From a virus (Duplodnaviria > Caudoviricetes), in the IMG/VR virus record IMGVR_UViG_3300044852_000033, positions 1-43,850 of that record: DNA of 43,850 bases. One strand, given 5' to 3'. Both the position numbers and the translations under genes were made by a program. Shown here piece after piece: positions 1-43,850 of this stretch (within the stretch, counting starts at the first letter, position 1; the number at the start of each line of letters is the position of its first letter). The notes under the pieces are model-generated. The model was given only the letters and a program-made list of their open reading frames with translations. It was not told the DNA's origin and searched no databases.

Positions 1-127
1 GGGCTGGCACCGCCACGACACCGACGGCTCCTTCGAGTCGGTCTGCACGATCTCGGAAGGATCCGAGGACGCGCTGTATGCGGTCGTGCGGCGCGAAGTG
101 GCCGGGCAGACTGTGCGCTATGTCGAG
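1..127. repeat. Terminal direct repeat, left copy (circularity/assembly overlap)
   Basis: Bases 1-127 are identical to 43724-43850 and fall in the middle of a gene. Confidence 0.97.
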
Positions 128-922
128 CGACTGCATACCCGCCAGTTCAGCGACGTGGCCGACGCCTTTTTCGTCGATTCGGGCCTGACCTACGACGGGC
201 GCAACCAGGCCGGCACGCTGACGCTGACCGATGGCGACACCTGGGACCAGAACGCCACGGCCACGGCCACCATCAGCGGCGGCGCGGCCTTGTCGACTGC
301 AAACGTGGGCGACGCCTTCTTCCTGCGCGATGGCGATAACGTCGTGCGCCTGACGATCGAAGCGGTCAGCAACGCCGCGACGGCGACCGTGCGCCCGAAT
401 CGCAGCGTCCCGGCCCAGCTGCGCTATGTCAATGCGCAATGGGATCTCGCGATCCGCGACGTCGGCGGCCTGGCCCACCTGGAAGGCAAAACGGTCTCGA
501 TCCTCGCCGATGGCGACGTCCACCCGCAGCGCGTCGTCGCCGCCGGCGTCGTGTCGCTGCAAGCGCCGGCGGCGGTCATCCATGCCGGCCTGCCGATCGA
601 GGCCGACCTGGAAACGCTCGACCTGTCCGTGCCAAGCCAGGGCGACACGATCCGCGACAAGAAAAAGATCGTCAGCGCGGTGCGCCTGCTGGTGCAGGAC
701 ACCCGCGGCCTGCTGGTGGGCACGAGCCCGACTTCGCTCTACGAGATCAGGGAGCGCGAATTCGAGAACTACGACGACCCGATCCACCCGGCCACCGGGC
801 TGGTCGAGGCGCGCGTGTCCGACACCTGGAACAAGTCGGGGCGTGTGTTCATGCGCCAGAGCGATCCGCTGCCGGCGACGGTGCTGGCGGTCATTCCCGA
901 GGTATCGGCGGGAGGCGCGTGA
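1..922 (+). CDS. Tail tubular protein B (nozzle), C-terminal part; continues from 42138 across the junction (~835 aa total)
   Basis: Frame from base 2 reads GWHRHDTDG...RYVERL...FFVDSGLTY...GLAHLEGKTVSILADG...QSDPLPATVLAV, typical of nozzle proteins; in frame with the ORF from 42138. Confidence 0.9.
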   Translation, partial: GWHRHDTDGSFESVCTISEGSEDALYAVVRREVAGQTVRYVERLHTRQFSDVADAFFVDSGLTYDGRNQAGTLTLTDGDTWDQNATATATISGGAALSTANVGDAFFLRDGDNVVRLTIEAVSNAATATVRPNRSVPAQLRYVNAQWDLAIRDVGGLAHLEGKTVSILADGDVHPQRVVAAGVVSLQAPAAVIHAGLPIEADLETLDLSVPSQGDTIRDKKKIVSAVRLLVQDTRGLLVGTSPTSLYEIREREFENYDDPIHPATGLVEARVSDTWNKSGRVFMRQSDPLPATVLAVIPEVSAGGA

Positions 923-1401
923 CGACATACGCGATCGTTCCGGCCACGCCCGCGCATGTGGAGGCGATGATCCCGAACGCGCGCCAGGCCGACATCGACG
1001 AGGTGCGCGCGTCCTCCGGGCTGGAATTCGGCGCCGCGCTACGCAAGTCCTTCGTCTGGTCGACCTCGTGCTGGGCCGGCCTGGTCGACGAGGGCGACGG
1101 GCCGCAAGTGGCCTGCATCTTCGGCGTCGCGCCGATCAACCTGCTCGCGCGCAAGGGCTCGCCCTGGATGCTGGGCACGCCGCTGATCGAACGGCACGCC
1201 TTGCCCTTCCTTCGTCGCAACCGATGGGGCATTTCCACCATGCTGGCAATGTATAATCATCTGGAAAATTATGTTGATGTGCGCAACACGGCGGCGATCG
1301 CCTGGCTGCGCTGGCTGGGGTTCCGGTTCGACGATCCGGCGCCGCACGGTGTCGAGGGACGCGCCTTTATGCGCTTTGAAATGAGGGTATCCAATGTGTG
1401 A
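919..1401 (+). CDS. GNAT-fold, T7 gp13-like virion assembly protein
   Basis: GTG start overlaps the upstream stop, with a GGAGG RBS; RQADIDEV...PWMLGT...LENYVDVRN...AIAWLRWLGF; lies after the nozzle gene. Confidence 0.75.
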   Translation: MTTYAIVPATPAHVEAMIPNARQADIDEVRASSGLEFGAALRKSFVWSTSCWAGLVDEGDGPQVACIFGVAPINLLARKGSPWMLGTPLIERHALPFLRRNRWGISTMLAMYNHLENYVDVRNTAAIAWLRWLGFRFDDPAPHGVEGRAFMRFEMRVSNV

Positions 1402-1915
1402 GCCGATTACGGCCGCGAATGCGGTCTACTACGTGATGGCGGCGGCGGCGTCCGTGTCTGCCGCGAGCGCCTATTCGCAGGGCCAGCAGCAGAAAAAGCT
1501 CGGCGAATACAACGCCAAGGTCGACGAGAACAACGCCAAGACGGCAGCATCGGCGGCGGAAGAAGCGGCCAAGCGCGGCCAGATCGCCGAGGACCAGCAC
1601 CGCGACCGCGTGCGCCAGTTCGCCGGCTCGCAAAAGGCGGCGATGGCAGCCGCCGGCGGCGACCTGACCGATCAGTCCTCGATGAACATTCTGGCAGACA
1701 CGGCGCGCGCCGGCGAATTCGACGCGCTCACGATCCGCAGCAACGCCGCCCGTGAAGCCTGGGGGCTGGGTAACCAGGCCGACAATTTTACCGCGCAGGC
1801 GGCGGGTACCCGATTCCAGGGCAGTAACGCGGCCAGCGCCGGCAACTGGGGCGCGGCCACCAGCCTGCTTAACGGCGCGTCGGGCGCCTATTCCAAGATG
1901 AAAGTGGGCACCTGA
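1394..1915 (+). CDS. Small internal virion (ejection) protein, gp14-like
   Basis: MCEP start, Ala/Gly/Gln-rich helical sequence, first gene of the ejection trio. Confidence 0.75.
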   Translation: MCEPITAANAVYYVMAAAASVSAASAYSQGQQQKKLGEYNAKVDENNAKTAASAAEEAAKRGQIAEDQHRDRVRQFAGSQKAAMAAAGGDLTDQSSMNILADTARAGEFDALTIRSNAAREAWGLGNQADNFTAQAAGTRFQGSNAASAGNWGAATSLLNGASGAYSKMKVGT

Positions 1916-3576
1916 TGCCGCGCGTTCCCCAATACCAGGAAGGGCAGGTTGCCGCCCGCGCCGCGCCGCAGGTCCAGCAGCAGCATATTTCGACGAATGC
2001 GCCGAACATGGCCGAAGGCTTCGGCAATGGCCTGAACCGGCTGGCGCAGGTGGTCGACCAACAGCAGCAGCACGCCGACGAACTCCGAGTCGAGGACACG
2101 TTCAACCAGCTGCGCGAGCAGCAGCTCGATTTGCAGCTCGGCCAGCAAAACGGCTACGTCAACATCAAGGGCAAGAACGCGCTGCCGGTCGAGGGGGAAA
2201 GCCTGGCGGCGCGCTACGAATCGCAGTTCAAGGGCAGCGCCGACAAGCTGGCCGAAACGCTGGCGAACCCGCGCCAGAAGGAACTGTTCAAGAAGTACGC
2301 CGACCGCGCCGGGCTCGAATTCAAGTCGGGCCTGATGCGCCACGAAAACGCGGAAATCGAGGGCTGGCGCAAGCAGGTCGTCGAAGGCGCCATTGCCGTC
2401 GAGTCCGATAACGCGGCCAAGAATTTCAACAACCCGGAAGCGATTCAACTGTCGCGCGCGCGCATCGACATCAACCTCGGGCGCATGCGTGACAGCGAAG
2501 GCGTGCCAGCCAACCAGTTCGACGCGATCCGCATGAAAGCACTGTCGAAATTCCATGGTGGCGTGATTCAGGCGGCGGTCGATGGCGGCGACGTCGGGCG
2601 TGCCAAGGCATATTTCGACCAGTACAAGGACGAGATCAGCGTCGACGTCCAGACCGGCGCGAAGAAGCTGCTCGACACGGGCGAGTTCGAAGCGCGCACG
2701 CAGACGGCAGCGGACGCTCTGTTCGCCGAGCACAAGGGCGATGCGGCGGCGGCGCTGGCGGCGGCGCGTGAAAAGCATACCGGCAAGGACGAGGACGCGA
2801 TCGTGACGCGCATCAAGACGCTCGACAGCGAGAGGGTGGCGCTGCGCGAGCGCGCGCAGAAGGACGTCGCCGACCAGGCGTGGAAGCTGTACGCCTCGGG
2901 CGGCATGGGCAAGATCCCGCCTTCGCTGCTGGCGCAGATGGACGGGCGCGAACTGACGCAACTGCGCTCGACCGCCAGGCAGGAGGCCGAGAACGCCGCG
3001 CGCCGCGCCAAGGGCGAAAAGGTCGACACCGACTGGGAGGCGTATTACACGCTGCGCGCCGATCCTGCCGTGCTGAAAGAGGCGAACCTGATCGCCTTGA
3101 AGCCGAAGCTAGGCGAGACCGAATTCAAGGAACTGGTGCGCGCGCAGGAGGATCTGCGCACCGGCAAGCCGGGCGTCGAACACAATATTCGCACCACGTC
3201 GGCCGTCGTCGAGGAAATGCTGGGCGGCTCGGGCATCACAAAAAAGAAAGACCCGAAAGAATACGGCGCCTTCTATGCACAACTGGAGGCGAGCAAGCGA
3301 TCGATGGAAGCGGCCACCGGCAAGCCACTCACACAGGACGAGGTACGCAAGGAGGCCGCGCGCCTCTTGACGAAGGTGCGCCTGCCGGGCGCGCTGTGGG
3401 GCACGAACGAAAAACCGCTGTTCGAAGTGCCTGCCGACAAGCTCGGTTCGGTCGTGGTGCCGAAGGAAGAGCGCGCGCAGATCGAAGCGGCGCTGTCGAA
3501 GCGCAAGATCCCGGTCACCGATCAAACCGTGCAATCCCTCTACCTGCAAAGCCTGAAAGCGACGAATGGCCGATAA
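1915..3576 (+). CDS. Internal virion (ejection) protein, gp15-like
   Basis: 553 aa, MPRVPQY start, helical composition, gene order. Confidence 0.7.
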   Translation: MPRVPQYQEGQVAARAAPQVQQQHISTNAPNMAEGFGNGLNRLAQVVDQQQQHADELRVEDTFNQLREQQLDLQLGQQNGYVNIKGKNALPVEGESLAARYESQFKGSADKLAETLANPRQKELFKKYADRAGLEFKSGLMRHENAEIEGWRKQVVEGAIAVESDNAAKNFNNPEAIQLSRARIDINLGRMRDSEGVPANQFDAIRMKALSKFHGGVIQAAVDGGDVGRAKAYFDQYKDEISVDVQTGAKKLLDTGEFEARTQTAADALFAEHKGDAAAALAAAREKHTGKDEDAIVTRIKTLDSERVALRERAQKDVADQAWKLYASGGMGKIPPSLLAQMDGRELTQLRSTARQEAENAARRAKGEKVDTDWEAYYTLRADPAVLKEANLIALKPKLGETEFKELVRAQEDLRTGKPGVEHNIRTTSAVVEEMLGGSGITKKKDPKEYGAFYAQLEASKRSMEAATGKPLTQDEVRKEAARLLTKVRLPGALWGTNEKPLFEVPADKLGSVVVPKEERAQIEAALSKRKIPVTDQTVQSLYLQSLKATNGR

Positions 3577-6500
3577 CAAATACGATTCCCTGCTCGACGG
3601 TGCGAACGGCTCCTATGGCGACCTGATCGACCAGCAGCGCAAGCAATCGCTGCAACACTCGATGAACGTGGCATCCGGCCGCTCGCCCGATGTCGAGGCG
3701 AAGCTGGCCAAGCTCGCCAAGCAGACCGGCATTCCGGTCGAGGCGATCCGCCTGAACCAGCTTGACGTCGAGCATGCAGCGCGCGTCGGCGCCATCCCCT
3801 ACGATGACCTGCTGAAAGACAAGCCGGCCACGTCAAGCTTCCTGTCGCAGCCGGACAATGCCGGCCTGGCGCACGATGACATCGACGCCCTGTCGAAAAT
3901 GGAATCGACGATCGGCGCCATCCGCGGGCAATCGCCGAGCCTGTCGTCCTATGTCTCGGGCGTGGCAAACTCGTTTGTGCAGGGCGCCAAGCGCGCGCGC
4001 GAAGGCGTGCGCATGCAGGCAGCCGACGCCTATGATGCGCTCGGCCTGTTCTCGCCGCAGGCCAACGAGCGCATGCGTTCGGACGCGCGGTCGAACATTT
4101 CCCGCGCCAACCTGGAAGATGCGAACGCCACCCCGGCGTTTGAGTCGTCAACGGCGCGCGGCATCTATGGCGGCGTGTCGAGTGCTGCCCGCATGCTGCC
4201 CGGCCTGGCGGCGTCGGTCCTGACCCGTTCGCCTGCACCTGTGCTCGCTTCGGCTGGTATCCAGTCCGAGACCGAAGCCTATGGCAAATACCGCGCGCGC
4301 GGCGCGTCCGCCGGCCAGGCGCTGCTCGGCGCCAGCGGTGAAGCGGCGGTCGAGGTCGGAACCGAAATGATCCCGATGGGCTATCTGGTGAACACGTTCG
4401 GCAAGGTCGGCGCCGGGAAATTCCTGACCGGATTGCTGGCGCGCGAAGTGCCAAGCGAGCAGGTTGCCACGCTGGCGCAGGACGCGCTCGACACGGCGAT
4501 CGCCAACCCGGACAAGACCTGGGGCGAGTATGTCGCCGAGCGCCCGGACGCGGCTTACCAGACCCTGCTCGCGACCGTCACGCAAAGCGCGATCTTCGGC
4601 GGCGCGCACGTGACCGCGCACAAGATCGGGCACAAGATGGAGCAGGTACAGCAGGCGCAGCAGAACGCGGATCTGATGACGGCGCTGGGCCAGGCGGCAA
4701 CGGACAGTAAACTGCTGGCACGCCTGCCGGAAAAGATGCGCGAATTCATCGCCAAGGCCAAGGAGGGCGGGCCGGTGGCCGACGTGCTGATCCCGGCCGA
4801 GGCGTTCAGCACCTATTTCCAGACCGCCGGCATCGATCCGGCGCTGGCGGCGCAGGAAGCGGGCGTCAAGAACTACGCCGAGGCGATGGCAACGGGGTCC
4901 GATTTATCGATCCCGCTCGAAGACTACATCACGAGCATCGCGCGCACCGAACACCACAATGCGCTGGTGCAGGACATGCGGTTCCATCCGGGCGAGATGA
5001 CGCTGCGCGAAGCGGCCAACTTCGAGCAGAACCGCGACGAGATCATCCAGTCCTTCATGGATTCGACCGGCGAAGCCGAGCAGGACGGCGGCTACAACGC
5101 CATCCATGAGGCGATGATGGGGCAACTGGTCGGGCGTTTTGATCGCGGCACGGCTGAGAGTTACGCCACCCTGTACGCGAAGGGCATCACGACGCTGGCC
5201 GAGCGCGCCGGCATGGACCCGCTGGCGCTGCACGAGAAGTATGGCCTGTCGGTGAATTCGCCGCTGCCTGACGTCTTGACGAACGCCGGGACCGCCGACA
5301 TCGGCATCGATCCCTTGCTGGAGCGCCTGCGCGCGGGCGACGTGCCGACCGATGAGCAAATCTTCGGCGAAAGGCTCACCGAGTTCGTGCGCAAGAACGG
5401 CGGCCTGACCGACGAAGGCGGCGACCTGCGCGCGATGGACGCCGACAAGGGCAACCGCCCGTTCCAGAAGAACCTGATCCAGTTGACCGGCATGCACCCG
5501 GACCGCATGCGCCAGATCGCCGCCGAAGAAGGTTTCCTCTCCGACGACACCACGACCGCCGATTTCCTCGACCTGCTCGACCAGGATCTGAACGGCGGCG
5601 GCGCCTACCGCCAGCACGGCGCGAATGCCGAACTGCTCGGCCTGCGCGAACTGCTGGGCCACATCGACGACTTCCTGCGCAACAGCGGCCTCGACCTGAG
5701 CAGCATGACCAACGAGCAGGTGCGCGCGGCAATGGAGCAGGCCAGCGCGCAGCCAGCTGGCGAGGCGACGCAATACGACCAGGGCACCGAAGGCCGCGCC
5801 GCCGAGCGCCGCACCCGCACCATCGAGGTCGACGGCGTGCGCCGCCCGATCACGAACAGCCGCGGGCAGCTGATCGCGCCGGATTTCGCCGGACAGATGA
5901 ATTTCTGGAAGTGGTTCGGCAACTCGCAATGGGTTGACGAGGCGGGCCAGCCGCTGGTACTGCACCACGGCAGCGCGAACGAATTCACCGAATTCGACAT
6001 CAAGAAGGTCGGCACCGGCAAGGCCAGCGGCAACGATGGCTACTACGGCATGGGCTTCTATGCCACGCCGGAGCAGTGGCGCGCGGGCGAGTACGGCCCG
6101 AATGTGCAGGATCTGTACCTGCGCAGCGAAACCCCGTTCGTGATGAATGGCGGCGACCCGGTGCAGGCGGCGCGCGAACTGCTGAAACTCGACGGCTTCA
6201 CCGACGACCAGCGCGCCCTGCTTGAAGAACACGCCAGCGGCGCGCTGGAAGATGAGGTCATGCTGACGATCGACATGCTGTCGCAGGTATTCGATCCGGC
6301 CAAATGGGCCGCCGGCGAGCGCGCCGACTACGGGGCCAAGCTGACGGCGATCCTGCGCGCGGGCGGGTTCGATGGCGTGATGGTGGCCGAAGCGGACGCC
6401 GAGGGGCTGGACGAGTACATGGTATTCGATCCTGAGCAGGTGAAATCCGCAGTCGGTAATTCCGGCAAGTTTGACCCGGCTAGTCCGAATATCCTGTTCC

Positions 6501-9500
6501 AGAGCGAAGCCGACGTCCGCGACCTGATCGTTACCCACAACCTCACGGCATCGAACCTGTTGCACGCCAACAAGATGGGCGGCATCGCGGTCCCGTCGCT
6601 GGCGATCACGAAGAACGACACGCCGCTCGGCAGCTTCGGCGAGATCACGCTGATGGGCTCGCGCGACATGGCCGACCCGAAGGGCTACGCAAAAACGCAG
6701 GTGTTCGGCGCCGATATCTACTCGCCCCGCTACCCTAGCGTCGAGCACGAGATCGACGGCAAGGCCAAACGCGCGTTCGACAAGAAGTTCTCCGCGATGG
6801 CCGAGCGCCTGGGCGTGTCGATGCCTGACACCGATGACATCGAACGCAAGGCACAGGAAACGATCGAGCGCAGCCTGCCGGTGATGGCGCAGTTCGTCGC
6901 CGATCAGGGCATGGAGCCGACGATCGTGGCGCGCGCCGGCAGCATGGACGCGGCGCGCCTCGCACGTCTTGAGAAGTTCGGGCTCGGTCCGTACATGGAC
7001 AAGACCAGCGTATTCGACCTGACTAATGACCCGGCCTTCGTGAAAGCAGCGGCGGCCGAAATGATCGACGCATACCGCAATTCAGGCGAGCGCGGCGAGG
7101 TGCGCGCGGCGCGACTGGAGAAGGACGAGGAAGCGCAATACAACATGGCGCGCGACCTGGCCTACAAGATCACGGCCGACGCCAAACAACGCCAGCGCCC
7201 GGAAGCGGACAAGTACGCCACCCAATCGGCGCTTGAAAAGCAGATCGCCGGCGCCGGCCTGGCGAGCAAATACCAGGCTTACGTCGCCGATGAACTAGCG
7301 GCGATGTCGCAGGGCGAGCGGATCTTCAAGGGATTCAGCAACAGCGGAAAACGTCAGTACACCCCGCACACGCTGGAAAACGTCGTCAAGATTCTGAAAA
7401 AGGAACTGCGCGGCGGCGAGAATTTCAACTACGGCGTCGGCTCCCTGCGTGCTAAGTTCACCCCGCAATTCAAGACCGTCGCGCAGATCAAGAAGGAAAA
7501 AGGCCGACTCGTCAGCGCCGAGCAATTCGAGCAGGTGCGCAAGGAGATCGATGACGAATTCATCGCAGTAGGCAATGCGATGAAGGACGGCATTAACATG
7601 GATACGACGGTGGCGATCCTGGAAGATGCGCCGACGATGGGCCTGGAGCGCGCCGCGGCGCAGTATCAGATCGAACTGTCGGACGAAGCCAAGCAGAAAG
7701 CGGCCGAGTTCCTGACGCGCCTGCACCATCTGCCGACCGAATATTTCGAGGCCAAGATCCTGCGCGACGTGAGCATTGCGGAATTCTCCGGCGCGATCGT
7801 GCCAGAGGGTTCGTCGCCGGAAGTGCTCAAGGTGCTGGCCGACAATGGCGTGACCGATATTCGCTTCTACAAAGAGGGCGACGACGCCAGCCGGGCCGAG
7901 CAGGTGCAGCAGTTCGAACGCCTGTTCTTCCAGAAGGCCGAGGACGAAAAACGCGGCTTCATCCAGTTCGGCGCCGACCGCAAGTTCTCGATCACGCTGC
8001 TGGAAAAAGCAGATTTAAGTACCGTCGTCCATGAATTTGGGCATTTCTGGCTGGAAGTGCTGGGCGACCTGGCGAGCGAAGGCGGGCAAGTGCGCGAAGC
8101 GGCGCCGGCGGCGGCGGGCATGGTACGTATGTACCACGGCGGCGAACCGCGGGCCGACCATACCGGGCCGCTGTGGTTCAGCCGTGACCGCAAATATGCA
8201 GAGGGCTACGCGAACAAACAGGGCAGCGGCAAAGTCTGGTATGTGGACGTGCCGGAGGCGCACCCGCTTGTCGCGCCAGATACTGAATTCGGCACCACGC
8301 CGCTGACCAACATCGAGTTGCCTGCCGAGCTTGCCAGCCAGCGCCAGCCGCTCATGCAGCCAGCGGGCGACGGGCAGATCGCGGAAGACTATCAAACCCT
8401 GCTGGCCTGGTTCAAGGTCGAGAACCGCGACGGCATCGCGGTCGAGCATCACGAACAGTTTGCGCGCGGCTTCGAGGCGTACCTGATGGAAGGCAAGGCC
8501 CCAAGCGCTGAACTGCGCGGCGTGTTCCAGCGCTTCAAGGCATGGATGACGCTGATCTACAAGAAGCTTTCCGGCCTGAACGTCAAACTGAACGACGACG
8601 TGCGCGCCGTGTTCGACCGCATCCTGGCCTCCGAGGACGAGATCAAGAACGCTGCCGCCGAGATGGGGCAGGTGCAGATTTTCGCCACCGCGGCCGATGC
8701 CGGCATGACGGAATCGGAATTTGCCGCCTACAGCAAGACCGTTCAGGCGGCATCGACCGCCGCGCGGGAGACGCTCGAGCAGAAGCTGATGCGCGAATAC
8801 AGCCGCGCACAAAAAGCCTGGTACAAGGACGAGCGCGCGAAGGTCAAGGCCGAAGTCGATGCCGAGGTGTCGGCGCTGCCGGTCTACCTGGCCTTCGAGG
8901 TGCTAACAGGCGGCAAGGCGCCGGACGGTTCCACGATCAAGCTGAACAAAGCCGACCTGGTGGAGCGCTACGGCGCCGAATACCTCAAGAAGCTGCCGCG
9001 CAGCAGCCAGCGCGTGTATGCGGTCGAGGGTGGCTATGCGGTCGACCTGGCGGCCGAAGTGCTGGGGTTTGACTCGGCCGACAGCCTGGTCGAGTCACTG
9101 GTCAACATGCGCCCGAAGAAAGCCTTGATCGAGGCGGAAACCGATGCGCGCATGATCGAGAAGCACGGCGACATGCGTTTCGACGGGACGATCGCCGACG
9201 AGGCGCTGGGCGCGGTGCACAATGAAGAACGCGCGACCGTGCTGGCGGCCGAGCTGCGCGCGCTGCGCCGCAAAGCGCGCGAGGTGCGCCAAGTCACGAA
9301 CGCGCTGGACCGGGAAGATGCGCGCCAGCGCAATGCGATGATGGACAGCGTGCCGCCACTGGCCGCCATCCGGTCGATCGCCGCCGGCCAGATCGGGCAA
9401 AAGCAGGTGCGGGATCTGACGCCCGCGCTGTACCTGACGGCCGAAAAGAAAGCCGCGCGCCAGGCGTTCGAGCTTGCCGCAAAGGGCCAGTACCAGGAGG

Positions 9501-12037
9501 CGGCGATCGCCAAGCAGCGCGAACTATTGAACCATTACCTGTACCGCGAAGCAGTGAAGGCGCAGGCCGAAGTCGAGGCGATCCGCAAGCACGCGGCCGA
9601 CCTGCAAAAGCCGAGCGCCCAGCAGCGTTTCGGCAAGGCCGGCGCCGACTACCTGGACCAGATCAATGGCCTACTCGAGCGCTACGAATTCAAGCGCGTC
9701 TCGGGCGCGCAGCTGGACCGCCGGGCCAGCCTGAAAGCCTGGTATGACAAGCAGGTCGAGCAGGGCTTCGCGCCGGCGATCGCCGAGGATCTGCTCGAGG
9801 CGGCCAACACCGTCAATTTCAAACAGGTGCCGGTCGACGAACTGCGCGCCGTGCGCGATGCGCTCTCGTCGATCGAACACCTGGCCGGCCTGAAAAACAA
9901 GCTGCTCGCCAAGGGCAAGAAAATCGCCTATGAGGACGGCATTGCCGAACTGATCGAAGCGGCGGAGAAAAACGCCTCGTCGTTCGGGAAGGGCACGCCG
10001 TTCGCCTCGCAGCGCTCGGGCTTTACTGCAGCGGGAGACTGGGCCAGCAACGTCGGCGCCGAGCTGCTGCAAATGGAAGCGGCGCTTGACGTGCTCGATG
10101 GGCAACGGGCTGACGGTCCGTGGCACCGCTTCATCTTCAACCAGGCCAGCGATTCGCAGACCGCGTTCCTGGAGATCATGGGCAAGATCGGCAAGAACGT
10201 GCAGGCGCTGGTCGAGGCGCATTCGGTCAACGGCAAGATGGACGACAAGTTCGCGACGCCCCTGTCGGCGAAACCGATCACGCGCTATGAACTGATCTCG
10301 ATCGCCCTGAACGTGGGTAACGCGGCCAACTACGACAAGCTGCTACGCGGCATGAACTGGCAGCCGGCGGCGGTCGAGGCGGCGCTGGCGCGGCTGAATG
10401 GCGCCGACTGGCAATTCGTGCAGGCGGTGTGGGATGAGGTCAACGGCCTGTGGCCGGAGATCGCCGCGCTGGAAAAACGCCTGTCCGGGGTCGAGCCCGA
10501 GAAGGTCGAGGCGCGACCGTACCAGATCCGGGACAGTGCCGGCAACATCACGCACGAGGTCCGTGGCGGGTATTACCCGCTGGCCTACGATGCGCGCCAT
10601 TCGGCCGCCGGCGTCAAGCAGGAGACCGGGCCGCTCGCCGGGCTGACGGAGGCGGGCTATGTGCCGGCCACGACGCCGCGCGGGCACACGAAGGCGCGCA
10701 CCACGTTCGCGGCGCCCTTGCTGCTGGACTTCGGCCAGGTGCTGCAAAAGCACTTGACGGGCGTGGTCAAGGATCTGACGCACCGCGAATTCCTGATCGA
10801 CGCGAATAAAATTTTCAACGACCAGCGCATCCGGGCGCTGCTACAGGAACGCCTCGGCGACGCCTACGAAAAGCAGTTCATGCCGTGGCTGAAAGGCATC
10901 GCCAACGATGGCGGTAATGATTCCGTGGGACCGTTCGGCAAGTTCTTCGAGAAGGCGCGCGCCAGCACGACGACGGTGGCGCTGGGCCTGAAAGTCGGGA
11001 CGATGATGGTGCAGGCGGCCGGCGTGATGAACTCGATCGAATACGTGGGCGCCGGCTGGATGATGAAGGGGCTGCGCCAGGCCATGAGCGCAGGGCCGCT
11101 GTACGCCTTCCGTGGGCCGATGCTGGAGAAGGTGTTGTCGAAGTCGGGCGAGATGCGCCACCGCTTCGACACGCTGGACCGCGATATTCGCGACCGCCTG
11201 CGCGCGATCAACCAGGGCAAGGGGCAAAAAGCATTCACGGCCATCGAGCGCGCCGCCTTCATGGGCATTGGCTACGCCGACCGCATGGTCACGATCCCGA
11301 CCTGGCTGGGCCAGTACGAGAAGGCGCTGTCGCAGGGCATGGCCGAGGCCGAGGCAATTCACGCCGCTGACGGCGCCGTGCGCCGCAGCCAGGGCTCGGG
11401 CGGGGCGAAAGACCTGTCGCAGTTCCAGCGCCGCGGCGGCGCCTTCAAACTGTTCTCGATGTTCATGACGCCATTCGGCGCGCAGTTCGGGCGCATGTAC
11501 AAGGCCAAGCGCGACGTCGACCAGAAGGGCGCGAAGTACGCGCCGCAGGCGATCATGCAAGTGTTGATGGTGACGGCCATTCCTGCCGTGCTGGCCGACC
11601 TGATCGCCATGCGCGGACCGGACGAGTGCAGCATCGACGATCCAGCCTGTTATGCCAAGTGGGCGGCCGTGAAAGGCGCGTTTGCGATTGGCGCCCCATT
11701 CCCGCTGCTGCGCGAGGTGGGCAACTATGCCGAGCGCTACATCAACGGCAAGGCCGGCGCGCGCGACATCAGCATATCGCCGGTCGTCGACATGTTCGGC
11801 AAACTGACCCAAAGCGCCACACAACTGCTCGAGGTCGCGTTCGGCGAGCGCGAATTCGACGAAAAGCTCGGCTGGGATCTGCTGGAGAATTCCGGCTATG
11901 TGCTTAAATTACCAACAGCGCAATTCCGCATCACAGTAGAATACCTGAGTGATTTACTTGCCGGCGAGGAAGAACCAGAAAACCCCGGCGAACTGCTACA
12001 CGACATGGCGTTCCGCCGAAAGGAAAAAGATAAATGA
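3566..12037 (+). CDS. Giant internal virion/ejection protein (large polyvalent protein) with ART-like and HExxH zincin modules
   Basis: 2823 aa; NFWKWFG..LHHGS..GFYAT..DEYMVF (ART-PolyVal-like), VVHEFGH and HEQFARGFEAY (zincin-like), YHGG..WFS..YAEGYA; directly precedes the tail fibre. Confidence 0.85.
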   Translation: MADNKYDSLLDGANGSYGDLIDQQRKQSLQHSMNVASGRSPDVEAKLAKLAKQTGIPVEAIRLNQLDVEHAARVGAIPYDDLLKDKPATSSFLSQPDNAGLAHDDIDALSKMESTIGAIRGQSPSLSSYVSGVANSFVQGAKRAREGVRMQAADAYDALGLFSPQANERMRSDARSNISRANLEDANATPAFESSTARGIYGGVSSAARMLPGLAASVLTRSPAPVLASAGIQSETEAYGKYRARGASAGQALLGASGEAAVEVGTEMIPMGYLVNTFGKVGAGKFLTGLLAREVPSEQVATLAQDALDTAIANPDKTWGEYVAERPDAAYQTLLATVTQSAIFGGAHVTAHKIGHKMEQVQQAQQNADLMTALGQAATDSKLLARLPEKMREFIAKAKEGGPVADVLIPAEAFSTYFQTAGIDPALAAQEAGVKNYAEAMATGSDLSIPLEDYITSIARTEHHNALVQDMRFHPGEMTLREAANFEQNRDEIIQSFMDSTGEAEQDGGYNAIHEAMMGQLVGRFDRGTAESYATLYAKGITTLAERAGMDPLALHEKYGLSVNSPLPDVLTNAGTADIGIDPLLERLRAGDVPTDEQIFGERLTEFVRKNGGLTDEGGDLRAMDADKGNRPFQKNLIQLTGMHPDRMRQIAAEEGFLSDDTTTADFLDLLDQDLNGGGAYRQHGANAELLGLRELLGHIDDFLRNSGLDLSSMTNEQVRAAMEQASAQPAGEATQYDQGTEGRAAERRTRTIEVDGVRRPITNSRGQLIAPDFAGQMNFWKWFGNSQWVDEAGQPLVLHHGSANEFTEFDIKKVGTGKASGNDGYYGMGFYATPEQWRAGEYGPNVQDLYLRSETPFVMNGGDPVQAARELLKLDGFTDDQRALLEEHASGALEDEVMLTIDMLSQVFDPAKWAAGERADYGAKLTAILRAGGFDGVMVAEADAEGLDEYMVFDPEQVKSAVGNSGKFDPASPNILFQSEADVRDLIVTHNLTASNLLHANKMGGIAVPSLAITKNDTPLGSFGEITLMGSRDMADPKGYAKTQVFGADIYSPRYPSVEHEIDGKAKRAFDKKFSAMAERLGVSMPDTDDIERKAQETIERSLPVMAQFVADQGMEPTIVARAGSMDAARLARLEKFGLGPYMDKTSVFDLTNDPAFVKAAAAEMIDAYRNSGERGEVRAARLEKDEEAQYNMARDLAYKITADAKQRQRPEADKYATQSALEKQIAGAGLASKYQAYVADELAAMSQGERIFKGFSNSGKRQYTPHTLENVVKILKKELRGGENFNYGVGSLRAKFTPQFKTVAQIKKEKGRLVSAEQFEQVRKEIDDEFIAVGNAMKDGINMDTTVAILEDAPTMGLERAAAQYQIELSDEAKQKAAEFLTRLHHLPTEYFEAKILRDVSIAEFSGAIVPEGSSPEVLKVLADNGVTDIRFYKEGDDASRAEQVQQFERLFFQKAEDEKRGFIQFGADRKFSITLLEKADLSTVVHEFGHFWLEVLGDLASEGGQVREAAPAAAGMVRMYHGGEPRADHTGPLWFSRDRKYAEGYANKQGSGKVWYVDVPEAHPLVAPDTEFGTTPLTNIELPAELASQRQPLMQPAGDGQIAEDYQTLLAWFKVENRDGIAVEHHEQFARGFEAYLMEGKAPSAELRGVFQRFKAWMTLIYKKLSGLNVKLNDDVRAVFDRILASEDEIKNAAAEMGQVQIFATAADAGMTESEFAAYSKTVQAASTAARETLEQKLMREYSRAQKAWYKDERAKVKAEVDAEVSALPVYLAFEVLTGGKAPDGSTIKLNKADLVERYGAEYLKKLPRSSQRVYAVEGGYAVDLAAEVLGFDSADSLVESLVNMRPKKALIEAETDARMIEKHGDMRFDGTIADEALGAVHNEERATVLAAELRALRRKAREVRQVTNALDREDARQRNAMMDSVPPLAAIRSIAAGQIGQKQVRDLTPALYLTAEKKAARQAFELAAKGQYQEAAIAKQRELLNHYLYREAVKAQAEVEAIRKHAADLQKPSAQQRFGKAGADYLDQINGLLERYEFKRVSGAQLDRRASLKAWYDKQVEQGFAPAIAEDLLEAANTVNFKQVPVDELRAVRDALSSIEHLAGLKNKLLAKGKKIAYEDGIAELIEAAEKNASSFGKGTPFASQRSGFTAAGDWASNVGAELLQMEAALDVLDGQRADGPWHRFIFNQASDSQTAFLEIMGKIGKNVQALVEAHSVNGKMDDKFATPLSAKPITRYELISIALNVGNAANYDKLLRGMNWQPAAVEAALARLNGADWQFVQAVWDEVNGLWPEIAALEKRLSGVEPEKVEARPYQIRDSAGNITHEVRGGYYPLAYDARHSAAGVKQETGPLAGLTEAGYVPATTPRGHTKARTTFAAPLLLDFGQVLQKHLTGVVKDLTHREFLIDANKIFNDQRIRALLQERLGDAYEKQFMPWLKGIANDGGNDSVGPFGKFFEKARASTTTVALGLKVGTMMVQAAGVMNSIEYVGAGWMMKGLRQAMSAGPLYAFRGPMLEKVLSKSGEMRHRFDTLDRDIRDRLRAINQGKGQKAFTAIERAAFMGIGYADRMVTIPTWLGQYEKALSQGMAEAEAIHAADGAVRRSQGSGGAKDLSQFQRRGGAFKLFSMFMTPFGAQFGRMYKAKRDVDQKGAKYAPQAIMQVLMVTAIPAVLADLIAMRGPDECSIDDPACYAKWAAVKGAFAIGAPFPLLREVGNYAERYINGKAGARDISISPVVDMFGKLTQSATQLLEVAFGEREFDEKLGWDLLENSGYVLKLPTAQFRITVEYLSDLLAGEEEPENPGELLHDMAFRRKEKDK

Positions 12038-13650
12038 CCGTCAGTTCCATCCTGAGCCGCAACGACTACACGATCACGGGGGCGAGCGTCTACCCGTACA
12101 CCTTCCGCATCTTCGATGAGGGCGACCTGGTGCTGACGGTCGCCAGTGCCGCCGGCATCGAAACGCGCCTTGTGCGCGGGATCGACTATACGGTGTCGGG
12201 GGCCGGCTCGCGTAGCGGCGGCGCCGTCACCTTGTCCAGTCCGGCGGCGTTCGCCGGCTATGCGCTGGCGATCCGCCGGGTGCTGTCGACGTCGCAGGAA
12301 ACGGCGTTCCGCAATCAGGGGGCGTTCTTCGCCGAGTCGCATGAGGACGCGATCGACCGCCTGGCGATGGTCGACCAGCAGCAGCAGGAACAGATCGGGC
12401 GTGCCTTCCTGCTGGCCGAAACCGACCCGCCTGGCAACGAGACATTGCCGGCGCGCGGCGCCCGGAAAAACAGCCTGCTCGGCTTCGATGGCGACGGCAA
12501 GCCCGTCGCTGTCCCGCCTTCCTCGCAGTCGGCGGTCGGCGTGGCGCTCGAGCTGGAAGCGGTCAAGGCATCGGTCGAAACGTTCAACCAGATCAAAACC
12601 GGCGCCTTCTTCAAGGAAAACGGCGCCCGGATCAACCGCATCAATGACCGCCTGTTCGTCGGCAAGAGCGCAACGACCTACGACGGCAAGCAGGAGCCTT
12701 CCGTCAAATCCTGGGTCGGCACGCCATCGGTGGGCATTTTCGAGTACCTGGAAAGCAATGCCACCTTCGGCGCCTATGCCGAGCAATCGGGCATCGGCAT
12801 GTTTTCCGCCGGGCGCTCGTCGGACACGGCCGGCCTGGGGCTCGAGGTATCGATCGGCATGGCGACCTTCGTGCACAACGACCTGGTGAATGGCCTGGGC
12901 GGGGTCTGGAATTTCTACGGCACCGCCTTGCGCGAAGCGGGCACCAAGGGCTCGACCATCAATTTCGAAACCGACGTCGCCAACATGGGCGCGACCGTCC
13001 CAGTGTTCCCGGCGGCGATGTTCCCGCAAGGGTTGACTGCGGGTTTGTGGATTGCATCCGGTGGCGAGGCGACCAACAACCAGGCAGTCGGCACGGCCTC
13101 GGTCGGCCTGGCCCTCATCTCGAACGACGCCGGCCTGCATGGGCCGCGGGCGAAATTCGACAAGGGCATCGTCATCCATAGCGAAGCGATTCAGGGCTGC
13201 GATGGCGTCAACGGTTCCGGCGTGGCGCTTGCCATGGCGCGCGGGCATCAGGTCATGGTGTTCAACAACAGCAACCAGGTGATGTCGGAGATCGTCACCA
13301 CCAACAACACGGTCGGCGCCACCCAGCGCCTCGATTTCACCGACTACGGCCTGACAATCAAGGAGCGCTCCACCGACGCCGTGCAGTTCAAGGTCGAGCC
13401 GGTGGCGAACGCGGTCAACTTCATCGCCGCCAAGTCCGGCGCCGGGACGGACGCGCCCGGCTTCATCGCCAACGGCCCCGGCGCGAACATCAATATCCTG
13501 CTGCAAACGAAGGGCAGCGGCGTGCTGCAAGTGAACTACGGTTCGACCGCCGCCACGAACGCCGCCAACTTCGTCGCCGCGCGCATGCTGCCGTTCAAGG
13601 ACGGCAACAATATCCTCTATTACATTCCGATGGCAACCTCTATCTGGTAA
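12034..13650 (+). CDS. Tail fibre/tailspike
   Basis: T7 gp17-like N-terminal anchor (YPYTFRIFDEGDL...DYTVSG...HEDAIDRLAMVDQQ) followed by a Gly/Asn/Thr-rich beta region. Confidence 0.88.
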   Translation: MTVSSILSRNDYTITGASVYPYTFRIFDEGDLVLTVASAAGIETRLVRGIDYTVSGAGSRSGGAVTLSSPAAFAGYALAIRRVLSTSQETAFRNQGAFFAESHEDAIDRLAMVDQQQQEQIGRAFLLAETDPPGNETLPARGARKNSLLGFDGDGKPVAVPPSSQSAVGVALELEAVKASVETFNQIKTGAFFKENGARINRINDRLFVGKSATTYDGKQEPSVKSWVGTPSVGIFEYLESNATFGAYAEQSGIGMFSAGRSSDTAGLGLEVSIGMATFVHNDLVNGLGGVWNFYGTALREAGTKGSTINFETDVANMGATVPVFPAAMFPQGLTAGLWIASGGEATNNQAVGTASVGLALISNDAGLHGPRAKFDKGIVIHSEAIQGCDGVNGSGVALAMARGHQVMVFNNSNQVMSEIVTTNNTVGATQRLDFTDYGLTIKERSTDAVQFKVEPVANAVNFIAAKSGAGTDAPGFIANGPGANINILLQTKGSGVLQVNYGSTAATNAANFVAARMLPFKDGNNILYYIPMATSIW

Positions 13651-13654
13651 CCCC

Positions 13655-13825
13655 ATGACCTACGATTTCATTCTCTCCCAGCAAGAAGCGCAACTTGTCC
13701 TGGTCGGCCTGGCCGAATTGCCCCTGAAAACCTCCGGCGCGCTGTATTCGAAGATCCAGCAGGCGGCGATCGCGCAGGACCAGGCGCGCGCCGCGCCGCT
13801 GGCCGACCTGGAACCGGCGCCATAA
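13655..13825 (+). CDS. Small protein, possible tail fibre chaperone (56 aa, not in ORF track)
   Basis: MTYDFILSQQEAQLVLVGLAELPLK...LYSKIQQ; starts 4 nt after the fibre stop; genome-typical codons. Confidence 0.65.
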   Translation: MTYDFILSQQEAQLVLVGLAELPLKTSGALYSKIQQAAIAQDQARAAPLADLEPAP

Positions 13826-13895
13826 CGTGCAGGGTGATGGTAAACATCCATCGCCTATGTAATAATCCTCCTACACTAAACAACTGAAAGTAACC

Positions 13896-14303
13896 ATGCC
13901 CGACAGCGCCACCAGTAACGTCGCCGAACGCCTGGCCCGGATCGAAGTCGGCATGGCGAACATTCATCACCTGCTCGCGCCGCTGGCCGGCATTGGCGAA
14001 ACGATGGCCCGCATTCAGGAGCGCTCTGCCGCGCACGATAATCATATTGATGGCCTGCTCAACAAGCACGAGCGCAGCGAGCAGCGCGTCGCCGCCGTCG
14101 ATGCCGAAGTGCGCAAGTGGGTCAACCGCGGCGTCGGCGCTTACACCGTGGCCGGCGTGCTGGTGGCGGCGATCGCCTCCCTGATCTTTCGCACCGTGAC
14201 CGAATACGAAAGCGCGATCAAGACCAACCGCGAGTCGATCGTCAACCTCGACAAGCGCCTGACGCAAATGGAATTCAAAGCCCAGCACGAGGCGCGACCA
14301 TGA
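13896..14303 (+). CDS. Single-TM coiled-coil membrane protein, holin/antiholin-like
   Basis: Hydrophobic GVGAYTVAGVLVAAIASLIF; ATGA-coupled to the endolysin. Confidence 0.55.
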   Translation: MPDSATSNVAERLARIEVGMANIHHLLAPLAGIGETMARIQERSAAHDNHIDGLLNKHERSEQRVAAVDAEVRKWVNRGVGAYTVAGVLVAAIASLIFRTVTEYESAIKTNRESIVNLDKRLTQMEFKAQHEARP

Positions 14304-14716
14304 ACCGCGCCAAGCTGATGGCGCAGTTGGAAGAAGATGAAGGCCGGCGCAAGATCATCTATACCGATTCGGTCGGCAAGATCACCGGCGGCGTCGGGCG
14401 CAACCTGACCGACCGCGCGTTCTCGGACGACGAGATCGACCTGATGCTGAAAAACGATATCGACATGGTGGAGCGCCAGCTCGACCGCACCATTCCCTGG
14501 TGGCGCAAGCTCGACGAGGTGCGCCAGAACGTGATCGCCAACATGGCGTTCAACATGGGCGTGCCGAAGCTGCTCGGCTTCTCGATGACGCTCGACCTGG
14601 TGAACTCGGGCCGGTTCGACGCGGCCGCGCAGGAAATGCTCAGATCCAAATGGGCGGCGCAGGTGGGCGACCGCGCGCTGCGGCTGTCCGCCATGATGCG
14701 GCGAGGGACCTACTGA
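14300..14716 (+). CDS. Endolysin, T4-lysozyme-like
   Basis: EDEG...YTDSVGKITGGVGRNL (E-x8-D-x5-T), NMAFNMG, EMLRSKWAAQVGDRA. Confidence 0.92.
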   Translation: MNRAKLMAQLEEDEGRRKIIYTDSVGKITGGVGRNLTDRAFSDDEIDLMLKNDIDMVERQLDRTIPWWRKLDEVRQNVIANMAFNMGVPKLLGFSMTLDLVNSGRFDAAAQEMLRSKWAAQVGDRALRLSAMMRRGTY

Positions 14717-15129
14717 TGAACCCACTACTGTTCTCCGTCCTCGGCAACCTGCTCGACCGCATCCTGCCGGACCCGAAGGCATCGGCCGAAGCAAAATTGA
14801 AGGTCATGGAAATGGCGCAGGCCGGCGAGCTGGCGCAGCTTGACGCCGAAGTGAAGCTCGCCACCGGACAGATCGAGGTCAACAAGGTCGAGGCCGCCAG
14901 CGAGGGCGCATTCACCCGAAATTGGCGGCCGTTTGTCGGGTGGACCTGCGGCGTCGCGCTCGCGTTTAAATTCATTGGCGGCCCCTCTGCCGTCGTCCTG
15001 ATGGCGATGCTCGGCCATCCGATCACGCTGCCCGAATTCGACTTCTCGGAAATGTCCACCATCCTGATCGGCATGTTGGGCTTGGGAACATTAAGGTCGG
15101 TAGAGAAGATCAAAGGTGCAACGAAGTAA
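14716..15129 (+). CDS. Holin, GTA-type 3TM family-like
   Basis: LLDRILPDP...QIEVNKVEA...WRPFVGWTC...GMLGLGTLRSVEK. Confidence 0.8.
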   Translation: MNPLLFSVLGNLLDRILPDPKASAEAKLKVMEMAQAGELAQLDAEVKLATGQIEVNKVEAASEGAFTRNWRPFVGWTCGVALAFKFIGGPSAVVLMAMLGHPITLPEFDFSEMSTILIGMLGLGTLRSVEKIKGATK

Positions 15130-15130
15130 G

Positions 15131-15159
15131 TTGCCAAAAGAGAACAGCCCGCGTATATT
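15131..15159 (+). promoter_or_regulatory. Sigma70-type promoter inside an inverted repeat (15137-15173)
   Basis: TTGCCA-17 bp-TATATT; repeat arms AAAGAGAACAGCCC / GGGCTGTCTCTTT. Confidence 0.65.
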
Positions 15160-15164
15160 AGGGC

Positions 15165-15221
15165 TGTCTCTTTCATGGTTCCTTTTCGGCACCTTACGCC
15201 CGCTACCCGCGGGCTTTTTTT
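15165..15221 (+). ncRNA. Candidate ~55-nt small RNA
   Basis: Lies between a near-consensus promoter and an intrinsic terminator; pyrimidine-rich 5' part complementary to RBS/ATG regions. Confidence 0.5.
15198..15221 (+). terminator. Rho-independent terminator
   Basis: GCCCGC-N5-GCGGGC followed by T7. Confidence 0.88.
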
Positions 15222-15225
15222 CGCC

Positions 15226-15367
15226 TAGCGTGCGCGCCGGTCCTGGCCGCTCCTTCGCTCCTTCAACAGCCAGCCGAACAGCCGGCGCCAGATTGTCGGT
15301 CCCACGCGCCGGCCGCGGTTAGGGCAGGTTCTCCCTGCTGGCAATCGCTTGTGCAGCACTCAACCAC
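15226..15367 (-). pseudogene. Possibly frameshifted small Cys-rich gene
   Basis: One frame reads VVECCTSDCQQG and another continues RTCPNRGRR...WRRLFGW; one missing base would join them into CCxxxCxQGRxCP. Confidence 0.35.
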
Positions 15368-15446
15368 ACGCGTCTTCAATTGCCACTCCCGTTATTGCGC
15401 GCCCACGCCTCAAAACCTGCGCGGTACTGGTCGGTCGGTTCGGTGC

Positions 15447-15785
15447 TCATGCTGGCTCCTTAATCTCAGCAGCAAGCGCAACTTGCACGGCGGCGATGAT
15501 GCGCTCTAGGTAAACCTGTTCGCGCTTCGCCTCGACCACGCGCAAGCCGCTTAGGCCGCACATCATGTTGCTAACGATGTAGTCAGTGCCGCATCCGACG
15601 AAGAAGCGCTCAACGGTCTCGCCGCCCATGGCGAACCATGCCGCCGTCCACGCGCGATCCCAGCAGCGAATAGTGATGCGACCCTTGCCCGGCGCGTAGT
15701 TCACGATGAATACGTCAATTGGGTCGACGCCTGGCGCTTCGATGACCAGCATGCGAACGCTGGCGGTGGTATCGGTGATCTTCAT
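15447..15785 (-). CDS. Hypothetical protein
   Basis: 112 aa, AGGAAAG RBS, overlaps upstream stop. Confidence 0.75.
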   Translation of the reverse strand: MKITDTTASVRMLVIEAPGVDPIDVFIVNYAPGKGRITIRCWDRAWTAAWFAMGGETVERFFVGCGTDYIVSNMMCGLSGLRVVEAKREQVYLERIIAAVQVALAAEIKEPA

Positions 15786-16063
15786 GGTGCTTTCCTTTCT
15801 GCGCCTACCGGCTCAGCCCGGCGAAATGCGCGTAGATAAATGCGGGTCAATCGCTTGAGAACTTGTTCCGCGCGCTCGCTACCGTTGTGGTATGAACATG
15901 GCAAGTCCTCGCGCGGCGATCCAGGCAATTCGTCGTGGTCGCAATAATCACAGGCGCATCGCTCCTTGATCTTGCTGCGCGCCGCTGCGCCCGCCGCCGC
16001 CCGCGCGGTCAGGTATCGCCTGCCGCCTGCGCGGTAGACCGTTGCTGCTTCGGCCTGAATCAC
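15782..16063 (-). CDS. Hypothetical protein (93 aa, Cys/His cluster)
   Basis: GTG start overlapping the upstream TGA, AGGAG RBS. Confidence 0.65.
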   Translation of the reverse strand: MIQAEAATVYRAGGRRYLTARAAAGAAARSKIKERCACDYCDHDELPGSPREDLPCSYHNGSERAEQVLKRLTRIYLRAFRRAEPVGAERKAP

Positions 16064-16311
16064 AGCTCTTTCTCCTTTGCGCCTACTGGCGAAGTAGATG
16101 GGGCGGCATAACGCCAGTCGCGCACTTGTGTCCAGTCGATCTTGGCGTAATCGCGATCCATGAGGCATACGCCATTAAGCAGGATTACATCGAGCAGACG
16201 CGCGGCGTCTGGCTGGTCGTCTTCTGCTAGCTTCTTCCAGCCTTCCGGCAGATCGCCCGGTGCGGTGGTTGCGGTAAATTCAGGCGATCCGTTGTCGTTT
16301 TCAGTGGTCAT
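16060..16311 (-). CDS. Hypothetical protein
   Basis: 83 aa, tightly packed in the leftward operon. Confidence 0.6.
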   Translation of the reverse strand: MTTENDNGSPEFTATTAPGDLPEGWKKLAEDDQPDAARLLDVILLNGVCLMDRDYAKIDWTQVRDWRYAAPSTSPVGAKEKEL

Positions 16312-16314
16312 GGC

Positions 16315-16932
16315 TCAGTCCGTGATTTCAACTTGATAGGCCAGCAGCGCAGCGTAGGCGCGCGGGTCGAGGTTATCCCTGTACTGCTCGGCGACGCGGC
16401 GGAGCAATGCTTCTTTGCCCGCCTTGTAGGCCAGGAATGCGGCCTCTGGCGTGGTATGCGTGCCGAGGCCAATCTTCACGCCACTGTTGTTAACGCGCGC
16501 CTCGTACTTGCCATGTGTTCGCGCCTTTCTGACGCCAACTGGTAACTCGCCCCGGCGGCTGGCGTTCGTGATAATCAGCGAGTTGATGCGCAGCGGCAGA
16601 AACACGCAGAATTCTGGCCCGTACACACGATTGCCCTTGCACAGCAAATCCTTATCGAGCTGGGCATCATCGGCATCCCATCCAACCTGCTGCATTGCCC
16701 AGGCTGCGAAATCTGCGAACCGGACGAATGCAGGATCAACGCTGGTCCCTGCGTAGGATGGGCGCTGCTCGATGTACTTCACGCTGGCGCGCTGGAGCAT
16801 GCTGTTCCACATGCGATAGACGCGCGGCAGGTGCGGCGCATCCGTCATGCAGAGAACACGCGGCTCGTAAATGCCGATGCCGCACACCTTGCCGTAGCCG
16901 GACGACTCCCGTTTCGTGAGCACCTTAGCCAT
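16315..16932 (-). CDS. HNH-type homing endonuclease-like protein with AP2-like C-terminus
   Basis: WNSMLQR...FADFAAW...LDKDLLCKGNRVYGPEFCVFLP..IN...LPVGV...LGTHTTPEAAFLAY. Confidence 0.8.
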   Translation of the reverse strand: MAKVLTKRESSGYGKVCGIGIYEPRVLCMTDAPHLPRVYRMWNSMLQRASVKYIEQRPSYAGTSVDPAFVRFADFAAWAMQQVGWDADDAQLDKDLLCKGNRVYGPEFCVFLPLRINSLIITNASRRGELPVGVRKARTHGKYEARVNNSGVKIGLGTHTTPEAAFLAYKAGKEALLRRVAEQYRDNLDPRAYAALLAYQVEITD

Positions 16933-17953
16933 TGCGGCCCCGGCTGGCTACCGCTGCTTCCAGACGGTCGGCCAGTTGCGACAGTGCGTTACCATCCTTT
17001 CGCTTGTCCCTGTGCAGCACGATCTTGTTTTCATCGATCGAGTGCCCGCAGTTGACCGTAGCCGTGATGAGTGCCTCACGCTGGCTAACGGGTGCCGCGA
17101 CGGGCGGCAATACATGACCATGCTGCTGCTCATCTTTTACCGCTACCAGTGCGCTGCCCACAGCAGGCACGGCAGACTCGGCGGGGTGGGCGTCAAGGAC
17201 CTTGCGCGCTTCCTCAACATACGCCTCCACGTCTTCGTGCAGCAGGTACGAATGGTTCTGGCCGGTGCCGGGCGTATGACGCATGCGCCGCTTCATGCCT
17301 TCCAGTTGATCGCACAGCTTGCGAAGTGCTGCCGCTGCGCCGGTCTCGGGCTGAGCTAGCACAGCTTCGCAAGACGACCGCCAAAACTTATCGGCTGCTA
17401 CTGGGTCAAGATTCACCGCAACGATGGCGTTATCCAGCGCTTCCTCGGGCGTACGGCCCGCGCCCTTCAGGCCGCTGTCATCGACACCGTAAATGCCGCG
17501 CAGGCGCCAGACCCCATTGTCGTAGCGGTTTAAGACGCCGCGCTCTAGCAGGAAAGACAGCAGGAAGCGGTAGCGATTATCCGACTCTGCTCGCTTGGAT
17601 GCAGCATGGGGAGCGGTAGCACGGCGAGCGTCGATGTAGGCAACAATCCTCTTATACTGCTCACACGAATACGCAGTTGCCGCATCATCGTAATTTGCCC
17701 ATTCAGCAAGCAATTCGTGAAACTCCGGTGTATCAATGTTTTGGCTCGGGGCTGCGGTAGCACGGCGGGCCAGGGCGTCGCAATATTCGAGAACGGAGTC
17801 GACCAGCACGCCGGCGGCGTCTACCGATCCGGTCACGGCGCAGAACCCGGCGTCCTCGCGCACTTCAAAGCCGCTGGCGCGGAACAGGTCGAGCACATCA
17901 GTAACGATCGTGATCGGGGCGCTCTCTGCGCCAGATTGTAGGGTGTCGGTCAT
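16925..17953 (-). CDS. Mosaic accessory hypothetical protein
   Basis: 342 aa; short modules separated by Ala/Pro linkers; RRATA repeated. Confidence 0.7.
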   Translation of the reverse strand: MTDTLQSGAESAPITIVTDVLDLFRASGFEVREDAGFCAVTGSVDAAGVLVDSVLEYCDALARRATAAPSQNIDTPEFHELLAEWANYDDAATAYSCEQYKRIVAYIDARRATAPHAASKRAESDNRYRFLLSFLLERGVLNRYDNGVWRLRGIYGVDDSGLKGAGRTPEEALDNAIVAVNLDPVAADKFWRSSCEAVLAQPETGAAAALRKLCDQLEGMKRRMRHTPGTGQNHSYLLHEDVEAYVEEARKVLDAHPAESAVPAVGSALVAVKDEQQHGHVLPPVAAPVSQREALITATVNCGHSIDENKIVLHRDKRKDGNALSQLADRLEAAVASRGRNG

Positions 17954-17960
17954 TACTGGC

Positions 17961-18101
17961 TCACAGTTTGTCGATGATGCCGACCATCAGCACGCACAGG
18001 GCGATACCGATCATGGCGATGGATTGGCTGCGGCGTGCGCGCAACTCGCGGCGCTCGTAGTCGGTCAGGCCGAGGTAAGGAATGCGGTGGTTGGTGTTCA
18101 T
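17961..18101 (-). CDS. Small membrane protein (46 aa, not in ORF track)
   Basis: MNTNHRIPYL...IAMIGIALCVLMVGIIDKL; AAGGAAAGAG RBS; promoter upstream. Confidence 0.7.
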   Translation of the reverse strand: MNTNHRIPYLGLTDYERRELRARRSQSIAMIGIALCVLMVGIIDKL

Positions 18102-18131
18102 GGTCTCTTTCCTTGTGGTTTGTATCGACAC

Positions 18132-18161
18132 ATAATAGTTCAGTTTATACTATGTGCGCAA
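18132..18161 (-). promoter_or_regulatory. Leftward sigma70-like promoter
   Basis: TTGCGC-18 bp-TATTAT in an AT-rich intergenic gap. Confidence 0.55.
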
Positions 18162-18168
18162 CCATTAT

Positions 18169-18621
18169 TTAGAAGCTCTCAAGCTCGCGCAGCACGCGGT
18201 CCAGATCGGCCCGGCTGTAGCGCGCCAGCACGCGCCGGTGCACGACGGCCAGCACGTTCTCGTAGATATCCTGGAGTTCGTCCTGGTCGTCGATGGTGTC
18301 GAACGAGAGCGAGCGCGCGATGAGGGTGAAACTGCCGTCCTCGTGGTGGGTGCGGTCGTAGTGACCGGCCAGGATCGCGATGTCGCGCCGAAACCGGGTA
18401 AAGCTGGGGCGCACCGGCTCGCCCTGGTGCTCGTCCGTCGGGCCGTCCCAATGGTCGAACGCGAAGCGCAACAGGACCATCAGCTTCTTGTGCAGGCGCA
18501 CGTCGATCGCGCGCACGACTTCGACACCCTCGCCCGGGCGCAACAGGCGCAGCAGGTCGGCGCCAGCCTGATCGACGGGCACGAATGCGCCATCGGTGCG
18601 GCGGGCGAGGATCACGCTCAC
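18169..18621 (-). CDS. DUF1367-like (NinB-related) protein
   Basis: HKKLMVLLRFAFDHW...SFTRFRRDIAILAGHY...ARSLSFDTID; GTGA overlap. Confidence 0.75.
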   Translation of the reverse strand: MSVILARRTDGAFVPVDQAGADLLRLLRPGEGVEVVRAIDVRLHKKLMVLLRFAFDHWDGPTDEHQGEPVRPSFTRFRRDIAILAGHYDRTHHEDGSFTLIARSLSFDTIDDQDELQDIYENVLAVVHRRVLARYSRADLDRVLRELESF

Positions 18622-18851
18622 GGCTCGCGCTCCTGCGCCTTGTCGCGCATTGCCTGCAAGGCCGAGCAGACCGTTGCCAGCACGGTTTCCGCATGCGCCA
18701 GCAGTGGCCCGAACTCGGATTCTGCTGGCGTGAACCGCTCCAGTTCGGCCAGTGCCGTATCGAGCGCGGCCGCGGATGCGCCGGCCAGCTTCTCCGGCAG
18801 TTCCAGCAGTGCGTCGAGCTTGGCGCGCGCTGCGTGTTCGTCGTAGGTCAT
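18618..18851 (-). CDS. Hypothetical protein
   Basis: 77 aa, helical, operon packing. Confidence 0.65.
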   Translation of the reverse strand: MTYDEHAARAKLDALLELPEKLAGASAAALDTALAELERFTPAESEFGPLLAHAETVLATVCSALQAMRDKAQEREP

Positions 18852-18860
18852 GGATTGTCC

Positions 18861-19493
18861 CTAGTGGTCGTTGATGATCCGGTCGATGGCCGTTTTCAGG
18901 TACTCGCGCGCCGCCTCTACCTTGACGATCATCTTCTGCTCGATCTTCTCGCAGCGCTCGATCGTGTAGCGGGTCACGCGCAGCGCCGGGTCGATGTGGT
19001 CCACCTGGTGAAGTTCGGCCTGCTCCCACCTGCGCAGCTCCTCGGGCGTCGTGACCATGCAGTAAGCGACCTCGAATTCCGGCACATCGAACAGGTTCAT
19101 GTACACGCGCCCCTGGTAGTCGTAGCCGGATTTCTTGGCGATCGCCTGCACGCAATCGACAGTGGCCGGGAACGTCGCCAGTGACCACGCCGTTTTGATG
19201 TCGATGATCTTCGCGCCCGGCAGGATCAGGTCGGGCTCACCCGTGAACCAGTCGTTCGTGCGTCGTTCCTCGTTCTTCTGGTGGCGGGTGAAGAACACAC
19301 GGTTGTACAGGTCGATGCTGTCCTGCTCGCACTGGATGCCCTTGTCCATGTACTTGGAGCTGATCTGCTCCTCGTACCCGTAGACCATTTCCTTTGCGAC
19401 GGCCTTGAGCCAGGTCTTTGCGCCCACCGACAATTCCTCGCCCTTCCCGTCTGCCATGATTTCGGCAATGGCGCTCGCGCGGAACCGGATCAC
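18861..19493 (-). CDS. YqaJ/lambda-type exonuclease
   Basis: FRAS...MDKG..CE...GEPD...IIDIK...YDYQ, a PD-(D/E)XK motif set; adjacent to Erf. Confidence 0.85.
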   Translation of the reverse strand: MIRFRASAIAEIMADGKGEELSVGAKTWLKAVAKEMVYGYEEQISSKYMDKGIQCEQDSIDLYNRVFFTRHQKNEERRTNDWFTGEPDLILPGAKIIDIKTAWSLATFPATVDCVQAIAKKSGYDYQGRVYMNLFDVPEFEVAYCMVTTPEELRRWEQAELHQVDHIDPALRVTRYTIERCEKIEQKMIVKVEAAREYLKTAIDRIINDH

Positions 19494-20260
19494 GCGGCAC
19501 CTGCCGGGTTGAGTGCTTGGGCGCGCTGTTCATCGGTCAGTTCGTAATTGGCTTCCAGTTCGGCCATCGTATAGGCGCCGGTCTGGATCGCCGCCAGCGC
19601 CGCGGCGAAACCCTTGGCACCGATCTTGTGTTTCGTGGCTGGCTGGCGCATCTCCGCCGCCATCTGGCGCAGTTCAGCGCGCTCGCCGTCGTCGTCGGGC
19701 TGGTCCATTGTTGCGGCGCCGGTGGCCGCAAGCAGCGTGTGGCGCTGCAAATAGGTCTTGGCCGAGATAACCGATTGAATGCCGTTCTTGCCGCCCGACG
19801 CATCCGGCGCCGCCATCAGCGTCGTTTCCTGGCTGTGGCCGAGGCGGTGCGTGATGACACAGGTAACGATCACTTGCCCGTCGCGCTGCGCCAGATCCCA
19901 GCGGTGCGAGAAGCCGAATTCGGCCAGCGCCGGCACGATCACGTCGACCACGTTGCCGATCGTCGCGTGCATGTATTCGGTCTTGTTCTTGCCTTCGCCG
20001 TAGCTGACCAGGTTGTCCTTCTTGATGATGAGCGGGCGGGCCTTGAAACGCGCCATGTCGTCGGCGAACGCCTTGCGGGCTTCGTTCGCCTCGTATTTCT
20101 GTTGCAAATCCATCAGCTTTTCGAGGCGATCCAGGTCCGCGCCAGAGTCGAGCGCGTGGCGCAGCAGGTCGGACGGGGTGACGGCGCCGGCCTGGCGCGG
20201 GGCGATTGCCTGCGCGGTGGTGGCGATCATTGCGTCGCCGTTGTCGATGATGTCTTGCAT
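19490..20260 (-). CDS. erf: ERF-family single-strand annealing protein
   Basis: LDRLEKLMDLQ...VTCVITHRLGHS...KNGIQSVISAKTYLQRHTL...DDDG. Confidence 0.88.
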   Translation of the reverse strand: MQDIIDNGDAMIATTAQAIAPRQAGAVTPSDLLRHALDSGADLDRLEKLMDLQQKYEANEARKAFADDMARFKARPLIIKKDNLVSYGEGKNKTEYMHATIGNVVDVIVPALAEFGFSHRWDLAQRDGQVIVTCVITHRLGHSQETTLMAAPDASGGKNGIQSVISAKTYLQRHTLLAATGAATMDQPDDDGERAELRQMAAEMRQPATKHKIGAKGFAAALAAIQTGAYTMAELEANYELTDEQRAQALNPAGAA

Positions 20261-20261
20261 G

Positions 20262-20465
20262 TCATTCCCCTTGTTGTGGTTGTTCGCCGGCCATGATGCG
20301 GGCGGTGTGGATTTCCCATTCGACCGCCTGTATCCCGATGTCGAGACCGGCACGCAGGCCCTGGGCGTGCGATGCCAGCGTGTCGATCTGGTAATCGGTC
20401 TGCAATGTGTCGCGCGCCGCGATCAGCCGGGCGCGCAGGTTTTCGAGGACGGTGATCGTGCTCAC
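20262..20465 (-). CDS. Hypothetical protein (67 aa)
   Basis: GTG start overlapping the upstream stop. Confidence 0.6.
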   Translation of the reverse strand: MSTITVLENLRARLIAARDTLQTDYQIDTLASHAQGLRAGLDIGIQAVEWEIHTARIMAGEQPQQGE

Positions 20466-20845
20466 GGTTCCACCCCTTCGGTCATGTAGCTGTCGATCGC
20501 CGTTTCGATTGCCTCGATCTGCTCCTTGGTCAGCAGGTACTTGATGCACATGCCGGCGTCCAGCACCAGCGCCGCGCCGGCCGGGCGGTCCTCGTCGGTC
20601 ACTTCGAGGAAGGCTTGCAGCGTCGGCAGCACGGCATTGACCTCGATCTCTGGATCACAGCCTGGCTCGCTGTCGAACGGGTCGGCGGTGATGCGCGCCG
20701 GGTAGCCTGGCGTATACGAGAAGTCGACCGTGACGGGAATCTCTTTCTGGATGGCGTTGCCGATGTGGGCGCCGCCGGCGTGCAGCTCGATCTCGACCTC
20801 TTCAAGCAGATAAGGAATGGTGCTGTGTGTGGTGCGCAGTTTCAT
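20462..20845 (-). CDS. Acidic hypothetical protein
   Basis: ATG at 20845 with GAAAGAG upstream; YTPGYPA...EPGCDPEIEV. Confidence 0.7.
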   Translation of the reverse strand: MKLRTTHSTIPYLLEEVEIELHAGGAHIGNAIQKEIPVTVDFSYTPGYPARITADPFDSEPGCDPEIEVNAVLPTLQAFLEVTDEDRPAGAALVLDAGMCIKYLLTKEQIEAIETAIDSYMTEGVEP

Positions 20846-20897
20846 GTTGTTTTGTCTCTTTCGGGTTGGCGCCCACCGTAGCGGGCGCGGGTTGGTG

Positions 20898-21278
20898 TTA
20901 AGCGGCGAACTGGCGCAGCGCCTCCAAGGCTGTCTCCGCACAGAAATATGGAGCGCTCGACTGTTCCAAGTTCTTGCCAACGTAGTGAAGGCCGCACGCT
21001 TCATCGTGGATGTAATGAGCGACAACGGAGCCGCAGTGCTTCACGGTGCCAGTTACTGGATTAAGCTCGCGCCCAGCGTGGGAGATAAATGCGCGTGCGG
21101 TGATAACAACTTTGTTGCTGTCTGTCAGGTGGCGGGCTTTTGCGCTGATAACAAAACGCTTTGCGGTATATGGGCCTGCCATCGGAACTTCGATGGAGTC
21201 ACCTATTGCATTTGCCTGCGACGAATTCACGAAATCTTCAAATTCGATGGTGTCGGCGTCGATTTCTTTGCGGTTCAT
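20898..21278 (-). CDS. Hypothetical protein, first gene of the leftward operon, lower GC
   Basis: ATG at 21278 downstream of the leftward promoter. Confidence 0.6.
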   Translation of the reverse strand: MNRKEIDADTIEFEDFVNSSQANAIGDSIEVPMAGPYTAKRFVISAKARHLTDSNKVVITARAFISHAGRELNPVTGTVKHCGSVVAHYIHDEACGLHYVGKNLEQSSAPYFCAETALEALRQFAA

Positions 21279-21319
21279 AATTTTGTCTCTTCTAGTATTC
21301 GCCGCGCCCTGTGCGCTGC

Positions 21320-21420
21320 TGATGGGTGACACTTTGCCATGAGTGAATTTTAGCGTCAAGCGATTTTTTCGTTACGAGTGAATTTATTTTCTTGATGGGT
21401 GAACAGATGTATGCCATCAT
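21320..21420. promoter_or_regulatory. Divergent promoters with repeated operator-like boxes
   Basis: Leftward TTGACG-17-CAAAGT and rightward TTGATG-17-CATCAT, both with a TGn extension; GAGTGAATTT at 21341 and 21376; TGATGGGTGA at 21320 and 21393. Confidence 0.7.
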
Positions 21421-21449
21421 ACTCGGGCAATCAACCACTGGAGGACACC

Positions 21450-21686
21450 ATGACCCGCACCTATGACGCCGACAATTCCGGCGCCCTGTTTGACCACATC
21501 AAGACGAAGAAGAAATTGAAGCGCGACGGCGACCTGGCCGAGTTGCTGGGCGAGCACCGTTCCGTCATCAGCGAGATCCGGCACGGCAAGCGCCAGGTCA
21601 ATTCCGATCTGCTGGTGCGCATCTGCGACCGGACCGGAATGAGCCTGAAAAGCGCGAAGGCCATGATCGCGAAGGAAGTCGCATAA
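21450..21686 (+). CDS. XRE-type HTH regulator
   Basis: LKRDGDLAELLGEHRSVISEIRHGK; GGAGG RBS. Confidence 0.85.
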   Translation: MTRTYDADNSGALFDHIKTKKKLKRDGDLAELLGEHRSVISEIRHGKRQVNSDLLVRICDRTGMSLKSAKAMIAKEVA

Positions 21687-22178
21687 ATGGCCGGCAACCG
21701 TAAAACCCGCAAGGCGTACAAGCGCAAATATGTGGCGCAGAACGTGCTCGACGTATTCGGCGGCATGGGCAGCACGCACGGCGAGCACCTGCGCGGCATC
21801 CAGATCAAGACCTACCGCGCACTCGACGAAATGACGCAGGGACGGGGCACGCGCGAAGGCTGGGATCTGCTGGTCGGCGCGATCAACATGGCGAACGTGA
21901 TGTGCGAGCAGGGTATCGGCAGCGAATTCCGCGACCAGACGATCGCGGCGCGCGAGGCGCTGCTCGAAGTAGGCAAGCGCATCGTGCGAACCGAGCGCGT
22001 GGTGCTCAAGGGCGAGGAACTCAAAGCGATCCGGGCGGCGCTCGAATGCCACGATGCCCAGCTGGAGAACGTGCGCGCCATCGATGTCGACCGCGCCTAT
22101 GTGGAAGTGCAGCGCCGGATCCGCGAGCGCGTCAACACGACCAACGTGATCGCCGAACTGGCGCAGGAGGGCGCTTAG
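21687..22178 (+). CDS. Hypothetical phage protein
   Basis: 163 aa, abuts both neighbours. Confidence 0.75.
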   Translation: MAGNRKTRKAYKRKYVAQNVLDVFGGMGSTHGEHLRGIQIKTYRALDEMTQGRGTREGWDLLVGAINMANVMCEQGIGSEFRDQTIAAREALLEVGKRIVRTERVVLKGEELKAIRAALECHDAQLENVRAIDVDRAYVEVQRRIRERVNTTNVIAELAQEGA

Positions 22179-22616
22179 ATGGGACGCGAAACCTTTGACA
22201 GCGCCCTGTCGCGCATGTTCGTCGAGCGCATGCTCGCCGCGCTCGGCAGGCAGCGCATGACACGCGCGGAAATGGAGGTCGAACTGTTCGCCAGCAAGAC
22301 CAAGATGCTCAACTATATCCGCCACCTGCACGGCGACACCGGCGCCGAAAAACGGATCTATGTCGCCAAGTACCTGGACCTGGAGAATGGCGGGCGCGTG
22401 CCGCTCTACGCAGCCGGCAACAAGAAAGACGCCAAGCCGCGCGGCTCCCGCACGATGTCGCAACGCTGGGCGATCATCAAGGCCGACCCCGTCAAGCATG
22501 CCGCCTACCTGGCAAAGCTGCGCGCCAAAGCCCGAAAGAATGGCACGCCGGCCCGCGCGCCGCGCACGTTCATCAACAAACCGCCCGCCTCATGGGCTTC
22601 TGCACTGGGAATCTGA
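22179..22616 (+). CDS. Basic putative DNA-binding protein
   Basis: wHTH-like MTRAEMEVELFASKTKMLNYIRHL; AGGAGG RBS. Confidence 0.6.
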   Translation: MGRETFDSALSRMFVERMLAALGRQRMTRAEMEVELFASKTKMLNYIRHLHGDTGAEKRIYVAKYLDLENGGRVPLYAAGNKKDAKPRGSRTMSQRWAIIKADPVKHAAYLAKLRAKARKNGTPARAPRTFINKPPASWASALGI

Positions 22617-22618
22617 GC

Positions 22619-22969
22619 ATGGCAAACCAATACACACAAGCGGCCAACGAAACCCAGCGCGCGCGCGTCCTGGCCTTCGTGCGCGCCCATCCCGAATGCA
22701 CCACGCACGACTTGCGCAACGCGTTCGGCATCGACGTGATGAACGCCGGCGTCTGCCTGACAAGCCTTCGCAATGCCGGTCTGGTCAGAAGCGAACGCGA
22801 GCCGGGCGAACTGCTGGCGCGCTGGTACGTGGTGCCGAAAAAGCGCGCGACAAAGAAGGAAATCGAGGTCGCGCCCGTCAAGCAGCGGTTCGTGAGCGAC
22901 TGGACATGCACGACCAGGCCTGGCGAATTCGAGCGCTTGTTTTTTGGCGCGGCACAGGTGGCTGCATAA
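22619..22969 (+). CDS. Putative winged-helix protein
   Basis: VLAFVRAHPECTTHDLRNAFGI...LTSLRNAGLV. Confidence 0.6.
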   Translation: MANQYTQAANETQRARVLAFVRAHPECTTHDLRNAFGIDVMNAGVCLTSLRNAGLVRSEREPGELLARWYVVPKKRATKKEIEVAPVKQRFVSDWTCTTRPGEFERLFFGAAQVAA

Positions 22970-23707
22970 ATGGATTTCTACACGGGCCTGCACCAGCCGT
23001 CGGACGCGCAGCATTTTGAATTTTCCTTCATTAGCCGCAACCGCCTGAAAAAACGCAAGTCGGGTTTTAAAGTCGGCAAGTGGATCATGGACAGCGGCGC
23101 GTTCACCACGATCCTGACGCATGGCGGCTATCCGGATGGTGTCGAGGAATACGCCGAGCAGATCAAACGCTGGAAGGACAATGGCGAGCTGCTGGCGGCC
23201 GTGGCGCAGGATTACATGTGCGAAGCCCACATGCTGAAACTGACCGGCAAGACGATCCCCGAGCACCAGGCCATGACGATCGAGCGTTACGACGATCTGA
23301 TTGCCTGCGATACGGGCGGCGTCTTGATCCTGCCCGTGCTGCAAGGGTTCGACCCGCAAGACTATGTGTCGCACATTCGCCAGTACGGCGAGCGCTTAAA
23401 ACCTGGCATGTGGGTCGGCGTCGGTTCGGTCTGCAAGAGAAACGGCGACCCGAACGCGATCTATCGGGTGCTGCGCGCCATCAAGGACGAGCGGCCGGAT
23501 TTACGGCTGCACGGCTTCGGCCTGAAATCGACCGCCCTGTCCTCGCCCTACATCACCGACCTGCTGCACACAGCCGACTCGATGGCCTGGAGTTTTTCGG
23601 CGCGCAAGCAGGGCAGGAACGGCAACTGTTGGACCGAAGCGAAAACTTTTACCGACCGCATCAACAACCGCATTTTTTATCAACCTCCGCAACAATCGCT
23701 TTTTTAA
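22970..23707 (+). CDS. dpdA: DpdA-like / tRNA-guanine transglycosylase-fold protein
   Basis: WIMDSGAFT, QDYMCE, PVLQG, GVGSVCKR, LHGFGLK, ADSMAWS are TGT-fold motifs; adjacent to a VUT transporter. Confidence 0.75.
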   Translation: MDFYTGLHQPSDAQHFEFSFISRNRLKKRKSGFKVGKWIMDSGAFTTILTHGGYPDGVEEYAEQIKRWKDNGELLAAVAQDYMCEAHMLKLTGKTIPEHQAMTIERYDDLIACDTGGVLILPVLQGFDPQDYVSHIRQYGERLKPGMWVGVGSVCKRNGDPNAIYRVLRAIKDERPDLRLHGFGLKSTALSSPYITDLLHTADSMAWSFSARKQGRNGNCWTEAKTFTDRINNRIFYQPPQQSLF

Positions 23708-23714
23708 GGAACCC

Positions 23715-24281
23715 ATGAAACTGTCTTTCCTCTATATCGCCGCACTGATCGCCGCCAATCTGACCGTCGCGGCCCTTGGACCGGTCGCCACGCCCATGAT
23801 CGCCTTCTTCCTGATCGGTCTGGACCTGACGCTGCGCGACGCGCTGCACGAGGCATGGGAAGGCAAGCACCTGTGGCCGCGCATGCTGGCGCTGGTTGCC
23901 ATCGCCGGCGCCGTGTCGTACCTGCTGAACCCGGCCGCCGGCCAGATCGCACTGGCGTCCGCGCTGGCCTTTACGGCGTCGGCCATTGTCGACGGCGCCG
24001 TGTTCGCGCTACTGCGCCGTAAAAGCCAGGCCGTGCGCGTGCATGGCTCGAACCTGGCCGGCGGGGCGGTCGATTCGCTGATCTTCCCCGCGCTCGCGTT
24101 CGGCGCCTTCCTGCCGGAGATCTTCGCGCTCCAGCTCGCGGCGAAGGTATGCGGCGGGGCGGCCTGGCTGGTGCTGTTCAACCGCCTGAACCGGATCAAG
24201 CTCAAACGCATAGCCGTCGAGCGGCTGCGCGCGGCCAATGAAGCAGAACTTGCGAGGCAACGCGCGAAGGCAGCGGCATGA
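23715..24281 (+). CDS. yhhQ: VUT/YhhQ-family preQ0/preQ1 transporter
   Basis: Multi-TM; IAAN...FFLIGLDLTLRD..HE...IALASALAF..S...D..VF...SN......DSLIF..LAFG. Confidence 0.8.
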   Translation: MKLSFLYIAALIAANLTVAALGPVATPMIAFFLIGLDLTLRDALHEAWEGKHLWPRMLALVAIAGAVSYLLNPAAGQIALASALAFTASAIVDGAVFALLRRKSQAVRVHGSNLAGGAVDSLIFPALAFGAFLPEIFALQLAAKVCGGAAWLVLFNRLNRIKLKRIAVERLRAANEAELARQRAKAAA

Positions 24282-24910
24282 AGCGATCGGAAATTCAACG
24301 CAAGACGCCGCTGCGCGCCAAGGCGCCCATGCAGCGCACGGCCAAGCCAGTAGCAGAGCCAAAGCGCCGGATCCGCAAGTGTGCTGTGCCGACCTGCCGC
24401 GCACCGTTCGAGCCGCGGTCAATGACGCACAAGACGTGCGGGCCGGCCTGCGCGGAACTGTTCGTCGCCAGCGAGAAGGCGCGCGCCGAGAAGCGCGAGC
24501 GGCAGCAGGGGCTGGCAAAGCTCAAGCGCCGCGCCGACTACTTCAAGGAGACGCAGGCGGTGCTCAACCGCTGGATCCGGGAAGTGCGCGATGCAGGCAA
24601 GCCGTGCGTTTCCTGCGGCCGGCACCATCAGGGGCAGAACCACGCCGGCCACTTCCTGTCGCGCGGATCCCACCCGCACCTGGCGCTGGTCGAGGCGAAC
24701 ATCGCATTGCAGTGCATGCCGTGCAATGTCCACCTGAGCGGCAACCAGCTTGCATTCCGGCGCGGCCTGATCGAGCGCATCGGGATCCGCGCGGTGGAGT
24801 TGCTGGAATCCGACACGGATCCGCGCAAGTACACGATCGAACAACTGAAAGCGATGAAGGTCGATTACCTGAACCGGTTGAAGGAGGCAAAGCGTGGCAC
24901 TCGACCCTAA
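24278..24910 (+). CDS. ninG: NinG/Rap recombination endonuclease
   Basis: NRWIR..RD...PCVSCG...HAGHFLSRG...NIALQCMPCN.HLSGN...LIERIG. Confidence 0.9.
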   Translation: MKRSEIQRKTPLRAKAPMQRTAKPVAEPKRRIRKCAVPTCRAPFEPRSMTHKTCGPACAELFVASEKARAEKRERQQGLAKLKRRADYFKETQAVLNRWIREVRDAGKPCVSCGRHHQGQNHAGHFLSRGSHPHLALVEANIALQCMPCNVHLSGNQLAFRRGLIERIGIRAVELLESDTDPRKYTIEQLKAMKVDYLNRLKEAKRGTRP

Positions 24911-25142
24911 ACGGATCCTGTTCGGCGTCCAGCTGCGCCCGCTGGCCGACGACGAGAAGAACGAGGGCATCAACTGCCGCGGCTGCGCCTTCGAGCGCCA
25001 GCCGGCCAAGGTCTGCGTGAGCGCCTGCGCCGAGGCGATAAAACGCGGCCTGCGCGACTGCGATGCGGTCGACCAGTTCGGCGACGTGGCGATCTATGTC
25101 CGCGTCGAAGTCGATCCCCGCCAGCTCGATCTCGTCGGCTGA
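24894..25142 (+). CDS. Small Cys-rich hypothetical protein
   Basis: 82 aa, CRGCAF, AAGGAGG RBS. Confidence 0.7.
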   Translation: MALDPKRILFGVQLRPLADDEKNEGINCRGCAFERQPAKVCVSACAEAIKRGLRDCDAVDQFGDVAIYVRVEVDPRQLDLVG

Positions 25143-25147
25143 ACCCG

Positions 25148-25170
25148 GCCCGCCGCGTGCGGGCTTTTTT
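25148..25170 (+). terminator. Rho-independent terminator
   Basis: GCCCGC-N5-GCGGGC-T6, same stem as the terminator at 15198. Confidence 0.88.
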
Positions 25171-25213
25171 ACGTCTATCAGGCAATAAATATTGTGCCAT
25201 CAGGACAGAAAGA

Positions 25214-25255
25214 TGGTATTATTATTTCCTCTTAAATTAACTTGTGAGGAAATAA
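25214..25255 (+). promoter_or_regulatory. Extended -10 promoter with a 10-bp inverted repeat over the RBS
   Basis: TGGTATTAT; TTATTTCCTC (25222) / GAGGAAATAA (25246). Confidence 0.55.
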
Positions 25256-25258
25256 ATC

Positions 25259-25585
25259 ATGCCATATCGCCGAGGTTCGACAGCGAACTTTATCCCGAAA
25301 AGCCCGGAGCTTGTCGCGGCAGAGTTGGCCGGCAAGGAAGCCATGCGCGCCTATTTTGCCGCCTCGCGCGGCCGCATGGCGGCAGTGGCGCGCGCTACCG
25401 CGATCAATCCGCCGAACCTGTGCAAGATGGCGCAGCGCGAAAACTATCCGATTGGCCTTGAATTTGCGTTGCTGATCGAGGCGGCGACAGATGGCGCCTT
25501 GCGTGCGGCTGTGCTGTGTCCATCGCGTGCCGATCTGCTGGCGAAGTTCGTCGCGCTGGAAGCCGGCGAGGCACTGGCGGCCTGA
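25259..25585 (+). CDS. Cro/YdaS-like HTH regulator
   Basis: AAVARATAINPPNLCKM...IGLEFALLIEAATDGAL....LCP; lies upstream of the initiator. Confidence 0.7.
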   Translation: MPYRRGSTANFIPKSPELVAAELAGKEAMRAYFAASRGRMAAVARATAINPPNLCKMAQRENYPIGLEFALLIEAATDGALRAAVLCPSRADLLAKFVALEAGEALAA

Positions 25586-25588
25586 CGC

Positions 25589-26485
25589 ATGAATTATTTT
25601 CCATTCCACATCGGCGACTTTGACCGGGCGACGCGGCACCTGACCCGCATCGAGCGCAGCATTTACGTCGACCTGATCCTGCTCTACTACGACACGGAAA
25701 AAGCCCTGACGGCCGACCTGCTGGCGCTGTGCCGCAAGGTGGTCGCGCGCACGGATGACGAAAAGATTGCCGTCACCGCAGTCCTGGCCGAGTTCTTCAT
25801 CGAAACGCCGCTCGGCTGGTTCCATGAGCGCTGCGAGGAGGTCATTGCCGATTACCGCAAGAACATCAACCAGGCTTCGCTCGCCGGCCAGGCATCGGCC
25901 AAGGCGCGCGCCGAACGCAAGGCCGCTGCACTAGCGCCGAACGTAAGTCCTACCGGAGAAGAACGCCGGTTGAACGAAAATCCAACGGACGTTGAACGGT
26001 CGTTGAACCGACGTTTAACGGACGTGGTACGGGAAGCCAACGGAACGTCAACGGAAGGGCAACCAACCAATAACCAAGAACCAATAACCAATAACCAGAA
26101 ATCAAAGAAGAACAAAAGCGCACCGCCTGCCGGCGATGCCGACTTGTTCCCTGGGGTTGATGCGCAAGTGGTTTCCGACTTCAAGGCCCTGCGCGCAAAG
26201 AAGCGGGCGACGGTCACGGTAACGGCCATGCAAGAGATCGCCAAGCAGGCCGAGCTTGCCGGCATGAGCCTGGGCGACGCGCTGCGGGTCTGCTGCTCGC
26301 GGGGGTGGAGTGGGTTCAAGGCGGAGTGGGTGGCAACTGACCGGCGCCAGGGTGGCAGCAACGGCGCGGCGGCCGGGTCCAAGTTCAACGTGTCCGGCAT
26401 CGACCATAGCAGCACCAGGGCGGCGGCCGAGGCCAGCATCAAGAAACACAGAATCGTCATTCCTGACGGCGAAATTGAATTTTAG
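25589..26485 (+). CDS. YdaU/DUF1376-family replication initiator
   Basis: MNYFPFHIGDF..ATRHL...Y..L...YYDTEK; internal tandem repeats; C-terminal RGWSGFKAEW. Confidence 0.88.
   Translation: MNYFPFHIGDFDRATRHLTRIERSIYVDLILLYYDTEKALTADLLALCRKVVARTDDEKIAVTAVLAEFFIETPLGWFHERCEEVIADYRKNINQASLAGQASAKARAERKAAALAPNVSPTGEERRLNENPTDVERSLNRRLTDVVREANGTSTEGQPTNNQEPITNNQKSKKNKSAPPAGDADLFPGVDAQVVSDFKALRAKKRATVTVTAMQEIAKQAELAGMSLGDALRVCCSRGWSGFKAEWVATDRRQGGSNGAAAGSKFNVSGIDHSSTRAAAEASIKKHRIVIPDGEIEF
25940..26099 (+). repeat. Iteron array, probable replication origin
   Basis: Eleven in-phase 11-bp units (approximate consensus AACGGACGTTG) at 25940-26060, then five AACCA(A/G)N heptamers at 26065-26099. Confidence 0.8.
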
Positions 26486-26494
26486 GGGTAGCAC

Positions 26495-27244
26495 ATGGAA
26501 CACTTTGAAGATCTGGCAAGCAAGCTGTTCGGCGGCATGACCGCGCACGAAGGGGAGTGCCCGATTCATGGCAAGCGCTTCATGTACGTGCCGCGCACGG
26601 TCGAGTTCACCGAATGGCGTTGCAGCGAGTGCTCGATGATCGCCCACTCGCACGCCGAGGATATCCGGCGCCGCGAAGAACGCACCGAATGGCTGCTGCA
26701 TGTGTCGCAGGTGCCGAAGAAGTATCGGGGCGAGCGATTCAAGGCCACCACGGCCGCCCACAAGGCCGTGCGCGGCATCGTCAAGGCGTTCAGCGATACG
26801 ATCACGGCGGAGCGCTCCTGGGCCGCCCTGGTGCTTGTGGGAGCGGTCGGCACCGGCAAGACACTGCTCGCTTCCGAGCTGGCCGAGGCGCTGATTAAAA
26901 ACCATTCGATCACGGTGCGTTACTGCACGGCCAAGCAGATGATCGCCGAGATCCAGTCGTCGTATGGCGTCGACGGCAAGAGCGAGGAAGGCGAGATCTT
27001 GCGCTTCGTACAATTCGACCTGCTGATCCTCGATGAGATCGACGCCAAGCGCGACACCGACTCGGCGAACCTGCTGCTGACGGAAGTAATTAACCGCCGC
27101 TACAACGAAGAAAAGCCGGTCGCCGTCATCACCAACCAGTCGTTCAATGGCCTGGCCGAGTTCGTCGGCACGCGCGTCGACGACCGCCTGCATGAGAATT
27201 CGTTCGTGTGTTCGTTCGATTGGCCGAGCTTCCGCCGCCAATAA
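26495..27244 (+). CDS. DnaC/IstB-like helicase loader ATPase
   Basis: CPIHG..CSEC zinc motif, Walker A GAVGTGKT, Walker B LLILDE, RRYN. Confidence 0.92.
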   Translation: MEHFEDLASKLFGGMTAHEGECPIHGKRFMYVPRTVEFTEWRCSECSMIAHSHAEDIRRREERTEWLLHVSQVPKKYRGERFKATTAAHKAVRGIVKAFSDTITAERSWAALVLVGAVGTGKTLLASELAEALIKNHSITVRYCTAKQMIAEIQSSYGVDGKSEEGEILRFVQFDLLILDEIDAKRDTDSANLLLTEVINRRYNEEKPVAVITNQSFNGLAEFVGTRVDDRLHENSFVCSFDWPSFRRQ

Positions 27245-27256
27245 CCGGAGAAAATC

Positions 27257-27439
27257 ATGGCAGATTACCGCACCGAAGCGCAGAGCGCGCACCCGTACAA
27301 CGCTGTCGGCGGGCGCGATCACCTGGCCTGGGCCAAGCAGATCATGTACCGCGACGAGCGCAAGTGTTCCGACCTGAGCGCGCACCAGGTCAAGGAAGCA
27401 AAAATGGCGCTGGGCATCGACCAGCCGAAAAAACCATAA
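27257..27439 (+). CDS. Hypothetical protein
   Basis: 60 aa, GGAG RBS. Confidence 0.7.
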   Translation: MADYRTEAQSAHPYNAVGGRDHLAWAKQIMYRDERKCSDLSAHQVKEAKMALGIDQPKKP

Positions 27440-27451
27440 CCGAAAGAGACC

Positions 27452-27664
27452 ATGCTGAAAAAATACATTCCCACCGTCGACCCGGATCCGTTCCACGAAC
27501 ACGCGCTCCAGTACGTGCGGCGCGATGACGACCCCTCAACCGCCGGCCTGGCGCGCGAGCTGGGCATCAACATCGGCCGCGCGGCGAACCTGATGCGCAT
27601 GCTGGTCGAGGAAAACATCATTTCCGAGATCGGGGAAGATGGCCGGCGCCGGGTGATCGCATGA
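27452..27664 (+). CDS. Stand-alone FtsK gamma-like winged-helix protein
   Basis: DPFHEHALQYV...STAGLARELGINIGRAANLMRMLVEENIIS...GRRRV. Confidence 0.7.
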   Translation: MLKKYIPTVDPDPFHEHALQYVRRDDDPSTAGLARELGINIGRAANLMRMLVEENIISEIGEDGRRRVIA

Positions 27665-28947
27665 GCGCCGTCACCTTCGGCAGCGTGTGCAGCGGCATCG
27701 AGGCGGCCAGCGTCGCATGGAACCCGCTGGGCTGGAAAGCGGCATGGCTGGCCGAGATCGAGCCGTTTCCCTGCACGCTGCTGGCGCACCACTACCCCGA
27801 CGTGCCGAACCTGGGCGACATGACGAAGATCGCCCACCTGGTGCGCGACGGCTTTGTCCCGGCCCCGGACGTATTCACGGGCGGCACCCCATGCCAGGCA
27901 TTCAGCGTTGCGGGCCTGCGCAATTCCCTGGACGACGCACGCGGCAACCTTTCCCTGACCTTCTGCGAGATCGCAAATGAAATTGATGCACGACGAAAAT
28001 CAACTGGACTTCTTCCTGCCGTCATCGTTTGGGAAAACGTCCCCGGCGTCCTCAGCACCAAAGACAACGCCTTCGGCTGCTTCCTGGCTGGACTTGCCGG
28101 AGAAGATGATCCGCTCGTCCCGTCAGGGGATAAATGGACGGACGCGGGTTGTGTGTTTGGCCCCGAAAGAACAGTCGCGTGGCGCGTCCTCGATGCCCAA
28201 TACTTCGGCCTGGCCCAACGACGCCGCCGTGTGCTCGTTGTCGCAAGTGCTCGAGACGGGTTCGATCCCGCCGCAGTACTTTTTGAGTTCGACGGCGTGC
28301 GCCGGGATTCTGCGCCGCGCCGGCAACCGGGGCAAGACACTGCCGGCACCCTTGCAAGCCGCACTGGAGGCGGTGGCTTCCCGGGATCCGACGAAGCATG
28401 TAGCGGATACGTCCAGCCTGTAGTCTACGCCCCGGCCATCAGTCACTGCCTGAACGCTGGCGGCATGGGCCGTATCGACTACGAAACGGAATCGATGATC
28501 GTGGCGCCAGCGCCGACCGTATGCGTCACTGGCGACATCACCCATACCCTCAAGGCGGAAGGATTCGACGCTAGCGAGGATGGCACCGGGCGCGGCCAGC
28601 CGATCGTGGCAACGCCAGTGCTGTCGTTCCATGTGGATGCGCAAGTGGATCAAATGCGGTTCGATGAGCACACGGCAGCATCGTTGACCTGTTCGCAAAA
28701 GGCGGGCATATTCTCGAGTATGGCGGTTCGCCGCCTGACGCCGCGCGAGTGCGAGCGCCTGCAAGGCTTCCCCGACGACTACACGCTGATCCCGCTGCCC
28801 GACCGCCGCAGTGCCAAGACCGGCGACCGCCGCGCCGCGCCGCGCATGGCAGCGGACGGGCCGCGCTACAAGGCGCTCGGGAACAGCTGGGCGGTGACGA
28901 AATTCGCCTGGCTGGGCGCGCGCATCGACCGGGCGATGCAGGCATGA
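27661..28947 (+). CDS. DNA cytosine-C5 methyltransferase
   Basis: SVCSGIEA, GGTPCQAFS, WENVPG, QRRRRV, RRLTPRECERLQGF, YKALGNS. Confidence 0.95.
   Translation: MSAVTFGSVCSGIEAASVAWNPLGWKAAWLAEIEPFPCTLLAHHYPDVPNLGDMTKIAHLVRDGFVPAPDVFTGGTPCQAFSVAGLRNSLDDARGNLSLTFCEIANEIDARRKSTGLLPAVIVWENVPGVLSTKDNAFGCFLAGLAGEDDPLVPSGDKWTDAGCVFGPERTVAWRVLDAQYFGLAQRRRRVLVVASARDGFDPAAVLFEFDGVRRDSAPRRQPGQDTAGTLASRTGGGGFPGSDEACSGYVQPVVYAPAISHCLNAGGMGRIDYETESMIVAPAPTVCVTGDITHTLKAEGFDASEDGTGRGQPIVATPVLSFHVDAQVDQMRFDEHTAASLTCSQKAGIFSSMAVRRLTPRECERLQGFPDDYTLIPLPDRRSAKTGDRRAAPRMAADGPRYKALGNSWAVTKFAWLGARIDRAMQA
27977..28423 (+). CDS. Nested out-of-frame ORF, M.EcoHK31I beta-polypeptide-like
   Basis: CSLSQVLETG..PPQYFLSSTACAGILRRA..RGK.LP..L..AL; codon bias favours this frame at its start. 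Confidence 0.6.
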   Translation: MKLMHDENQLDFFLPSSFGKTSPASSAPKTTPSAASWLDLPEKMIRSSRQGINGRTRVVCLAPKEQSRGASSMPNTSAWPNDAAVCSLSQVLETGSIPPQYFLSSTACAGILRRAGNRGKTLPAPLQAALEAVASRDPTKHVADTSSL

Positions 28948-29183
28948 AGATCGAAAGCCGCGGCGTGACCTGCCTCGAGTGCGCCGGGCTTGACCTCAAG
29001 AAGTACGAGGAGCAGGCCAAGAACGGCTTCGGCTGGTGCGCCGCGGCCGAGCTGCCGCACTTTGTCTCGGTACGGATGGCGAGGAACTGCTTTGACTTCG
29101 CCCCTGCTGCGCCCGATGTGGTGGAAAAACGCCAGCGCTGGGCCGATAAAATGCCGCTGTTCATGCGTCAACCTGACGTATAA
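28944..29183 (+). CDS. Small Cys-rich hypothetical protein
   Basis: ATGA overlap; CLEC...GFGWC...C. Confidence 0.7.
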   Translation: MKIESRGVTCLECAGLDLKKYEEQAKNGFGWCAAAELPHFVSVRMARNCFDFAPAAPDVVEKRQRWADKMPLFMRQPDV

Positions 29184-29216
29184 TCAACTATTAACATATC
29201 GACGGGCGGGGATGCT

Positions 29217-29399
29217 ATGCCGGAATTCAATGTGTGGTACGACGGGATGATCGTCGAGCATGTACGCGCCGAGAATCTGCTCAAGGCCAGGCAGATGGCA
29301 AAGGCCATGTTTTCCCGGCCTGTCGTCGTGACGCCGCTCAAGGTGTCGCCCGAGGAAACGGAGAAGGCGCGGGCCGAATCCGTGGCGCTGGCGGGGTAA
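29217..29399 (+). CDS. Hypothetical protein
   Basis: 60 aa, GGGGA upstream. Confidence 0.55.
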   Translation: MPEFNVWYDGMIVEHVRAENLLKARQMAKAMFSRPVVVTPLKVSPEETEKARAESVALAG

Positions 29400-29402
29400 G
29401 AC

Positions 29403-29687
29403 ATGGGCATGGGAATATCCAAACGGATGAAGCGGGCGCGAGAACTGCTGGCAAGCGGGAAGGCCAAGACAAAGGCCGAGGCCGCGCGCCTGACCGGCCT
29501 GTCCAAATCGGCGCTGACGATCGACCCGGAATGCCGGCGCCTGACCGCCGGGCCGACGCGGGTACAGAGGGCGCTCGAACTGATGGCCGAGGGGGTGAGC
29601 ATGAGCGAGGCGGCCGAACTGGTGGGCGTGCGCCCGAATTCGATCTACAACTACAAGAGCGCGCAGCGCAAGAAGGAAACCGCATGA
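29403..29687 (+). CDS. Double HTH protein
   Basis: TKAEAARLTGLSKSAL and SMSEAAELVGVRPNSIY. Confidence 0.75.
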   Translation: MGMGISKRMKRARELLASGKAKTKAEAARLTGLSKSALTIDPECRRLTAGPTRVQRALELMAEGVSMSEAAELVGVRPNSIYNYKSAQRKKETA

Positions 29688-29815
29688 GGACGAAACCGCA
29701 ATCGATCCCCTACGCGCCACGGCGCACGAAGAATGACCGCCTCGCCTTTGCCGCGCGCCTGGTGCTGGCCGCTGTGCTGGTGATGGTGGGCCTCTTGACC
29801 TGGCTCTTGCCATAG
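29684..29815 (+). CDS. Small membrane protein (43 aa)
   Basis: ATGA overlap, AAGGA RBS, C-terminal hydrophobic helix. Confidence 0.6.
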   Translation: MRTKPQSIPYAPRRTKNDRLAFAARLVLAAVLVMVGLLTWLLP

Positions 29816-29830
29816 CAGGATATCCGGTTC

Positions 29831-29914
29831 GCCAGAGGAAACAACCCCTATCTGAACAGCCAATCCCGGCATAAACTCAGAGTTTCGGGGGAAACTGGGG
29901 TTGTTTCCTCTGGC
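29831..29914. repeat. Perfect 18-bp inverted repeat with 48-nt spacer
   Basis: GCCAGAGGAAACAACCCC (29831-29848) / GGGGTTGTTTCCTCTGGC (29897-29914). Confidence 0.92.
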
Positions 29915-29924
29915 ATACTGGCAA

Positions 29925-30019
29925 TGGCGCCGGGCGGTGGTCGGCAAATTTTTATAACGCCACCGTGCGGGATGATTATTGACCCAAGGAATCCGGCCAT
30001 GGAAGGCCGCCCGGCGCCA
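29925..30019. repeat. Perfect 13-bp inverted repeat with 69-nt spacer
   Basis: TGGCGCCGGGCGG (29925-29937) / CCGCCCGGCGCCA (30007-30019). Confidence 0.88.
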
Positions 30020-30020
30020 A

Positions 30021-30632
30021 CTACCCGCGAGGTTTCAGCCACAATACCGGGCTCGCCCACGCCACCGCGACATTTTCCATCAGCCGCCCGCCGGCAAACA
30101 TCAAGTTGTACTTCTCCGCCTGGTAGCCACGCTCCAGCGTCGCCATGTGCAGCACGCCATCGACTCCCGTGATGACGGCCATGCAGCCCAGCGCCAGCTC
30201 GGGCGCGCCATGCCGCTCCGACAAGAACGCGAGCCAGCCGTCCAGGTGATGCAGGTCCGAGCCGACTGTATGGTATTGCAGCGCGACGGCATCATGGGGC
30301 AAGTCCGCCGGCCCGATCACCGGCTCGCCCACCCGGCGCAGCGTCACGGTCGCATTGCGCTCGACGACACCGGCCAAGCGCACCCGGCGCACGCCATCGG
30401 TCACGTCCACGCCAAGGTTGCGCATCACTTCCGCCGTCGGAACCATCAACTGCTGCGCGATGTCGTTCACTTCGCTCGGCGTCGCGCGCCGCTGCCCGGC
30501 CAGCACCAGGCTCATCGTCGCCGGATCCCGTCCTAAATGCTTCGATAGCGCACGCATGGACAAGTGGCGCTCCTGCATCCGGGCCAGGAACCAGTTCTTG
30601 TTAATCTTTCCTTGCGTAACTTGTTCTCTCAT
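30021..30632 (-). CDS. CI-like repressor: HTH plus degenerate S24-like domain
   Basis: LSMRALSKHLGRDPATMSLVLAGQRR; C-terminal ..DGWLAF..LERG..YNL..AWASPVLWLKP; AGAGGA RBS. Confidence 0.75.
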   Translation of the reverse strand: MREQVTQGKINKNWFLARMQERHLSMRALSKHLGRDPATMSLVLAGQRRATPSEVNDIAQQLMVPTAEVMRNLGVDVTDGVRRVRLAGVVERNATVTLRRVGEPVIGPADLPHDAVALQYHTVGSDLHHLDGWLAFLSERHGAPELALGCMAVITGVDGVLHMATLERGYQAEKYNLMFAGGRLMENVAVAWASPVLWLKPRG

Positions 30633-30857
30633 GGCATCCTCTTGTGGGCTTGAAATTAGTAAAATAAATATAACACCATCGCATTGGGATTGTGCGTATA
30701 AAAGCGGCACGCGCGGCACAGTCCTACAACGCCATGTTGCGCCGCTCCTACAAGAACAGCCCCGCGATTGGCGCCCGCGATGACAAAAGCGCACGCCGCA
30801 GCAACAAAGCGTTTCCCGCATGCTAGAGTTTGACACCATCATCCACCGGAGAGAGAC

Positions 30858-31067
30858 TTGAACCTGAGCCCTGAAGTCGAATTGATCGAAAGCATCAAAG
30901 TCGCAACCAACGTCCGCGGCGCCGCACTGGAAGAACGCCAGGCCCCGCGCGACACCAGCGACCGGGAAGGCGACACCATCGCCGCGATCGGCCGCATGAT
31001 GATCGAACTGGACCAGGAGGCCCGCGAGCGCGTCGCCCTCTGGACCGCAGGCAAGTACGGCGCTTAA
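30858..31067 (+). CDS. Hypothetical protein
   Basis: 69 aa, TTG start with GGAGAG RBS. Confidence 0.6.
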   Translation: MNLSPEVELIESIKVATNVRGAALEERQAPRDTSDREGDTIAAIGRMMIELDQEARERVALWTAGKYGA

Positions 31068-31124
31068 CGCCACCGCGCCAGGAATGGCGCTTTCTTTTCC
31101 ACTGGATGATGGAGAAATCGCAAC

Positions 31125-31340
31125 ATGAAGAATTTTTACGTTCGCATTGCCGCAGCCATGCTGATCTCGACCGCCGTGCTGGCCCTGTGCTGGTTCGTGC
31201 TCAAGTTCTGCCCGCTCGTCATTACCGCGTTCGGCGTGTGGCTGCTCGCCGTCCTGGCTGCATGTGCGATGTTGTTGATCTACGCATGGGCACTCGACCA
31301 GCCGCTCAACGATTGGGTGTTCGATCATGTCAACGACTGA
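31125..31340 (+). CDS. Small two-TM membrane protein
   Basis: 71 aa, hydrophobic, GGAG RBS. Confidence 0.65.
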   Translation: MKNFYVRIAAAMLISTAVLALCWFVLKFCPLVITAFGVWLLAVLAACAMLLIYAWALDQPLNDWVFDHVND

Positions 31341-31872
31341 GAAGCCGCTGACGCCAAAGCAGGCCGCTTTCGTGCGGGAGTACCTGATTGACCTGAACGC
31401 CACGCAGGCGGCCATCCGTGCGGGTTACAGCGCCAAAACGGCACAAGAGATCGGATCGGAAAACTTATCCAAACCTATTATTGCCAAAGCGATACAGGAA
31501 GCGATGGGAAAACGCGCCGAGAAGCTGGAGATCACGGCCGACCGCGTGCTGGCCGAGCTGGCGAAAATGGCCTTCTTCGACCCGCGCAAGCTGTTCGCGC
31601 CGGATGGTTCGCCGGTCTCGATCCAGGACCTTGACGACGACACCGCCGCCGCTGTGGCCGGGCTCGACGTGCTGGAGGAATACCGCGGATCCGGCGATGA
31701 GCGCGAATTCGTCGGCTACACCAAGAAAATCAAGCTCGCGGATAAACGCGGCGCCCTGGTCGACCTGGGCCGGCATCTGAAACTGTTCACCGACAAGATC
31801 GAATTCACCGACTCATCGGGCCTGGCTGAACGCATGGCACGCTCGCGCGAACGCGCAAAGGGGAAAGCATGA
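31327..31872 (+). CDS. terS: Terminase small subunit
   Basis: LTPKQAAFVREYLIDLNATQAAIRAGYS..TA..IGSENLSKP. Confidence 0.95.
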   Translation: MSTTEKPLTPKQAAFVREYLIDLNATQAAIRAGYSAKTAQEIGSENLSKPIIAKAIQEAMGKRAEKLEITADRVLAELAKMAFFDPRKLFAPDGSPVSIQDLDDDTAAAVAGLDVLEEYRGSGDEREFVGYTKKIKLADKRGALVDLGRHLKLFTDKIEFTDSSGLAERMARSRERAKGKA

Positions 31873-32084
31873 GCATCGAAGCACTGAGCAAGCAGGTCCA
31901 GATCCTGACGGCCGAGAACGAGCGCCTGCGCACCGCCGGCCTGCACGTGCACCTGAACCTGCCCGAAGGCTGGCACGCGGTCCCGGAGCACGCCACCGAC
32001 AAGATGATCGTCGCCGCCAGCAAGGGCTCGAGCACGGCCGACAAGTTCCGCCGCATGATCTACGCCGCGCCGAAGCTTGCATGA
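31869..32084 (+). CDS. Hypothetical protein
   Basis: 71 aa, PEGWHAVPEHATDKMI, ATGA overlap. Confidence 0.65.
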   Translation: MSIEALSKQVQILTAENERLRTAGLHVHLNLPEGWHAVPEHATDKMIVAASKGSSTADKFRRMIYAAPKLA

Positions 32085-32236
32085 TGCGCAAACAACGCGG
32101 GTACATGAATCTGGACTTGGGCGGCCTGATCGTCGCGGTCGTCGTTGTCGTGGCTCTGATCGCCGCGCCTCTCGGCTGGCTGCTGATCGAGGGCTGCATC
32201 TGGCTCGCGCATCACGTCACGATCGGATTCAAATGA
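32081..32236 (+). CDS. Small membrane protein (51 aa, not in ORF track)
   Basis: MMRKQRGYMNLDLGGLIVAVVVVVALIAAPLGWLL...; ATGA overlaps at both ends. Confidence 0.7.
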   Translation: MMRKQRGYMNLDLGGLIVAVVVVVALIAAPLGWLLIEGCIWLAHHVTIGFK

Positions 32237-32394
32237 GCATCGTTCGCATCGTCCTGATGCTGGTGCTGCTCGCTGGCTGCTCCCCGGACATTCCGCACAA
32301 GACCGCCGTGAAGATCATCGAGGCGTGCGATGAGGCTGGAATGAAGTACCAGATTCGCGGGAGTCAGATCACATGCTGGATGCCGGCCAAATGA
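32233..32394 (+). CDS. Small lipoprotein 1 (53 aa)
   Basis: MSIVRIVLMLVLLAG-C lipobox. Confidence 0.75.
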   Translation: MSIVRIVLMLVLLAGCSPDIPHKTAVKIIEACDEAGMKYQIRGSQITCWMPAK

Positions 32395-32513
32395 CACGCG
32401 CCATCTTGATCTTGTTGGTGCTGCTCGCTGGCTGTGGCGCCGGCAGCAACACGCCCGACTTCAAGGCCGGCGGCGCATTGGTGAAATGCGAGCCGGCGCC
32501 GTGCGGGAAGTAA
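32391..32513 (+). CDS. Small lipoprotein 2 (40 aa, not in ORF track)
   Basis: MTRAILILLVLLAG-C lipobox; ATGA overlap. Confidence 0.7.
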   Translation: MTRAILILLVLLAGCGAGSNTPDFKAGGALVKCEPAPCGK

Positions 32514-32517
32514 GCGC

Positions 32518-34020
32518 ATGACGAGCAAGCGGGAATTAGAAGACGCGCTGATCGAAGACATCATCGCTTTCCAGCATGACCCGCTCGGGTTCGTGCTGTA
32601 TGCGTTCGAGTGGGGCGTGGGAGAACTGACCGCGTTTCCTGATGGCCCCGACGACTGGCAGCGCGGCATCCTGTCCCACCTTGGGGAAAAGCTGCGCGCC
32701 GGAGAATTGACCGCGCAAGAGGCGATTCAGGTCGCGGTCGCCTCCGGCCACGGCATCGGCAAGTCCGCGCTGGTGTCCTGGATCATCATCTGGGCGCTTG
32801 CCACCTTCGAGGATACCAAGGGCGTCGTCACCGCCAACACCGAGAACCAGCTGAAAACGAAGACCTGGGCCGAGGTGGCAAAGTGGTTCCGCCTGTGCAT
32901 CTGCCGCGACTGGTTCGAGTTGACGGCTACCGCCCTGTTCTCGAAAGACCCGGCCCACGAAAAGACCTGGCGCATCGATATGGTGCCCTGGTCCGAGAGA
33001 AATACCGAAGCATTCGCCGGCCTGCACAACCAGGGCAAGCGGATCCTGATCGTGTTCGACGAGGCGTCCGCCATTGCCGACATGATCTGGGAAGTCACAG
33101 AAGGCGCGCTGACCGACGAGAGAACGGAGATCATCTGGTGCTGCTTCGGCAACCCGACCAAGAACACCGGCCGCTTCCGCGACTGCTTCCGGCGCTTCCG
33201 CCATCGCTGGTTCACGCGCCAGATCGACTCGCGCACCGTCAAGATGACGAACAAGAAGCAGCTGGACAAGTGGGTGGCCGACTATGGCGAGGATTCCGAC
33301 TTCGTGCGCGTCCGGGTGCGCGGCGTGTTTCCGGAAACAGCCGCCAATGCGCTCCTTGGCCCGGAGGATTACGAAAAGGCAACCCAGCGCCACTACACGC
33401 CGAACCAGTACAGCCACGCCGCCAAGATCCTCGGCGTCGACGTCGCTCGCCAGGGCAACGACCGCACCGTCATCTTCCCGCGGCAGGGCCTGGTAGCCTT
33501 CAAGCCGAAGATCCTGCGCATCCCCGACACCATGCAGATCGCCACGATCGTCGCGCAAGCGGCCGACAAGTGGGGCGCGGACGCGATCATGGTCGACGGC
33601 ACGGGTGGCTATGGTGCCGGCGTGATCGACCGCCTGCGCCAGCTCGGCTATGTCGTGCATGAAGTGCAGTTCGCCGGGCGCGCGCTGAACCCGCGCTATT
33701 TCAACAAGCGCTCGGAGATGGCGTTCGAAATGGCCGAGTGGATCAAGAAGGACGGCGGCGCCCTGCCCGACATACCGGACCTGGAGATCGAACTGTGCGC
33801 GCTGACCTATCGCTATCAAGGCGACAAGTTCCGCCTGACGGAGAAGGAAGAAATCCGCGAGGAGATCGGCGAATCGCCCGACCTGGCCGACGCGCTGGGG
33901 CTTACTTTCGCTTTTCCAATCATGCCCCGGTCGGCAGAGGAAGTGTTGCGTGACAAGCTCGAACCGGGCGGGCGCGCAAGCGGCGGCGGCATGCAGGTCG
34001 AATACGATCCGTATTCATAG
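32518..34020 (+). CDS. terL: Terminase large subunit
   Basis: SGHGIGKS, IVFDEAS, FGNPT, GVDVARQGND, SPDLADAL. Confidence 0.95.
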   Translation: MTSKRELEDALIEDIIAFQHDPLGFVLYAFEWGVGELTAFPDGPDDWQRGILSHLGEKLRAGELTAQEAIQVAVASGHGIGKSALVSWIIIWALATFEDTKGVVTANTENQLKTKTWAEVAKWFRLCICRDWFELTATALFSKDPAHEKTWRIDMVPWSERNTEAFAGLHNQGKRILIVFDEASAIADMIWEVTEGALTDERTEIIWCCFGNPTKNTGRFRDCFRRFRHRWFTRQIDSRTVKMTNKKQLDKWVADYGEDSDFVRVRVRGVFPETAANALLGPEDYEKATQRHYTPNQYSHAAKILGVDVARQGNDRTVIFPRQGLVAFKPKILRIPDTMQIATIVAQAADKWGADAIMVDGTGGYGAGVIDRLRQLGYVVHEVQFAGRALNPRYFNKRSEMAFEMAEWIKKDGGALPDIPDLEIELCALTYRYQGDKFRLTEKEEIREEIGESPDLADALGLTFAFPIMPRSAEEVLRDKLEPGGRASGGGMQVEYDPYS

Positions 34021-34030
34021 GATATATACG

Positions 34031-34063
34031 GTGGTATTATTCCACCATCGCAATTAATACCAC
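34031..34063 (+). promoter_or_regulatory. Extended -10 element within a 9-bp inverted repeat, upstream of the head genes
   Basis: GTGGTATTA / TAATACCAC; TGGTATTAT also occurs at 25214. Confidence 0.5.
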
Positions 34064-34074
34064 TGGAGAACGCT

Positions 34075-34287
34075 ATGTGCATGGGTGGCTCAACTCCCCC
34101 GGCTCCTGCCGCACCGACCCCGGCACCGCCGGCACCGACCGAGAACATGGCCGAAGTGACGGCCGCGCGTGACCGCGAGCGGCGCCGCATCAGCTCGGCC
34201 GCCGGCAAGAAGTCGACGATGCTGACCGGCGCCGAGGGCGACACGTCCGCTGCACCGACCGCGCTTAAATCCCTGCTGGGCGCGTAA
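34075..34287 (+). CDS. Small virion protein (MC-start, Pro-rich)
   Basis: MCMGGS..PAP..STMLTG...KSLLG; this gene type usually precedes the portal. Confidence 0.75.
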   Translation: MCMGGSTPPAPAAPTPAPPAPTENMAEVTAARDRERRRISSAAGKKSTMLTGAEGDTSAAPTALKSLLGA

Positions 34288-34811
34288 TGGGCAATCACCG
34301 CCTCGCGCAGATGGCGTTCCTGGTCGACGACTCGGGGCGCCCGGTCGGCATGAAGGAAGCCGATGGCGACGAGATCTATTTCCCGACGTTTACGGACGAC
34401 CTGACTGGCCTGCGCCTGCCGTCCGGTGCAGTTGCAGCGGTGGGCGGCTCCAGTCTCGCCATGCAGGCAACTGCCGCCGAAGCGCTGCCGGCGCGCTCAC
34501 TGGTGTACATCAAGTCCGACGGCACCGTTGCCAAGGCTGACGCCATCGCCGAGGGCAAGGAAGCGATCGGCTTTGTCGCCGTGCTGACCGGATCCGGCGC
34601 GACCGCTGCGGTGAAGCTGACCGGCAACGTGCTCTCTGGCCTGGCTGGCTTGACGCCGGGCGCCACCTATTATCTGAGCACGACGCCGGGCGCGCTCGCC
34701 ACCGCGGCGCAGGCCGGCGCCTATGCGGCCGGCAACGTCGTCATGCCGGTCGGACGCGCACTGTCCGCCACCGACCTGCTGTTCCAGCCGTCGATTCCGA
34801 TCACCCTATAA
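34287..34811 (+). CDS. Putative capsid decoration/fibre-associated protein
   Basis: AAEAL....VYI......KADA....IGFV...GLTPGATYYLSTTPG...VGRALSAT. Confidence 0.6.
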   Translation: MGNHRLAQMAFLVDDSGRPVGMKEADGDEIYFPTFTDDLTGLRLPSGAVAAVGGSSLAMQATAAEALPARSLVYIKSDGTVAKADAIAEGKEAIGFVAVLTGSGATAAVKLTGNVLSGLAGLTPGATYYLSTTPGALATAAQAGAYAAGNVVMPVGRALSATDLLFQPSIPITL

Positions 34812-34819
34812 GGAACCCC

Positions 34820-35215
34820 ATGCAATTCATCAATCAACTGCTCGGCCGCGCGCAAGCTGCGCCCAAACCCGCGCCAAGCGCCGAGGGCGTCATTGCGGTC
34901 CCGCGCCGCGCCGTGCTCGATAAACAAGCGCTGACGGCGGCCGAACTGCGCCCTGGCATGTGGGTGCGCCTGAAAGACGCCTCGATCGGCATCCTGACCG
35001 GGTGCAGCGCCGAGGGCGTGGCCGAAGTGACGCGCATCAAGCCGGACGGCTCGACCCTGATGGAACTGGGCGAGAACGATCAGGCGGTGCCGGCGATCGT
35101 GCTGGCGCGCGCGCAGGATCTCAAGCAGGCCGACATCGAGGACATTCCCGAGCAGCGCCGCCCGCCCTTTGAATCCCTGTATGCGCTGGGCTACCAGCAT
35201 CGGAGTGCAGCATGA
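34820..35215 (+). CDS. Hypothetical protein
   Basis: 131 aa, AAGGA RBS. Confidence 0.7.
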   Translation: MQFINQLLGRAQAAPKPAPSAEGVIAVPRRAVLDKQALTAAELRPGMWVRLKDASIGILTGCSAEGVAEVTRIKPDGSTLMELGENDQAVPAIVLARAQDLKQADIEDIPEQRRPPFESLYALGYQHRSAA

Positions 35216-35613
35216 CGATCATGGTCCCCAACACTGGCGAAGTCATCGCCCTGGCCTACCTGGTGAACAAGCAGGCGCCGGAAAACCTCGTCTACCGCCT
35301 GTTTGCCACCAACATCACGCCGGCCGAAACGGACACCGCGGCGAGCTACACCGAAGCGGCCGGCGCCGGCTATGCAGCATTGACGCTGACCGGCGCGTCC
35401 TGGTCGGTGACGGGAGGCGCACCGTCGACGGCATCCTACGCCCAGCAGACCTGGACGTTTACGGGCGCGTTGACGACCAACGGCACGATTTACGGCTACT
35501 ACGTGACGCGCGCCACGACGGGCGACCTGGTGCTGGCTGAAACGTTCGCAAGTTTCACGCCGGCCGCAAACGGGGACAATCTCAAGTTGACCCCCCAAAT
35601 CTCTGCCGACTGA
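35212..35613 (+). CDS. Putative fibre subunit/virion structural protein
   Basis: Thr/Ala-rich beta protein; YTEA.G.GYA..L...W...YAQQTWTFT...IYGYYV...GD.LK.T. Confidence 0.6.
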   Translation: MTIMVPNTGEVIALAYLVNKQAPENLVYRLFATNITPAETDTAASYTEAAGAGYAALTLTGASWSVTGGAPSTASYAQQTWTFTGALTTNGTIYGYYVTRATTGDLVLAETFASFTPAANGDNLKLTPQISAD

Positions 35614-35621
35614 TCGCCGCT

Positions 35622-35843
35622 ATGATAACGATCCTCTACCGCTGCCCCATCATTGGCGATGGCTCCGAAGGCGACGAGCGCCGCCCGTATGTCGACACCT
35701 TCCGCGTGAAATGGTCGATCTACGGCCAGTTTCCCGAGGAGGGCACACATTGCCTGGTCAATGTGACGGCAAGCGAGGGCGAACACGCCGCCATCGAAGC
35801 CGACGATCAGGTGGAAGTCTGGAATGACGCAGCTACTTCTTGA
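35622..35843 (+). CDS. Hypothetical protein
   Basis: 73 aa, acidic, operon packing. Confidence 0.6.
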   Translation: MITILYRCPIIGDGSEGDERRPYVDTFRVKWSIYGQFPEEGTHCLVNVTASEGEHAAIEADDQVEVWNDAATS

Positions 35844-36972
35844 TGAGTTCACAGGTGCTGAGGGGGATACCCTCAATACCTATAACCCGGCATGGGTGAG
35901 GCTGGGGACCACTGGCTCGACCGTCTTGAGTGCTGGCCGGGCAAAACATAATTCCACCTCGACGGCGGCGCTGTATTACCGCTCTGATGTTGTGCCGCCG
36001 AGTGCGGATTACTCGGTAACTGCCGATCTGATTTCTGCCACCTCGGTCGCCGGCGCCGCAATGGGGCCGATGGGGCGCGTCAGTAGCACGGGCATCAATT
36101 TCTATTGGGCGCGCGTCAACACCACGAACGGCGTTTCCCTGATCCGGTATGTCGGCGGCACGGCGACCTCGTTGGCGACGACTCCGTACACGTTCGTTAC
36201 GGGCTCGACCGTCAAGGTTCGCCTAGAAATGATCGGCTCGACCATATCGGTGTATGTCGACGACGTACTGCAAGTGACGGTCGAGGATACGTCGCATACT
36301 GCGCCTGGCTATGTCGGCATGCGCAGCATCAATGCATCGACCCAGCTGTTTCTCGACAACCTGCGCGCCGATACCATCGCCGCCGGCGGTGCGCTGTCGT
36401 ACAGTTTCATTCCTGCCGGCGGTCTCGTGCTGGCTGGCGCCGCAGCGCGCATCGCGAGCCGTGGTGCCAGTCCGGCCGGCGGCCTGCTGTTCTCTGGCGT
36501 CGGCGCCAGCATGCGCGGCCGCGTGCGTGCTGCTGCTGGTGGCCTGACCCTTTCCGGCGCTTCCAGTTCGATCCGCTCGCGCCTGCGCACGGTCGCCGGC
36601 GGGCTCATCCTGTCGGGCGCCGCGGCCATTGCCCAAACCTCGGCCGTGCAGGCGCGCGTCGTTGCCGCCGTCGGTGGCGTCGTGCTCGCCGGTGCCGCCA
36701 CAGTCCGGCGCGGTGTCGGGCGCGCGACGGCCGGCGGGCTCTCCTTCGCAGGTGCTGCCGGCCTGGCCTTCGCTTCCGTATTCCGCCGCGCGCTGGTCCT
36801 GATCGGCGTGACGCTGCGCCAGGTGCGCGACAACGAACTATCCACCGGCCAGCGCCCGATCGTGCTGGTGGCCGGCCGCCTGCGCCGCCAGCAGGCCAGC
36901 GAAGGCACGCCACTCGTGCTCGACAATGGCGAGGTGCGCCCGCTCGCCGCCGATGAAACCCTGAAAATCTAG
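35824..36972 (+). CDS. Lectin/ConA-like domain plus repeat-stalk protein, putative head fibre
   Basis: SADYSV...VRLEMIGSTISVYVDD...GYVG...LDN; six GG(L/V)xxxG repeats, mostly 20 aa apart. Confidence 0.6.
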   Translation: MTQLLLDEFTGAEGDTLNTYNPAWVRLGTTGSTVLSAGRAKHNSTSTAALYYRSDVVPPSADYSVTADLISATSVAGAAMGPMGRVSSTGINFYWARVNTTNGVSLIRYVGGTATSLATTPYTFVTGSTVKVRLEMIGSTISVYVDDVLQVTVEDTSHTAPGYVGMRSINASTQLFLDNLRADTIAAGGALSYSFIPAGGLVLAGAAARIASRGASPAGGLLFSGVGASMRGRVRAAAGGLTLSGASSSIRSRLRTVAGGLILSGAAAIAQTSAVQARVVAAVGGVVLAGAATVRRGVGRATAGGLSFAGAAGLAFASVFRRALVLIGVTLRQVRDNELSTGQRPIVLVAGRLRRQQASEGTPLVLDNGEVRPLAADETLKI

Positions 36973-36981
36973 AAGGCACAC

Positions 36982-38652
36982 ATGACCGACAATCGCCGCA
37001 AACGCATGGAGCGCCGCCGGGGCCAGCTCGACAACGAGCGTTCGAGTTTTATCGCGCACTGGCGCGACCTGAACGAACACATTTCGCCCCGTTCGGCCCG
37101 TTTCCTCACGTCCGACCGCAACAAGGGCGACAAGCGAAACGCCAAGATCATCAACAACTCGGCCACGCTCGCATTGCGCGCCGCGCGCGCCGGAATGATG
37201 GGCGGCATCACGAGCCCCGCGCGGCCGTGGTTCCAGCTGACGACGCCCGATCCTGAACTGGCCGAACTGGGCCCGGTCAAGGAATGGCTGTACGAGGTGA
37301 CGACGAGGATGCGCGCGCTGCTCCTGAAAACGAATTTATATAACGCGCTGCCGACCGTCTACGGCGACCTGCTCCTGTACGGCACGCACGCGCTCGGTGT
37401 GGTCGAGGACGAAAAAAGCCTGATTCGCTTTCACCCGTTCCCGACCGGCTCCTACATGCTGGCCTCGAACGACCAGAACCGGGTCGATTCGTGCTACCGC
37501 GAATTCTCGATGACGCCGCGCCAGATGGCGCAGCGCTTCGGCAAAGAGAACCTGTCGACTTCGGTGCAGAACATGCTCGCCAACGGCAACTCGGAAGGCT
37601 GGATCGACATCGTGCACGCGATCGAGCCGAACGAAATGTTCGACGCCTCCAAGCTCGACTCGAAATTCAAGCGCTTCGCCTCGGTCTACTACGAGAAAAC
37701 CAGCAGCGAGGATAAATGCCTGAGTGAGAAGGGGTTCGAGCAGTTCCCGATCCTGGCGCCGCGCTGGGACGTGACGGGCGAGGACGTGTATGGCTTTTCG
37801 CCGGGCATGGAAACGCTCGGCGACGTGCGCGCGCTGCAAGTCATGGAGCGCCGCAAGGCCGAGGCGATCGACAAGCTGGTGCGTCCTCCAATGAACGCGC
37901 CTTCCTCGATGCGCAACCGCCGCGCCTCGATCCTGCCGGGCGACATCAACTACATCGACGTGAACCAGGGCCAGCAGGGCTTTACGCCGGCTTACCAGAT
38001 CGACCCGCGCATCGGCGAGCTGGGCGCCGAGATCGCCAACGTCGAACGCCGCGTGAAACGTGGCTTCTTCGAGGATCTGTTCCTGATGGTGTCGGGCTAT
38101 GACGGGCAACCCCGGACCGCCGAGGAAATCGCCGCGCTGAAAACCGAGCAGCTGCTGCAACTGGGGCCGGTCCTGGAGCGCACCAACGACGAACTGCTGT
38201 CCCCGATCATCGACATCACCTTCGAGCGCATGATGGACGCCGGCATGCTGCCGCCGCCGCCCGAGGAACTGATGGGGATGGACCTGAAAGTCGAATACAC
38301 CTCGATCATCGCGCAGGCGCAAAAGCTCGCAGGTGCCGCGTCGGTCGAACGCTTCGCCTCGTTCACCGGCAACCTGGCCGCGGTGCGTCCTGACGCGCTC
38401 GACCGCCTGAACGTCGACGAGTTGATGGACGCCTATGCCGAGATCACCGGCGTGCCGCCGAAACTCCTTGTCTCGCTGGAAGACGCCAACAAGGGCCGCC
38501 AGGCGCGCGCCCAGCAGCAGCAGGCGGCGCAGGCGATGGAAATGGGGCAGCAGGCGGCGCAGGGCGCGGCCACGCTCGCCAAGGCCGACACCGGCACCGA
38601 TAACGCGCTCACGCGCATCATGCAAGGCTTGACTGGAGCGCCCGCCGTATGA
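36982..38652 (+). CDS. Portal (head-tail connector)
   Basis: GITSPARPWF, PRW....E.YG.SP, RTAEEI, LGPVLER. Confidence 0.95.
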   Translation: MTDNRRKRMERRRGQLDNERSSFIAHWRDLNEHISPRSARFLTSDRNKGDKRNAKIINNSATLALRAARAGMMGGITSPARPWFQLTTPDPELAELGPVKEWLYEVTTRMRALLLKTNLYNALPTVYGDLLLYGTHALGVVEDEKSLIRFHPFPTGSYMLASNDQNRVDSCYREFSMTPRQMAQRFGKENLSTSVQNMLANGNSEGWIDIVHAIEPNEMFDASKLDSKFKRFASVYYEKTSSEDKCLSEKGFEQFPILAPRWDVTGEDVYGFSPGMETLGDVRALQVMERRKAEAIDKLVRPPMNAPSSMRNRRASILPGDINYIDVNQGQQGFTPAYQIDPRIGELGAEIANVERRVKRGFFEDLFLMVSGYDGQPRTAEEIAALKTEQLLQLGPVLERTNDELLSPIIDITFERMMDAGMLPPPPEELMGMDLKVEYTSIIAQAQKLAGAASVERFASFTGNLAAVRPDALDRLNVDELMDAYAEITGVPPKLLVSLEDANKGRQARAQQQQAAQAMEMGQQAAQGAATLAKADTGTDNALTRIMQGLTGAPAV

Positions 38653-38966
38653 CCCGCAAAGCACAAGCCAACGCCGGCGACGAAGGCGAGATCCGCAACG
38701 CCCGGGATAGGGAAAAACTGATCGCGCAGAGGGAGGCCGACGACCTGGCCTTCCTGCTCGCCACACCGCAGGGGCGGCGCTACATCTGGCGCCAGATCGG
38801 GCAATGCGGCGTGTTCAAGACCAGTTTCACCGGCAACAGCACCACGTTTTTCAACGAGGGCGCCCGGAATATCGGCCTGCAAATGCTCGCCGAGATCGAC
38901 CCGGATGCGCTCGCGCTGATGATGAAAGAGGCGCGCAACGACGATCTGGTGCAACATTCTGCCTGA
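38649..38966 (+). CDS. Bbp19-like head assembly protein
   Basis: LLATPQGRRYIW...FFNEGARNIGL; follows the portal. Confidence 0.8.
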   Translation: MTRKAQANAGDEGEIRNARDREKLIAQREADDLAFLLATPQGRRYIWRQIGQCGVFKTSFTGNSTTFFNEGARNIGLQMLAEIDPDALALMMKEARNDDLVQHSA

Positions 38967-39020
38967 TCCGGTCCGATTTATGGTATATAGTGGCTAAATC
39001 TCATCATATTGGAATTCTCG

Positions 39021-39731
39021 ATGGCCGATAGCGCTCAGACTGCCGTGCAGGAAAACACCGACACCACGGCTCAAGGCAACGACCAGGCAGCACCGGCGTC
39101 CCTGCTGACGGGGCAACCCGCAGCCGCGGCGCCACAGCAGGACCCGGCAGCAACCACGCCAGAGGCGGGCAAGACCGACGACGCACCGAAGGATGGCGAC
39201 AAGCCGGCCGACGAGGCGAAGGACGACAAGCCGGCACCGAAGGCGCCCGAAAGCTACGAACTGAAAGCACCGGAAGGTTTTGAGAAGCTCGACCAGGCGC
39301 TCGTCGACGAATTCACGCCACTCGCGCGTGAGCTCGACCTGACGAACGACCAGGCCAACAAGCTCGTTGAAACCATGATGCCGAAAGTCGCGCAGCAACT
39401 GGCGCAAACGCAGCAGGCCGCATGGACGGCGCAGCTGGAAACGTGGGTTACGGACGTGAAGGCGGACAAGGAAGTCGGCGGCGAAGCATTGCAAGGCAGC
39501 TTGCAGGCGGCGCAACGCGCGATGACGAAATTCGCCTCGCCCGAACTGAAAGCGCTGCTGGAATACCCGAGTGCCGACAACCCGAAAGGGATGGGCCTGG
39601 GCAATCACCCTGAGCTGGTGCGCGTGTTCGCTCGCATCGGGAAAGCGATGGCCGACGATAGTTTTGTCAACTCCAGCACCAACGCGAGCGGGCAAGGCAA
39701 ATCGGCGGCTGAAATTCTGTACGGCAAATAA
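39021..39731 (+). CDS. Capsid scaffolding protein
   Basis: APESYEL.APEG...GLGNHPELVRVFARIGKAM.DD...AAEILYG. Confidence 0.85.
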   Translation: MADSAQTAVQENTDTTAQGNDQAAPASLLTGQPAAAAPQQDPAATTPEAGKTDDAPKDGDKPADEAKDDKPAPKAPESYELKAPEGFEKLDQALVDEFTPLARELDLTNDQANKLVETMMPKVAQQLAQTQQAAWTAQLETWVTDVKADKEVGGEALQGSLQAAQRAMTKFASPELKALLEYPSADNPKGMGLGNHPELVRVFARIGKAMADDSFVNSSTNASGQGKSAAEILYGK

Positions 39732-39750
39732 CCCTAATTAGGAGCCCTTA

Positions 39751-40755
39751 ATGGCAACCCTCGGCACCAAGAACCCCACCCTGCTCGACGTAGCAAAATC
39801 GCTGGACCCGGACGGCAAGACCGCCACCGTCGTCGAACTGCTGAACCAGACGAACGAGATCCTGCTCGACATGCCCTTCATCGAAGGCAACCTGCCGACC
39901 GGCCACCGCACCACGGTCCGCACCGGCCTGCCGACCTCGACCTGGCGCAAGCTGTACCAGGGCGTCGATCCGAGCAAGTCGGAACGCGCACAGGTCGACG
40001 ACTCGTGCGGCATGCTCGAAGCGCGCGCAGCGGTCGACAAGGACGTGGCCGAACTGAATGGCAACGGCGCCGCCTTCCGCCTGTCGGAAGCGCAAGCGTT
40101 CCTCGAAGCGATGAACGAAGGCATGGCCTCGGCGATGCTGTACAACGATTCGTCGATCAACCCCGAGCGCCCGATGGGCCTGGCGCCACGCTACAACTCG
40201 CTGACCGCGAAGAACGGCGTAAACGTCCTTAACGCCGGCGGCGTCGGCGCGGACAACACCTCCGTATGGCTGGTGTGCTGGGGTCCGAACACGGTACACG
40301 GCATCTTCCCGAAGGGCTCGAAAGCTGGCTTGCAACACGAAGATCTGGGCCTGATCGACGAATTCGATGCCAACGGCAAGCGTTTCCGCGCCTACGCCGA
40401 CCACTGGCAATGGAAGGTCGGTATCAGCCTGCGCGACTGGCGTTATGTCGTTCGCATCGCCAACATCGACGTGTCTGACCTGCAAGCCGGCACCGGCACG
40501 CAAGCCGACACCGTGGCGACCAACCTGATTAAACAGATGGTTGTCGCGATGGCGAAGATCCCGTCGATGGGCATGGGCAAGCCTGTGTTCTACGTCAACC
40601 GCACCGTGAAGGCGTACCTGAACATTCTGGCGCTGAACAAGTCGCAGAACGTGCTGTCGATCTCGGAAGCGCTCGGCCAGTTCGAGACCTCCTTCCTCGG
40701 CATCCCGATCCGCACCGTCGACCAGCTGCTCAACACCGAAGCCGTCGTCGCCTAA
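39751..40755 (+). CDS. Major capsid protein, BPP-1/epsilon15 type
   Basis: TNEILLDMPFIEGN..TGH...RTGLP...GLAPRYN...DWRYVVRIANID; AGGAG RBS. Confidence 0.95.
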   Translation: MATLGTKNPTLLDVAKSLDPDGKTATVVELLNQTNEILLDMPFIEGNLPTGHRTTVRTGLPTSTWRKLYQGVDPSKSERAQVDDSCGMLEARAAVDKDVAELNGNGAAFRLSEAQAFLEAMNEGMASAMLYNDSSINPERPMGLAPRYNSLTAKNGVNVLNAGGVGADNTSVWLVCWGPNTVHGIFPKGSKAGLQHEDLGLIDEFDANGKRFRAYADHWQWKVGISLRDWRYVVRIANIDVSDLQAGTGTQADTVATNLIKQMVVAMAKIPSMGMGKPVFYVNRTVKAYLNILALNKSQNVLSISEALGQFETSFLGIPIRTVDQLLNTEAVVA

Positions 40756-40766
40756 TAATGCAGTAC

Positions 40767-40787
40767 CCGCCGGCTTGATGCCGGCGG
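40767..40787 (+). terminator. Hairpin after the capsid gene (attenuator or stability element)
   Basis: CCGCCGGC-TTGAT-GCCGGCGG with a weak U tract. Confidence 0.5.
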
Positions 40788-40810
40788 TTCCTTGAGAGGA
40801 AACAAGCACC

Positions 40811-41233
40811 ATGATTATCGATTCCCTGAGCCAGTTCTCGGACGCGCAAGTCGTCACCGCCCTGGGTGATACCGCCTCGACCAACGTGATCGACACCCTC
40901 GTCGATTCCGACGAAGGCATCGGCGAGGGCGTACACGTCCTGTTCGCGGTCCCGCAAGCGGTCACTTCGGCCGGCGCTGCCACCGTGCAGTTCGTCATCC
41001 AGACCTCGACCGACAACGCCACCTTCGCCGACATCGGCATGACCGAAGCGATCCCGAAAGCGTCGCTGGTGGCTGGCTACTCCAAGCCGGTGCGCCTGCC
41101 GGTCGGCTGCCGCCGTTATATCCGTGTCGCCTACCGCGTCGGCACGGCTACCCTGACCACTGGCGCCTTCACCTCGGCCATCGTCAAGGACATTCAGATG
41201 TCGAAGGTTTACGGCTCGGGCTTCACCGTCTAA
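40811..41233 (+). CDS. Bbp16-like capsid cement protein
   Basis: MIID....FSDAQ.V....ASTNVID...RYIRVAY.V. Confidence 0.88.
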   Translation: MIIDSLSQFSDAQVVTALGDTASTNVIDTLVDSDEGIGEGVHVLFAVPQAVTSAGAATVQFVIQTSTDNATFADIGMTEAIPKASLVAGYSKPVRLPVGCRRYIRVAYRVGTATLTTGAFTSAIVKDIQMSKVYGSGFTV

Positions 41234-41243
41234 GCTGACCGGC

Positions 41244-41274
41244 CCGGCGCCGCCTGAACGGGGCGCCGGTTGTT
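41244..41274 (+). terminator. Probable terminator hairpin
   Basis: CCGGCGCC...GGCGCCGG followed by TTGTT. Confidence 0.55.
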
Positions 41275-41294
41275 CCACTTATTCCTGATCCCAC

Positions 41295-41486
41295 ATGAAA
41301 ACCTACATCGCAACCGCCTGCGGTTTCGCCAACGGCCGCATGATCGAGCCGGGCGAACAGTTCGAGTATGCCGGCAAGCCTGGCTCCTGGATGGAAGCTG
41401 TCGACACGAAGGCGCCGAAGAAGCCAAAAGCCGAACCCGTCGACAAGCCTGCCGAATCCGGCACGGCCAACGCCGACGTGATCTAA
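41295..41486 (+). CDS. Small conserved-type virion protein
   Basis: GF.NG..IEPGEQFEY.GKPGSWM; position between cement and adaptor genes. Confidence 0.7.
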   Translation: MKTYIATACGFANGRMIEPGEQFEYAGKPGSWMEAVDTKAPKKPKAEPVDKPAESGTANADVI

Positions 41487-41535
41487 TTTAAAACCATGTG
41501 GGGGCTACGGCCCTCGCGTCACATTGAGCCCACGC

Positions 41536-42135
41536 ATGGCATCGTCCCAAGTCCAGATTAGCAATCTCGCGCTCGCCCATATCGGCGTGTCCCAATTCAT
41601 CGCCGCACCGAACGAAAAGAGCAAGGAGGCCAATATCTGCGCCCTGTTCTTCGAACAAGTGCGCGACAACCTGCTGGAAAGCCTGGAGTGGAATTTCGCC
41701 AGCCGCCGCGTGAAACTGGCGCAAACGACTTCCGCGATCACGAACTGGCTCTATGCCTACCAGGTGCCGACCGACTGCATCGCCGCCCGCCGCCTCGTCA
41801 TGCCGGGCATGCGCATGCTGCCCTCCGAATCGCGCATCCCGTTCGAGATCGGATCCGACGGCAAGCAGACCGTGATCCTGACCGACCAGGAAAACGCCGA
41901 ACTGATCTACACCGAGCGCGTCACCGACCCGAACCGCTTCGCGCCTTCTTTTGTGACCGCCCTGTCGTGGTATCTGGCGGCCGAGATCGCGATGCCGCTG
42001 GCGGTGTCGACCCAGCTGGCCGACCGTGCCGCGAAAATGGCGCAGGCCGCATTTAATTCGGCGGCGGCCTCGGACTTGCAGCAGGAACAGGAAGATAATC
42101 CGCCCGAATCCGAATTTATCCGGGCGAGGTTTTAA
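41536..42135 (+). CDS. Tail tubular protein A (adaptor)
   Basis: MASSQVQISNLALAHIG...WNFA.RRV.L...YAYQVPTDC...F...F..AL...LAAEIA. Confidence 0.9.
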   Translation: MASSQVQISNLALAHIGVSQFIAAPNEKSKEANICALFFEQVRDNLLESLEWNFASRRVKLAQTTSAITNWLYAYQVPTDCIAARRLVMPGMRMLPSESRIPFEIGSDGKQTVILTDQENAELIYTERVTDPNRFAPSFVTALSWYLAAEIAMPLAVSTQLADRAAKMAQAAFNSAAASDLQQEQEDNPPESEFIRARF

Positions 42136-42137
42136 TT

Positions 42138-43850
42138 ATGGGCTCGTCCATCATCCAGGCCAGCTTTACCGGCGGCGAACTGAGCCCAAGCCTGTACGGG
42201 CGCGTTGACCTGGCGCGCTACCAGACCAGTGCGCGCACCATGCGCAACTTTATCGCGCAGCTCTACGGTGGCGCCACGAACCGGCCCGGCTTCGCCTTCA
42301 TCGGCAAGGCGCCGGCGGGCAAGATCCGCCTGCTGCCGTTCCAGTTCTCGACCGTGCAAACCTATGTGATCGAGGCCAGCGCCAACGTGTTCCGATTCTA
42401 CAAGGATGGCGGGATCATCGAGTCGGCGCCCGGCGTGCCGGTCCAGATTGCCACGCCCTACAGCGAAGCGGACCTGTCCGACCTGAAATTCACGCAAAGC
42501 GCGGACGTGATGACGCTCACGCACCCGGCCTGCCGCCCGATGCAGCTGTCGCGCACCTCGCACACGGCATGGACCCTGACGCCGTACGTGAACCAGAACG
42601 GCCCCTTCCTCGATGTCAACGTCGACGCTGATAAAACCGTGCAGGCCGACGGCTTCGAGAACACGATCACGCTCACCGCCAGCGCCGACCTGTTCAGTGC
42701 CGGGCTGGTGGGCCTGATGCTCTATATCGAGGACGCGCACGCCGAGAACGTCAAGCCGTGGAGCGCCGGCCAGGCCAACATAAACACCGGCGAGCGGCGC
42801 CGGTCCGATGGCAAGGTCTACCAGGCCACCGACATTCCACCGCTGACGAGTACGATCGACCCGGAAAGCGGCGTCGAAACGGCGAGCGGGCACGGCACCA
42901 AGGGCTATCGCACCGGCGGCAACCGGCCCGTGCACGATGAAGGCAAATCCTGGGATGGCGACGGCTCGATCGAATCGACCGGCAGCTATGCCGAAGGCGT
43001 CGAATGGCAATACCTGCATTCTGGATTCGGGATTGTCCGCATCGATGCCGTCACCGACGCGCGCCACGCGAGCGCCACCGTCATCAAGCGATTGCCCGAT
43101 AGCGTCGAGTCGACCGGCAGCTGGAAGTTTGCCCTGCCGGCCTGGGGCGCGGACCAGGGTTATCCGTCCTGCGTCACCTATCACCAGGAACGGCAAGTGT
43201 TCGGCGCCACGCCCAGCCAGCCGCAGGCGTACTGGATGACCAGGACCGGCGCCTATAACGATTTTGGTACGTCGAGCCCAACGCAGGACGACGACGCGAT
43301 CAGCAAGTCGATCCCGGGCCGCCAGGTCAACAGCATCCGGCACTTCCTCCCCGTCGACGAACTGATGTTCATGACCTCGGGCGCCGAGTTCAAGATGCTC
43401 ACCGGCGACAATGGCGCGATCACGCCGGGCGCCTCGCAGGCGAAGCCGCAGAGCTATAACGGCTCGTCGCACCTGCCGCCGATCGTGGCCGGCTCGGTCG
43501 CGCTGTACCTGCAAGAGAAGGGGTCGATCGTCCGGGATATCGGCTACGACTACCAGAGCGACAAGTACATCGGCCAGGATCTGACCGTGCTGGCCTCGCA
43601 CCTGTTTAGCGGGCACCAGATCGTCGACTGGGCCTATGCGCAAGTGCCGTTCTCGTGCGTGTGGGCGGTGCGCGACGATGGCCTGCTGCTCGGCTTTACC
43701 TACATGAAGGAACAGCAGGTCATGGGCTGGCACCGCCACGACACCGACGGCTCCTTCGAGTCGGTCTGCACGATCTCGGAAGGATCCGAGGACGCGCTGT
43801 ATGCGGTCGTGCGGCGCGAAGTGGCCGGGCAGACTGTGCGCTATGTCGAG
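42138..43850 (+). CDS. Tail tubular protein B (nozzle), N-terminal part; runs through the junction
   Basis: MGSSIIQASFTGGELSPSLYGRVDLARY...GGATNRPG...RLLPFQFS; frame stays open to the window end. Confidence 0.92.
   Translation, partial: MGSSIIQASFTGGELSPSLYGRVDLARYQTSARTMRNFIAQLYGGATNRPGFAFIGKAPAGKIRLLPFQFSTVQTYVIEASANVFRFYKDGGIIESAPGVPVQIATPYSEADLSDLKFTQSADVMTLTHPACRPMQLSRTSHTAWTLTPYVNQNGPFLDVNVDADKTVQADGFENTITLTASADLFSAGLVGLMLYIEDAHAENVKPWSAGQANINTGERRRSDGKVYQATDIPPLTSTIDPESGVETASGHGTKGYRTGGNRPVHDEGKSWDGDGSIESTGSYAEGVEWQYLHSGFGIVRIDAVTDARHASATVIKRLPDSVESTGSWKFALPAWGADQGYPSCVTYHQERQVFGATPSQPQAYWMTRTGAYNDFGTSSPTQDDDAISKSIPGRQVNSIRHFLPVDELMFMTSGAEFKMLTGDNGAITPGASQAKPQSYNGSSHLPPIVAGSVALYLQEKGSIVRDIGYDYQSDKYIGQDLTVLASHLFSGHQIVDWAYAQVPFSCVWAVRDDGLLLGFTYMKEQQVMGWHRHDTDGSFESVCTISEGSEDALYAVVRREVAGQTVRYVE
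43724..43850. repeat. Terminal direct repeat, right copy
   Basis: Identical to bases 1-127. Confidence 0.97.

Follow-up and report, generated by a model that had tools for sequence, protein, structure and literature searches.

A predicted phage-borne small RNA related to betaproteobacterial double-hairpin RNAs, with seed matches at gene starts of its own phage

What is the role of a short unit, made up of a promoter, an unpaired seed and a terminator, that sits between the holin stop (15129, plus strand) and the point where the leftward early operon of a phage ends? The window, by which we mean the whole stretch of DNA analyzed, is a complete phage record of 43,850 bp with direct terminal repeats at its ends and a G+C content of 63%. 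On balance, we favor the reading that the predicted 56-nt RNA was captured from the RF02278-like repertoire of the host and would repress translation by seed pairing with GAAAGAGAC-type ribosome-binding sites (RBSs), chiefly those of the phage's own genes.

The capsid of this phage shares 55-58% identity with those of phiV10, BcepC6B and related podoviruses. Its HTH profile matched a family inside the order of Paraburkholderia, and the single HTH protein gave no match in genomes of Paraburkholderia's own family (0/120). The HTH-matched family is the likely host group as judged from this protein, and we take it to be Oxalobacteraceae (Massilia, Duganella). No integrase was found among the phage proteins scanned, and no DNA relative was found in named phage records; searches with the holin, capsid, Erf, HTH and endolysin proteins returned distant phages only (best capsid 69-77%).

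Promoter, seed, terminator and a long inverted repeat

The unit and its upstream context consist of the following features.

14716..15129, plus strand: holin gene (3TM), upstream context of the sRNA unit
15113..15150, plus strand: left arm, made up of C-terminal holin codons, the -35 hexamer and the spacer, of an imperfect 31-bp inverted repeat; it pairs with 15161-15195
15131..15136, plus strand: -35 hexamer TTGCCA, directly behind the holin stop, at the same position as the -35 of the canonical chromosomal copy L299
15154..15159, plus strand: -10 hexamer TATATT, 6 nt upstream of RNA G1, in the loop of the long hairpin
15165..15221, plus strand: predicted sRNA of 56-57 nt with a putative start at U15165 or G15166 (sub-threshold RF02278 match; model R1)
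15165..15176, plus strand: 5' seed (U)GUCUCUUUCAU, predicted unpaired, its first 11 nt as in a chromosomal paralogue (folding, alignment)
15177..15193, plus strand: weak first hairpin with a C/U-rich loop; the body is phage-specific and unlike that of the host paralogue
15198..15221, plus strand: intrinsic terminator GCCCGC-UACCC-GCGGGC-U7

Both ends of the unit were recovered where the original prediction had placed them. The promoter TTGCCA-17-TATATT occupies 15131-15159 and is the sole 10/12 sigma-70 match in the genome, which holds eight matches of at least 9/12 on both strands. The strong terminator, GCCCGC/GCGGGC-T7, stands at 15198-15221; the same genome-wide script returned three strong terminators with a U-tract in all, and this one likely also serves the lysis transcript. 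Upon folding of the free sRNA, nt 1-11 were left unpaired with a probability of at least 0.93, and the first hairpin was weak, with 5 bp and a C/U loop; the Rfam RF02278 model does not align it as paired. No variants at the unit were present in the one public DNA run containing the phage, a sediment metagenome from which the record may itself derive.

The promoter had also been placed inside an inverted repeat that was suggested as a possible operator or lysis-operon terminator. The repeat is real and longer than described, reaching 31 bp with the -10 box in its loop, while evidence for an operator was not found: ACAGCCC recurs at one other place only (30756), there is no second repeat, and the operator reading was rejected. 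The region 15100-15225 folds with a z-score of -6.3; for the inner hairpin, z-scores of -4.7 and -5.6 on the two strands mark it as very stable on either one. Of the first 30 sRNA bases, 26 pair with the upstream arm, and the 58 chromosomal and 84 phage copies compared (142 in all) reach 22 at most. Relative to shuffled upstream sequence the duplex is modest (28/1000, and 21/1000 for the outer part), and the raw duplex is stronger in seven phage copies than in the analyzed unit. In the fold of a read-through RNA, seed nt 1-7 are paired. Elsewhere in the window, a long hairpin with a three-way junction (29830-29915, z -5.4 on both strands) lies between convergent genes ending at 29815 (plus) and 30021 (minus).

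Folds of this kind could mean that the region acts as a structure in cis only, a pair of terminators where the convergent lysis and early operons meet, derived from a decaying sRNA gene. The "seed" would then belong to a hairpin, as its U-rich tail or one of its arms, and no functional free RNA would exist. Read on the minus strand, the inner stem has TCTCTTTT behind it and may serve as the terminator of the leftward early operon; our genome scan found no other strong terminator on that strand. The stability of the inner hairpin on both strands, a long repeat that pairs more of the sRNA 5' end than in any other copy compared, and the lack of a match to the unit in other phages searched agree with a purely structural role. 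Such a role would, however, require the target enrichment described below to be a coincidence, and it fits poorly with the best promoter match of the genome lying at the exact spacing of the family and with an intact seed, linker and GCCCG terminator. We consider it improbable.

The minus strand of the unit also reads as a strong RBS followed by ATG (15176), which opens a 178-aa ORF antisense to the holin. Control in cis after the manner of lambda OOP RNA or a type I antitoxin could follow, in which the RNA would base-pair with the leftward early mRNA at its 3' end and either block the RBS and ATG at 15176 or trigger RNase III decay. Early transcripts could read into the sRNA gene because the hairpin at 15198-15214 is without a leftward U-tract. 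The ORF, however, lacks a Pfam match, and 5/11 holin homologues carry no stop in the corresponding antisense frame, so we treated the ORF as a shadow frame. An anti-RBS RNA would be expected to resemble an RBS when read in mirror image, and the hairpin would hide the 15176 start site on the early mRNA. We regard antisense control of this ORF as very unlikely, and a type I toxin-antitoxin or cis-antisense pair, which calls for a conserved small toxin ORF, was rejected on the same grounds (no Pfam match; frame open by default). The last small early gene (15226-15380, minus) looks frameshifted, with a C-x-Q-G start in one frame and an R-T-C-P continuation in another, and shows no variant in the one DNA run.

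Kinship with RF02278 and relatives on chromosomes and in phages

At the gathering threshold, no Rfam family matched the sRNA unit; identity with the phage antisense RNAs C4 and isrK was likewise rejected (isrK reached 18.5 bits versus 50). In an E-value scan the best Rfam match was RF02278, with a full-length match at 15165-15222 (model 1-64) of 16.9 bits (E 0.91; cut-off 50). RF02278 scores above its cut-off in 37/41 host-family genomes, and 14/30 canonical copies have a -10-like box 6-7 nt upstream of the RNA. We then used a covariance model, R1, built from 85 canonical-seed copies with the phage unit and all UCUUUC copies left out. R1 gave the phage unit 40.2 bits over its full length (E 1.2e-7), the other GCCCGC terminator of the phage genome 21.4 bits, and chromosomal or phage UCUUUC copies 33-43 bits for eight and 17-19 bits for two (L437 and L444). 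The R1 score is supportive and not independent, since the training set was chosen by a pattern that the phage unit fits too. Judged by these alignments, the phage unit is a divergent phage-borne relative of the double-hairpin sRNAs that falls outside RF02278 by the Rfam threshold, and it is very probably a real sRNA of the double-hairpin kind.

Among nine weak matches in a DNA search of 401 genomes, one was a chromosomal paralogue starting UGUCUCUUUCA like the phage unit. Copies with the seed UGUCUCUUUCAGGA were found at loci L269, L314-L317, L437, L444 and L447-L463, and at L310 in a phage. The paralogue is present in 5/301 host-family genomes by a strict pattern (one of them the unpublished G007), plus one copy with a different body, and in 16/119 genomes of one host genus; these are undercounts, as copies in G248 and G291 escaped the patterns. 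The phage unit and the paralogue are identical in their first 11 nt, their 6-nt -10 spacing and their terminator, with up to 17 identical nt across the RNA start for the paralogue at L316. In chromosomal UCUUUC copies, TAnnnT lies exactly 6 nt upstream of G1 in 23/24, a spacing equal to that in the phage unit. Paralogue promoters carry the GCGCACAG motif where the phage unit has TTGCCA and the second phage (L310) has TTGACA, and the nearly invariant paralogue body differs from that of the phage unit. RF02278 gave the paralogue and phage-borne copies 30-42 bits in 9/11 loci and no match in 2/11 (cut-off 50), and the chromosomal UGUCUCUUUCAGGA paralogue, at 31-42 bits, is likely unannotated. It was not found in print in a search of chiefly open-access literature. 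No conserved host target of the paralogue emerged among 18 exact sites or the 30 of 96 wobble sites inspected.

A looser pattern recovered similar units in 108 viral stretches, of which 84 are distinct (L319-L426). About 80 distinct viral contigs carry TGTCTCCTC-hairpin-GCCCG terminator units with variable first hairpins, several of which stand behind tRNA-like 3' ends or other terminators. Since 71/80 phage-borne units are without a -10 box at the expected place, most may be processed from longer RNAs. In another phage group, short-seed units (TGTCTCC-hairpin-GCCCGG terminator) stand directly behind the holin stop (L012:4345-4394, L015-L021), and R1 gave 19-24 bits for the four that were scored. 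The promoter-seed-terminator unit itself, which the original prediction proposed to look for in related phages, did not turn up in the searches made: the exact 18-mer is in 0 viral stretches, the promoter-plus-seed pattern had 119 matches with 0 followed by a terminator, and a metagenome pattern search gave one match, without a promoter and at 10 bits with R1. In five records of the distant phages mentioned above, R1 found terminators only.

Seed sites and predicted binding at phage gene starts

The seed sites claimed before genes 18101, 20845 and 27452, together with a part site before gene 21278, are all present at the positions first given for them. With three further sites, the predicted targets on the phage genome are as follows.

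27424..27450, plus strand: leader of the FtsK-gamma-only gene 27452, the best-supported candidate target; 23 of the first 25 sRNA bases pair
18103..18111, minus strand: seed site within the RBS of gene 18101 (46-aa membrane peptide); pairing extends somewhat beyond the seed
20853..20862, minus strand: seed site before gene 20845 (127 aa), seed only
21284..21291, minus strand: partial seed site AAGAGACA before gene 21278, weak
30849..30857, plus strand: seed site before gene 30858 that includes one G-U pair; binding is weak (-8.1 kcal/mol)
30623..30643, minus strand: pairing of about 20 bp, interrupted by two bulges, across the RBS and start of gene 30632 (CI-like repressor), a target selected post hoc
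23706..23720, plus strand: start of the Vut_1 transporter gene, AAGGAACCCATGAAA, pairing with sRNA nt 6-20, moderate

Four copies of the seed complement GAAAGAGAC exist in the genome, one of them the sRNA's own seed in reverse complement (15166) and the other three at 18103-18111 (minus), 20854-20862 (minus) and 27442-27450 (plus). It is the sole 9-mer common to three start regions among 1053 distinct upstream 9-mers from 63 curated starts, and across 504 seed permutations only the real seed had its exact complement in 3/63 start regions. As GAAAGAGAC-N0-12-ATG, it was found three times in this phage; 50 other phages, 2.07 Mb in total, contain three such sites, and no phage among them has more than one. 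The Poisson p of 4e-5 overstates the difference because the three seed sites may share ancestry. Host-family genomes contain three to five such sites each, and three of 18 host matches fall on the paralogue itself, read in reverse; the few exact host sites lie at genes that are unrelated between genomes. Given these low counts in other phages and in host genomes, GAAAGAGAC does not qualify as a generic RBS.

The second seed (nt 6-20) beat all 300 shuffles. It is, however, the mirror image of a generic SD-spacer-AUG-AAA start and hence pairs with many starts. Pairing of this second seed with the VUT transporter start had been claimed at 23706-23720, where the site is indeed present; binding is only moderate, at -11.8 kcal/mol and rank 8/64. 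The Vut_1 gene (PF02592) adjoins dpdA (deazapurine DNA modification, PF23859) within 22970-24281.

For whole-RNA binding, 64 starts were ranked, with 30632 first (-20.6), 27452 second (-20.5) and 18101 next (-15.7 kcal/mol). In the comparison with shuffled controls that had been proposed, this binding was only marginal (best start 4/46, top five 2/46, median 31/46). We also kept the seed fixed and shuffled the sRNA body 400 times. In this test, 2/400 shuffles were as good as the real body for the 27452 leader, 4/400 for 30632 (a target chosen post hoc from 64), 37/400 for 18101, which is borderline, and 9/400 for the three seed targets jointly. The body adds nothing to the binding of 20845 (252/400), 21278 (373/400) or 30858. 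As the sRNA body is complementary to the upstream arm too, its match to 27452 could be a by-product. The host paralogue binds the 27452 leader at about -11 kcal/mol.

Several features of these genes and their neighbors were noted along the way. Gene 27452-27664 encodes a stand-alone FtsK gamma-domain protein of 70 aa (PF09397), possibly a KOPS-binding mimic, and a DNA methyltransferase lies at 27661-28947. The CI-like repressor (30021-30632; HTH plus an S24-like fold) is encoded far from the replication genes. Before gene 18101, back-to-back promoter-like sites surround an imperfect palindrome at 18125-18170 (ACATAATAG...CTATGT), a possible operator. A search of 251 host-family genomes for gene 20845 gave no match.

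Matching of this sort was not seen in the other carriers compared. The second phage with the same seed, G770, has 0 own AAAGAGAC-ATG sites. The density of AGGAGAC-ATG sites in canonical carriers (28 in 1.48 Mb) does not exceed that of host genomes, and five of these carriers, chosen for their many sites, showed no preference for their own sRNA, which was best for own GGAGAC starts in 5/26 (mean rank 3.1 of 5 versus the other four sRNAs). Given this site density and the five-carrier binding comparison, general self-targeting by phage-borne copies is unsupported. Because neither the carriers nor G770 show self-matching, self-targeting, if real, would be specific to the analyzed phage.

These comparisons bear on a reading in which the unit is an unregulated copy of the host paralogue directed at the host, where it would repress transport and catabolism genes with GGAGAC-type RBSs via G-U pairs, or compete for Hfq; the phage sites would then be incidental or meant for the host paralogue. 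The seed of the phage unit is identical to that of the host sRNA, AGGAGAC-N0-12-ATG is abundant in host-family genomes (139-158 each), and PMC10987360 and PMC11722255 give transporters and catabolic genes as targets of the RF02278/S17 family. The roughly 80 viral contigs with such units, without self-matching in the five carriers compared, the seed in G770 without own sites, and the affinity of the paralogue itself for the 27452 leader point in the same direction. This reading nevertheless leaves unexplained the three exact seed sites in one phage versus three in 50 others and the 23-bp match to the 27452 leader, and the exact host sites are rare and fall on unrelated genes in different genomes. 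We see action on the host alone as rather unlikely.

In line with the preferred reading of a captured RNA aimed chiefly at the phage's own RBSs, phage genes are probably among the functional targets of the predicted sRNA. The claim of a trans-acting anti-RBS sRNA gains support from homology to a tested family and from the enrichment of seed complements at phage starts; what the original prediction missed is the likely capture from a host-type RF02278-like sRNA and the hairpin over the whole 5' domain. Its proposal of a host receptor porin found no support: the AAGGAACCATGAAA pattern with at most one mismatch had seven matches in five host-family genomes, and none was a porin when the N-termini were read.

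Proposed mode of action and comparison with known systems

We propose that the phage captured a host double-hairpin sRNA gene and that host sigma-70 polymerase would make the sRNA early, from a consensus -35 where host copies have the GCGCACAG motif. The RNA would use Hfq, as S17 does, and its unpaired 5' seed would block RBSs by analogy with S17. Expression of the FtsK-gamma gene (27452), of the 46-aa membrane peptide (18101) and of gene 20845 could be damped in this way, and perhaps also that of the CI-like repressor (30632). In transcripts that cover the region as the tail of the lysis mRNA, or of the early mRNA on the other strand, the long hairpin would mask the seed. A broader and more tentative scenario is that betaproteobacterial phages widely carry the host double-hairpin scaffold and that the analyzed phage rewired one into a private switch: the host seed would have been kept, a consensus promoter acquired, its own early genes tagged with a matching RBS, and the body rebuilt to pair both with two leaders, those of the FtsK-gamma and CI-like repressor genes, and with the upstream off-switch arm. 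If true, this would show a phage gaining a regulatory sRNA through capture of a host sRNA gene and a change of promoter, body and targets. With an FtsK-gamma-only protein and a CI-like repressor among its predicted targets, the RNA may influence division of the host or the lysis decision.

Both the mechanism, ordinary seed pairing at RBSs, and the sRNA family are already known. A search of chiefly open-access literature found no print report of the UCUUUC seed variant, of a phage-borne RF02278-like RNA or of the predicted self-targets. The closest relatives are the Betaproteobacteria toxic small RNAs, or double-hairpin RNAs (RF02278; B. cenocepacia ncS03, ncS05, ncS27 and ncS62). In PMC5688073, the B. 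cenocepacia RNAs measure 57-67 nt versus 56-57 nt for the phage unit, cover RBSs via C/U-rich pairing in target predictions and, in the case of ncS27, slow growth upon overexpression. The RF02278 RNAs and the phage unit share the 5' UGUCUC start, an unpaired C/U-rich seed, a possible first hairpin, a short linker, a GCCCG...CGGGC-U terminator, an own promoter and equal -10 spacing. They differ in the seed, which is UCUUUC in the phage unit versus CCUCC in RF02278, the canonical continuation CUCC (anti-GGAGGAGAC) being replaced by UUUC, and in the first hairpin, which in the phage unit is weak and unrelated to that of RF02278.

A related 5' seed is found in Bordetella pertussis S17S, for which PMC11722255 reports Hfq-dependent RBS blocking as demonstrated, a mode of action that we infer for the phage unit. 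According to the same source, S17 is Hfq-dependent, with RBS sites in 70/92 derepressed genes; RNase E releases S17S from a longer RNA, and the targets of S17S are transport and regulator genes of the host (PMC11722255). The phage unit, in contrast, has a promoter at its own 5' end, and it differs from the RF02278 RNAs in being phage-encoded, with predicted targets on its own phage.

Short phage antisense RNAs offer a second comparison. The c4 RNA of P1/P7 has its own promoter and represses the phage's own genes by pairing; it belongs to another Rfam family, which did not match the phage unit. Lambda OOP and P22 sar are, like the phage unit, short phage RNAs with their own promoter whose pairing represses genes of the same phage, and the accessible part of PMC12197685 does not describe either as a captured host sRNA scaffold. 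Unlike the phage unit, OOP and sar are cis-encoded, each against a single mRNA (PMC12197685).
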